A stretch of 63,639 nt of DNA, filler included, from Reticulomyxa filosa (Eukaryota; Protista; Foraminifera), in NCBI GenBank assembly GCA_000512085.1. It is 20 parts of 20 records of this genome, joined end to end, with 100 filler letters (N's around TTAATTAATTAA, not from the genome) between each part and the next. Parts side by side here need not be neighbours in the genome. Positions count along the whole stretch, not along the records: positions 5,612 to 13,761 come from ASPP01002453.1; 19 more parts are not named here. One strand, written 5' to 3'. Shown here in pieces: positions 1-63,639 of this stretch. The notes under the pieces are model-generated. The model did no database searches. It saw only the letters and a list, made by a program, of their open reading frames with translations, and had not been told where the DNA came from. How positions within the stretch are numbered: position 1 is the first letter of the stretch; every line of letters starts with the position of its first letter. Made by a program: the position numbers and the translations under genes.

Positions 1-709
1 CAATATCATTGTCAGAACTCTTGCATTGGTGATACTTGCGGCAATGGTCTAAAAAATATTGCGCACAATACAAGGCTGTTTCGTAGCCGCCATGCCCGTC
101 AAACACCGCCCAGGCGTGAACAAAACCGTCATGAGGGTGCACCCATGTCGCAAAGGCGGCTTGGTCCTCGTCGAGCTGCTTATGCGTCATTTCCACGTAA
201 CCCCACTTTATCGTGTTCAATTCGCTTTTCATGCTCTGTGCGGTATCGTCTCTTGATTTCTTGCGCTTTTTGTCTGTATTCGTTGTATCCTTGCTTTTTT
301 CATCGTTCTCATTCTTTGCTTCCGACTGTTATACACATTTTTTTTTTAAATAACACAAACTTAAGAAATTATGTGCATGTATGTATACTTTTCACATTGC
401 TCTCCGACACTTAAACTCTTGGGCAAGTACCTCGTCACTGTTTGTTCTGTTGTTCAAATGGATACTATCCCTTTTGCTCATACTACTCTTTCTGTCATTA
501 GAATGCTTTCGATTGGTTGCTGTTGGGTCATTGCATGGATCAGGACAAGCCTTCACTACAGACGGCAGTTGGCTTGCAATAAAGTCACCCACTTTTTGCC
601 TCTGTAATCTTCTGGCTCGCTCCGAACTAAATTGCCGGGTATATTCTAAGCTATTGTATACAGTCTGAGGTTGGTCTTCAACAATATCGTTGGATGAATT
701 GATCCCCAT
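1..709 (-). CDS. PP2C (PPM-family) protein phosphatase, 5' part; two exons (431-709 and 1-325), runs off the window start
   Basis: Manual translation of 325->1 gives ...WGYVEMTHKQLDEDQAAF...AWAVFDGHGGYETALYC, containing the PP2C motif-1-like ED and the motif 2 DGHGG. A phase-0 GT-AG intron at 326-430 joins it in frame to the ORF starting MGINSS at 709, which has a possible myristoylation-type N-terminus. Confidence 0.75.
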
Positions 710-1607
710 ATTTCTCCAAATACATTGCTTACTTCCCCTTGGTTCTCGTGTAAAGCTATTTTAAGTTGTTAAAACGGCTGTTTCTTGATTCTCAAATATT
801 TGAAAACATACAGATAAATAATCTATCACTAAATAAAGTGTAATTTAATACCACAAACAACTAGTTTGATAATATAATTAAATAGCTGTCATCAACACAG
901 TTTGTTTTGATCGTCTCAGTAATTTATTTTTTAAAAGTCCAAATTTATTTTAATAGGTGTTTTTTTATGACAGCTTCGTCCTGGGTGTAATGATGTAACT
1001 TGTCACCTGAATCTGATACTGTTAAAAGTATTTTTAAATACATAAAAAAAGAAAATTGTGAAAAAAAAATAATAATCCTTGACCACAAATATATTTTGTT
1101 TTATCAAAATCAAAAATCTTGGAATGAGTATCACACAATCTGAACAAATTGCTTTTTTTCCCCCGTCGAAATCTTATCTTCTCATCGAAAACATGTAGAT
1201 ATTGTCCAATTTTATATTAGAATTAAAAAAAGTTGCTTAGAACAAGACCTACTATTTAGTACCAAGGTTCAGTGAATCTTGAAATCTCTTTTCTCAAAAC
1301 TTTTCTACAAAACTTACTTTTTTCTGTCTTTTATCCTTCTACTTTTGTCGTTGCTACAGTTCTCATTTTTATTTACTTAAATTTGTTCTTTTTTTTATTG
1401 AAAAGTATCTCGTAGAAAGAGATTTTCGTACTACACTTTGTGCTAATCAAGTGATAGTCAGCAAATCCCACAGTTGAATCTAACATGCCACTTATAGAGA
1501 ATTTTTTCATGAAAAACAAATTTTTTAACATTAACAACTCTTGGAGTTGTTGAGTGACTGAAAAAAAAGTTTAACATTGGTACATATAGACTAAATAGAA
1601 AGGAAAA

Positions 1608-2570
1608 TCATAAAGTGAAGGATTTGAGAAATTTTGCTCTGTAAGCGTCTACAAATGCACTTCCTTTTGATCCTCCAATGTTTCTGAGTACTTCCTCAGA
1701 AACTAAGTTAGTTAATTGACTTGAACCTTGTGGTGAATTAATATCCAATTTTTCATGTCGACCGTTAGTTATCGTAGCAATATCTATAAAATTTTTTTTT
1801 GCCTGATCATTGATATAAAATGCATGGACTGGAATTTTGCGTTGTTTTAAGCGTATAAGTTCATCTTCATAATACGTGGACTCGGAAAATAATTTTGTCT
1901 TTTTCCAATAAGGTATCCCAAATCCATATTGCAATGAGCTCTTTTTGTCAATTACTTCTTGCCTTGTATTTGCGGGTGCATCACCAATTAATATAACCTG
2001 TGAAACGTCTCCTTTTTCAGCTTCTTGATTGACATGAGCCAATCCAATTTCAATTGCTTCATTTCCCCATCCATAACAAGCCACAACAGTTTCCATAAAA
2101 TTGCGAAGATTTTCAGGCTTGGATTCCCAAGGAGAAATTTTGAGAAGCATATCTTCAGGTGCATTATAATTGCGATACACCACAAATTGTATCTCAAAGC
2201 TGTTTGGAGATTCCCCATTTTCTTTTAATATTGTAGAAATACGTTCAAACATAGTGCATACTGTATTTTTTGCTTTTTGCAGCAAGTGGGCCATGGATGC
2301 AGTTCCATCCATCAAAACAATTGTTTGCGAAAGTTTTTTCTCTTCCGCCCCTTTGTTTCTATCGCATAGCATTTTCTTTACTGCCATTGCATCATTTCTT
2401 TTCAAAGCCGCAATCAATTCCTCACCCAATTTATGTTCGTTTGCAGCATACTCGACATATTGTTTGCTTTCCGCATATTGCGCTTTAAAGAATTCGGTTC
2501 TCTTGGAATGCAGCAAAGGATAGAAATTTCCAATGCTTCGTGCATTATCAATATCTGTTTTAGTGATCAA
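1608..2570 (-). CDS. vWA domain; probable C-terminal part of the SecA-like ATPase gene
   Basis: It has a MIDAS-like DGTASM motif plus YRNY, GNEAIEIGL and LIGDAP. It overlaps the end of ORF 2560-4896 in another frame. Confidence 0.7.
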   Translation of the reverse strand: MITKTDIDNARSIGNFYPLLHSKRTEFFKAQYAESKQYVEYAANEHKLGEELIAALKRNDAMAVKKMLCDRNKGAEEKKLSQTIVLMDGTASMAHLLQKAKNTVCTMFERISTILKENGESPNSFEIQFVVYRNYNAPEDMLLKISPWESKPENLRNFMETVVACYGWGNEAIEIGLAHVNQEAEKGDVSQVILIGDAPANTRQEVIDKKSSLQYGFGIPYWKKTKLFSESTYYEDELIRLKQRKIPVHAFYINDQAKKNFIDIATITNGRHEKLDINSPQGSSQLTNLVSEEVLRNIGGSKGSAFVDAYRAKFLKSFTL

Positions 2571-4896
2571 GAATTTTCAAGTAATTGTCACATAGCACCA
2601 AGCTATATGAGCCCGAGTCACCCTGTCTGGCTGTTCGTCCTTTGATTTGCACCTCTTCGGACAATTCTTCGGAAAGGAATGTCTGAATGACATGTATTCC
2701 GCCATTGGCTCCAACAACTTGATCACGACAAACAAAATCAGTGCCTCTTCCAAATGCCCTAGTAAACAGCCCCACTTGTCCAGAAGTGGTTGCACGTTTG
2801 ATCAGGTATTCCTTTTCTTCGTTGATATTTTCCTCAGTCATCACAATGGCATCACGTTTCATTTCAACAAAGTTGGAAGATTCATAAAACTCGATCAATT
2901 GTTTTTTGGATTCAAAGAACACCAACACAGCTCTTTTTGTGTCGGGATTTTTTCCAACCAACCGATCATCAATTTCTTTTTTAAGCGTGGTGAAATAGTC
3001 ACATTCTTCCACAATGAAAATATCCTTTTGATCTGCAAAGATCAGTTTATTGTCACCAAACAAAGACGGTATATAAGTATGTTTTGATACATGATACACT
3101 TTTTCCACGACTTCTTGTTCCGCCGCACTTAATGTCTTCAATGTGCCACTTACACCCATAATGCAACAGAAGCTTTTTGGAACCTCTGCATACGAAAAAT
3201 TGCCAATTCGAAAGGAAATGCAAATGTTGTTTTTGAAGCTCTCATTGCTGATTTTGTTTTGTGCATGTTCGTGATAATACGCGAACAGAGTCTTGTAGCC
3301 ATAGCGAACATTGTAGCAAATGCTATCCTGTTCTTTGTATCCAATTTTGTCATTGCTCACCTGATATCGATGCGATTCAAACTTTTGAATATCATCCAAC
3401 ATATCTTTGATCGCCTCATCTAGCAATGTCTCCCATTCCTTTAGCACTTTGCAACACTCTTTGTACTCATTGGATTGCTTCACATCTCTCAGCTTTAAAA
3501 ATGACTTTTTATTGTTCCAAATATAGTCAACGAGTTTTGTGATGCTATCATGTCGCAAAGTGGCGGCAGGCGAATAGCAACTGCCATAAAACTCTTTATT
3601 GAAAAACACATCAACTTCATCAATCAACAACACTTTGGCACGAATCACGTGCAAAGTGTCTGCTGACTTTTTCTCATCGTCGGGCATAATCATGCTTTCC
3701 ACCAATTTGCGGACATCGCCTCCTTCGTTGATGATCCTTTCACAGAGTTTATTAAACGTGCCGTAATGAATGTAATCTGTCACACTCAAAGCACTAAACA
3801 ACGGCTCAAAGCTCTTAAAGTCTCGACAACTCAAGTACTCGCTGTATGATGCACAACTTACATCAAAACCCAACAGCGCTAACACACAAGAGGTAACCGC
3901 CAATGTCACCGACTTACCTTCTCCGGTTCCAATTTGGATGAGATTGCTGATTAATTCCTTCTTGCTTTCGTCAATCCCCAACATTCGAAAAATGGAGATG
4001 ACCTGGGCAGGATGGGGCTGCAATAAATATGAGTTTTGATTTTCGACCCCTTTTGCGTCGAAATAAAACTGTGCGTTTTGCAGTGTCCACAGTGCGAAAA
4101 CGTGCGCCACTAAAGAGACGACCTCGCCTCGCACACCGGCGTCCCACTGTATGGCGCCAGGTTTTTGTTCGATGCTCCGAGTGATCATTTTGGTGTTATT
4201 AACTAAGGTGGTGAGTTTGTTGTTTTCGTCCAAATGGCCATGGACCAATTTGGTATACAAGTCCTTGAACTCCTTGTACTTGTTGGCGAGTTTTTCGGAG
4301 CGTACGGCATCGATGATATCTCCTTTGGTGTCCATTCTCCTTAACACATACTCGACATCATGCGCCTGAGTCTTAACATTGAATAGAGCCACATTGTAGC
4401 CTTTGAAGGCATTGTGTTCGGCGACGATCATTTCGCCAACGCCAGTGGTATCCTTTTCGAGCTTGAGTGCAAGCACAGAGATGCCAATGCCATCTTTGTG
4501 TTGGCGTTTGAATGCACCGAGCAATTCGTCGATGCGTTTATTGACAGTGTCTTTGAAGCTGAAAATGCGGACCGACATTTGCTTCATAAGCAAAAGCCAA
4601 GGGACGATAGCCTCGATGCTCAAGTCTTTCATGGCACCTTTTTCGAGTTGCTCCACCTGCTTGTTCACTAATGTGTCAATGGCCTCCATTTGCATCTTTG
4701 CTATGCTTGAAAACACTCCGTTTTTTTGCATCGCGATGAAGCAGTTGTAACATAGATTGACGTGGCTGTAATCCTCCGAACTCCACTTTGGATTATCCTT
4801 CATCTTTTTCACGATATCATGTGCCTCCTTTTCGAGCTTCTCCGTGCACCCTCCTGTCTTGCGCATGCCGGACATGTGACTCTTCAATTGCGACAC
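2560..4896 (-). CDS. SecA-like SF2 helicase/ATPase (SecA DEAD-like and helicase C domains)
   Basis: Motifs are QIGTGEGKS (Walker A, SecA type), IDEVD (Walker B), GVSGT, GRGTDF and QIKGRTARQGDSG (SecA motif VI). Confidence 0.8.
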   Translation of the reverse strand: MSQLKSHMSGMRKTGGCTEKLEKEAHDIVKKMKDNPKWSSEDYSHVNLCYNCFIAMQKNGVFSSIAKMQMEAIDTLVNKQVEQLEKGAMKDLSIEAIVPWLLLMKQMSVRIFSFKDTVNKRIDELLGAFKRQHKDGIGISVLALKLEKDTTGVGEMIVAEHNAFKGYNVALFNVKTQAHDVEYVLRRMDTKGDIIDAVRSEKLANKYKEFKDLYTKLVHGHLDENNKLTTLVNNTKMITRSIEQKPGAIQWDAGVRGEVVSLVAHVFALWTLQNAQFYFDAKGVENQNSYLLQPHPAQVISIFRMLGIDESKKELISNLIQIGTGEGKSVTLAVTSCVLALLGFDVSCASYSEYLSCRDFKSFEPLFSALSVTDYIHYGTFNKLCERIINEGGDVRKLVESMIMPDDEKKSADTLHVIRAKVLLIDEVDVFFNKEFYGSCYSPAATLRHDSITKLVDYIWNNKKSFLKLRDVKQSNEYKECCKVLKEWETLLDEAIKDMLDDIQKFESHRYQVSNDKIGYKEQDSICYNVRYGYKTLFAYYHEHAQNKISNESFKNNICISFRIGNFSYAEVPKSFCCIMGVSGTLKTLSAAEQEVVEKVYHVSKHTYIPSLFGDNKLIFADQKDIFIVEECDYFTTLKKEIDDRLVGKNPDTKRAVLVFFESKKQLIEFYESSNFVEMKRDAIVMTEENINEEKEYLIKRATTSGQVGLFTRAFGRGTDFVCRDQVVGANGGIHVIQTFLSEELSEEVQIKGRTARQGDSGSYSLVLCDNYLKILDH

Positions 4897-4922
4897 GTGC
4901 GTGATGAACTCCAGCCTCTCCT

Positions 4923-5390
4923 TCAGCTGCGCAAAGACATGTCTCTCGTCACGTCGTTCTTCTTCGTGCTTTCGTTCACGAGACCCTCGCTCGTAATGTC
5001 GTCGGCCATCTTTGTCACGTGCGCGAGTAGGTCGCGCTGCATGTCAGGATACGTCCAAAGTTTGGAGGCAGTGCCTTCGGGAATGCTCACGCACGTAGCC
5101 TTCTTTGTCATGAACACTCTGACTTTTTGAAAGAATGGACCCTCCTCACTCCCGATCATCTTCATCATGTCCAGCAGCACGCCCAGTTCATCGACGTTCA
5201 TGGCTTTCAAGTGCTTTTTGTACTTGTGTTGGAGCGAGACAAAGTACGTGGAGATCTTGTGGTCCAATTCTTTGATCTTTTCGTTGAAATGAGATGGTAG
5301 CAGCTCGTCGGGATTGATATCGCCGGTCGAGTCAGTTTTTATCTCCATGCAGTCGATGATAAAGTCAAAGGCTTTTTCCATCCACTCCAA
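4923..5390 (-). CDS. Probable upstream segment of the same SecA-like gene (frameshifted)
   Basis: Same strand, 26 nt from ORF 2560-4896, with similar composition. Confidence 0.5.
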   Translation of the reverse strand: MEWMEKAFDFIIDCMEIKTDSTGDINPDELLPSHFNEKIKELDHKISTYFVSLQHKYKKHLKAMNVDELGVLLDMMKMIGSEEGPFFQKVRVFMTKKATCVSIPEGTASKLWTYPDMQRDLLAHVTKMADDITSEGLVNESTKKNDVTRDMSLRS

Positions 5391-5393
5391 TCC

Positions 5394-5433
5394 ATTATTA
5401 TTATTATTATTATTAATATTATTATTATTGTTA

Positions 5434-5503
<70 letters not shown>

Positions 5504-5511
5504 TACTACTA
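5394..5511. repeat. (TTA)n microsatellite at the contig end
   Basis: Visible trinucleotide run abutting the linker. Confidence 0.95.
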
Positions 5512-5611
5512 NNNNNNNNNNNNNNNNNNNNNNNNNNNNNNNNNNNNNNNNNNNNTTAATTAATTAANNNNNNNNNNNNNNNNNNNNNNNNNNNNNNNNN
5601 NNNNNNNNNNN
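5512..5611. other. Artificial contig linker N44-TTAATTAATTAA-N44. The 19 copies start at 5512, 13762, 22473, 23830, 24942, 28037, 29879, 31549, 34608, 42508, 44315, 45649, 49172, 50540, 51774, 54008, 56124, 60537 and 61784.
   Basis: Identical 100-nt spacer with a palindromic core that places stops in all six frames. Confidence 0.98.
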
Positions 5612-5822
5612 ATATACAAAAACATGTGCTTTGGCCTAGCTATTGAAAAGCACATTAAATCAGAAAACAGCTTGACAATGAATGAATTAACTAGTCTAGT
5701 GTCGAGCAAAGATTATTGAATCGATAGAAAGAAAAAATGAGTGATGAGAAAAAAAGATTATGGGAACAATCTGAGTAAATAAAAAAGATCTTCAAAATGA
5801 ACGAGCTAAAGTTGAGGGAACT

Positions 5823-7064
5823 GTGCACTTAATAAATGTGTACACTCAAGGTCTCAGAGCTTTGGAGAATGACATGGTCACTGTTTCTGGCGATTTACTT
5901 AATTATAGTCATACTTATGACTTGTATGAAAAATACGCAGAATATAAAAGTATAGAAGTTAGATTTACCCATATATATGAGTGTATACACGATATTGTTG
6001 AAAAAACTAATCAATGGAAGTGGGAGGCTCTTCTTACTGTGCTAGGCGATTCATATAGTGTACAGATAAAAGAAGAAGATTTATATAATCTTTCCCAAGT
6101 AGACGCTCTTATAGAAGCTAATGATAAACTAGAAGCCAAGGGGAATGTTGTTCTAGATAGTGATACAATAAATAGATTGAAAGAAATAAAAGTTTTCTTA
6201 AGCAATCCAACTTTTCTAAAATTAAAACCTGATTTTGCAACATATAGTGAATTTAAAATTATTTATGATAAATTAGCTACACACAAGGCAAATATTGAAA
6301 AACTTCATGATAGCTATGAAGAATTATTACGTATTGCGATTAATGTATCAAAAAATATTGATGATAAAGATGAATTGGTAAAGTTAAACTTGAATGTAGT
6401 ATATAAAATGCTAGATTCTCTTATGGAAACGATAGGTTTTAAAGCAGGATCCTTTAGCCAGAACAAAAAAGTTTCGGATGTCAGTGTGACATCATTGATT
6501 GAGACAATCTATGATACTATTTTTGCAAAACCAGATGCAAAGTATGATATAGAAGACCATGAGAGGAAGCATGTGTCTAAGAAGCAACTCGTGGCAATAG
6601 ATTCTGATATCGTGATTCAAAAGATCCATGAGAAATTTCAAAATCTTACTATAGCTCTTATTAGTGATGCTAAGACCTGCTGTTTTGCTTCAGTCATCCC
6701 AAAATATAAAGAAGCTTCAAATTGTCTTATTACTTTGCCCAATAACTATCTTGATGAGAAAGCATGCTCCTCTCTTTATGAAAAAGCAACTGTTGCTATG
6801 AGCAATTGTGAAAGTATTTTCCCGATGAAAACTATGTACGACAAGCAAATTATGAAGCTTTTAAAAGCCTCTGCTTCTGTGAAAGTTGGATTAGCTAATG
6901 ACGAAGCATCAACTTTAATATTTTACCCTCATGCAGACAATGAGCTTAACCAAGAAGAATACAGCAATAGTGATATACAAGATCCAAATGTAATAAAATT
7001 ATTTGATGCATATTTTTATAGTGACAACAACAAGTTAATGTTGCAGGATAGATATGAGCTTTAA
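5823..7064 (+). CDS. Hypothetical protein (413 aa, probably helical) on the bacterial contig
   Basis: Long intronless ORF with no motif I recognise. The start is uncertain. Confidence 0.6.
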   Translation: MHLINVYTQGLRALENDMVTVSGDLLNYSHTYDLYEKYAEYKSIEVRFTHIYECIHDIVEKTNQWKWEALLTVLGDSYSVQIKEEDLYNLSQVDALIEANDKLEAKGNVVLDSDTINRLKEIKVFLSNPTFLKLKPDFATYSEFKIIYDKLATHKANIEKLHDSYEELLRIAINVSKNIDDKDELVKLNLNVVYKMLDSLMETIGFKAGSFSQNKKVSDVSVTSLIETIYDTIFAKPDAKYDIEDHERKHVSKKQLVAIDSDIVIQKIHEKFQNLTIALISDAKTCCFASVIPKYKEASNCLITLPNNYLDEKACSSLYEKATVAMSNCESIFPMKTMYDKQIMKLLKASASVKVGLANDEASTLIFYPHADNELNQEEYSNSDIQDPNVIKLFDAYFYSDNNKLMLQDRYEL

Positions 7065-7081
7065 ATTGAGAGGTATATTTT

Positions 7082-7414
7082 ATGAAGCTAACTAAATTGG
7101 GATTCAAATTCGGCACGTTGAAAGATGCAGAAATGAAAGTGCAGGATACAGAGGCTACTCTTGTAGGCAAGGCATATAGTTTCTTTTCAAATTATTTCGG
7201 ATCTTTAAATTCTGAGATGCATTCTAAACAGGCTCAGCAAAGTGGCAAAAATTATTTTAAATTTGATGATGCGTATGTTAAGGGTACACTCAAGAATTCT
7301 GGAAGTTTATTCAAATTCGGCACGTTGAAAGATGCAGAAATGAAAGTGCAGGATACAGATACTACTCCTCTTGTAGAAGCATCTACTAACTTTGACCATG
7401 TAGATCTTATATAA
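7082..7414 (+). CDS. Hypothetical protein (110 aa) with an internal duplication
   Basis: SD-like GAGG lies just upstream of the ATG. The peptide FKFGTLKDAEMKVQDT occurs twice. Confidence 0.5.
   Translation: MKLTKLGFKFGTLKDAEMKVQDTEATLVGKAYSFFSNYFGSLNSEMHSKQAQQSGKNYFKFDDAYVKGTLKNSGSLFKFGTLKDAEMKVQDTDTTPLVEASTNFDHVDLI
7102..7359 (+). repeat. 51-bp perfect direct repeat (7102-7152 and 7309-7359)
   Basis: ATTCAAATTCGGCACGTTGAAAGATGCAGAAATGAAAGTGCAGGATACAGA occurs twice, with a 207-nt offset. Confidence 0.95.
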
Positions 7415-7501
7415 TCAAAGCTCTTGCCTATCTTGCATGATATTTTCATCATAGTATGCCTCGAGTAATTTAATTTCATTATGATACCGCACTGGATTAC
7501 T

Positions 7502-7529
7502 CTTCAAAGCTGCCTGTGCGGCAGTTAAC
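7502..7529 (-). CRISPR. Single type I-F CRISPR repeat, GTTAACTGCCGCACAGGCAGCTTTGAAG
   Basis: It is 28 nt with the CTGCC-(5 nt)-GGCAG Cas6f hairpin and closely matches the I-F consensus GTTCACTGCCGTATAGGCAGCTTAGAAA. It lies 130 nt downstream of cas6f on the same strand. There is no second intact repeat. Confidence 0.9.
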
Positions 7530-7659
7530 CCAAGCATTTAAAGCTAGCAAGGTATATATATAGCGGCTTTTAAGTAATTTACCATAAAAACCATTATTTT
7601 TAGATATGCAATAAAAAGCCTGATTCCAGAGGCTTTCAAAATTACTAAAAAAATTTTGG
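7530..7659 (-). promoter_or_regulatory. Putative CRISPR leader
   Basis: AT-rich 130-nt interval between the cas6f stop and the first repeat, with T- and A-tracts. This is the canonical leader position. Confidence 0.6.
7610..7637 (-). terminator. Possible intrinsic terminator after cas6f
   Basis: On the minus strand, AAAGCCT-CTGGAATC-AGGCTTT runs into TTATT (7-bp stem followed by a U-tract). Confidence 0.45.
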
Positions 7660-8232
7660 TTAAAAAAATGGTACCGTTGCATTATAACTTAAACCAAAAG
7701 TATCAAATCTACCCTTATGTTCTATTTTTTCTTTTTTAATCTCTATATATCTTCTGTATTTTTGTCCAGTTGAATAACTATATAACTCTAAATATGCATT
7801 AGATAAACTTCCCATACACATTTTAATTTTATATTTCTTTATACCATCCGTCTTGATGGAGTTCCTTTTTCTTAATCTTCTCAGTTTAGCATTGCTCATA
7901 TTTTGTTGTACGCGTGATATAATTCTATACTCTTTAATTACCGAAGGTATAGATAATATATTGCTCAAGATACAATTTTGCTTTAAATCTGCTACTAACT
8001 GTAATGCCACTGATAACTTCTTTAAGCTCTCTTCGCTTGAATGTATTCTTAAAATTCTTCCAAGAGATTGATATCCATCTTCATATTTTATATATTGCGG
8101 AAAATCTATCCCTATATCACTTGAATTCATCTCATATAAAATCTTGTGCACTTCATTACAAATATTGTTGCGCAATATATTCAAGCTTACTGTATTATTT
8201 GGCTTAATTGTGAGATCAATGTAGTGCCCCAT
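7660..8232 (-). CDS. cas6f: Type I-F CRISPR endoribonuclease Cas6f (Csy4)
   Basis: It has N-terminal HYIDLTI, a catalytic His in EVHKIL, an Arg-rich helix AKLRRLRKR, and C-terminal GRFDTFGLS...TVPFF. The likely start is the ATG at 8232 (the ORF track starts at 8262). Confidence 0.92.
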   Translation of the reverse strand: MGHYIDLTIKPNNTVSLNILRNNICNEVHKILYEMNSSDIGIDFPQYIKYEDGYQSLGRILRIHSSEESLKKLSVALQLVADLKQNCILSNILSIPSVIKEYRIISRVQQNMSNAKLRRLRKRNSIKTDGIKKYKIKMCMGSLSNAYLELYSYSTGQKYRRYIEIKKEKIEHKGRFDTFGLSYNATVPFF

Positions 8233-8239
8233 ACTTAAC

Positions 8240-9238
8240 TCAAAGTCTAATGCTGTTAACATAAGCTAACCCCTTTTTGCCCAAATAAAAACTTGAAACA
8301 CCTGCATATTCCATCAGCTTATATATCTCCTCAGCTTTGCCTCTATCAATATTTAAGCTTATTTTTAGTTCTCCACTAGCTTTCTTAAGGGTTAAATTTT
8401 CTTTACCTTTGCCTTTAATATAGTTGTCTTTAATATAGGGATTGCCGTAAATCATCTTACGACCAGCAAATTGCTTCATAAAGTCTTTCGGAGTAAAACT
8501 TTTCTTAGCTATACCCGAAAGCCCTCCTTTTTTTGATAATGCAGCGCTTATATCATACTTCTTTTCCAATTTATCTAGTTGCAAATAAAGGGCTGAACAA
8601 TAAAAAGAAATAGGCATTATCATTTGGTTTTTATCATAGTAATTTTGATCACTGTAAAAATGCTGTAAAATTTTTAATGCTTCTGATGTATTGCCTATAT
8701 CTTTCACTTTTTTCATTTTTTTTATTTCTTTAAATCGCTCACAGATAAGAATAGGGCATAATTTCCTTGAATTTATTTCTACCTGTTCAGTAATAATAAA
8801 TTCACACAACTGGTTAAAATCAAGATATAAAATCTCCCATAGCTGACTAGAATAATCTGAAGTCAGAATAGGGTGACATGGATTAACAGTTCCTGAAAAA
8901 GAGTCTTGATCATAATTGTCTTTCTTCATATTTCTGAGGTAAACTACTTCATGATAATCGGATTTATTATCTTCCCAAGATATTAAATTCTCAATCGCTC
9001 CAAAAAAATAATTTCTATCCTGTCTTGATTGATAGAGTTTGCGTTGATCTCCAATTAAACGATTTAAAATACCCATTACGGTATCTATGGTAATCTCTCT
9101 TTTAATAAAATTATTCTTATCTCTTAACTGCTGGAAAGAAGCAATAAATTTACGAGATTTTTTATTTAGCGGCTCGTTATTATTACCATCTAAAAATGAA
9201 TTACGCCAACTACCCTCATATCTTAAAGTAATTTCCAT
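8240..9238 (-). CDS. cas5fv: Type I-F2 (I-Fv) Cas5fv
   Basis: Begins MEITLRYEGSWRNSFLDG, contains TVMGILNRLIGDQRKLYQ and ends AGVSSFYLGKKGLAYV. Size (about 330 aa) and position between cas7fv and cas6f match the Shewanella putrefaciens I-Fv system. Confidence 0.88.
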   Translation of the reverse strand: MEITLRYEGSWRNSFLDGNNNEPLNKKSRKFIASFQQLRDKNNFIKREITIDTVMGILNRLIGDQRKLYQSRQDRNYFFGAIENLISWEDNKSDYHEVVYLRNMKKDNYDQDSFSGTVNPCHPILTSDYSSQLWEILYLDFNQLCEFIITEQVEINSRKLCPILICERFKEIKKMKKVKDIGNTSEALKILQHFYSDQNYYDKNQMIMPISFYCSALYLQLDKLEKKYDISAALSKKGGLSGIAKKSFTPKDFMKQFAGRKMIYGNPYIKDNYIKGKGKENLTLKKASGELKISLNIDRGKAEEIYKLMEYAGVSSFYLGKKGLAYVNSIRL

Positions 9239-9249
9239 ACAATAATTCT

Positions 9250-10233
9250 CTAATCTTTAGCGTAAAAATAGGTAGCATAATTATCTGAAGCACGGCTATT
9301 AATCTCACTGTGACCTTCAGTTCGTTTTACCCTCATCATCTTATCGCTATCATTATAATCTACTTCAATAGAATCAACATACATGTAAGATTTGGCTTGG
9401 CGAATTACAAGATTACGTAGTTTATCTAGCATATGCTCTACTAATACCGAAATTGCAACATTATTGAGTAATATACCTACTTCTCCTTCTTCAAATATAC
9501 TACCTTTACGTACGTAATTTTCATGTAAAGTAGCTTGCACTAAAGATGACTCAGGGCTCAGACTTTTTATATAAGCCATAATTTCTTGTTTAGCTTTTAC
9601 TTCTCCAGAAGTATCTAACCCACATATGGCTGGTCGCTCAAATTTACGATCTAACGAAATAAATTGTAATTGCTCAATGCTAATTGAGCCATAAGAAATG
9701 TATTGTGTATCTCCAAAGGTGGTCTTAGAATAAAATGACGACTCATCTTTTGTTCCTGATTGGCCAAATTGTTCGAAATTACCATTACCAAGTTGGTCAA
9801 CAAAATCTTCTAATAACAAACAACTAATACGCTTTTCTTGGCTGGATGGTATAACATATCCACGTAATAACCCTGTATCGGAAGCTAAAAGCTTAATCTT
9901 ATTATCTTCTTTACATTCTTTTTTTTGGCTTTCAACATAATGTAAATCAAATGCTTGCTCTCTAAATAAATGATGTCTAATACAATTTTGGCTAATATAA
10001 AGAGGTGTTTTTTTAAAATCTACATCCCGAGCTTCTTTAGGATATTTGTAACCAGTTTCTTCTTTGATTTTACCAGATAAATTAGTATAACCTCTCAATT
10101 TAGGCATTGTATGGTTATTAACATTTTTGTTGTCTGCACCAGCAAGAGTAGTAACGCCATTCCAGTTCACTACGCCATGTCCTTTTGCTACAATTTTAAA
10201 GTCTATACTCTTGATACCTGTAATTTTTTCCAT
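9250..10233 (-). CDS. cas7fv: Type I-F2 (I-Fv) Cas7fv backbone protein
   Basis: Contains [50 protein letters not shown] and [10 protein letters not shown]. It is the first Cascade gene after cas3. Confidence 0.9.
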
Positions 10234-10235
10234 AT

Positions 10236-10448
10236 CTATTCTTCCTGGTAAATGTTATTAATTTCCTTTACAGAAGGCGCTCTAATCTTATTAATTTTTT
10301 TTACAGAAATCACTCCAATAGGATTTTTTTTACTTTTAGCATAATAAAATGAAGATTCGCAAGGTGTATCATGGCAAGAATTCAAATCTTTAGGAGTATA
10401 GCTCAAAAAAATAGGCTTATCTGGATATCTTGCTTCTTTTTTTAACAT
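10236..10448 (-). CDS. cas3: C-terminal fragment of Cas3, separated by a frameshift
   Basis: It overlaps the cas3 stop, its frame stays open upstream to 10499, [15 protein letters not shown] resembles I-Fv Cas3 C-termini, and its stop abuts the cas7fv start. Confidence 0.7.
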
Positions 10449-13057
10449 CTCGGGCTTTTTGTATTTTTTTCCCTTGCAGTTAGTATTTTTTCGTGCTTTT
10501 TATACATAAAACTAAGGCAATCTTGGAAATCTTCTTTATTTTTATCCAGCGACATAATAACCGTTGCCTCTTCTTGACAAATATATTGGTTAAGAATTGG
10601 ATTATTGCCATTCTCATCATATTCCATTATGGCCATTTGCACATACACACTATCGCCACGCAATGAACTGGCCTTTAGTTTAATACCCCCATTTTTATGC
10701 TTCTTTACCCTAGGTAATCGAATTGGATCGTATAATTTGTTCTTTAATTGAGTAATACCTTCTTTCAAAACTTGCTTCAAATCTTCCTCGACCTGTTTTA
10801 AACTTTTTTCATCTTCATAAAATTCTTTATAAAGCTCATAAAGCTGTTGTAGCATAACACCATTATCGTCAGGTAATTTCTTTTTAAGAAATTGTAGCCA
10901 AGCTTTAGCTGCATGAAAATCACAGCATTTTTTTAGCCATCTCGCACAGCTACTTGACGCTTTTTCTTTTTCATACAGAGAATACGGGATATGAACAATA
11001 TAAGTATTAATGTTATTATTATTTAAACCAAAACGATTTAATCTGCCCAACCTCTGCAAAAAATTTTCAGGAGAAGAGAGCTCTGTTATCATATGATCGC
11101 AAGTTATATTGAAAGAAGCCTGAATAATTGGACCTGCTCGCAATATATCATATTCTCGAGTTCCATCTTGACCAAATGCTCTATAAATATCTTTAAAAAT
11201 TTTACTTCTATCCAGATTAGTAAGGTTACTATGAATTAATAATGCATTTTCATTGAGATGTTGTATAAACCCCAATTGAGCATCTAACGCTGTATTGGTA
11301 ATTATAAAGGTAGTTTTACCGTTTGGCTGGTGCTCTTCAGAAATTAATGGGGATACTTCAGGGTTATCTTTATAAGAACGAAAAGTTATTTTATACGAAG
11401 AACGATTAAAAGTTTCAATGCCGATAATGCAATCCTGATGAATGCCCAAAAATTCTTTTACAAAATAAGGATTGGGTGTTGCTGAAACCAATAATGTATT
11501 AGCTTCCTTACCTCTCATTTTTTTTGCTTCGATTAACTCTGCAAATAATACGTTTATTCCAAGAATTTTAATTAACTCGTGAAATTCATCAAATACTACA
11601 TGAGAACTCAAGAAATTTATAAATGCACTGACTTGTTGATGAGTAGTAACCATATTAATTATTTGATCTATAGTTGTAATAACTATATCTCCTGAAAATT
11701 TCTCTGAATCGCCTGTATCTGTTTCTTGCCCGTCGTAAGTTATTTTTTGAAATTCACTAGTCAAAAGCTCGATTTTAACTCCTTGAGCAAGATATTGTTT
11801 GCTACCCAGCTCTTTATATAAACCTTCGCAAATTTGCACTCTGGGACAGACCCAAAAAATCTTTTGAGCTCTAGTATTAAATGCCCATTCTAAAGCAATT
11901 TTAGTTTTACCACATCCAGCAGGCCCCTTCAAAACCGCTATACTGTCTTCCAAATTACCACTATTTGATATATGAGCTAATGTTACTGCAGCCTCTTTCT
12001 GTCGAATATTTCTCTCTTTATCCCCAGAACTATTAAACCGCTCTAAACATTCTTTTATTTTCTCCCTCAAGTTGCTTTCCTGAGGCCTAGTACGGGGATC
12101 TATTAAAGTATCTAGATTACAGCTTTCTAAATCTTCAACTTGAGATATAATCTTATCTGCTGAAATTACTGCCGATCTTAAAATACTATTTTTACTATTC
12201 TCTAGCACTTGATATTTGTACCTTTCATAGTCAGTAAAATCTGAAAAATCCTTATATGAGGGTACATGAGCATTCTTTGGTAATTCCTTACAGATAGATT
12301 TATCAGCTTTTAAAGCTATATTATGTCCAAAATTATATTTTTTAGCTTGACTATTCACCTGATCAATAATCTTTTTGATTTTTTCAGTCATGGAATCAAA
12401 GTGATTTTTAAACGCATAAAAAATCCCCTCAAGCTTTTCAAAATTATTCTTTTTCCTATAAGGCTTAGGGTGATGCCAATATATAACGTGCTCGCAAAAT
12501 TCATAAAGAGTCTTATTACCGACTGCATTATAGTCAGTAAGCAAGTGAAACAATACAAGAGAAATTTCATTATGTGTCGGATGTTCTTCAAAATCAAACT
12601 TTCCTCTATCTATATGAACCCCATCTTCAAAACTTTCTTCAGTAATTCCTTCTTTCAATTTTCGTTGCAGCCAATCCTGAAATTGCGGATCAATTTTCCC
12701 CATATCATGCCAAACTCCTGACACATACGCCGCTCTTGCTAATGGCTCCTGTTGAGGAAAAAGTTGTTCCACTATACGATAACTTAAATAACCAACTGAA
12801 AAAAGATGTCTGTTAAGCTCTTGTCTTTTAGTATTTGCAAATATTGAATTACTAGATTCGTTTTCCTTATATTTTATAAGCATTTTGTTTTTACTATAGT
12901 GAACTGGCACCATACCCTCAGAATTAAATTCTAATCTACTTCCTACAACCCATTCTAACTGAGCGCCTATACGGCTTCTAATTAAATCTCCATCTCCACT
13001 ATAGTTATTCGAGTTAAATGGATCAATTAATTTTTTAAGTTTAAGTATAATGCAAAA
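10442..13057 (-). CDS. cas3: Cas3 HD nuclease-SF2 helicase with a truncated Cas2 remnant at the N-terminus
   Basis: HD motif WHDMGK, Walker A GPAGCGKT, DEFH, SAT and QRLGRLNR are present. The frame is open upstream of the ATG at 12913 to 13057 and reads ...LIRSRIGAQLEWVVGSRLEFNSEGMVPVH, which resembles the end of the I-F Cas2 domain. Confidence 0.9.
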   Translation of the reverse strand, partial: FCIILKLKKLIDPFNSNNYSGDGDLIRSRIGAQLEWVVGSRLEFNSEGMVPVHYSKNKMLIKYKENESSNSIFANTKRQELNRHLFSVGYLSYRIVEQLFPQQEPLARAAYVSGVWHDMGKIDPQFQDWLQRKLKEGITEESFEDGVHIDRGKFDFEEHPTHNEISLVLFHLLTDYNAVGNKTLYEFCEHVIYWHHPKPYRKKNNFEKLEGIFYAFKNHFDSMTEKIKKIIDQVNSQAKKYNFGHNIALKADKSICKELPKNAHVPSYKDFSDFTDYERYKYQVLENSKNSILRSAVISADKIISQVEDLESCNLDTLIDPRTRPQESNLREKIKECLERFNSSGDKERNIRQKEAAVTLAHISNSGNLEDSIAVLKGPAGCGKTKIALEWAFNTRAQKIFWVCPRVQICEGLYKELGSKQYLAQGVKIELLTSEFQKITYDGQETDTGDSEKFSGDIVITTIDQIINMVTTHQQVSAFINFLSSHVVFDEFHELIKILGINVLFAELIEAKKMRGKEANTLLVSATPNPYFVKEFLGIHQDCIIGIETFNRSSYKITFRSYKDNPEVSPLISEEHQPNGKTTFIITNTALDAQLGFIQHLNENALLIHSNLTNLDRSKIFKDIYRAFGQDGTREYDILRAGPIIQASFNITCDHMITELSSPENFLQRLGRLNRFGLNNNNINTYIVHIPYSLYEKEKASSSCARWLKKCCDFHAAKAWLQFLKKKLPDDNGVMLQQLYELYKEFYEDEKSLKQVEEDLKQVLKEGITQLKNKLYDPIRLPRVKKHKNGGIKLKASSLRGDSVYVQMAIMEYDENGNNPILNQYICQEEATVIMSLDKNKEDFQDCLSFMYKKHEKILTAREKNTKSPRC

Positions 13058-13137
13058 CTATACATATTCTTCATTTTTAGACATACTTCTGGCACACCAT
13101 AGCCTCTGGGGCTATTTATCCATAAAGTCAAACTTTC

Positions 13138-13758
13138 TTAAGTGCCTGTGCCGCTATTCTTTAATTTATTTATTCTTTCTTCACTTAGTTTAGTATAACT
13201 CATAATCTTTTCTATAGGTTCACTCGCTAGTATCATTGCTTTTGCCATAGCTACCCTCTCTTCCTCTTGGCCTTCAGCCTTACCTTCGACCCTACCCTTT
13301 TCTATACCTCTAACCTCTCCTATAGATTCACCTTCTTTTAATCCTTTAGCTTCGCCTTCTGCTCTGGCATTTTGTAAATTATCCTGTAGCGTCATCTCCT
13401 CAGCCTCAGCTAGCAATCGTGCCCTTATGTATGCATCGTACTCTCCTTCACTCCAGTTAAATCTCTCAAGCCTGTCATATGCCTTAAGCACAAATGGATC
13501 TTTGACACTTACAGGTGGCTCTCCTGATCCTTGTGAATTAGCCAAAAAATATAACCAGTAATCTTCTATACTTTTAAGTTCATTCTCTTTCTTCTTAAAT
13601 TTCTCAAGCTCTATAAATACATAAGATAACGCAAATAAATGTTGCTTGTTTGTCATCTCTTCTTTCGTCTTGTGATAACTGATATACCCCACATCAGAAG
13701 GAAGAATCTTCTCCTTGCTTATCGCTATAAGTATTACAGGTAATAATCCCTTATGCAT
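13138..13758 (-). CDS. Rpn-family (PD-(D/E)XK nuclease / putative transposase) protein, 5'-truncated by the contig end
   Basis: Contains YVFIELEKF, YWLYFL, AYDRLERFNWSEGEYDAY, G-x-x-x-G repeats (AEGEAKGLKEGESIGEVRGIEKG) and the C-terminal AKAMI...IMSYTKLSEERI helix motif. Confidence 0.85.
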   Translation of the reverse strand: MHKGLLPVILIAISKEKILPSDVGYISYHKTKEEMTNKQHLFALSYVFIELEKFKKKENELKSIEDYWLYFLANSQGSGEPPVSVKDPFVLKAYDRLERFNWSEGEYDAYIRARLLAEAEEMTLQDNLQNARAEGEAKGLKEGESIGEVRGIEKGRVEGKAEGQEEERVAMAKAMILASEPIEKIMSYTKLSEERINKLKNSGTGT

Positions 13759-13878
13759 TCCNNNNNNNNNNNNNNNNNNNNNNNNNNNNNNNNNNNNNNN
13801 NNNNNTTAATTAATTAANNNNNNNNNNNNNNNNNNNNNNNNNNNNNNNNNNNNNNNNNNNNCAAGATCGCGATGTCGC

Positions 13879-14778
13879 TTGGTTGGAACGCGCGGGCGAA
13901 ATGTACTGTCCCTTTCCTTTTTTCATTTCGTTCGACACTATTTCCCAAAGGCGGTTCGCTTGCAATTGTTTAGTCGCGAGTACGTAAGACGCTTCAGTGA
14001 TGATTTGAACATTTTATTTCTGTCGCAACAACAACAACAACAATATTCGAAGAGGTATCAATGGGATGCCATGGCTTATCGTGCTCATGTTGGCTCGTTG
14101 ATCCCCAGCAAATGGGACATTTTGCTTGGCACGCGAAATATCGAAAACGCTCGCCAAGAATTTTCCAGAAAAGGCGCGGTCCTCTTGAAAAATATTCTGT
14201 CCCCTTTGGAATGCGAATTTTTGAGCAAGTATTTTGCGGATGCCATTCGTCGAGGATATCCTGAGTCGGTGGCCGATTATGATAGTGGCTTGGTTCGTAG
14301 CATCTTCAATAGTGATCGGGTGTCTTTTTTGTGGCTCACTGAGTTGAATGACTTGATGACACGCATCGTCGGAAGACCTGTCAAAAAAGCCTACTCGTTC
14401 TTATGCGGATACAAAACCCAACAACACAATCGCAGACCCTGGCTGCTTGGACACACGGACCGCGAAGATAATGAATTCACGTTCAGTATTACGCTCACTC
14501 ATGATGGACCCAAGTCTCCGCCATTCCCCATTTATGCTCATAAAAAAAGAATGGTCAGTCGTCGCAAAAACTATGCCTTCCCCGGCTTTGACCAAGTCTT
14601 AGAATTCGTCAATGATATTGGCGATGCCTTAATCTTTAAAGGAAGACAACATATTCATTTTCGAAATGACATGGACCCCAAATTGGATACTTATTGGACT
14701 ATTCTCTTTCACTATGTTCCTTTGGAGTTTGATTTTGTTGATTTCAAACAAAGGCAAGAACATAACTCTGATTTGTAA
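13879..14778 (+). CDS. 2OG-Fe(II) oxygenase-like protein, probably 5'-partial
   Basis: HxD motif (GHTDRE) and a distal GDALIFKGRQHIHFR His/Arg motif typical of the DSBH dioxygenase fold. Confidence 0.65.
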   Translation: MVGTRGRNVLSLSFFHFVRHYFPKAVRLQLFSREYVRRFSDDLNILFLSQQQQQQYSKRYQWDAMAYRAHVGSLIPSKWDILLGTRNIENARQEFSRKGAVLLKNILSPLECEFLSKYFADAIRRGYPESVADYDSGLVRSIFNSDRVSFLWLTELNDLMTRIVGRPVKKAYSFLCGYKTQQHNRRPWLLGHTDREDNEFTFSITLTHDGPKSPPFPIYAHKKRMVSRRKNYAFPGFDQVLEFVNDIGDALIFKGRQHIHFRNDMDPKLDTYWTILFHYVPLEFDFVDFKQRQEHNSDL

Positions 14779-16188
14779 TTTTTTTGTTCAAAAAGGGCTC
14801 AATCATCGAACTTTTTTTCATCAAACAAATTTCCTTTTTTTTTTACCTTAATTTAGGTTGATCTCATCGTCTCCGATTCAAATGATTTTTTTGAAACTAT
14901 ACATCAAACTATAAAGGTGTAGAAGTATTTAACTCCAGGCTAAATACGGCCCTTTGAGAATGGTTCCTCTGTCATATTGCTCCTAAAGGCTGACCTCTCA
15001 GCCCCCATACGACAAAAAGTTGAAGAAAAAAATATCAAAGGAGTTTTGCTGTAATATTCCAATTCAAATATTTTTTTTATTGGTCTTGGACGAACTAAAA
15101 CATTTAAAAAAAGTATATGTCAACAAATTATTTTTTATTTAAGCCAAAGGGTTTTTTGTATGAAGTTTTTTTACTTATTGCAGCTTCCTTTTCTTTTTTT
15201 AAGTACAAAAAAAACTTTTTGAACATATTTGTCAGCTCTTGTCTTATCTGCACAAATTGCAACAGTTGTGTTAGAACTGCTTCGACATACGCGTAATGAA
15301 GAAGTATAAGTTCACCTGTTTGATTTGTTTGACATTTGTGTAAGTAAACAGACAACTGCTTTTGACTAATCAATTTGTGTAACAAGCAAATGAATTAAAA
15401 CATAAAATGTGTTTTTTTTATTTAAAATTTTATTGAAAAAAATTTTTAATAATATGTTTGTGTTTGTTATCAAATATATGCATATATAAACCTTTGAATT
15501 GCAATTTAATTCAATTAATTTTATATTCTACAAAAAAATATTACACTAAAATGAACTATAATTAACAATTTTAAGTTTACATGAAAATTTATATTTTTTT
15601 TAATGATACTTAATTTGAGGTTTACAAAAACATAAAACAAAACTAATAAGTACATATTCTAACACTAATTGTAGTACTATTTGTATATTGAAATTTTCAC
15701 GAAATAAAACGAATAAGATTAAATAATAAAAGAATAATAAACCACAACAAAAGAAAAAACAAAGTAAGAATTGAAGTAAAGTTTTTTAGTAAATGATTTC
15801 CACATTACAAGTGAACTTGCAGTTAAACACCTTATTGAAAACTAATATATTTTATTTATAGTTTCATATATTAAAAAGACACATCGTTTTAAACTTTTAC
15901 TTTTAATCATTTGGGATTTCAATGTATTTTTGTTTTCTTAAAAAAATATCAAAAGTAAATCATTCGAGTCTTTTACATTATGTTGAAAAGAAAACTGAAC
16001 GCCTAAAACATATATTATGATGATAATTGATTTTCTAAATGAAAAATCAACATTTAGACCTAATTTTTTTTTTAAAAATATCTACAAATCTTGTAGTTTT
16101 TAAATATGATATCGATTTTTTTTTTAAAAAAATAAGTCTAAATGTTGATTTTTCATTGAGAAAATCAATTATCATCATAATATATGTT

Positions 16189-18371
16189 TTATGCGTTCAG
16201 TTTTCTTTGCAACTTACTGTATTTTGAATTTATTTCATAGAGTAAGTAACTTTTTTTACAAAAAAAAAAATAATAATTTGTATAATTTTGTGCTATATTT
16301 TTAATTAATTGTATCAATGTTTTTTCCAGCGTCCTCCCCCAGTCACTGTCAAGTTTGGGCTTGTTTCCAACAATGTCATCAATTTCGATCATGTGTGCTT
16401 TTGTCATTTTTCTGGCCAAATCTAATGATTTCAAATTTTCGATCATCTTTGTTTTTTTCCATTCAAAAGAGGTCAAATGAAGATAAATTGTATTACAAAA
16501 AAAATGGAATTACAGAAGTAACTTGTTGTTGACTCGTTGCACCTAATAAAACGGAGCTGACATTTTTGTTTTTCAGGCACCAAGCAATAGCTAAACATGT
16601 CACACTCGTATCCAACTTCTGTTTAGCAAAACTTTGCAATTGTTGTATAGTGCGTATTTGTCGTTCCTTATCGGAATCAAACCGTTTGCGCAGCCATTCA
16701 AAATTGTCCATTGCCATACGACTTTTTTAAAATCAAAATACAAAAAAACTAAAAGAATTTAACAAGCGAAATTGTAAATTCTAATATTTTTTTTGTGTTC
16801 ATATTTTTGCATTTTGTTTCAAATACCTGCCCTTTGGTATTCCATCATTATATTTCCCAGTCAATATGCCACTTGCCAACGGACTCCAAATCTTCAAAGT
16901 GTGCAAATTGTTTATTATGTACAAAAGAGCAAGGCGTTTTCTTTTCAAAAAAAAAAAAAAGAATTAAACAGTGCTGCCATAGTTATATGGATTTTTAAAA
17001 ATCCATGAGTATTCTTTTTCGAATCGTTCTCGATGGAACAAATTGTATTGGGGTCTTTTTTTTTTGTCAAATATTAGAGACAATCTAATATGAAAGAAAA
17101 AATAAATAAATAAAAAGCTAACTGCTCCACTACTGGCGGTATCAATCCTTCATGTTTCGCCACCCAAAACGCTTCAGTAATCTGAGCAGCTGACCATTCA
17201 CTGGTACCCCAATAGAAAGCCTTACCGGATCGGATGAGATCAGTGAACGCTCTCACTGTTTCTTCAGTGCTCGTTAACTGGTCAAAACGATGGCAGAAGA
17301 CAATATCTACATAGTCCATACCTAAACGTTTCAATGATTGGTCCATTCCTTCCATTATGTGCTTGCGTGACAATCTTTCATCCCAAAAAAAAAAAAAATT
17401 TGTATATGTACGTATATATATATTTTTTTTTTTTGAGTCATTATCATTATTATTATTTCAAATATAATTTAAAAAAACAAAAAACGGACCCTTTTTCATT
17501 GACACCGCTTCCGCCCCAAAATAGCTTTGTCGTGAAGCACACGTCGGTCCTTCGCCACAATTTTGGGTCTTCTTTTAAAAGACGTCCATATGCTTCGCCC
17601 ATTATTGCCTCTGCATCTCTTTTTTTGTTTTCATTCATTTCTTTCTTTCTTGGTTATTTTAATCTAAGAGGATAACAAGAGGAATATCACTCCAAAAAAA
17701 TAAATAAATATATATATTTGTTTTAAGTCGATACCCATTCTCTTTTCCGTACGCCTGTGTGCATTTTATTGTTTGTATTGTTCTCACTCCGAGTCACATT
17801 AGACCAACTCCAAACTTTTTTCCTCTCCTTTCTCCTCTCCCTCCTCCTTTTTATACTTTCAAAAAAAAAAAAATAAAAATAAGTCCACTTTTCTTTCTTC
17901 ACCTCTGCATTGTCGAACAGATTGATCCCTTCATTCATTTATTTATTCATTTGTTTGTTTGTTTGTTTGTTTTCGCTTATATTTGCAACAAAAGAGAGGC
18001 AAACAAAACATTACCTGCTTTTCGACACACGCGCATGACATCGACACATTTATCTACACCTATTTTGACATATTAGTAATTACTTCCTTATTCCATTGGG
18101 AACAAATCGAATTCGACACAGTGGTAGAGTATGAACAGAGCAAACCTTCTTTGACACCATAGGTCGCCCAAAATCCAAGTGAAACCGCGGACACTTTCAA
18201 TCCGGTGCCACCAAGCATTCGATACTCCATCCCGGCCTCGTCCGTACTACTTGCTTTGGTCAACGTTCGCTGCTGAGGCGAAAAACATAGACGGGACCAC
18301 AGTTTGGCTGTATTTTGAACCGTTTTTGGACAGCCTCCACCACAAGTGGTCCACATTCGAGAAGATAACAT
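16189..18371 (-). CDS. Aldo-keto reductase, voltage-gated K+ channel beta-subunit type; multi-exon
   Basis: Exons encode [51 protein letters not shown]...[20 protein letters not shown] and [19 protein letters not shown]. Confidence 0.9.
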
Positions 18372-19175
18372 TTGAAATATGGATTTTTGATTGTCCCCTC
18401 AACGTTCGATTTCAAAAATTTAGAACCAAAAACAGTGAACTTCCCCTCTACAGTGTTGTTCTCAAAATAAAAAAGGAAAGTATTATGATCACGTGAACTT
18501 GCAACCAATATCATTGTAATGAAGTTGTGTTTCAAGAAAAGGAAAAAGAAAATAAATTGAATAATAAAGTGTTTTGAAAAATTTAATACTTTTAGTTCAA
18601 AAGGATACTTTTATTTGTGTCTTGATTGTCGTGTGTATTTTTTTACAGTGCCGAAAATATTAACGAAAAAGAACACTATTTTTTGATCAAACAATAAATA
18701 AGTAAAGATTGAACTCCAAAGAATAGAGTCAGTTCGTAAATTCGCTTGTTTTGTTCAAGAGAGCTACGAAGTCGTGTCCTTGGAGGTTCCATGATTGAAG
18801 ATGAAGAAAGATTTGATTTATATTGTTTAAAAATTATTGTGATAATGTAAATGTCACAAAAGTACTTCAACAACAAAAACAACAATTTAAATGTCCATGC
18901 TACAACATTAACCAAAAAAAAACAAAGACCGCCAATTGTTAGAATATTTGTTATGTATAAAAAAACGGAGAAGATTGTTTTTAACAATCATTTAGTGATT
19001 GCACTTCGATACCTTCATGATCTTTTGTGAAAAAATCTGAAAATTTTCTGTTTACTAAAAAATGAAAAGTTGAAAACACCAAAGCACTTCTTAAAAGTAG
19101 AAAGGGTGCCCTGTTCTAATTTAAATTTCTTTGCTCCAGATCATCTGCGTCTTGAGATAATAATAAACGACAAAA

Positions 19176-19457
19176 ATGTCATTGTGGAAAGGAATATCAA
19201 ACAAAGTATTTGAATTACGTTTCATACTTTGCCAAACGTCGGAACAGTCAGCAGCAACCCGTAGTTTTATCACCAACAACTATTTGAGCATTAAATCAGC
19301 GAACCCTAAACTACCGATATTGATCCGAGAGTGCAAAGACCAACTCCCACGAGTAACAGCAAGATACCAATTCGGAAAAGAAGAGACATCATACTTGCAA
19401 GGGATGACCGAACCACAAATTGCAAAAGAAGTAGAAAGACTGGCAAACCCAAAGTAA
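19176..19457 (+). CDS. NDUFA2: NADH dehydrogenase 1 alpha subcomplex subunit 2 (CI-B8)
   Basis: 93 aa with ELRFILCQTSEQSAATRSFI, NPKLPILIREC and ARYQFGKE (L51/S25/CI-B8 family). Confidence 0.9.
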   Translation: MSLWKGISNKVFELRFILCQTSEQSAATRSFITNNYLSIKSANPKLPILIRECKDQLPRVTARYQFGKEETSYLQGMTEPQIAKEVERLANPK

Positions 19458-19841
19458 AAATAATAATCTTTTTTTTGGCCTTCCCTTTCTTGAACCACCT
19501 AGTGCCTTCCTTTATGGCCTGTCTCAACTTTGTGTGGTTTATGTTATTATTTCTTGTTTTACTTCCTCTTCTCTTTTTTTGGTCATATAGACCTTTGACA
19601 AATTGAAAAAAATGCAATATTGAAGAAAACTAAAACATGTTTCTTACCTCAAAATTGTTGCAATATATGGCAAGGAGTGTCCATTGAGGATAAATGCAAA
19701 CAAAAAAATTTTTTGTTTGAATACTGGGGGTAAGTAATTTTTTAAGTTTCTGGAAGTTCTTTTTCTCGGTTCAAAAAAAGGGGTTTTTTTAAAAAAAGTT
19801 TTAGGCTACAACTCTACGAAAAAAAAGTTTAAAATTTTTTT

Positions 19842-20891
19842 TTATGAAGACGTTTGATAAATTTGACTTTGAGGTTTTTTTCCACAAAGCACACGAAACA
19901 AGACACTGACACCACTGGTAGGAGCGTTTAATTGTTGCTCTCTTTCCACGGTGGTCATTTGCCGCTCCCCATATTTGATTTTCTCATTTAAAGTGAGTTG
20001 CTGAGAAATCATTGTAAAATAGCCGCAACTCATAGGAAGCAGGGCCAATGAAAAGATACCGGCCCAACCAGCGGCCATGACAGCGCCAAGTGTTTCGAGT
20101 TTGGTCAAGTGGCCAGTGCCTGGATAGCGCGACAACATCATGGCCATGGTAATGCAACAGATGGTCGCATACACCCCTGCACAAGTGATAAAGCCGACGA
20201 AATAACGAATATTACGTTCGGCTACACAAGTACCGACCCAAGGACAATGATGGTCAAAGCCATTGACGCAAGCGTCACAAGTGGAACAATGCTTTGCATG
20301 AATCGGACGATAGATATTACACGTCTCACAGTAACGGTCTTTTTCATTGGCGGGACCGAACACTGGCCCCTCTTTTGTAGCTCTTGGTATAATCCCTGGG
20401 TCCGTTGTGTTCGTGCGGATCAAAAAATAATCCGTCAGCAAAGCAAACATCAGTGAAAATATCATCGTCACTACAAACGTCCCTGCGCTATAGTGGGGCA
20501 ACACTGTGATGAGGATCCAGTAGTATGGGATTGACGGAATCCATTGCACTAACAATGTCATTGTAAACATACCATACTCTGATCCTCCAATTATTCGGTT
20601 GTTACAACACACTTTATTTTTACTCTCCAATATCACTACTTTTGGACATCCTGCTGTGCTATTTGAACTAGACAGAATCTCTGTTGCAGTTTCGTTTATT
20701 GACAATGTCACTGCGTTTTCTGAAGTCATAATGGGCTCCTCCAATTGGTTATCTGCCATTTGTGACATTCTAGCTTTTATTTTGCCTTTTCTTGTCTCAC
20801 TCTCGTTTCCCCTCTGCCAAACAGTACAAGTCTCCACTATATAAAATTTTGTCCACAACAATGGAATTACTGAAAAAAGTAACCTTTGCAT
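19842..20891 (-). CDS. DHHC palmitoyltransferase
   Basis: TDPGIIPR, a Cys-rich domain with [23 protein letters not shown], the TLNE motif and four hydrophobic segments. The true start may be an internal ATG. Confidence 0.93.
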
Positions 20892-22090
20892 TAGGAACGT
20901 GTTTATTGCAAAATTTAGTGTTTATCTGAATGTTACAATATTTTATAATTGACCAACTTTTCAGATTAATACTTTAAGTTCATTGGGTCGAGAGGAACGC
21001 CAAGAAAAATTTTCCTCTCTTTCTTCGTACTAGAGTCTCTTTTGAATTTCATCCCAACATTGTTACCAAGTTGGAAGCTCTTAAAAATATGTTAATTGGG
21101 TATGTAATTACCCAAAATAAATTAGAACGTCTTGTTCAACTGATTCAAAGAAAGAGTCTTAGAAATATGTTGTACTTGAGCTGTACTTTTCTTTTCGTTC
21201 ATCAAAATCCTTTCAACAGCTGGTCAATACTAATATAGTTATGAGCTGGAACAAAAACAGCGACAATTCATTGGCATAGTCTGGATGTTCCTCATGTCGG
21301 ACATAGTAAAGTTTTCAAATGGACAAACAACGGAGAACCCTTTAAACTGTACAAGTGAACGTCATATTGCCTTCCTCTTTCTTTGTTTAATACATAAACA
21401 GAAAGAAAGGCAAAGCAAAAGAAGAAAAAAAATGCAGTAAATATAACCAAATTTGGGATTTATTTTGGTTTTGTTTCTATAAAAACTCTAACAAAAGCCA
21501 CTTAAAAGCTCGTTCATTGTTTCAATCAAATCACCAAAACAAGAATTTCAATCGAGTTGATTGAAATAAACACACCATTTAGCTTTTGCAACGTTACATC
21601 ACATAAGAACAAAAACTTGTTTAGTTAAATACGACCGCTTTGCGAATCGTTTTTGTTTTCGCAAAACAAAAAAAAAAGCAAGTAAATAAACAAAATAAAG
21701 CAAGTAAAAGTCAATAAATTAGCACTTGAGTATGGAATAAAAAAGTAAATAAAGGAAGAACAGAAAAGATGCTGATACACTACCAGCCTTGTGTCCAAAA
21801 AGTAACAAAGTTGAAAAGAGAAGATTGAGATTGAGGATTAACAGGTTTTTGAACGTTTCTGTTTTCTAAAACCAATTCCGAATTTGAATTCGACGTTTTA
21901 TGTTGTATTCCTCTAAAGTGTATAAATATAATTTTATAAAAAAGGATATGAGGAGAAATAAAGTAAAAAAGAGTTTAACTTTGAATGAAAGGAAGGACGA
22001 ATAAATTCTGAAAATTTTCTTTTTTTTTTTATTAAAGTTATAATGTGAATAAATTTAAAATAAAAATAAAAATAAAAATATATAACAAAC

Positions 22091-22410
22091 CACTCCAATT
22101 AAATAAGAATGTTGTTGATCAGAAGAAGGAATCCAAGTAGCATCTTGTTGTAAAGCTTGTCGAGCATTTTGTGGATGATAATAAACAATATGTAAAGCAT
22201 TTTCATCAGATTGATAATCACGAAAAGCACCATAATTTGTAAATCTTTTATGAATTGCAAGTTTTTCACTAAAAGGAAATCCGAATACTTTAATATATGT
22301 ATATATATATATTTTTTTTTAAATAAATAAAAATAAATATATAAATATAATAATAATAATAATAATACCTGTAATATGACATGGATTTTGTATTTCAGTT
22401 TTTAATTGAT
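22091..22410 (-). CDS. Nup35/Nup53-type RRM exons (partial gene)
   Basis: Manual translation gives CHIT|VFGFPFSEKLAIHKRFTNYG...LHIVYYHPQNARQALQQD...YLIGV. This matches the VFGFP...FxxYG...A..AL..D...IGV pattern, and the exon is flanked by GT-AG introns. It is not in the ORF track. Confidence 0.65.
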
Positions 22411-22585
22411 TAATATTATTAATATTATTAATATTATTATTAATATTAATATTATTATTATTATTATTATTANNNNNNNNNNNNNNNNNNNNNNNNNNNN
22501 NNNNNNNNNNNNNNNNTTAATTAATTAANNNNNNNNNNNNNNNNNNNNNNNNNNNNNNNNNNNNNNNNNNNNGAATGAGACATAA

Positions 22586-23827
22586 GTGGATAGTGAATAT
22601 CTCTTCTTCTTCTTCTTCTTCTGTTCCACAAAAGCAAATGCCATTGGATATGATGGTGGCATCCAATCATGGACTTTTAAAAGAGAAAAATGCGGTGTAA
22701 TTAAAACAGCTTGCGATGCTGGCAATTGGACAATACAACATCGCACACGTTTTGTGTACGACCTGTTGTGTGTCGTTCAACACGTAGAAGATTGGGATAA
22801 TGACACATGCCAAGCCAACTTTCGATACACTCTCGAGACTATGTTTGGCACAGTGGACAAATCGATCAATCCCACGGCCCAATTGTCACTCTCTTCTTGC
22901 CCCTTTTCATTTCTCAAAAACTGCTTGATGTTCCAATCTTTAGAGCGTTTGCTACTAAACAAATGGGAGCTTCCAGAGATCAAATTGCAGCACGATGAAA
23001 GCGTCATTTTGAATCGGGTGTATGAGAGGCTCTATTTCAATTTGGATATCACGTTGGAGGAAAATGATTTCGAGCAACGTATACACACAGACAACGACCG
23101 AATTAGAGCCATTTCCAAATGGAAAGTGCAATTAACTAAATATATTAATACCATTGATACAGGTATGAATGATAGTATATGGACAATTTATCAATGTTTG
23201 TCGTATTTCCTAATCCATCAAAAGCTCTTTGGCGATGCTTGGAAGGCCTATCAACGCAGCTTCCATATATGGTTTTTGAAACAATGCTGTATGTCTAAAG
23301 GCTTCATTTGGACACAAATGTTCGTCTTACAACCATATGTCAAAAGTCAATTGTGTCAGGATCCTCTCAATCCTATTTCTCAATTCCGACATCAAGTTGA
23401 TATTGAATGGCTTATCAGTACATGTGACAAAGATTTTGGTACTAAATATACAAGTTTTAAGAAATGTTTAGTGGATGGAGAAATTTCCATTTCTCAAACG
23501 CATGAGAAACACGATTTTGCCTGTTTGTTAACCACTGTATTGTGTACGTTCAATTTGTCGAACGTTCCTTTGAAATTGGGCACCCTTTTACCAAGTTTTG
23601 AATTTCACTGTTTGTTTGCAAAATAAATGAAAATAAGATGTCTGATTTGTAAAACTATAGAAATTCAAGCAAATTTGTTGAAAAGTCGACAAATAACTTC
23701 TAGCATTGAGTCCAATTGTATTCGAAACTTGCTTTCCGGTATTCCTTCCAGCACAAAGAAAACAATGTTTTCCTTGCCAAATTGTAAAGACATAAACCAT
23801 GAGATTCTTGTCAGACTTTGCTTTCAT
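22586..23827 (+). CDS. Hypothetical protein fragment(s)
   Basis: 346-aa ORF plus an adjoining ORF. No motif recognised. Confidence 0.4.
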
Positions 23828-25279
23828 TGNNNNNNNNNNNNNNNNNNNNNNNNNNNNNNNNNNNNNNNNNNNNTTAATTAATTAANNNNNNNNNNNNNNN
23901 NNNNNNNNNNNNNNNNNNNNNNNNNNNNNGCTCTTCCAATAAGCTTTTGAAAACTGCTTCTTCTTTTTCTGGAGTTGGGAAACTTAAAAAATTGTATGGA
24001 GGACTGGATCTTATTTCTGACATTTTTCTTTTTCAAAGAAAAGGGAGATTTTTGTTGGTCCTTAAGTACTTATAACAAAACAGTTTGCTAATATTTCTGA
24101 ATTTGGAAAATCTTAAATTGTTCTAAGTTGGTACAAGGAGACTGTATGATATTTTTGATTTTTTCACAAATAAATGGTTTGCGTCCAAAGAAGATTTGAT
24201 AATAAATTCTTTAGTCACAATAAAAGAAGACGACACCATTGCACACGAGCCTTTAATTAAATTTTTTTTATTCGATTGCAAGTATTTGATACTTGCCTCA
24301 AATTTTTTGATTTTTTTTATAATACTAATTTCAATCATCTTTTAGTTTATCTGATATCTTTCATCAAATTATGTATCGTAAAAAATTTCTCAAAGTAGAG
24401 AATATGCAAATGGACTGATTTTGCAAGAAAAAAAACAATAAGTGCTCAAAAGAGCCACGCATAAGACTGTGCAAAATTAGGGATTGATTCTTGCCACTAT
24501 CCCTGGTAAAAAAAGACATCGACTAGTATCTTCTTGTCATCACGTAGGAGTAGATAACAAGAAGAATAACGTATAACAGAAAGGATAGGATATTTTAAAC
24601 GAGATACTAAATATTGTATTAATCTGTATCATGATCAGATCACATTCAAGTGTAGGCATCAAACAATAAAGGCATAATCTCAAATACTTGGATTGCAAAT
24701 GTTTTTGTGTCCAATTGATGGAGCAGCTCATCGACTTTTTCAAAGGCTTTAACGCATGTGCTGCGATGATTGACTATCAAGGGGTGAATGAGGACCCAAC
24801 CAATTTTATTTTCGTTAAGAAAATCCCTTCTTGGTGCCATATGATATATATATTTTTATTTTCGGGACCAAGTCGCGTATTTCTTCTTTGATTTTGATGC
24901 CAATTTTATTTTTGGACTTTAGGGCTCCTCCGAAATCTTTTNNNNNNNNNNNNNNNNNNNNNNNNNNNNNNNNNNNNNNNNNNNNTTAATTAATTAANNN
25001 NNNNNNNNNNNNNNNNNNNNNNNNNNNNNNNNNNNNNNNNNAGTAGTAAGAAACTGACAACAAAGGAGTTGTATTTGTTGGTGTACAACTGCGGCTCACT
25101 GTCGTTGTGGTTTTACGCATTGATAAAACTCTATCTAAACATACCAATCGATTGGTTGTTTTCACACAACACCAATTTATCCTTTGTCCAAAACACAACG
25201 GAATAAATCTTCGCAATGTAATGTCTTCAATCCATTGAAATAGTACACTCTGCTATCGGCCTTGTCAAAGGTGATGTTT

Positions 25280-26453
25280 TCACATGTGTAATGCAAGTGT
25301 TTGGACGAATTTTAGCACTTTACCTCCCTTACAAAGGTGCATGGCTACTCTTTGCTTTGCTGCAATCGTGCGAGCGCACGCGTAGTATAAGATCTCCGGC
25401 CAGTATGACCAGGAGTGGCTGTGACAATGCAAAAGAATAAAACAAAAATATTTTCTTTCAAAATGTCGTGCACTGCCACGTGGAGTTGGAATGATAAACA
25501 ATTGTGACAATTGGTCGATTTCAATCTTTAATGCCTCGGAAAAGGACTGTCGATTTCCATCGGATATGATGGAGTCATATCTTGCTCTTCCACTTTCGTC
25601 CAATCGAAAGTAGTAACATAAAGCCAAAGCAATGTTCAATGCTCTCCCTCCTGCTTCCAATCTGGTTTGATGTTTGTTCAATTTGCCAATGCAAAAATTT
25701 CAAGACATTTGCTCACATCACGCAATGACACCGCAATGATCTTTATTTGATCACTGATTTTCACTCCATACAAACTGCGATCGCTCCAATATCCAGAGAG
25801 AATTGTTCATCTCATCCAAAAATATCCAAATCTATATCTTCTTATCTCTATCCACTTCTGCATTGCAATCATGCAATACTTTTCGAATCTCTGTCCTTCC
25901 AAATCCTCCATGCACATCCACCTCAATCAAATTCACATTGGCTGCATGGCACAAACATTTGATCACATGCTTCTCTCAAATCATTTGGATATCTCTTCGA
26001 ATAAATCTACTTTTGCCCATTCCAACCTGCTTCGATGTATACAATTGTATCATGATTGCTCCATATCAATGCGATGCCAAGCAAAACGCGGTTGATATGT
26101 TCACCAATTTCGTCGTGGCGTAATGAGGTTGTGTTATCAATATCCAATACCAGCTCGCCGTTTATATTCCCTTGTAACACTTGGTCACATGTGGCAAAGT
26201 TCCAGATGCCATTGGCGGCAGCCTCTTGCAAGTGTGTCAGACTCTGTTTTGTTTGCACTTTGTCGTCTTCGTTGATCGATGAGGAAATGGAGGACAAGTT
26301 CACATCGACGTATTTCTTTAATTGCTGGACAAATTCAGAGCCTTCAAAATGAAGTAACACGATCGCCCTGGTGAGGTCGGTCATGTTTTTCAAGGGACTC
26401 TTCCACAGTTTATCTTGCATCGCAGGATTGAAACGTCGCAGACAGAGAAGCAA
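25280..26453 (-). pseudogene. Degraded RNF213/mysterin-like AAA+ gene fragment
   Basis: The minus strand near 25690-25740 reads IAVSLRDVSKCLEIF, followed by ALNIALALCYYFRL. Both resemble RNF213-like AAA+ segments. The region has several stops and frameshifts. Confidence 0.5.
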
Positions 26454-28001
26454 GCTATCGAAATTCTGATACTCTTACTTAGCACATGGAGTGTGTTTAA
26501 AGTCTGCGTAGTTGGTATAATTTTTATTGCTCGCCAATTACTATCTTCAAATAAAATCAACTTTTTTTTTTTAAAAAAATTTCTTGTATCAACCTTTTAA
26601 AAATAACAATATGAATTGGACTCTTTCTTATCGACACCATCATTCGACTTGCCTTGCAACTAGTCGCCACTTTGAACATGTGATCACTTGCGACAGTATT
26701 TCGAACAATATTACTACATCAAAATCTTTGCATAGTAATATCCACTAATTGTGCCACCAGTGTAGATCATCATTATATATAATTTCCATACAATTACAAT
26801 TAAAATAAATAATTATAACCAAATTGCTACAACTTGTTCTGTTTCCATTTAATTCGACCTATTAAATATATAAATAAAAAAATAATAACTTAACATAAAA
26901 ATAATAACAACAATCGTGATATTTGATTTGTTATTTTGTTTGTCAGAGTTTGTATTGAGGCTTATCTTTGTTTGAAAACAAATAAAAAAATAATAAAGCA
27001 ATAAATGCATTCCAGCTTCAACATATTTGAGTGGACAGTAGGTAAAATCACAAGATTATCGCATAACTTAAAAAAGGGTAAATTGCAATTCTACCAATTT
27101 GAAGCTACTTATACTTTTTCTAACCTTTCACCTTTTATTATGAATCTTTAATTGTCAAAAAAAATACAATTTATTTTTCTAATATTCGCTTTCGTACAGC
27201 AGCAAGACTGAAAAAGAGCGTTCACTACGTTTCTCCCTAAAATTAGAAAAAATAAAAAACTAGAAGCCTAAGGTATGAATTATCAAGAAGTACTCGAAAA
27301 GCAATTTGGAATTCCTCAATTTGATCACTTTAGAGCGTCAAATGGAACCTCTCAGATGGCTGGAAAAATTCGAGATGAATTGTTGGAGATTTTAGACGCG
27401 TATGTAAAGTGTTGAATTGTGTATGTATTGGATTGAAGACCGTAGCAAAAGTAAAGGAAGAAACAAATAAACAAATAAACAAACAAATAAAACAAACATT
27501 AGACTTCACACAGTTGCTCAGCTACAAAACGATCGTCAATTAATAAATGCATTGCAATCTCAATTTGATTGGATAATGACGTTTCGATTTTGTTTTTTTG
27601 TGTGTGTGTGTTTTTTTTTCAAAGCAACAACCAGTTGAATGTTTTACCTTTTAATTAATTTTTGAAAAAAAAAAAAAAAAAAAAAAAAAAGGGAGAAGAC
27701 AAAGTACGAAGACTACGCATATCATCACTTTAAAATGCATAACTTTCCAGAGCGATACTCTGATCGTCCTAGTTCATTCGAGATGAGCAACACAGGAGAC
27801 AACGCATTGAAATGGAGACACAGCACCAAGCCAAGCAAATTGGATATCTCGCATGGACATTCATTGACCATTCAAAGTGGTTTTGGTCGATTGGGTAGTG
27901 ATAAAAAATTTGTGATGGAGCATTCAACCAATTACTTTGGTGTCGAAAGTCATAATAACAATAACAAAAAAAAAAATAATAATAACAACAATAAAAATAA
28001 A

Positions 28002-28036
<35 letters not shown>

Positions 28037-28215
28037 NNNNNNNNNNNNNNNNNNNNNNNNNNNNNNNNNNNNNNNNNNNNTTAATTAATTAANNNNNNNN
28101 NNNNNNNNNNNNNNNNNNNNNNNNNNNNNNNNNNNNATACGCATGTACAATTCGAATTGTATATAAAAAAAAAAAAAAAAGTAATGTGTTGTGTTGTGTT
28201 TGATGTGAAGCATCG

Positions 28216-28987
28216 ATGTGTTTGCTGGCACTACTATTGATAATATGTGGGGTGGCGAGCCTGTTTGTGGGAATCGTTGGTGTGATGAGTGGATTTGTAT
28301 TGATAATGACGACAGTATACGTCGTATCGAAAACCAATGAGCTAGTGAGCATGCTCGAAAAGTTGCAATGTCTTGGCCAATTGAAGCCATTGGGTGAAAT
28401 CGAAATAACCAAAGAACGTATGGCAGAAATGACACCACAAGAAATGGAAGTCACGATTCACTCACTTTTGGAACACATTAATTTTGATCAAATCGAATAC
28501 ACTTTGGAATCATTCAAACAAATTAAAGTTTTTTTTTTTTTTTTTTGGGGAGGAGGAGCCCCCTTTTCATAGCGCTTGTAATCCTTGTTATAATATATAG
28601 AATGCATTGCAAGTGTCACCGGCATTGGTCCAAAAACACATCTATGTGTATTGTGCTGTGAGTTTAATTTCCGGATTCATTGTGGTCATTGCCACCGGGA
28701 CAGTTTCTAAGAAAACTTCGGGGGATATGGCTTTGCTTGTCATTGGCATTTTCACTCTGATATTTGGCTTCATTTTAGGCATTGTCGCTTGGGGTGGGAA
28801 AATTGGTGTCAACAAATTTCTTTCTACTCCTCATATGGCCAACTTGAAACAGCAAATTGATGAAAAGGAAGAAGAAATTGACAAGTTGGTCAAAACTATC
28901 ATCAAACCTCTTTTTCAAGAATTGAAAAAAGCACAACTCTCACAAAAACAAGAGCGTACTCAAATCGAGACTCGATTACTATCTTAA
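28216..28987 (+). CDS. Membrane protein with four hydrophobic segments and a coiled-coil tail; two exons
   Basis: Two ORFs with hydrophobic pairs, separated by a GT-poly(T)-AG intron. Confidence 0.5.
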
Positions 28988-29367
28988 AAAAAAAAAAAAA
29001 TGGATTGTTCGCATGCATCAACTTATTATAACAAAAAGAACTTTTTTCAGGATGCGTAAATGTGCACTCTTTTTTGTCGGTTTGAATTAGTTTTGCTTTT
29101 TCTTTTCATCGTGTTATGGTTTGCACCTGGGTTGCTCGCTTTGATCTTAACTTAAAGTGTAGCTATCTTGTGAACAATTAACGCTTTGTCGATTTTTTTT
29201 AAAAAAAGAAACATAAGATGAAATACACAAGTAATTCAATTTAAAACTTTTCAACATGTTCACATTTCTTTTTTTAATCTTGGCTTTTCAAATAGCACAA
29301 GTAGCGCGGTCTCAGTTCAGTGCGTTGGGCCACCTTGATAAAAAAAAAGAGCATCAAAAATTAACAA

Positions 29368-29841
29368 ATGAACGCGGACGAAGTACCACCACAATTAAAA
29401 AACATGAAACGCTTTTTGCGAGAAGCAAAAAAACTCGAAAAAGCAAAGCCTGTCGCAGCATATTATTGTTGAGAACTTCGGGCGAGGGTGGGATTGGGAA
29501 AGGGGTACGAAGAGGGGAAATAATTAAAAAAAAAAAATCAAATCCAAACAAAAAAAGGCCGAATGTATGCAGTTCAAGAGACGATGAAACTACCACGAGA
29601 AAAAAAAGACGAAACAGTGAAGCTATGGCTGGGTGCTCAAATGACAAAATTGGAACAGATGAAAGTAAGCACGACGCCGGAGGAAGCCAAAAACCAAGTG
29701 CTCGCATTAGCAGACAGCATATATGCACAAGCAGACAAAGTGGACAGAGAAGGGAACGCAACCAAAAATACCGCGGCAGCATTTAACACTTGTTTCATTC
29801 TATACGAAGTGTTAAAACAATTTGGTGAGCAATCTGAAGAA
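29368..29841 (+). CDS. VTA1: Vta1/LIP5 (ESCRT, N-terminal MIT domains), 3'-partial
   Basis: Spliced translation (intron 29468-29557) gives MNADEVPPQLKNMKRFLREAKKLEKAKPVAAYYCRMYAVQ...ADKVDREG...AAAFNTCFILYEVLKQFGE. Confidence 0.85.
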
Positions 29842-32455
29842 GTTAAGTTGAGTTTGATTTTGACTTTTTTTTTTTTTTNNNNNNNNNNNNNNNNNNNNNN
29901 NNNNNNNNNNNNNNNNNNNNNNTTAATTAATTAANNNNNNNNNNNNNNNNNNNNNNNNNNNNNNNNNNNNNNNNNNNNAAAAAACACTTCAATCAATACA
30001 TCAATATGAACGTACTGGCAATATCACGTGACATGTTGCTCAACCACTTGTGGAAATTGGAAACGTTGACATATGAGCAATGTTTACAATTATGCAACAA
30101 CATGGCGAGTGCATCATCATTGCAAATTTTCAACAATGATCAACAAATAAAATTATACGTATTTTTCAAAGCGTTCTGAGTGCCAACACAAAGCAGTCCA
30201 AAAAAAACTTGTGCTCCAAAACGTCGACAACGAGTGTATTCATATCCACTTCAACTATACAATTGACAACATACAAATTGACATTCACGGCAGTGGCATT
30301 CAGGTACATAACAGTGACGAAAGACTAAATGGAAAAAAAATGGTCATTAAAAAATAAAAAAGGGGATGTTTACGTATATCAAGAATATGAAGGGGATATG
30401 ATGAATTGTGTGTGTTATTGACTCTATTTAGAAATGACTTTTTTTTAAAAAAATAAAAATAACAGCGTATTGCAAAATGACAAAATGGAGGTAATGATAA
30501 ATACTCCACGGTCGAAAAGAAGGCGCATCAGCCAGGAACGAGTGTCGGTTATGGACGTTGGCTGTGATCAATTGTTTTGGATGAAACACAGCTACAAGCG
30601 CGAATCCAACCACCAACATTATCTGCAGCCACAGCAGATTTTTTTTTTCAAGTCTCGTCACCATCCAAGCAAGTACCAAGCACAAATTTGTGCAAAGCCA
30701 AACTCGTCCAAGTATATCGCTCACAGCGTCTCCACAATTTTGAAAATTTATCAAATGTTGCAATGTTTAGTCCTTTTTCTTTTTTAGTTTCTTTTTTTGT
30801 TTAAGAACAAACAAACAAAACAGATATTATGACTGTGCAGTGCCGTTGGTAAATGGAAGGACAACGTATACTTGAAACAACTGATCAACCAGCTGCAATT
30901 GCTGGCGCAAACTGTAACATCAAGTCAGTCGCTGTTATTTCATGACCCAAATGCCTTTGATGTGATAGATGTGTTATTAGCGCAAATGAGGAAAATAGGT
31001 GACAACGCAGCCGACGAACAAGTTGGTCGTGGTGCCTATCCTCGTTTATGCAAATAGCACTCTGTTGCAATAGGCGCGATCTCATAAGGCACTTAACAAT
31101 CAAAATAATAGTCGGACAAACTGGCTGTCATTGCAATATCATATCCATCCACACATTGCTACAATTCAATTTCAAACACTTGCTGCCAACAATGATATGT
31201 ACACTACGTCACAATTACTATTAATTCAAACGTCGACGATGCCACTGATATTGTCAAGTTATTTTGTGTTTTTTTCTTGTTGTTCGATAATATTCTTTTT
31301 TTTTGCTTGCTATTTGTGCATATAAAATAATTGCAAACATTATGGATTAGCTGGAATTGGAAAACTAAAGGTGGATGAATATTATAACTACTTAATGTGG
31401 TTTGCGATGCAAGCGCTGCAATTCCAAAGGGCAAAATAATGTAATGTCTTTTATCTTTTATTTATATTCGATTCATAACTATGGCTAGTGTGACTATTTA
31501 CAATAGGACAATCAAATTGAATGAAAAGAAGAAAATGGGGTAGCAACCNNNNNNNNNNNNNNNNNNNNNNNNNNNNNNNNNNNNNNNNNNNNTTAATTAA
31601 TTAANNNNNNNNNNNNNNNNNNNNNNNNNNNNNNNNNNNNNNNNNNNNGGCACCAATTTTTTGGTATCTTAGTGCCTTCTTTCAAAGAGATCAAAGAGAT
31701 CTATGGGAAACATAAAACAATTTGATTTTGTGCACGAGTAATCACTGTTCATTTTCCACATCACTGCAATCAATTTTTTGAAGATTTTGCAGTAAAATCG
31801 TGTAAATCTGTTTGCTGTCTTAACTATCCCAAATTGAAAAGTGAAAATTTGATGTAGCCGTGGTGTAAAATCAGAGCAGGGTAAGAATATGACCAAAAAA
31901 AAAAAACATATTGAGAATCGAATTTGTAATCAAAGATAAATAGTAATTTCATCTTCTAAACGTGGTGCAATTTTAGCTATGTGACAGTGATGCATTTCCA
32001 AAGGCAGATGGTTTATTCTAAAAAAAAATAAATTGAAAAGCTAGATAAAATTATCCGTTTGGCAAGACTAACAAACAAATTTTATTTTTTTTTTTTTTTT
32101 GCAAACCAAGTAAATAGGTACAAGGAAAAAATTATTTTACACTAGGAATATTAGGAGGAAAAAATAGATAAATTTAAAACATTCACATTTCACGAATGCT
32201 GGAAAAAGCATTAATTCGAATGTTTTCTTTTTTGACGTGCTTTACATTATTTCCAGCACTACTTCAAAATACGCAAAAAAAAAATAGTTAGAAGATACAC
32301 TTGTCCATTTATTTTGATTTATGTTGCAACAAAAAACGAAATTCCAAATTTATTACATTTTAATCTATTGAACATTAAAAGGAATAAGCTTCAAATTATT
32401 ACGATGACAACAATCTGATTGCAGTTTGTTGGGATCGCAAACAAAGAAATAACTA

Positions 32456-32492
<37 letters not shown>

Positions 32493-32608
32493 GCAAAAGA
32501 AAAGACTACAGCGTTGTATGTTCAGAGGTCTAACCGAAAGATACCCCTTTAAAATGTATGATGGTATTGTAATTCTACGTTTACTTTTATGTTTGTGTTT
32601 GTCACAAG

Positions 32609-33817
32609 TCATCCCCACAATCGAATAGTTCTATCAGATGAGCATGAAACAATTGCTTCGCTGTCCGGTGAAATATCCACACAAAAGACAGCTCGCAAAT
32701 GATCGTCCATAATTTGTACCACTTTTTTGGCTTTCACATCCCAAATTGTAATCTTAGTGTCATCCGAGCAAAACACAACAAAAGAGCCATCGGGTGAAAA
32801 TAAGACATCGTTGATGTCATACAAATGGCCTTCTTGAAACTTCGCATCAGTTTCAGAATGGATATCCCAAAATCGAACAGTGCCATCAAATGCGGCAGAG
32901 ACAATGGTTTTGTTATCGGGTGAAAATTGCACCGCAGAAATGAGATGCGAATGTCCCTTCAATTCGGTCAGCAATGTCGTGGATTCAACATCCCACATTT
33001 GAATAGTCCTATGTGCAGATAGAATTTTGTGGCCATCCGATGAAAATACAACACATGATGAGCTTGTTTTCAATTTCAATTGTTTGGTCATATTTCCTGT
33101 ATTAATATCCCAAAATCGAATTGTTTTGTCATATGACGTTGATGCAATGGTATGTCCATTTGGTGAAAATTGCATATCGATCACAGGACCCGTATGTCCT
33201 TGCAATGTCCTCAATTCTTTTCCTGATCTCACATCCCATAGACGTATCGTTTTGTCAACTGAGCCTGAAGCCACCATTTTCCCATCAGGTGAGAAGATTG
33301 CAACATTTACCCAATTCGAATGTCCTGCCAATATATGCAATGTTAATGTCGATTCGACATCCCATATTCGAACGGTCCCATCTCTAGAAGCTGATACAAG
33401 CTTACTACCGTCTGGTGAAAATTGCACTGTCAATACAAAGTCTAAATGTCCTCCAAAGATTTTTAACTGTTCAAACACTTTGGCCTGTTTTTCAAGAATC
33501 CATTTTGTTACGCATTCCATTCTTCATTTCTACTGTTTATAACACCATATTTTAATACACACACACACACACATATATACACATCGTCCTGCACTCAACA
33601 TATTTTGCTATCATTTTGCTGAATTCGTCAATCCATCCCAAATTTATTTCCGCACCACGAAGCCAATTCCTCAAAATTATTCGCATGTTCTTTTTTGTCT
33701 TTTTTTGTTTGTTTGTTTGTTTGTTTGTTTCAGACTGTCAACAGGAAAAAACTACATCTTTGGCCGCCTTATTTTTTGGGATGTAATTACCAAGTATGGT
33801 GGTTCGAAATCATCCAT
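32609..33817 (-). CDS. WD40-repeat protein (about 7 repeats) with short N-terminal exons
   Basis: Repeated GH...FSPDG...SxSxDxTIRxWD units in 32609-33520. Upstream exons encode MDDFEPP... and GWIDEFSKMIAKY. Confidence 0.92.
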
Positions 33818-34707
33818 TTGCTCAAAAATTGTGCTTTTTCAAAATGATATTATATCGTCTATTACTTTCTTTTTGATAAAAAAGGGGGGCACAAGAAACA
33901 CTTGTTCCAGTTCTTTTTTTGCTTTATTCTCTGGGTTTTTTGCCATATCGTTTAAAAGTTTATGAAACACTGCAAAAAAAAGCACAACAAACAATTAGCG
34001 TGATCAATACTCAAGAAAAGTAACTTTACATTACAATAATAATCGTGTAGACTTAGTATTTAAGCGTTATAAATTGTGCAAATAAGTTTAATTTATCCAC
34101 AATCACAATAAAACAAAAACAAAAAAATAGAAGGCGTGGACCCGTTCGCCTCGTTGTTTGCAAAGCAGTCAAAAAGGGGGGGTTAATATTCCCTTTACCT
34201 AAAACTTAATTATTGTGAAACATGAGCGAGGATTTGACGTCAATGTCAACATTAGAGGACTTTCCCAGCGTCCATGCAGCCTATGAAATATTCTTGGAGT
34301 ATCATAAAGCTCCTCCAGAAAACGCCACACAACTGGTGAAATGGTGTGGCAAGCAGGGTATAAAAGATATCCCGTACGCCCATGTCAACAAATACCTTCG
34401 ATTGAGGTTACTACTTTGAAGGAGAGGCATAAACAATGGGAGGGGAGAAAAACGTGGATCCAAGATAGGGTAAAAAAAAGGGGGAAAGAGGGGGAAGGAA
34501 ACAAAAAAAAAAAAAAGCAATAGTGTCAAGCCCCAAGCCATTAGTACACGAATGTTCCCCGTTCATTGTTTTTTGTCCCCCTTTTTTTTTTTTTAACACC
34601 GCACAACNNNNNNNNNNNNNNNNNNNNNNNNNNNNNNNNNNNNNNNNNNNNTTAATTAATTAANNNNNNNNNNNNNNNNNNNNNNNNNNNNNNNNNNNNN
34701 NNNNNNN

Positions 34708-34746
<39 letters not shown>

Positions 34747-34775
34747 GAGAATAATATGACCGGAAATTAAATATA

Positions 34776-36405
34776 TTGAATGACATAGCAAACTTAGACC
34801 CTGTTCACGAAGACAAAACACATCAATCGGAATCCGAGGAGTCAGCAAGTTCGCAAGAAGTGCGTCACGATTCTCAAAAGAAGGATCGGCTCAAATCTCG
34901 TCCACAAGACAAAAAAAGCGAGCCGACACAATCATCGAATTTGCTGGCGGCGCCTGTGGACGACACTGAAAAAAATCCACAATTAAATGATTTGCAACAA
35001 TCCATGGATGAGTTGTTAAGACACTTGAAACAACCATCAATGGTCAATTTCCAAAAAATGTTGGAAAAAGGCTTGAATCAACCTTTTGGAATTCCTGTCA
35101 AAATATCTTCTCCTCACGACAAAGAAGAAGAAGGAAATGATCCTGATGTTGATTCTACTCCTTCCAAAGATGTTACTCCATTTGTTTATATTTTGAGGGG
35201 AACAATATACATTCAACTCATCACTGAATAGATTATATCAGAATTCCAATTCACCCATTTTCACAATAATAAAAAGGCTTCAAAGGGCAAAAAAATTGGA
35301 GACCTACGCAAAGAAATAGAACAAGTCAAGAAACAACTTGCGGCAATGGAAAATACCCACCAAACATTGGAAGCCAATTTAAAGTATAGTCATTGTATTT
35401 ATAAGCATTTAATATATTCATAATTTTATATTATTGTTTACAACACATCAGATACAAAGACGGCATAATTGAAGAACAAAAAAGAACACTACAAAATGAA
35501 AAGAACTTTCGCAGCGTTATGTGTTTTGAGTTCTCATATTCAATTGAGTCTCCATTGTCATCATCTTAACAAAACATTTAATGAATGTCTCCATGTCAAT
35601 ACAGACTGTTCAAGAATGGAAAAGTGATTTGCTCAAAGAAATTGCCACATTGATAAAACCGGGCCAAATACATCATCGTCAATCGTCATGGGGAGAAGTT
35701 TCGTTTATTTTGTTTTGCAAACAACCACTTCTTACATTTATTTGCTCAATCAATAAAGGACTCGTTCAAGGTTATTGGAGCACTAGGTGTTGGTCAAGAC
35801 GAAATAATTGAAAAGCTAAATCAAATTTCTGAAATGCAGTTCCGTTTTGTCTTCACAACAATAAAGTGCATCAAATTAGACAATTACAAAAAAAAAAAAA
35901 AAAAAAGAAAAGCTGATTCAACAAAGCAGTCAACGCTACCAATCACAACAACCAAGTGGACAGGAATCAGTCAATAACACTACAGTTTCTACAGGAAATA
36001 CCTTGGTCACCAATGAAATGCAACAATTAATGCAACTAAGTACTAAATTAACCCAAGACATGGGTGCTGTTGGCATGCTCTCAACATTAAGGGAAGAATA
36101 CAAAATTATCCGTGATGAGAGAGACGCTTTGAAGAAAACTGTCGATCAATTCAGGTTTTGTTGTTGCTGTATTTTCTTTTTTTAGATGGACAATTCAATA
36201 TGACAAAACATGGTAAAAATTGTCAAATAGAAAACATAACACTGAATTGCTGACAAAAATAAATCAATTGGAACAAGAAGTTCTCTATTTGAGAGAATCC
36301 AAACGAACAACTGTTAAAAACATGGTGGATGAAATGAATGAAATGAGAGAGAAAATTGCTTCATTGTCACATATAACCAAAATCCAAGAACTTCCTTCGA
36401 AATGA
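34776..36405 (+). CDS. Multi-exon coiled-coil protein, 5'-partial
   Basis: Series of same-strand ORFs rich in E/K/Q/L heptads, separated by short GT-AG introns. Confidence 0.55.
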
Positions 36406-36795
36406 ATATTTCAACATGTTTCTCAGTTCTTTGTAATTGAGTGCAATCCAAGCTCTTTTTTATGTTTTGTAAATAATCACAAACTTTTTTCTGTCAATGT
36501 TTTGTGATGTGAAAAAAACAAGTTCGCTTCATAAAATTTTGTTGTATACTGAAAAAATACGGGTGTGAGTTTTTTTTTCAGTCTTTTTTAACACATATTT
36601 GCTATTTTTGCTCAAAGCAGAACATCCAAGCACACAGGACAGCAAACTTGAACTCAATTTTTTGAAAGAAAAAAAATGTCTTTTGATGGAACAAGGAAAA
36701 ACAAAGAATGAGATAGAACAACCTCCTCAGTCACAATAAACTTGTCAAAATGTTACTATTGAGGAGCGGAAGAGGGAGAGAACAAACAAATTCTT

Positions 36796-38102
36796 TCAAC
36801 TTGTTTCAGTCGTAGTTTGACTTTTAAATTTTTCCAATTGTTCGACAAAGTCTTGCTTTCTGTGAATTTTTTCTTTTTGTTGCTGGTCGAGATCTTCGCC
36901 TTGTTGAACTCTTTCTTCAAGTTGTTCGATCTCTTTCAGTTTTTTGCGCAGCCATCTTCTTGATTGTGCCGTCGATTTGACAGGTTCGGTGGGTTCATCG
37001 TCCTTGGGAGATTGCTTTTGATTGGGAAGCGTGGCTTCTTTTTCGAAGACCATCTGGCATTCACAACAAAACAACAGGTATGTACACATAAATATTGGAG
37101 AGTGTGAACAAATAAAACCTTTCCAGTTCCAAAAGTGAAATTGCCTCGACCTCTTACCAATACATCATCTCGTGGGTCTTCATAATTGTGTTGCTTAGGC
37201 ACTTTTGTGTGATGTTTTGATGTTGTGGCATGACCCCCCGAAAGAGATTTGTCCTCAATTTGTTGGGAAGATCTGTTTGTGGTATATTTGGATTGGCCAC
37301 CGTCAGTTTGCTTTTGCGCATGTGCCATTTCTGTCATATGTTTGATGACTTCATCTCGTAGCTTTCTTTCTTCAATCAATTGTTTCGTTCTGGAAATATT
37401 TTTCAAAAATTGTTTGGCGATATCCTTACGTAAATGCATGTCCACATTTTCATCGCCTTCCATTGACGGTAAACTCAAACTGTGTTTTTTGTTGTGAAGT
37501 GCTGCAAAATTGTCATCTCTATGGCGACTATTCATCATCGCATTGGACATTGGGCCAACGCTATCCTTTTTTTTCACGTGCCGATAACGGTCATATCTCG
37601 GATGCAAGCGCAATGGATTAACTACTGTTGCCAGAAATTCCGGATGTGGTGGTCTGTCCATCAAATGTGCGATTAACGATTCTAGATGATGACTGATGCG
37701 AGTACGTTCCTTTTCCTTTTCGATTCTTTGTTCTCGAAGTAGTTCCTCGTCATTCTCTATCACCATTTTTGCCATCATTCCATTCAAACCACTCACTCCC
37801 ATGTAATTTTCATTCTGCCACTCCTCTCGGTGCTTATTATTTTTTTTAAAAGCATTGCTCAAACATTATGTCTGTGTGTGAAGCAGATATGTTTTATGCA
37901 AACAGTTGTTTACTTGAGCTCCTTTGGTTTTGTACTTGTTTCTTTGATAATCAGACTCATTCATGTATCCTGCTTTCTTGATCCTGTCAGGTCGTCGGGT
38001 TCCATCAGAACGCAGCTCACCTCGAATCAAAATAGTTCCATCTTCCAATAATTCTTCATTTGGGGCCAATTTGACATTTGTTTTGGGTTTATTCGCTTGC
38101 AT
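36796..38102 (-). CDS. PYM/WIBG-like protein (partner of Y14-Mago); multi-exon
   Basis: N-terminal DGTILIRGELRSDGTRRPDRIKKAGY resembles the Mago-binding domain. C-terminal LRKKLKEIEQLEERVQQGEDLDQQQKEKI resembles the eIF2A-like tail. Confidence 0.7.
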
Positions 38103-38714
38103 TGCAAAATTACCAAAAAAAAAGGGAATAGTTCGAACAGAGCCAGCGTACCACAAAACAAACTACGTGTTTCATGATTTCAACTTTCAATTAGTTACTA
38201 TAATAAATAAACGACGCCCAAAAACTTACGAACAATAGTATCACAGAAAAAAGTGAGACGTAAAAAGGACGGATTGCACAAAAAAAATAAAAACCTTTTA
38301 AGAGATTGCTTATACGAGAAAATATGGATCTGGGGCATTAGTAAAATCAATACATCATTGGATAGCAGCTTTGCCAAAAACTCCTTTGGAACAGCTGCTC
38401 ACAAAGTCCACCAAAATTAAAAAGAGCATACATTCTTCATCTTGTTGGGTCTTGACAGAAAAACAAAAATTGGATTTATCGTGGCAAGAAAAAATAATAG
38501 TAATTTTTAATTGTAAAAGTTTTCTCGATGCAGTGCATTTGGCCAAGTGCTGTTTTTGCTGCTGTCAGGAATGTTCTTTTGGAACGAACGTTTCACAAAT
38601 CAATTGGTCATTTTTATGTTCCCCATTTGAGAGAAACTTTGACTTGCAAAACAGTCGTTGGATGTCTCAATCTGGCGTGTGTCCATCAGTAAATAACAAT
38701 GGGGAGCATTTACA

Positions 38715-40319
38715 TTGGAAATTTGCTGTTCCTTTGGGTGCTTGCATTTACTCTGTAAGAGCTTCATGCGAAAGAGTTGTTCTCTTATAAATGGTATGCC
38801 GGAAACCAAACACACTGTTACAACACAGACATACGACGAGTTGTCATTTTTATTTGGTTGGATTTCGGTAGTTTCTTGGACGTTTGCATTGCTACCGCAA
38901 ATTATCAGCAACTGTGTGCATCAAAGTGCGGAATCGCAGTCATTTTGGTTTTGGTTACTTTGGTTAGTAGGAGACGTGTGTAATTTAATAGGTTGCGTCT
39001 TAACGGACAACCTGGTGACCAACATAGCGCTGGCGCTGGTGTATCTGGGATTCACAGCAGTGGCTTTTGTTCAATTTGTGTGTTATGAGTTTTGTCTGCC
39101 GAAAATGAAGGCAGCACGTGTCAACGCAAATGAAAATGCAAGGGCATTGTACTCGCCATTTTACCAAAGTCCCTCTCAACAAATGGAAACCGCTAAGCCA
39201 AATATGACGCCGGTGTTGAAAATGGCGTTGCAAGTTTTGTGTCTATCCCTTTCTATCACATCCACGCATCGACACATGCGTGTGTCTTTCCTTGTCTTAT
39301 CACTTCCTTTGTTTTGTGTGAACTCAAGATCGCGCACCAAAGTCCGAGAATGTTCAACGTCGATATCAACTTGTCACCGCAAGCCCGCAATGAGCTGAAT
39401 CACTTATTGAACGAAAAGGATCCTTCCAATGTGAAAAAGCCGCCACATTCGAACAAGCGACGTGTCGTGATGACACGACTTGTTGTCCCTGGACGAGAGG
39501 ATCGTCAGGTGAACAGCGACATTCTTACCTCGATCAATGATGCGAGGACGTTCGCCTCAAATGATTCCTCTTCCACGTTGCCGTTACGTCGATCAACGAC
39601 TCACACAAGATCAGGAGAGGCGTTACTGATCTCGCGCTGCCCTCTCCCGCTTTGCAAGCGCTATCCACAGAAACAATGCCGCAAGCACACAAACAGGTGC
39701 AAATCATCCCTCGTGCTCACATTCACGACTCTTCTCAACATGCTGATATCACTCAAGAGGAGACAAAACGATCCTCCAAACAAAGCGCATCCAAGGGCGC
39801 CGTACTTTTTCGATTGGCACATTATTCGTTTGGTTCAACAGCTTCAACGCGGTCGTCAGCGATGCCACACAAACGCAGGCGCAAACACAAACACAAACTC
39901 ACATGACGTCGATATTGGACAAAATTGGCCTCATTCTGGGATGGATGTGCACCTTCATTTACATCAGCAGCCGAATTCCGCAATTGAAACTCATGTTAAC
40001 AACGAGAAAAGTACAAGGACTCAATCCTTTGTTTTTTTACTTAACCCTAACTGGAAACTTCACTCAATGTATCTCAATGCTAATCATGCCCGATATATAT
40101 CATCATTCATCGACGCTGATAACAATGCTTCCGTGGTTGCTATCAAGTAGCATATGCATGTTTCAAGACTCATTGATTTTATTCTTGTTGTATTGGTTCA
40201 AAGGTGTAATGCGTTCTTCTAAAACAAAGGGCTACGAACCTGAAGAGGAATACACACAATTGACAGCAAACTATGGAAGCTGTGATCAGACTGCTGCTTT
40301 ATTTACGGAGGAAAAGTGA
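38715..40319 (+). CDS. PQ-loop transporter (PQLC2/Ypq-like) with a long inter-loop region
   Basis: The first loop is SWTFALLPQII...WLVGDVCNLIG and the second is FIYISSRIPQL...GLNPLFF. Confidence 0.82.
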
Positions 40320-42623
40320 TTATTTGCTCTTAGTTCTTTGTTTTTAACTCCTGTTCAACGGTGTGGCTACTAAAATAAACACAAAGATCAATTGGCTTGT
40401 GTTAGTTTTTTGGTGAGTCTTTTAAATAATATTGGAATGGTGCTATTCTGAATTCATCCACATGGACGAAATTCTCCATAAAAAAAATTTCTTTTTAATA
40501 AATAACTAAAATCAGTATACAATGAATTGGAAACAAACAACAAAGAAATTTACTATAAAAAATAAGAAAATTACAACGAATAAGTGGAAAAAAAGGATTG
40601 AGGTCATCATTTTGTAAACTTTTTGTCAGTATCATACAAACACAATTTATAAGTACGTTGGCTTACTATAACTAGAAATCACAAGAGACAATCACAGCAA
40701 GGCATTTATAGTCGAGAAATAATCTAAAGAATCGAAAACAACAAGAACTAGAAACGCACAAAAATAATACCAAACTGTAAAACAGACAGCAAACAAAATA
40801 ATGTAAGAAATTGTAAGACCTAAACGATTGCAGCGAACAACTGGAAACAATATACTATTATCAGTCAAACTTAACTACTAAACTTCAATACAAAAGTTTA
40901 ATTGTTCGCTTAGTTGCATTATAAATATAATATCGAAAGTTGTATTAAATAAGTATGTACATAACAGCATTAATTTCCACATCATCGGCACACGCAGGAG
41001 GATAAATCAATTTAAGAAGTCTTCCAACTGACATAACAACGAGTCTGTTAGCGCACCAGTATTACCATTAGCACATAAGTGAAACAACATGTAATCATTT
41101 CAATAGCTATTTAAAGGCAACAAACAGTAAGAAATAGAAAACAAAAAAGTACAACGATCAGATAAACAAGCACAATGGAGTCGAAGCAGTATAGACGCAA
41201 ATAGAGCAAATACACAAGAAAATTGCAAGGAGATAGCAATCTATATAAAGAGAAACTACATTAATGAAAACGAAATAAAAGAAACTAAGAAAAAAAGTAT
41301 GATAAATAAAACGTTGAACATAAACTCAGAAATATAGAATAAGAACTTGATAACGTAAACTGACTAGATTGTACAAAAAATGTTACAAAATAATAATAAT
41401 TACAAAACAGCACACAAACAATGCAAAAATAAGAGACTAATTTCAAGATAGTATAATAAAAGGAACAAAATAGATTATAATAAAATCTTAAGAGATCAGT
41501 AGCTTTATGTTCATAACTGAAATGAAACATGAAGATCTGGAGCGTTATGTCGAAAAGATTTATATTTATAATTTTGATCATTCTAACATAAATAATACAT
41601 TCAATGTATTTGGTATGAATCGTATTTAGTGGAAACATCATGTCATGATCAAAAAAGACAATTATTATTCTGCAGTTCTATCAAAATATGCAGCGTAAAC
41701 AATTCAATATTCAATCATTAGAGCAAGAACTGCAATATAATCTAAAAATCACTGAATATATTGTAATTATGGAGATTGGAATTCAAATTATCATGAATGT
41801 CTTTCATGAATGTGCAATTGAACTGCAATGCGTTAATAATAAGGAATCTTATAATGAAATCGAAAACATATTCACATGATCCAGTCAATGCAACATCAAG
41901 TGTTGGTGTCACATTATGTTCACAGTCTATTCTTCAGTTGATTAATCGGAAAAATGGTGGTGTGTAATTAGATCATCAGCAACAAATGATAACAATTTAG
42001 ATTAAGATTGAAAAGGAAGATTGATAATTGGATGCAATTTATGATCCAATTATCGGGAGATAAAGACCTTTTGGACAAAGTAGTCAAATCTTGAACCAAA
42101 TGTGTTTTTGAAGCTGGAGAATCAACAATTGGTCAAAATGGTATAGGAAGGCAAACTGTGGTAAAATAATAGTTTAAATCGATTACGAAAGATAGTTCAA
42201 AAATCAAAGACTGATTTCGTAAACAAAGAATACCAAGGAATTTGGTGCAGTATAAGAGAACTTCCAAGCAATTGCGAAGAAAATTACAATTAGAAAATCA
42301 ATTCGCTGCATGAAGGAATACAAAGAATTTTTCGCAAATGCATATATTATTGGTGTTCAAAGAAAAAAACTCAGTAGCAAGATCAGATGGTAAGTCATAT
42401 CTATTGACAAAGACATTTGCAGAACATCAGCCCCAAAAATATTATAAAATGGCTGAAGATGACGAGATATAAAATGAAGAATGAATCTAAATTAGATGGA
42501 AGATCATNNNNNNNNNNNNNNNNNNNNNNNNNNNNNNNNNNNNNNNNNNNNTTAATTAATTAANNNNNNNNNNNNNNNNNNNNNNNNNNNNNNNNNNNNN
42601 NNNNNNNTGAAAAGAAAAACAGA

Positions 42624-44298
42624 GTGTGTAAAGTTGCAAACGAATTTACAAAAGAATTAATGCAAGCCTGTCGATATGAGAAAAATTGTCCACTTTCACA
42701 AGTATATGGAGCAATATTAGGTGGATGTCTACAAAATAGATTGGCTATCCGTCATAAACATAATTCCGCCATTATATTTTTATTTCAATTGGACAAAAAC
42801 AGCAAACATGACCGTTATTATGCCGAAAACACGCAAATGCAGATATTAGATTGGATACGCAGATATTTCGAAATAGGACGACTGCATTCTGAAAGAAGTC
42901 TGTGGATTAAATATGACAAATGTGAATTTAACATTTTGGTTGCATTTACTTATGAAAGACAAAAGTATTGTCAATTTAATTTGAAAGAAAATAAACAACA
43001 TTTGCGTTTATTTAATTCTGAGGAAGTTGAAAAGATAGCACATGATTTGATGTCAAGTTATAATCAATATAAAAATGCAATCCAAGATGTCCAAATACAA
43101 GATCACATATATATTGATTTTTTAAATCAAAATATGAGTACTGTATTTTCAATTTTGAGAACCTATTACATCAGAGATGACCACATTGGAACTGAAACTC
43201 GACTTGCTATCTTGCTATTGAAAGCATGGAAATACTATTTGCTTCGTCGAAAAATTTGCTATGATTTTATAGAAGACGTTAGTATTGAAATGCTTTGTGT
43301 GTATGCCAAAGATTTGATTGTGAAAGATCAACAACGACAACAAGAAGAAGAAAAAAAAATGATGATGAGCAAAAAAAGGAAGAACAAGAAATTACTCTAC
43401 TTGATATTGTTCAACAAGTCCTTTCTTTGTTGGTTTACATTGGTGAACATGTAGAACTGTTCAGTCCTTGTATGTTAGTGTGGCCCCATCAGAGAGTACC
43501 AATTGACACATTAATTACACCAAATGATATTGAGGCATGGGTTAAAAAACAAAACAACTACTATTTAAATGACTGTCCTATTCTCATAGACAATATTGTT
43601 TTGCGTTTCGTTTTACAAATAAAGAGATATCTTTCACTTCATCTTACTTTATCCAAAAAAATATTAAATAAACAATGATTTTGATAAAATGTATAGGAAA
43701 CATCGCAGAAGGTACAAAAGAACAGTGTTGGAAAGATTTAGGCGAGCAAGCCAAAGTTGCTTTGGATTATTTAATGACAGATAATCCTAAAAGATGGATT
43801 GATTCATTAGTTTATTGTGAAAATGAAGATGAATGTTATGTTTATCTTGTTTTGTCTCACAATAAATAATAAATAAATAAATATGAATGAATTTGATAAA
43901 TAGACACAAAATTAGATGAAAGAATGGAAAAGGAAGAAATAGAAGAAATAGAAAGAATGAGAAATAAAGAAAAATTTAATAAAAAAGATATCAAACAAAA
44001 ATATAACATTGCAGTTACAATAACAATGTATGTGATTGAGCACTGTTTCTCTCAAGGCAATTACTGTTGGTCAGCTGCTCAAATTAAAATGCGACGGAAG
44101 AGAATTGCGAAAAGATTAAAGTTCTCGTTTAATTTTTATTATATAGACGAAGTACTTAATCAAATGTACACAGAAGGTATTTTAGAGAGATATCAGATAA
44201 ATCAAGTTAACCATTTTGCATGGAAGACAGGATGTGCAAAGCCAAGATTAAAAACAATCAAGTATTTGTCATCAATGTTGCCACGTTACAAGTGGTAA
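42624..44298 (+). CDS. 2'-5'-oligoadenylate-synthetase-like nucleotidyltransferase with degenerate catalytic residues; multi-exon, with an apparent frameshift in an A-run near 43350
   Basis: OAS-like motifs appear in order: LGGC...NSAIIF (cf. GGS...DADLV), EFNILVAF (cf. EFDVLPAF), LAILLLKAW (cf. LIRLVKHW), SIEMLCVYA (cf. ALELLTVYA), PILID (cf. PVILD) and NIA...CWKDLGEQA (cf. NV...W..LAxEA). Confidence 0.65.
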
Positions 44299-45340
44299 AT
44301 TTCTGCTGAATATTNNNNNNNNNNNNNNNNNNNNNNNNNNNNNNNNNNNNNNNNNNNNTTAATTAATTAANNNNNNNNNNNNNNNNNNNNNNNNNNNNNN
44401 NNNNNNNNNNNNNNAAAAAAAAAAAAAAAAAGTGCTCTCATTATCTTTTTTTTAAGTGGTTCATTTATTTTATTTTATTTTTTTTATTAATACGTAACTC
44501 TCTCATCGAACCCCTTTTCCCTTTTGTCTTGCGGATATGCACATATACTTTTTTTTTTTTTTGTCCCGCTTGGCTTTTTTCACAAAACATGCGCAAGGCA
44601 ATTGTGACTGAGGGAAAAAGGTCTTTCCGAAGAGAATTTATGCGTATGTTGTGGTAGAGAGGAGCAAAAAGTTAATCGTCAAGAAAGGTAGGAATGCGGA
44701 GAATATGGGAGGGGGGGGGGAGAAAAAAAAAAGTGGTGAAAAGTAGCAGACTGCAAATACCTATCCATGAAACTGATTCCTTTGTTTTTTCGCTCGGTTT
44801 CCATGATTCTACACACAAGTTTTCGTGGAAGTTAAAACAGAAATCTTAGATTAAGTAACAAATCAGAAAAAATATTTACTTCCAAAAAAAAAAAAAAGGG
44901 CTACGGCCAAGGGCACTAAAACAAACTGTAGTACGTACTGACTGGTCTTGGATTAAAAGTAGTTGCTTTAAATGCTATATACTTAATCCAATACATATTT
45001 GTCAGGGATTATTCTTTGGAGAATGCCATCAAAAATATAAGGCAAAACTTCAACAAAGCAGGCGCTCTTTATAACAAAGTGAGTACTCCTTTTTCTTATT
45101 TTCGTAAGAAAGCATTCTCGAAAGTGCGAATTATCATGCTTATGACATCGGAAATTACTCTAATATTTGAGCGGAACTTTTGAAAGGGAAAGAAATGGCC
45201 CCCTAACATACTTTGCTCAGCTCTTACAAAAGTAATCTTACAATTGAACAAAATGTTTCGATGATTTGAGTTATGGAAGGAAAAAAAAAATCAAACTTAG
45301 ATCGTTTGTCAAAAATATTTTTTCCTCATTAAGACATTAT

Positions 45341-45634
45341 TCATTTTGTATTTTTGTCATTGTCCTTGTTTGTAGGATTGTTCGTGCTATTTTTTGTGTT
45401 TGTTCCTGTTCCTTTATCAGGAACCGTAGGCAAATGAGACGTTTGTAGCTTTGGGCTGTGTTGCAATTGCGATTCGGGCAAGGTAAATTCTCCCAAATAA
45501 TTTGCTGCTCTTTCTATATCAGTACCGCACGTTTTCACTGCTTTTACACAATCTTCCCATGGAAATCCCATATTGGCCAATTTCAGTGCGGCTTGAGTTT
45601 GTTCTTCTGTTAGTTCCACTAAACACAACCACAC
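45341..45634 (-). CDS. UBA-domain exon
   Basis: LANMGFPWEDCVKAVKTCGTDIERAANYL matches the UBA MGF...A...L pattern. Confidence 0.75.
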   Translation of the reverse strand: MWLCLVELTEEQTQAALKLANMGFPWEDCVKAVKTCGTDIERAANYLGEFTLPESQLQHSPKLQTSHLPTVPDKGTGTNTKNSTNNPTNKDNDKNTK

Positions 45635-48600
45635 AGTCTACGCTTTCANNNNNNNNNNNNNNNNNNNNNNNNNNNNNNNNNNNNNNNNNNNNTTAATTAA
45701 TTAANNNNNNNNNNNNNNNNNNNNNNNNNNNNNNNNNNNNNNNNNNNNATTCTTTGTTGCCAAGCGTTTTTCATACTTTCCTCTCATATTATATTTGCCA
45801 CATAACGTCAACGAGCAAGTATCCATTGTATTGAAACGTATACAAATATGATAACACAAGATAAATCGAGTCTTTTTTTTGTCGTCATTGTGAATTAGGA
45901 AATATTTTTTTCCATCGCAGTTATTGGTCCACCAATCATCGAGTTCGAGTCCCAACATTTTTTTATCACAACTAAAATCAATCCAATTCAACTTTGATGT
46001 TTTTGCTCCTTGTGTCGATCGTATCATTGTCACCGTCGGCAACTCCCGTAACATTGGCTTTTCTATCATGAGCCCCCTGTGTACATTGAGGAACTCCAAA
46101 ACGACCACTTCTTCACCTTTGCTAAATTTCAATGAATTTGACCGTCGCTTAATTTTGCCACGAGCTCAGTCCCAAGTAGTAAAGCCCATACTCAAAGTTT
46201 CGTATCCATCGTGAACGGGCAAAGAATTCTTCAAATACAATTCTTTGCAGAGGGCTGCCGTTCATCCAACGCAATACCAATGACAATTTAAGCTTTGGAG
46301 AAATCGATTTTTTTAAAAAAAGCCAACGGTTCCAATCGCACCGTTTCTTGTTCGGACATGGTCTCCGATTAAAGGTATCGATCGTCGGTGGCAGCATCCG
46401 ATGGCATTTTCCAGTTAAATAATGGAGTCATGTTTTCTTCTTTCACTCACAAATATCTCTTTTCTTTCTTTTTATTATTGTTACAATTTCAGTCGTTTTT
46501 CTTGTACGTATTCTGGTCTTTACCACTCGCCATTGAATTTCGTCATGCTTTGCAAATAGCCATCCTTTTTTTATGCGGATCCTCACTGTATTGGAGATTG
46601 CCTTTCTGCACTCAAACTATCCATTGGTCAATGATATGTCAAACAGCACTTTTTTGCCTTGCTTCCATCTTTTGCATTTTCATCATACGAGTCGTTTTGA
46701 GAGTTTACAATTGCAGCGCAGGCCCAAGTTTTCGACGAAGTCGGATATGCAAGTGAAATATCTACGTCACTACATACGATCAAAATACGTAATGCCATTG
46801 ACACTGAAGTCGAGTTGGATCGGTGAAATCCCATTCAATGATGGAGGGAAGTTAAAATTCGTATTCATCTTCATTATTGGACGTATTCATTCCTTGACGT
46901 TATTGAATGCCATGGTTCAACGATTTTTGATTACTACGCGATTATGATTTAAAACTCACGCGACTCGAATCCGACTAAGAAAATAAAAATTGGCGATCTT
47001 TACTCATTTTTCTCCAAATACTGGGAAAATGCAACGAATACAAAGTATTATCGCATCCAACACGTTGTTCGTAGTCCATATTTGATTCCAGAGACTGCCA
47101 GATAAGCGCCAATTATCTTTTGCCGAATAATGTAAGGCACGAAACTTTATAATGATGGAGTCAAAAAATGCAAACGGCCATCTCTCTATTTTTTCTTCGA
47201 TCATCAATACTTATGCTACTCACGAGATCACCATTCCTTCTATCAGCAGCACTCACGACTCGAAACCCAAATTTGCGAATATGCGCATGCACACAAACAG
47301 CTCGACACGAATAATTTCATTTCTATAACGACCTTGTTCGTTGAAGCCGATCGATACATGTCTGGAAACGTAAAGTTGCCACTCGCGGCGTGAAGAGCTA
47401 AAACCGAACTCATGGTTTTCTCGATGTGAGGTGGACATTTTTTAGCAACTTCCTCGACTTCCACTTTTTTCTTCCTTGCATTCTACGTTTTCTCTGCCGT
47501 CATTGAGACATCACAATGTCGGCATCATTCCTACTTTGCGCGTATTATCATATTTTTTTTTTCTTCTTGGTAAGTTTGATTTTGTCGTTTGGCGGCCAAG
47601 AGCTCCATCGTCCGGATTGAACTGGGGATATCTTATCCACTATAGCTGATGGCCTCGTACTTGATGACATCACCCTTTCAATGACAAACATGGTTTGTGC
47701 GGATATTTCCAACGTTGCAATTGGTGATTTGACTAGTGATGGATTATCGTTCTTCTTATTATTTTTTCATGGGCCATTCACTTCTTCTATCGGCATATGC
47801 ATGATCAAACTTCAAAAATGCGGATGTGCGCACGCATACAACCAGTTTCTGTGTTTTTTTTAAACAAATCCATAACGATATAACACAAATAATTGTTTGC
47901 ATATACTTGTATGCGCCGACGTTGCTGGAGAATAAATTTTTTTAATGTTTCGGGTTTGCCACACTCGTTCTACACTTTCATTGGAGCGAAATGGGAAGGT
48001 AGTCCACGCACTTGAGTGACGACTTTGATCGTTTCCAGAAATTAACAATTCTATGATCAAAGTCAGCAAAGATTAACTACTGTTTTTTAAAAAACAACTC
48101 GATGTTATTCTGGATTCTCTTCATCATCTTCTTACTATTCTTGCTTGTCGACATCTTGATGGAATTTCTCACAACTAATCCACAAAATTGGACCACTTTC
48201 TTGAATGATTCCACTTTGTAGTGATTTGCTCAATTGAATGCGTGAGCATTTTTTAACAACTTAATATTTTTTTCTTCACTCCTTCAACAAGTCGACTGTC
48301 GGCGATTTAGTCGATCACTTAACAATTAAATAAAGATCTCAACGAATTTTTTTGCTGCTGTTGCTTTGCTCTTCTTCATATTTTTCTTCTTAATAAACTT
48401 TTTCATTTTCCTTTTTTTTCTTTTTATCTTTCTTTTATCTTTTTTGTTCATTTTTATCTTTTTTTTTTTCTTTTTTCCATATTGTCATTTTTTTATTTTT
48501 TAATTTTTATTTCCAACATTTTTTTTCATTTTTAAATTTTCTAATTCTTTAAATTTTTCTTTTCTTTTCTTAAATAAAAATTATTTCCAATTTTTTCCCA

Positions 48601-49348
48601 ACCTTTTTTTCCATTTATTTTTTCCCCAACCCTTTTTTCCCTATCCCTCTCAATCAAATACAACATAAAAATAAAAAATAAAAAAATAAAATAAAAAAAC
48701 TTTCCAATCGCTTGATCTTGGCTCCTAATCACATTCACAAAGAGTAAATACATTTTTCATTTTTTTAAAGAAAAAAAGACAAAATCAAAACTTGACTTCG
48801 GAGCTAAAAGCTCCAATTCGAATATTTCTATATATTTTTTTCTTTTGCACGGGGATGGGGAGATGGACTACAAACATTTATTTTTTATTGATGGGGGGCA
48901 TGCCTATTCACAACAAACGTATACTTTTTATTAAAAAAAATAAAAAAAATAAATAAAAATAAACCTTTTAATTTTTATTTGTTCACGGGGTTGGCTTCGA
49001 CCCCGAAGTTTTTCTTTAGAGGGATGGTACGTATAATTTTATTTTTTTTTTGGAATAGAGGGCTGCGGCTGTTGTTGCAAAACACATAAATAAGTTATGT
49101 TAAAAAAATAAAATAAAAAAAAATTATATATAACAAACCTGGTTTTCTCCTTGTGGAGACGGGGGGCCTTANNNNNNNNNNNNNNNNNNNNNNNNNNNNN
49201 NNNNNNNNNNNNNNNTTAATTAATTAANNNNNNNNNNNNNNNNNNNNNNNNNNNNNNNNNNNNNNNNNNNNTTCCCTTCTTCTTCTTCCCTTCTTCCTGG
49301 CCGTCAATCTACTTTTGTTAAAAATTAAAAGGGGGGGCTTGGGTTCAG

Positions 49349-49555
49349 ATGAAAGTTTTAGGTGTCCAACCCGAAGCCAAATTCCCTGGTAAAGGCATCT
49401 TGAAAACATCCACAGACAAAAAAGTAATCGAAGAAAGACAACAAAAATTGACCAAATATTTAAATTGTCTTTTACGAGACCATCCCGATGCTAGAAAATC
49501 ACAAGCGTTGAATGACTTCTTATCCCCATCTCGCACTTTTGTTGTTGAACAATAA
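49349..49555 (+). CDS. C-terminal half of a PX domain (last exon)
   Basis: FPGK...VIEERQQKLTKYLNCLL...ALNDFL. Confidence 0.7.
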   Translation: MKVLGVQPEAKFPGKGILKTSTDKKVIEERQQKLTKYLNCLLRDHPDARKSQALNDFLSPSRTFVVEQ

Positions 49556-50639
49556 AATATGTTACTTACCGGTTTCATCTTCACATGCACTGTTGTGGTT
49601 TTTTTTTTTTGCTTCAATTCTGTTTTCTTGCTGTCTTGTTGTCCTACCTTGCTATTTTTTGTATATATGTGTTACATGCGTGCACGCACCACTATTCTTT
49701 TCTTTGTCTGTAAATCAACCGTCTTTTTTTGTTCCAATTATTTATATTCATACGTTTTGCCCCCTCTAATTTTAAACTCATCACATAAAAAAAGACACGT
49801 ATATAACAGAAAAAAAATCTGGAAAAACAAAAAAATAAACAAGTAAAATGTTGATCATCAGTTTACTTGAGCATGTTCAAATAAATGAACATCCTCTTTT
49901 GATAAATTACTGCAGTAGCGTGTCATGGTTGTGTAAATATAAATCGGTAAACTGACTCTGCAAAAGAAGAAGAAATATTTTATTTCGACGAAAATAAGCT
50001 AATCGAAGGAGATTAAACTGATTCAAAATTCGACAATTGATGGAACATACGCGAAAATTGAGTCGATGTCTGTAGTATTAAATAGTTGTACTGTCTTTCA
50101 AATTTATTTGCATTACAGTAATCAATTTTCATATTGTCAATTTGAATAGTTTATATATACATAAATTTTTTGACTCATGAGTTTTCAAAATTATATTCCG
50201 GCTTTCTTCCTAAAAAAAAGGGACTTATTGCGAAGAAAAATTTCTTAATATTCCAGCAATGTCATTTGCCGAAGATGAAAAATCAAAAAAAGTTGAACGA
50301 GTGAGGCAATTAGACTTGATTTTGGAAGTCGCAATAGATAAAAATTATCACAAGCTGGTAAATGAACTGCAAAATCAACTGACAAAAAAATGACATGACA
50401 ATGTTGAGACACGTAACGTACGCGAAGATGACAATTTATAATATAATTCAAATAATTGAAAACGATCAGAAAGATCACGTGAAATTTTGCTTGTCGTTAT
50501 GGGACAAACTGAGCAAGGACATTTTATCAGACAACACTCNNNNNNNNNNNNNNNNNNNNNNNNNNNNNNNNNNNNNNNNNNNNTTAATTAATTAANNNNN
50601 NNNNNNNNNNNNNNNNNNNNNNNNNNNNNNNNNNNNNNN

Positions 50640-51361
50640 TTTCACCATTTAATGGCGGTAGATATTTATGTTCTGGATCTGGTAGCAATACAATTCGTTT
50701 ATGGGACGTTGAAACATTAAAACCATTACATGTTTTCAACGGACATAAATATGCTGTTTTGTGTGTTGATATTTCACCATTACAAAGCAATAATAACAAT
50801 TGTAATAATAGTAAAATGAATGCTATTGGTGTGATTGGTGGAAATGGATATACAATTTGTTCCGGAGCAGATGATAACATTCGAATATGGGATATTGAAA
50901 CAGCCAAACAATTGAATGTATTCAAAAAATATTGCACTCGTGTGAATAGTGTAAAATATGGATCGAATGAATTAGCGAATACAATATTATCTGGATTAAA
51001 TGATAAAATTGTTCGTTTGTGGGATATTCGATCAGGTCAACAAATTCAAGTGTTTAATGGACATAAAAGTTGGGTTTTTGCTGTTGAATGCTCACCACTT
51101 GTGATAAAGAATATTGACGAAGTTGTTGGTGGTAATTCGAATGTGATATGTTCTGGATCAAGTGATAATACAATTCGTTTTTGGGATATTCGATCAAATA
51201 AGAGGCAATTGTATATGATCAAAGGAGATAATATAGAAGATAATGGAATACGTTGTCTCAAATTTATTGTATTGAAAAAGAAAGAGAAGACAAAGAATGT
51301 TACATATGATTTAAATTTGTGTTATGGTTCAAATAAAGGTCCCATTCGTATTTGGGGATAA
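50640..51361 (+). CDS. WD40-repeat protein, 5'-partial (Reticulomyxa-type expansion)
   Basis: Contains GGNGYTICSG, RLWDIRSGQQIQVFNGH, ICSGSSDNTIRFWDIRSNK and LCYGSNKGPIRIWG. Confidence 0.9.
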
Positions 51362-54107
51362 TTTAGTTTTGCCGAATAAGAAATGAAAGTGTTTTTCTTT
51401 GAAAAGAAAAGTAAGGTGAAATTAAACTTGTTTGATTTGATTAAATGCAAGCATTGAAAGATTTGTTCTATCTTACTTTGTTTAAAAAATGTACGGAGCT
51501 GCGTTCAATGTTTTTCAAAGAATTCAAAGCATAATGAATGAAAATTGTATTCAAATTCAAAATAAATTGCAAGATATTTCAAGTGAATAAAATAGAAAGC
51601 TGTTGAAATATGTGTAATTTTAATTCAAACTGCCATTAATTAAGTTTTGGGTGTAATAATATTTGAATAATGGAAGAGATGTTATTATATAAAAGTCAAC
51701 ATTAAAAATAGATTAATATTCATTGAAAGCATTCAATTTGCACTTTAAAATACTTAAACTTTCAAATCAAAAANNNNNNNNNNNNNNNNNNNNNNNNNNN
51801 NNNNNNNNNNNNNNNNNTTAATTAATTAANNNNNNNNNNNNNNNNNNNNNNNNNNNNNNNNNNNNNNNNNNNNAGAGGTTATTTCATTGTTTGTTTTTTT
51901 TTTCCCAGTGCAAAATCTTGTGTGTTTTCACAGGAATGTCTAACGCAAAATATCATTCCAATTTTGTTTGAAATAATCCCTTTTCCAAAGCTACAAGAAA
52001 AATCACAAACTTCGCTAACTTCATATTTATTTTGAATCAGTGCAAACATTTCACAAAAAATTCAGCTTTTTCAAATAAAGAAAGAAAATTAATCAATACT
52101 CTTGATTTTGAAAGCATTTTTGAAAATTTTTTTTGTTTTAGCATTTGATATCTTTCCATTTCGGACTGCACTGTAAGAGAGGGGCAAACAGAGTAGAAAA
52201 GATTGAATAAAGAATCAGGTTATTCTGTCAGAAGCATGAAATTCTCGTTAATGTTGGCAGCAGTACACGTATTAGTTGCAAATGCATTCAAGCCAAACAA
52301 AAACGTGACGAACGCACAAACGTACTCAAGTCACTACAACAATATTTGCACATTTGCAACATCATTGAATACATTGATCAGCTACTATATCAACTACGTG
52401 TGGATACAATGCATATCAAATTACAATTTAGCAATCTTATCATGTGTGCTAATTTTCAATAAGGGGTCGATTGTATCAGAAAACGAAAGTATACGTTTTC
52501 CCCCTAGCACATTGCTTATCAACTCAAAATTTTGAGATAATACCCAAACGACTATGGATATATTCAAATCAACTTCCTGTACATCTTCGATTTTTTTCAA
52601 ATTCACATTCAAAGCAATCTCATACAGGTAAACAAAGATTAAATGAAAAAACATATCAATAAAAAAAAATTTGTTCATAAAAAAAATATCGATAATAAAA
52701 AAGATGGTGTGGAGAATGTATTGAATATGTGATTGATTTGATTTTTAAAAAACAAAACTAGCATTGTATTGGCAGTTGGTGAAGTTGAAGTGATCACAAG
52801 AGCGCTGCCGTCAAATGGTGCATATGTGTTGACCAAAAATTGGAATTGGTCATAGAATTGAAGATGTTATGTGCGATCGATCATTCTATACACAGTATGT
52901 TATTTTTTTTATTCTTTTTTTAAAAACAACAAACAAACAAAAATTGTACAGATCAAACGATAGTGCAGGAAAAACTTGGTGCGAGTATGCGAGCATTGTA
53001 AGTGTACGCGGGCGACGACGATGACTTTACACATTGCTTGACTGGCTGTAATTGCTGGTACAACTTGTGATGAAAGTCAGTTGTCATCGCCCAATTATTA
53101 GGCTAATGCCTTTGAAATGATTGGCGCTATTTGCGCAAATGTGATGATTGGGGCATAACGTATCTGACAAACAAGTCAATCGTGATGCCCATCATCTTTG
53201 TGCAAAGAAGCGCTCATTCTGCAAATGCGTGGCCATCAATTATACTTTACAGTGAACGCAATCTCTGCACTCAAGGCAAAACTATCTCGACACATTGCCA
53301 CTACTATTCCAATCATTGACAACATCTTTCAATCATTGTCGCTAATCCTCCAAGTATTATGCAAAAGTCGATGATATCACATTGCATTGCAAAGTTAACC
53401 TCTTTTTTTGTAATGTTATTGCAATAATATCAAACTTTTTTATTGTGACTTGTATATAGGAACACGTATAACAATGCAGCCAAATTGTTGTTGAATTGGA
53501 ATAAATGGCACGATGTGATTGTCTCATTGCAAGACTGGACGCCATAGAAGGTAAATCTTTATTCTTGTTTTGTCAGCCTTAAGATATATATTGTGTATTT
53601 GTTTAAAATATAGCACCCCATTGTGATTAGAAGAAAAAAGATATGGGGTAGAAACCACCCCCGTCTCCGAAAGGAGAATATCAGGCTTGTTTTGTTATCT
53701 ATTTTTTTTTTTGACATATTTAAATATCTTGTGTTATATTATAGGTTCCCCCGATGACAAAGATTGCTCCAGTATTGTTGCCCACCCATCTCCACAAAAA
53801 AAAAAATGAAAAAAAAAATCGGGGTTGAAATCCACCCCGTCTCCGGAAGGAGTAAAAAAAGTATGTTATGTTATGTTTATGTTTTTGTATATGTTTTATC
53901 AATAATGTGTTTGTGTTTGTAAAGACATACAAATAGGAATTTCCCCCTCCAAAGAAAAAAAAAATGTATATATCTTTATTTTTTCCACTCCCTTAAAAAA
54001 AAAATTGNNNNNNNNNNNNNNNNNNNNNNNNNNNNNNNNNNNNNNNNNNNNTTAATTAATTAANNNNNNNNNNNNNNNNNNNNNNNNNNNNNNNNNNNNN
54101 NNNNNNN

Positions 54108-54686
54108 TTGCTCTTGTTCTTGCTCTTGTTCTTGTTCTTGCTCTTGCTCTTGTTCCTGCGTTTGTTCTTGCTTCTGTTCTTGCTTCTGTTCTTGCATGGG
54201 ACTCGATAGTTGTGGCTCTTGCTTTTCATTTGTCGGTACTTGCTGCTGTTGCTCTTCTTGCTGTTGCTGTTGCTGTTGTTCATTCGAAGGCTGTGATTGT
54301 GATGGTGGATGATCTTCCTCTTTGAATTCAACAGGCTGAATAGTATGTGCGGACGGTGGTTGCGACGTGGAATTGTCATCGGTTGTGACTGGGTGCGGCA
54401 CGTCCTCGTCATTACTGGCATTGGAAACGAGGGAGGAAGGGAGAGGATAATGCATTTCATGCGTTTCGAGCATCACGGAAAATGTGATCGTAGTCTCCCC
54501 GGCCATCTTTTTGCTAATTTTGGGATTCAGCGTCACAGGCTGGTTTTTGAATTCGATCCATTTGTTCGGAGTCGGCACGAGTGCCGTTATGAAATTGTAT
54601 TGGCATATCTTTTCATCACGATGCATGTCTTTGTCGTATACTTCAATGCAGATTAGAGATGAGCGTGTCTACACACATATATGTAA

Positions 54687-54717
<31 letters not shown>

Positions 54718-56094
54718 CATATATATACTATTCAAACATTACGCAATTTTTTTTTTGCAAACTTGTATCGGCAAACGAAAGTACTCGTTCCACTCCGGAT
54801 TTAATGTTTTCTTTTTGACCGTGGTCTTTCTTTCCTTTGTATCGCCATTGACCAAAATTTTTATGAATGGATCGCTTGATTTAGATAGGACATCTGTCAC
54901 CGGTAAATTGGTTAGTGAGCCAATTTTTATCGTTACAAACCCTTTTCTGCATATATACACACATACACACACGTATATGTGTATGTATACGTATATTATT
55001 TAAAAAAAAAATCAACTCTTCTTCTTGTAATTTCTGCCACCAACGACGATGATAATCACTGGAGAGTTGCTTAGCGGCGTCAATCAAAGCAATGATCTTT
55101 TGTTGAGACGCGAAAGACAACTTGGTGTCAATGTTGTATTGGTCCAAAGGCTTTGAAAACACCTCGCTCTGCGACCGGCCTCTTCGACTTGCGCTCTTCG
55201 TTTGGCTGTGTTCGGGACTCCCTTGCACAAGGTGTCCGCCTTTGACCGAGGGGGGAGGGGGGCGACTGCGTGGCTTTCGCTGTGACTTCGCGGACGCGTA
55301 AACACTTGCGTGTCTGCAGCTAGATCGAGAGAACGATGAGGGGGAGGACGATGAGGGGGAGGATGGTTTGGAGGTGTCCCATATATTCGCGCCGCCGATT
55401 GTCTCGACGGAGTAGACGTTTGACCTTTTGTCAAATGGCATGAATAAATAAATGTTATTTATTTATTTTCATTACAATTAACAAAAAAAAAAAAAAAAAA
55501 AAGTGTACTTTTTGGAGTTGCAGTTAGGTCTGCTTGATGACTGGACTGTTCCTCATGTTCTTTGTTTTTCTTCGCTGCATTGCTTTCAGCGTTTTTGTTG
55601 GGCGTTTTTTGCTCTTCGACGTTGGGCTTTGCGAGAGCTGTGTCCACTGCCGACTGGCTATTGCTGTTTTCTTTCGCCTTTGATGTCAAAGGATCCTCTG
55701 TTTTTTTCATCACAAATTCTACACGGTTCACTTGCTTGTGTGTGTTGTGTGTATATGTTTTTTTAACTGTCTTTGTGATCCACTTTCTCAGAAGTGTTGG
55801 GCACAGATTTCGTAGCTGTGGTTTTCTCTTCTTCACCAGTGCCTTTTTTTTTTTTTTTTACACAATATTTGACAAACACAATCTTCATGTATGTACATAT
55901 ATATTGTAATATATACATGCATAAGTCAATTGATGAAAAGAAAACATCGGATTGATACCAAAAGTCTGTTGCGTGGAGATCCTTTGAAGCTCACTGTCAT
56001 TTTCATTCACGCTTTCAGGGATGGTATCAAGTCGGTCTTGTTGGTCGTGGTGATTATTGGTTTGTTCGTTTGTCACGTCCACACACACACGCAT
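54108..56094 (-). CDS. Multi-exon C2-domain protein with a Q/E-rich low-complexity segment (partial)
   Basis: NLPVTDVLSKSDPFIKI-like segment, then TTVKKKTLNPEWNEYF. (QE)n repeats lie at 54108-54190. Confidence 0.8.
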
Positions 56095-56262
56095 ATATGC
56101 ACATATTACACAAGCTTACAATANNNNNNNNNNNNNNNNNNNNNNNNNNNNNNNNNNNNNNNNNNNNTTAATTAATTAANNNNNNNNNNNNNNNNNNNNN
56201 NNNNNNNNNNNNNNNNNNNNNNNAAAAAAAAAAAAATCAGTTCACGAGGTTTTCAAACTCCT

Positions 56263-57603
56263 TTGGGCTCGCTGACAATGGAACAAATAGAAAAAGGAGA
56301 AGATTTGCTATTGGAGATTTTCGAGCTGTGGAAAAACAAAAAAAACCCATCCCAACAGGACGTGCTGACGAATGAGTTTTACAGCACCATTCCCCACAAA
56401 TTGGGGAGGTCTCGCTTCGACATCAGCTCGAGCAAGTTTACAGGCTACAAGGACTTTGAAGAAAAACAAGAAACGCTGCAATTGATGAAAGACATGCTCT
56501 CTGTGAACAAAAACTCACAAAAAGAGTCCAAAAAAAGTGTACTGACCAATGACGCTGATGTCATGGATCAGTACACTGCTCTTGGCTGTAACATACAACA
56601 TTTGGACTCCGAGAGCAAAGAGTTCAAAGTTGAGATGGAGAGGTCTTGCTCTGTATATATACAAATATATACAAATACATACATATATATGTGCATGTGT
56701 GTGGTATGTATTTTTTTTTAGCATTTTTGCTTTTGTCACACAACTAACTACTTTTCAAATGCGCTAGGACTTACAAGATGAAGTTGTTGCAAGTGTAGCG
56801 AGAAGCCACGCTGGGAAGCCTCCCACCATTCGCAATATCTATCGGGTGCGCAAAGAGGAAGAAGAGACGAGGTTCACCAAAGATATGCCCAACCAAAGAT
56901 TGCTGTTCCATGGCAGTCGGGCATGCAACTTTGTTGGCATTCTGTCTCGAGGGCTATTGCTTCCTGCCATTGTTGTGAGGCAAGGTCTTTCCAACCGAAC
57001 TGATGGAGGGTGGCTGGGCGATGGTTTGTTTTGTTTTGTGTTTTGTTTCTACCATTCCTTCACTTTCTGCTTGGTGTGCTCAACTCAACCATTGAATAGG
57101 AATTTACTTCGGTATGCATGTTGGACATACATATGTGATGCTCTTTTTTGTCTTTGTTTGAAGGCTTTTTCCTCTTGTAATTATCAATGCCATGCTTGTC
57201 ATCTTTTTCACAGGAGAAGCAGATACTGCGTGCGGTATGTTCTTTTTAAAAAAATTGTCAGTTTTTTCTTTTTGTTTCATTTTTAAATATATCCATCCAT
57301 TATTTTAGGATATGCGGGTGCTGCTCAAAATGGACATTCTTTTATTCTCTGTGCCAAGTATGACTTTTCTTTTCTTTTCTCTTCTTTTTTCAATTTTACT
57401 AATTGTATTGCTTGTGTGATTTCAGTGTTGCATTGGGCAAGCAAAAAACGTACCAAAAAATAACTTATGGATTGCGGATTCCTGACGAATTTAATAGTGC
57501 TCATGGTGTACCAGGACCAAGTTCCAGCTTTTATGATAATGAATATGTTATTTATGATGAAAAGCAGCACAAAATGGTATATTTGGTCGAATGTCATCGC
57601 TGA
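56263..57603 (+). CDS. Poly(ADP-ribose) polymerase, regulatory and catalytic domains; multi-exon, 5'-partial
   Basis: PLGSLT...LTNEFYSTIPH (PARP regulatory), LLFHGSR...GILSRGL, GWLGDG and YDNEYVIYD (catalytic Glu). Confidence 0.9.
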
Positions 57604-59560
57604 TTTTTAAAACAATTTTGGTTTTGTTTCGTGGTGATATAAAAAGAAGTCCAATAAAACTTTTATAAAAAATTCAATTGTTGTGTATCGGCGAACGCCG
57701 AGCTGTAAAAAAGTCGAAGATCGAGTTGATTCGGCTTGTGAGTTCAATTATCTGAAGACATAAAATGCCTTCACGGACAAAATATTATTTTTAAAAAATG
57801 AAATAAGCACTTTTTCTTAAGCTATTTGAAAACTGCCAAGCGCAATCAATCAAATTCGCTATATTTTTAGTATTACTTTAATTAATAAATATCTAACACA
57901 AATTAAAAATGACTTATTTTTAGCTATAAATTGCTTTAATAAATCACTACTAATCAAAGTGTCAAAATATTTTATTCAATATTCATAATCGATATTAACT
58001 TTTATTTTGAAAGAAATGAAATTAAGAACTACTACATGCTTTAATGTCCAGTAAATTCACCAAAGATTTATAAGAAGAAATAGCAAAGACTTAAAAAATG
58101 AATTTTTTATTAATTGTGTACTAACTTTTATCTTAAAATCCACTAAAATAGCATATTATACCATGTTACATTGATGCTAAACAATCTTCACGTATAAAAT
58201 AATTATAAAATATAATCCTACATCAGAACGTAGTCATATGACTCTAACATTTCCTCTTAACTCTCTTTTCTGTTCCAACAATATTTACTTTTCGGCTCAA
58301 GATCTTTGTGTGTACTTCTGTCCCAAAAAGGGTGTTCACAAGAAAAGGAGATATTTGATTTCTTGTTCGTACAAAGGAAAAGTCGAAAAAAAAAATTTTG
58401 TAATTCATTTTGAACTTTTAAATTATGATCCCGTTAATTTTGCAATGTAAAAAGCATTTTGTTTCAAAGTAAGAATCAATAGTTACTTTATAATAAATAT
58501 AATTCATTTTAACATCTTCATAATTAATATCAACTTTTGCAAAAAAGTTTTATCTTGAAACATAGCAACTATACTGCAACATTTAGCAGTATCTGAAAGA
58601 ATTATGAATAATCAATTCAAGATTTTCAACGATTTCGTCTTGGTCAAAATTCGTTGCGAAAGCTGATCAAAGAAAACAAATGAAAAAATAATTTTTTTCA
58701 TAGTAAATTTTTTATAGTAATAAAAAATTTTTTTACTAGTTGAAAATTTCATATATCGAGAAATGTCATATATATGTCAACCAATTAACTGGCCAAACGA
58801 AGTTTCATGAAATATTGTGTCAACAATAATATCATCAAAATGTAAAAATAAAAAAAAAATTTAGCAACTTTGTTAATAAACAAATAAATAAAATAACTTA
58901 ACACCTTTTTGATAATTAGTGTTAAAATTTTTTTGCTTTAGTTTTCTTTAATTTATTGAAAGAAGTAAATTGAATGTCAATATTTTATGATACTTCAACA
59001 ATTTAAAAACAAGTACTCAGATTATTTTGTTGATAAACGCTACTGCAATCCGCACTTACTATTTTAATGATTAACCAAAACTTGAATATATTTTTTCGCT
59101 TGCTGTCGATTGTGTGAGTTTTAGAAATTTTTGTTGATCTTTTCCTTTTGCTTTTCGTTTTCTTCATAGTACTGTGTTCCTTTTGGGATGAGATACTAGT
59201 TTTTTTTAACTGTGATAAGATCTAATTCAGCTAAAAAAAAAGTGAATATGACATTGCTTTTACATCTTGTAAGTAACAAAACAAAGAAAAGTTGATTTGC
59301 ACAATTTAATGTAGTGATTTTTTTTAAGTCAGAAGCAAGAATACAACATTTTTGTTTCTCCGCATGACCACGAACAAAAAAAAAAAAGCCAAGAGCAATT
59401 TTGATACAGTGAAAAATTCTGTCGTAACCTTGAATTGTGTGAAACTGGAATAACCATGATTAACACAATTGCAATCAAGTTCAATGAAAGCTATATATTA
59501 GCCTTATTATTTTTTCGAAAGATAGAATAGGGACATAGAGAAGAGGAAAAAAAGCATTAT

Positions 59561-60457
59561 CTAATCTTCCTCCACCTTGGCAATGTCATAAACATTACCA
59601 AATCCCCAGGAGTACATATTAACGTGATCATTTTTATCCCATTGGACTTTTGCCAAAACTCCAGAAATGCCAATTGTAAACTGAATGACGGCGACAGTTC
59701 CAAGTGACGTGTTATCGTCTTCCTTTCCAAAAAGGGTCTGAACGCGATCACCGACGCGAATTCTAGTCCACTCATGATTGAGCAGATGTCCGCGCTTGAA
59801 AAAGGCAACATCACTGGCGCCATTATAATCAAAGCGAAAGCCATGACGTAAGCTCCATTGAGTGTACACCCTGTCACCGCGAATTTGCGACGGGTTGACA
59901 CGAGTTTTATCCCACTGTTCAACGCGCAAAACTACGGCGGTTTGTTCGGCATAGTCTCCGCTGGGAGGTTCTTTAAATTCGGGGCCCTTGATTACTTTGT
60001 CACTCACCATCAAATACTTGTTGGGCGACAACGAAATGGGTTCGACAACAGCGATGTCATAGACCTCGTCATCCGTCCCCCAGCGATATTCAGCCAAAGG
60101 CTGAGAAACCACATCTTCAAACTCTAATTCATCCCACACCGTGGTCTCTATTTCCGTTGCAACAGCCGAATCAGAGCCAGAGTTTTTTTTGTTGACCTCC
60201 CAATTTGTGAAGTGATGATCGATGTTTACTTGCTTGCACAGTTCAATGAACTTTTCAGTTTGTTTGCTCTTGTCATTGCTCTTGGAAGCCATTTTCGCCA
60301 ACAATTCTTTTTCCTTTGCTTTTTCGACTGCCCTCTTTCTCATTCTCTCCTCACTCTCCTGGGCGATCCGCTTCCATTTGTCTTTGTCCTTGTCCCAAAG
60401 CACACCGACGCGGACGCCATTGGCAAATGGTGCGGGCGACGCATACAATTCCAACAC
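59561..60457 (-). CDS. Protein with two MIB/HERC2-like (SH3-like) repeats, last exon
   Basis: VRVGVLWD...EYRWGTDDEVYDI and IRVGDRV...KVQWDKNDHVNMYSWGFGNVYDI. Confidence 0.5.
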   Translation of the reverse strand: MLELYASPAPFANGVRVGVLWDKDKDKWKRIAQESEERMRKRAVEKAKEKELLAKMASKSNDKSKQTEKFIELCKQVNIDHHFTNWEVNKKNSGSDSAVATEIETTVWDELEFEDVVSQPLAEYRWGTDDEVYDIAVVEPISLSPNKYLMVSDKVIKGPEFKEPPSGDYAEQTAVVLRVEQWDKTRVNPSQIRGDRVYTQWSLRHGFRFDYNGASDVAFFKRGHLLNHEWTRIRVGDRVQTLFGKEDDNTSLGTVAVIQFTIGISGVLAKVQWDKNDHVNMYSWGFGNVYDIAKVEED

Positions 60458-60488
60458 GGTTCCGTAGCTTTGTATGGTGTTGCCATCT

Positions 60489-60535
<47 letters not shown>

Positions 60536-61358
60536 ANNNNNNNNNNNNNNNNNNNNNNNNNNNNNNNNNNNNNNNNNNNNTTAATTAATTAANNNNNNNN
60601 NNNNNNNNNNNNNNNNNNNNNNNNNNNNNNNNNNNNGTGGGACCCCCATTGGGTTAAAACTCTCTTCTCAACACAACTCACTTTTCTCTCGTTGTACTTG
60701 TTTCTTTCATTTTAGTTGTTATTATTCTTTTTAATTTACTTTCTTTTACTGAAGTTGTTCTTTTGGAACTAAGTTCCTTTCGTATTACACTTAGTCTTCT
60801 CACAAATCCCACACTATTTTAGTTGATGCTTCTCTCATGGTCAATTTTGATCAAAATATATTTCTTTTCTTCTTCAAAGTTATAACATCTTCTTTTAATC
60901 TTACATATTTTTTTTGTTTCAATATAAAAAATGAAGGAAAGTTTGATTAGTTTAAGATAATGTTAAGTACATATTTTTTCTGTAGATGATAATCTACGTA
61001 AGTATTTCAAACAACTAAATTCAGAAAATTTAAAAAATATATGGAAAAACATGCACTTTTCTGTAGTCGTAAGTTAATTAATGGGATTATTGTATAGCAC
61101 TTTTCCTCAACAATGACAACAAACCATTGAATTTCTCTAGCTTCAGCATAGCCGATGTGACCGAAAATAATTAAATTTGCCACTATTAGCACGATTAATA
61201 TCATTACGACTAAATGGCAATAAGTTTTTTAAACTGGATATTCGAATCTCAACTGACTTTTTTTCACAAAAACTCAGAAGCCAAAAAAAAGTGGCAACAA
61301 TTATTTTTGTTGTTAATATTATTATCAGTTTTTTTGGCGATATCCGGACATCCTTTTA

Positions 61359-61718
61359 ATGGAAAAACCTTCTGAATCAATGGAAGTAGATAACTTTCAA
61401 TCAAAGGGACATGAACACGGCAACACAACGGAGAGGTCGGATTCAAATAAACCGAGCAAATCAAAAGAAAAAAGGCACAAAGACAAGGATAGAAAATCAA
61501 AAGGAAAGCACAGAGAAAAAGAAAAAAGTAGAAAGAGAGAAGACAATAAAGAAAACAAAGAATCCAAACACTTGAAAGGAAAAAGTGACAAAAACAAGGA
61601 GGGCATAATAAAAGGGAAAGAAGATGAACTGAACGAGATCTTGCAAAAAAACAATGAGCCGTCTCAGTCTAAGACTAGTAAAGAAAGGGAACGACCCAAA
61701 CATGACAAATCCTCCAAG
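61359..61718 (+). CDS. Lys/Glu/Arg-rich first exon of an unknown protein
   Basis: Low-complexity charged ORF ending at a GTATGT donor followed by poly-T. Confidence 0.45.
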
Positions 61719-61748
61719 TATGTTGAGTTTCCGTTGATGTATTTTGTT

Positions 61749-61783
<35 letters not shown>

Positions 61784-61883
61784 NNNNNNNNNNNNNNNNN
61801 NNNNNNNNNNNNNNNNNNNNNNNNNNNTTAATTAATTAANNNNNNNNNNNNNNNNNNNNNNNNNNNNNNNNNNNNNNNNNNNN

Positions 61884-62108
61884 TGAATGAATCAATTGTA
61901 CAACACAATGTCCATCCATTTTAACATAATTAGGATAAGAACAGATGTATTTGTATTGTTTTTTGAGAGTATGATAGGAATAACAGTCGTTAGTTTGAAA
62001 GCCTCCACAAATAAGGAGTTCATCCTTGAACAGAAGACATTGTGAAGTTGTGAAGGGCTTAGGTAAGTCAGTCAAAGTTTGAAAGATGTTGTTGAGTTGA
62101 GTAAACAT
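61884..62108 (-). CDS. Kelch-like repeat protein fragment (Reticulomyxa-type family)
   Basis: FQTLTDLPKPFTTSQC...LLICGG...CYSYHTLKKQYKYICSYP...GHCVV. Confidence 0.7.
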
Positions 62109-63639
62109 GTCAGACGTGTCTTTTTTTTTGAAGTTCTGACGTCCCTTTTTTTAAAAACGAATGTTTGGATACGACAAGTTGCCAATCTGCTTAAAAATGA
62201 AAGACAAGTTTTAACGCAGCCAGAATTAGTAAACTCCATTCTAGTTTTCAAAAAATCTATTTTATTGAATATTAAAAATGATAGTGTTGTGATATTAAGT
62301 TATATTATCAATCAAATGTTGATTTGAAGTAAACTAATCCAAAAGCAGTTCAAATTGTGAAATTAAATCTCTTTATTACTCGTTAGATTTCGTAAAGCTC
62401 TAATTTCAAAAAAAGGCACTCCAACTTCTAAAATGAAAAACTGGAGAAAACAAATTTTCTCCATGTCTTTTCAAAAAAAATTATTAATTGTGTTCATCCC
62501 AAACGCAAATGAGATTGCATGAACCAAAAATAAATTAATACTACAGTCATTTAATGTTTGCTCACTGTTCTTTCCTTTCTTTTGCAATGACACAAATTTA
62601 AGACATCTTATTTCATTGTCATCTTCATCATCTTTTTTTCTTTATCAATCATATATAACTCATTCTTATTTGATCGAATATCACAAAAATGAATTGTAGT
62701 ATCTACTGATCCAGTTCATATTACATTTGAACTGCCATCAATTATTTGATAATTTACTACAAATGGTGGATGTTCTCATTTCAAGCAATACATATTCAAT
62801 TTTATTTTTGAGATGGAAGAAAAAAAAATTTTTGGTAATAATTTGACGGGAGGCCAAATGACAAAAGTAGAGTTGAATGAAAGCAAATTTGAACAAGATG
62901 CGCAAGCTGACACACCTCCAAATGAATTAGAACCAAGTAGTATTGCTATAGATAATAATTTTCCCTTAGAAATTGTTATTTTTATTATATACAATACATG
63001 AAATATAAACTCATTTGTTCATATCTAGATGATATTACATTATCTGGACAAGTTGTAACAAAAATTGAAAATGGCAATAAGAATACAAATTCAATTAGAT
63101 TATTATCATTTGGTGGATTGGCATCCAAGTGTATGTAATTATGAATTATGTAAGTGTTTGGAAAAAAAAAAGGAAAGGAAGAAAAAAAAAAAAAACGTGT
63201 AAATGAATGACCTTTCGCTGCTAAAAGTCAGCAAACAAAAACTTTTGCTAGAAATCAAGATAATTTATCTTGGAGTTTGTGCATTAATTAGCGTCAAGGA
63301 TTTTCCATTCAATATGAGTCTAAAAACAACACTTTTAAAATGTTCTACTTTGCTTGAAAGGATAGAATCCAATTACAACTGAATTACCGAATGATTGCTT
63401 TACTTTTGCTGTAAATTTTGCACTTTGTTAAAAAAATATCAATATATAACAAATCATTTTTCATGGCAGTGATGCTTTATCATCAAAATATAAAGCTATG
63501 ATTTGATTATCGTACTTTGTATTATTTTAAATTAAAACGTATCATCAAAATATATTGTCTAATTCACAACTCTCACACTTTCTCAAAACTTGAAATTTAG
63601 TTGAGAAAGAATATTTGTGCACGAAATAGCGAAGTAAAA

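Follow-up and report, generated by a model that had tools for sequence, protein, structure and literature searches.

Organization of the Locus

The stretch of DNA analysed here (the window, 63,639 nucleotides with filler included) joins 20 parts of 20 records from the Reticulomyxa filosa assembly GCA_000512085.1, and the part that comes from contig ASPP01002453.1 (positions 5,612 to 13,761) holds a genuine minimal type I-F2 (I-Fv) CRISPR-Cas interference module. The genes cas3, cas7fv, cas5fv and cas6f are followed by a leader and a CRISPR repeat, in the order and at the positions described in a first-pass annotation, and Cas profiles recover all four genes as they had been called; the whole set lies, however, on the minus strand.

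Three of the four genes are intact. The first of these, cas7fv (9250..10233, minus strand), encodes the backbone subunit of Cascade and matches NF040577 with 427 bits (cut-off 200) over all of profile positions 1-317/317, as well as the PDB chain 5o6u_C over its full length (460 bits, residues 1-326 to 1-315). The product of cas5fv (8240..9238, minus strand) is the binder of the 5′ handle, with a helical domain that stands in for the large subunit, and it matches PF20158 (212 bits, profile positions 1-152/158) and, again full length, the chain 5o6u_F (330 bits, residues 1-332 to 1-336). Finally, the Cas6f/Csy4 endoribonuclease (7660..8262, minus strand; probable start M11 at 8232) matches PF09618 with 139 bits, TIGR02563 (Csy4) with 126 bits and the Shewanella putrefaciens chain 5o6u_B with 112 bits. 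Alignment to the latter pairs the catalytic histidine of NEVHKIL with that of the S. putrefaciens motif TKFHKAL.

Since the genes of the operon are separated by only 2-12 nt, or overlap, there is no space for cas8f/csy1, and profile searches gave no family match to cas8f/csy1, Csy2 or Csy3 in the operon; the lack of a large-subunit gene and the assignment to subtype I-F2, both proposed in the first-pass annotation, are thus upheld. Besides the genes named above and a 70-aa ORF discussed below, no further ORF of at least 50 aa occurs in the operon frame.

A cas3 Gene Truncated at One End and, as Assembled, Frameshifted at the Other

The cas3 gene (10442..12913, minus strand) encodes an 823-aa protein with an HD nuclease and an SF2 helicase, matching TIGR01587 (106 bits), the HD profile TIGR01596 (53 bits) and PF22590. 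In alignment with the Cas2/3 protein of a canonical I-F2 locus from a JGI metagenome contig (L019), the HD motifs (WHD, then WHH), the Walker A motif GPAGCGKTK and the DEFH box are all present. The earlier description of the HD, helicase and Cas6f histidine motifs as intact therefore holds for the motifs, but not for the module around them, which is broken at cas1, at the Cas2 domain, at the 3′ end of cas3 and in its array.

The closest relatives of the gene are Cas2/3 fusions, and its product is 46% identical to residues 87-902 of the 965-aa L019 protein, with the alignment beginning only at residue 87. The Cas2-Cas3 fusion that is the signature of type I-F is lacking, and only a non-coding remnant of Cas2 is left. 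This remnant (12914..13000, minus strand) covers the final ~25 Cas2-domain residues of the ancestral Cas2/3, and it lies in frame with cas3, behind a stop codon and without a start codon. Its translation, LIRSRIGAQLEWVVGSRLEFNSEG, pairs by eye with WLRSRSRIDLLWIVGSKQKFNEQG of the L019 protein. The remnant marks descent from a fusion, and the missing domain is therefore a loss rather than the mark of another family. It runs directly into unrelated sequence and an Rpn gene, with in-frame stops, all inside the contig. No match to PF21384, the Cas2 domain, was found on the contig, and none was significant across the 102-Mb assembly.

At the other end of the gene, three-frame translation against the canonical sequence indicates that the reading frame is lost at an A7 homopolymer run (10464..10470, minus strand), so that, as assembled, the final ~60 residues of Cas3 sit in another frame. 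They are encoded by the 70-aa ORF (10236..10448, minus strand), which is 53% identical to the L019 protein over residues 908-960 (E 6e-18) and within which 33 nt are duplicated in tandem at 10251-10316 (repeat family D3). Because it matches the Cas3 C-terminus, this ORF was rejected as a candidate for a small subunit or for an anti-CRISPR. The A7 run may represent a one-base deletion relative to the homologues or else a sequencing error, and it is also possible that a programmed -1 slip at A_AAA_AAT lies behind the frameshift. This fifth ORF, like the missing Cas2 domain, had been absent from the earlier reading of the locus.

Array Variants and Dispersed Repeats

Downstream of cas6f, an AT-rich leader of 130 nt (7530..7659, minus strand) leads to a single 28-nt type I-F repeat (7502..7529, minus strand), which reads GTTAACTGCCGCACAGGCAGCTTTGAAG from 7529 to 7502. 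The repeat scores 38.6 bits against Rfam CRISPR-DR4 (RF01317; gathering score 35), was found in none of 200 shuffles, and folds into the I-F hairpin with a 5-bp stem and a 5-nt loop. No second copy occurs in the window, even with up to 6 substitutions allowed, and the array on this contig consequently comprises one repeat and no spacer.

A sister contig from the same assembly (C19500) presents another version of the locus. It overlaps the first over 890 nt at 99.9% identity, through cas6f and a leader that is the same bar a one-base indel, and beyond this leader it carries three perfect repeats and one degenerate repeat, with three 32-nt spacers. The single-repeat junction may be an assembly or population variant. 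Additional repeat fragments are dispersed on three other contigs (C29446, C18412 and C37079), while the mini-arrays of L008, L009 and L010 each pair one good with one degenerate repeat around a short, spacer-like stretch of 21-28 nt. A spacer-like core is common to three places, and the surroundings of the mini-arrays consist of plasmid-like and pseudogene fragments. No protospacer for the array spacers was found in the assembly, the only match being a second copy of the array tail.

Missing Adaptation Genes and the Neighbourhood of the Operon

The locus lacks a Cas1f integrase, and no cas1 gene occurs anywhere on the contig. Across the 102-Mb assembly, in which cas3-cas7fv-cas5fv is present as a single copy, no low-GC cas1 was found, and the only Cas1 match lies on a contig (C16553) of 61% GC. 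Given this composition, the gene belongs to another bacterium, and it was ruled out as the missing adaptation gene.

Upstream of the truncated cas3 lies an Rpn/PD-(D/E)XK transposase-like gene (13138..13758, minus strand), whose N-terminus is cut off by the contig end. It matches PF12784 (49 bits) and TIGR01784, and its best match (80%) is a protein of the Reticulomyxa filosa assembly. The best named relatives belong to Ca. Cyrtobacter comes (56%) and an endosymbiont of Peranema (59%), and identity to genes of Midichloriaceae genomes ranges from 53 to 62%. A neighbouring 413-aa ORF has no family, no Midichloriaceae homologue and no Atlas match. The contig as a whole is packed with dense, intron-free bacterial ORFs, none of which is a housekeeping marker. 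On the sister contig, an Hsp20 gene matches Midichloriaceae genomes at 46-48% identity, equal to the best among 5.8 billion proteins; with the best match anywhere at 46%, it was set aside as uninformative for taxonomy.

The Bacterial Host

The carrier of the locus is most likely the ‘Candidatus Midichloriaceae’ (Rickettsiales) symbiont of R. filosa. Only one 16S sequence in the assembly lies between low-GC flanks, and it shares 91.2% identity with that of Midichloria. The other bacterial 16S types, at least four in number, lie on contigs whose flanks have 48-61% GC. A pattern search for 16S in genome contigs matched nothing in its exact form, and in a more tolerant form almost only Rickettsiales. 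Castelli et al. recovered a Midichloriaceae 16S from the same read set, on a contig of similar size (PMC10847448). The Midichloriaceae 16S and the affinities of the Rpn gene lend indirect support to the proposal of a Rickettsiales-type protist endosymbiont. The symbiont is less hidden than had been supposed, as its genome was re-assembled and published in 2024 with a GC content of 37.5% (PMC10847448), and CRISPR goes unmentioned in the text of that paper and in those of its supplements that were examined.

Composition is of limited help in this regard. The contig has 32% GC as against the 37.5% of the published symbiont genome, with a GC3 of 21-26% in the cas genes. Protist-like contigs are also AT-rich, at about 34-36% GC, and GC by itself therefore cannot part symbiont from host; binning by GC alone was dropped as host evidence after the assembly had been searched for EF-Tu and GroEL, which returned only bacterial pieces of less than 1 kb. 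Bacterial sequence in the assembly is, in general, heavily fragmented. The assignment of the contig to the symbiont is indirect, drawn from composition together with the affinities of one neighbouring gene of the mobile-element type.

Relatives and Origin

In the I-Fv system of S. putrefaciens, Cas7fv, Cas5fv and Cas6f assemble on the crRNA and form a Cascade with neither a large nor a small subunit. Cas6f cleaves the repeat hairpin, the helical domain of Cas5fv recognises the PAM, and Cas2/3 is recruited and degrades the target DNA. The array of strain CN-32 is reportedly 81 spacers long. The R. filosa locus resembles that of CN-32 (Cascade structures 5O6U, 5O7H and 9G44) in its cas3-cas7fv-cas5fv-cas6f-array order, in the lack of Cas8f, Csy2 and Csy3, in its 28-nt I-F hairpin repeat and in effectors that align full length. 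In contrast to CN-32, it is without cas1, its Cas3 has no Cas2 domain and is frameshifted near the 3′ end, its array has one repeat (three spacers on the variant contig), its GC content is 32%, and its Cas7fv sits on a long branch.

The canonical gene order is WYL-cas1-cas2/3 (965-985 aa)-cas7fv-cas5fv-cas6f-array. In the Cas7fv tree, the R. filosa protein is the long-branched sister (support 100/99) of a clade comprising L019 and protein P0004 of a Methyloprofundus MAG, with 69-71% identity. The L019 repeat differs from that of R. filosa at only 2/28 positions, but in loci of the L019 type the Cas2/3 is full-sized at 965 aa, the array runs to 82 repeats, and both cas1 and a WYL regulator are present.

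Other relatives stand further apart. Cas7fv was found in 1/401 sampled Rickettsiales genomes, and that genome (G119, contig 8; GTDB Rickettsiales) belongs to the same bacterial order, has a low GC of 31.5% and shares the repeat core CTGCCGCACAGGCAGCTT. Unlike the R. filosa locus, its system is intact, with a 973-aa Cas2/3, 17 repeats, and cas1 following a cas6f that is extended to 291 aa; identity is 60% for Cas7fv, 38% for Cas3 and 82% for a partial 16S. The two are separate in the Cas7fv tree and therefore represent separate acquisitions. Also apart in the tree is the Legionella longbeachae plasmid pB1445CHC_73K, another case of I-F2 in an amoeba-associated intracellular bacterium (Cas7fv 65% identical), which differs in that its locus is complete (cas1f-cas2/3-cas7fv-cas5fv-cas6f) and is carried on a conjugative plasmid of a facultatively intracellular gammaproteobacterium. 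Three metagenomic loci (L097, L098 and L099) share a cas3 without a Cas2 domain (869-882 aa), followed by cas7fv-cas5fv-cas6f, with cas1 not adjacent, and in L098 a short array with decaying distal repeats follows the operon. Their Cas3 proteins start clean, however, without a Cas2 remnant, and neither L098 (54% Cas7fv identity) nor L097 (66%) joins the R. filosa protein in the tree; the Cas3 of R. filosa was truncated independently. With 2460 Cas7fv matches overall, among them the Legionella plasmid and the other Rickettsiales genome, I-F2 is frequent outside Rickettsiales and not especially uncommon, contrary to what had been stated at the outset.

Probable Decay of the System and Competing Explanations

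The locus is probably an eroded I-F2 interference module of the Midichloriaceae symbiont of R. filosa, acquired horizontally and since deprived of adaptation. Its source would have been a canonical, Cas2/3-bearing lineage, in keeping with a nearest Cas7fv clade that includes the Methyloprofundus MAG, and the acquired genes would since have drifted to the surrounding base composition and decayed. A deletion beside the Rpn-type nuclease/transposase gene, in which that gene may itself have played a part, would have removed cas1 together with ~60 codons at the start of cas2/3, and the 3′ end of cas3 would have fallen out of frame at the A7 run. The array would have shrunk to one repeat on this contig and three spacers on the co-assembled variant, with the remaining repeat fragments spread by recombination. 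Such a system could presumably no longer acquire new spacers, and its remaining capacity would at best be interference from fixed spacers or DNA binding. Since cas7fv, cas5fv and cas6f have retained their full length, with no stops, in an AT-rich genome, either their function has been kept or the decay is recent. The system is most likely heading for loss.

It could be argued that the system is complete and active, with a homopolymer error, a broken or collapsed array and an unassembled or unlinked cas1 giving a false picture of damage in a strongly fragmented bacterial assembly. The frameshift does fall in a homopolymer run, three effector genes are intact, and the same leader opens onto three spacers in the sister contig. 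However, the Cas2 truncation is internal to the contig, where the remnant joins foreign sequence through in-frame stops, a low-GC cas1 and Cas2 domain are missing from all 102 Mb, and the arrays present are very small and finish on degenerate repeats, all of which makes this explanation unlikely. Bacterial DNA in the protist nucleus, or a contig from a free-living or food bacterium of the non-axenic culture, is scarcely probable at all: cas genes do move horizontally, the contig offers no housekeeping marker, and the assembly contains the other 16S types as well as a second I-F cas1, of high GC, but those 16S contigs have flanks of higher GC, the contig's ORFs are intron-free and bacterial, the closest named relatives of the Rpn gene are Midichloriaceae symbionts of protists, and the Hsp20 of the sister contig matches that family as well as anything.

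The survival of three effector genes beside a crippled cas3 and an absent adaptation module might alternatively suggest that the Cascade genes have been retained for some purpose other than immunity, with Cas3 and adaptation dispensable and the mini-arrays yielding crRNA-like guides that would act in transcriptional control or in a CreTA/CreR-type addiction module. The pairing of good and degenerate repeats around short spacers, and the core that recurs in three places, would suit such guides. On the other hand, the mini-arrays have no target match and no adjoining toxin-like gene was identified, while their plasmid-like and pseudogene setting fits plain recombinational debris, and the proposal is accordingly very improbable. 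It is distinctly doubtful, too, that an obligate intracellular Rickettsiales symbiont would retain an I-F2 Cascade as a domesticated, nuclease-free, RNA-guided DNA binder, with mini-arrays as its guides in regulation or addiction of that type.

As an eroded module, the locus is a rare, decaying example of a known I-F2 system and involves no new mechanism. Obligate intracellular Rickettsiales very rarely possess CRISPR-Cas, and this locus adds a second, independently acquired I-F2 system there, as well as a feature of the published symbiont genome not reported before in the text and supplements covered here. It catches a system in the midst of loss, with its adaptation genes deleted beside a gene for a recombination-promoting nuclease (Rpn), its nuclease damaged and its arrays shredded, and is thus a useful data point on the decay of defence systems in reductive genome evolution. 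Its presence also indicates that the symbiont lineage met invading DNA at some time.

Operon and effector genes

Contig C2453 of the Reticulomyxa filosa assembly (window 5612-13761) has a GC content of 32%, in an assembly of 101.87 Mb and 50,809 contigs, and an ORF scan placed a closely packed operon on its minus strand. The operon opens with cas3 (12913..10442), an 823-aa ORF matched by TIGR01587 (106 bits), the HD model TIGR01596 (53 bits) and PF22590, in which the HD and helicase motifs are retained. A minus-strand ORF of 70 aa (10448..10236) then supplies the cas3 C-terminal tail, with 53% identity to Cas2/3 residues 908-960. It is followed on the same strand by cas7fv (10233..9250; 327 aa; NF040577, 427 bits against a cut-off of 200, with the entire profile covered), cas5fv (9238..8240; 332 aa; PF20158, 212 bits) and cas6f/csy4 (8262..7660; 200 aa; Cas6f/Csy4 profiles, 139 and 126 bits). 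An AT-rich leader of 130 nt separates cas6f from a single CRISPR repeat of 28 nt (7529..7502), which exceeds the gathering score of Rfam CRISPR-DR4 and is predicted to fold into an I-F hairpin with an 8-nt 3' handle.

Cas7fv, Cas5fv and Cas6f align end to end with the Shewanella putrefaciens I-Fv Cascade chains (5O6U, 5O7H, 9G44) at 460, 330 and 112 bits, and the Cas6f histidine is aligned with its counterpart there. The operon also lacks space for a cas8f gene. Together, the profile, structure and repeat matches and the lack of room for cas8f confirm the gene order of the first-pass annotation (cas3, cas7fv, cas5fv, cas6f, leader, repeat, without cas8f), save for the strand, which is the minus. 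Its subtype call, I-F2 (I-Fv), is likewise upheld by the Cas7fv and Cas5fv profiles and the full alignment to the Cascade chains.

Probable loss of adaptation and damage to cas3

The canonical I-F2 loci used for comparison were that of a JGI metagenome contig (L019), two further loci (L020/L021) and one on a Legionella longbeachae plasmid. All consist of a WYL regulator, cas1, cas2/3, cas7fv, cas5fv, cas6f and a long array, whereas no cas1 was found on C2453, where a profile search identified the gene upstream of cas3 as Rpn/PD-(D/E)XK transposase-like. Moreover, the canonical Cas2/3 proteins are 965-995 aa long and carry the PF21384 Cas2 domain, which the window Cas3 lacks. Its alignment with the L019 Cas2/3 (965 aa; 46% identity) begins only at residue 87, and the in-frame DNA directly 5' of its ATG corresponds to the end of the Cas2 domain (~25 residues), lying behind a stop codon and devoid of a start codon. 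This identifies the gene as a cas2/3 truncated at its 5' end, and the in-frame remnant rules out a cas3 that was stand-alone from the outset. In agreement with this truncation, an exhaustive search of representatives found the nearest Cas3 relatives (44% identity) to be Cas2 fusions.

At the other end of cas3, the frame is lost in an A7 run (10470..10464) inside GGGAAAAAAATAC; either a genuine loss of one base or a sequencing error in the homopolymer may be the cause. The protein lacks the Cas2 domain and, in the assembled sequence, also its last ~60 residues. The detached tail additionally holds a 33-nt tandem duplication (10251-10316; 79% identical) that doubles 11 codons at the very end and lengthens the tail by ~17 residues past canonical Cas2/3.

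The array and its variants

The L019 array has 82 repeats, in contrast to the one on C2453, which differs from the L019 repeat at two positions; no second repeat was found in the window with up to 6 substitutions tolerated. A sister contig, C19500, overlaps window 7501-8389 (the cas5fv 3' end, cas6f, leader and first repeat) at 99.9%, with a one-base indel in the leader as the sole mismatch. Past the overlap it has three 32-nt spacers and three perfect repeats, and the last repeat of the array is degenerate. The read set thus contains two forms of the array end side by side; these may represent strains, cells or copies. Upstream of the overlap, cas3-cas7fv-cas5fv is present in a single copy in the assembly. 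A sequence search of the assembly found no protospacers for the three spacers.

Just past the array ends lie two plus- and minus-strand ORFs, respectively: one of 413 aa in the window (5823-7064, plus) and one of 445 aa on C19500 (3282-4619, minus). They are paralogues (25% identical, E 2e-25) that match nothing in Pfam, NCBIfam or the Atlas, and 47 Midichloriaceae genomes contained no homologue of either. The space separating the 413-aa gene from the repeat holds a plus-strand ORF of 110 aa (7082-7414) with no family match; within it are two direct repeats of 85 nt (7102-7186 and 7309-7393) that are 85% identical and 207 nt apart.

In the intact system of S. putrefaciens, the hairpins of the repeats are processed by Cas6f, which together with Cas7fv and Cas5fv builds Cascade on the crRNA. 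PAM recognition is the task of Cas5fv, and destruction of the target that of Cas2/3. Spacer acquisition would be gone from the window system. The single-repeat version would yield no complete crRNA, and the three-spacer version could give one. As judged from its sequence, the locus is a decaying, adaptation-less I-F2 remnant that would retain fixed-spacer activity at most. The minimal interference module first proposed is real and correctly typed, but it is eroded, with no cas1, a truncated Cas2 portion, a frame lost as assembled and one repeat. The subtype is known and the symbiont already published; the eroded state is what the first-pass annotation missed.

Host assignment

The low GC content of C2453 cannot by itself bin the contig, since protist-like contigs are also low in GC (about 34-36%). 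In a search of 5.8 billion proteins, the best match to the neighbouring Rpn protein (80% identical) was labelled Reticulomyxa filosa, and the next named matches were from Ca. Cyrtobacter comes and a Rickettsiales endosymbiont of Peranema, both Midichloriaceae; within the Midichloria family, three of 47 genomes had multi-copy genes at 53-62% identity. Five bacterial 16S contigs occur in the assembly, four with flanks of 48-61% GC and one, C5849, with flanks of 28-29%. A 35-nt signature of the C5849 16S was found in 45 genome records, nearly all of them from Rickettsiales; over the full length of the gene, identity is 91.2% and 90.8% with two Candidatus Midichloria genomes, compared with ~85% with Rickettsia. 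An Hsp20 on C19500 has 46-48% identity to the Midichloria family, as good as to anything known.

C2453 thus probably comes from a Midichloriaceae symbiont, and the host class predicted earlier, a Rickettsiales-type protist endosymbiont, is supported by the Rpn relatives and the low-GC 16S. The idea that such a symbiont lay hidden in the assembly does not hold, as a "Midichloriaceae symbiont of Reticulomyxa filosa" (1.306 Mb, 37.5% GC) has been re-assembled from the original reads of Glöckner et al. 2014 (Castelli et al. 2024, PMC10847448). Its 16S lies on a contig of 3.5 kb, with the Acanthamoeba UWC8 endosymbiont as best hit at 93.6%, and the same authors tabulate a depth of about 89-101x for the symbiont rRNA contigs. 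CRISPR is unmentioned in the text or examined supplements of that paper.

The sole Cas1 in the assembly is a type I-F fragment (C16553, 181-750; TIGR03637, 286 bits). Its contig is 61% GC, which places this Cas1 in another bacterium and reveals a second, unrelated high-GC bacterial I-F system.

Distribution and relatives

I-F2 had been described as uncommon, yet a Cas7fv search returned 2460 matches, making the subtype well populated. Named hosts include Vibrio, Shewanella, Marinomonas, Moritella, Colwellia, Oligella and Methyloprofundus, among others, and Cas7fv also occurs on Acinetobacter and Legionella plasmids. Among 401 sampled GTDB Rickettsiales genomes, only one (G119) encodes it. That locus is intact, with Cas2/3, 17 repeats and a cas1 after cas6f; its Cas7fv is 60% and its 16S 82% identical to the sequences described here. 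The G119 locus (contig C8, 6070-14164) has the unusual order cas2/3-cas7fv-cas5fv-cas6f-cas1-array, a Cas6f extended to 291 aa with the Csy4 match confined to the N-terminal ~170 residues, and an ankyrin-repeat gene adjoining the array.

In the Cas7fv tree, the window protein is the long-branched sister (100/99) of a clade with L019 and a Methyloprofundus MAG, apart from both G119 and Legionella. A recent contaminant can be rejected, the best identity to anything known being 71-73%. Instead, the long branch and a cas-gene GC3 of 21-26%, the same as in the flanks, indicate an old horizontal acquisition that would have been followed by evolution inside the symbiont.

I-F2 operons that have no Cas1, a stand-alone Cas3 and arrays in decay are also found in metagenomes (L097, L098 and L099), and adaptation loss is therefore recurrent in I-F2. 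The exhaustive Cas3 search yielded many Cas3 representatives of 820-890 aa without a Cas2 domain. The loci checked are cas3-cas7fv-cas5fv-cas6f operons with no cas1 alongside, and the distal repeats of L098 are decaying. These look like a widespread adaptation-less I-F2 lineage, of which a literature search found no description.

Dispersed mini-arrays and plasmid-like DNA

Four mini-arrays, in which a good I-F repeat is paired with a degenerate one around a spacer-like stretch of 21-32 nt (21-28 nt on the first three contigs), occur on C29446 (405-453), C19500 (217-285), C18412 (2854-2937) and C37079 (1186-1318). Those of C29446 and C18412 have in common a ~27-nt core (…GAAACATAACGTCTT…), which on C37079 is inverted relative to its repeat. 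C37079 also bears a second copy of the C19500 array tail, with 98.7% identity across 374 nt, and an Rpn gene fragment with stop codons adjoins the C29446 mini-array. A regulatory or addiction role for these mini-arrays is improbable, and nothing supports it. The simplest reading is that recombination broke up one former locus in a genome where mobile and plasmid-like DNA is abundant.

On C37079 (2550-5236) and C18412 (1591-2076), ParA-like (AAA_31) and RepA_C fragments adjoin remnants of CRISPR repeats, and a 489-nt stretch of the two contigs is 94.7% identical; some of the CRISPR debris thus seems to lie on plasmid-derived DNA. An rve fragment and a truncated methylase are also found on this pair of contigs. 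Finally, exact 44-nt repeats are common to contig ends and internal sites of the sister contigs (window 5612-5655, identical to C19500 3640-3683; also C18412 1-44 and 76-119); possibly they are short dispersed repeats at which the assembly broke.
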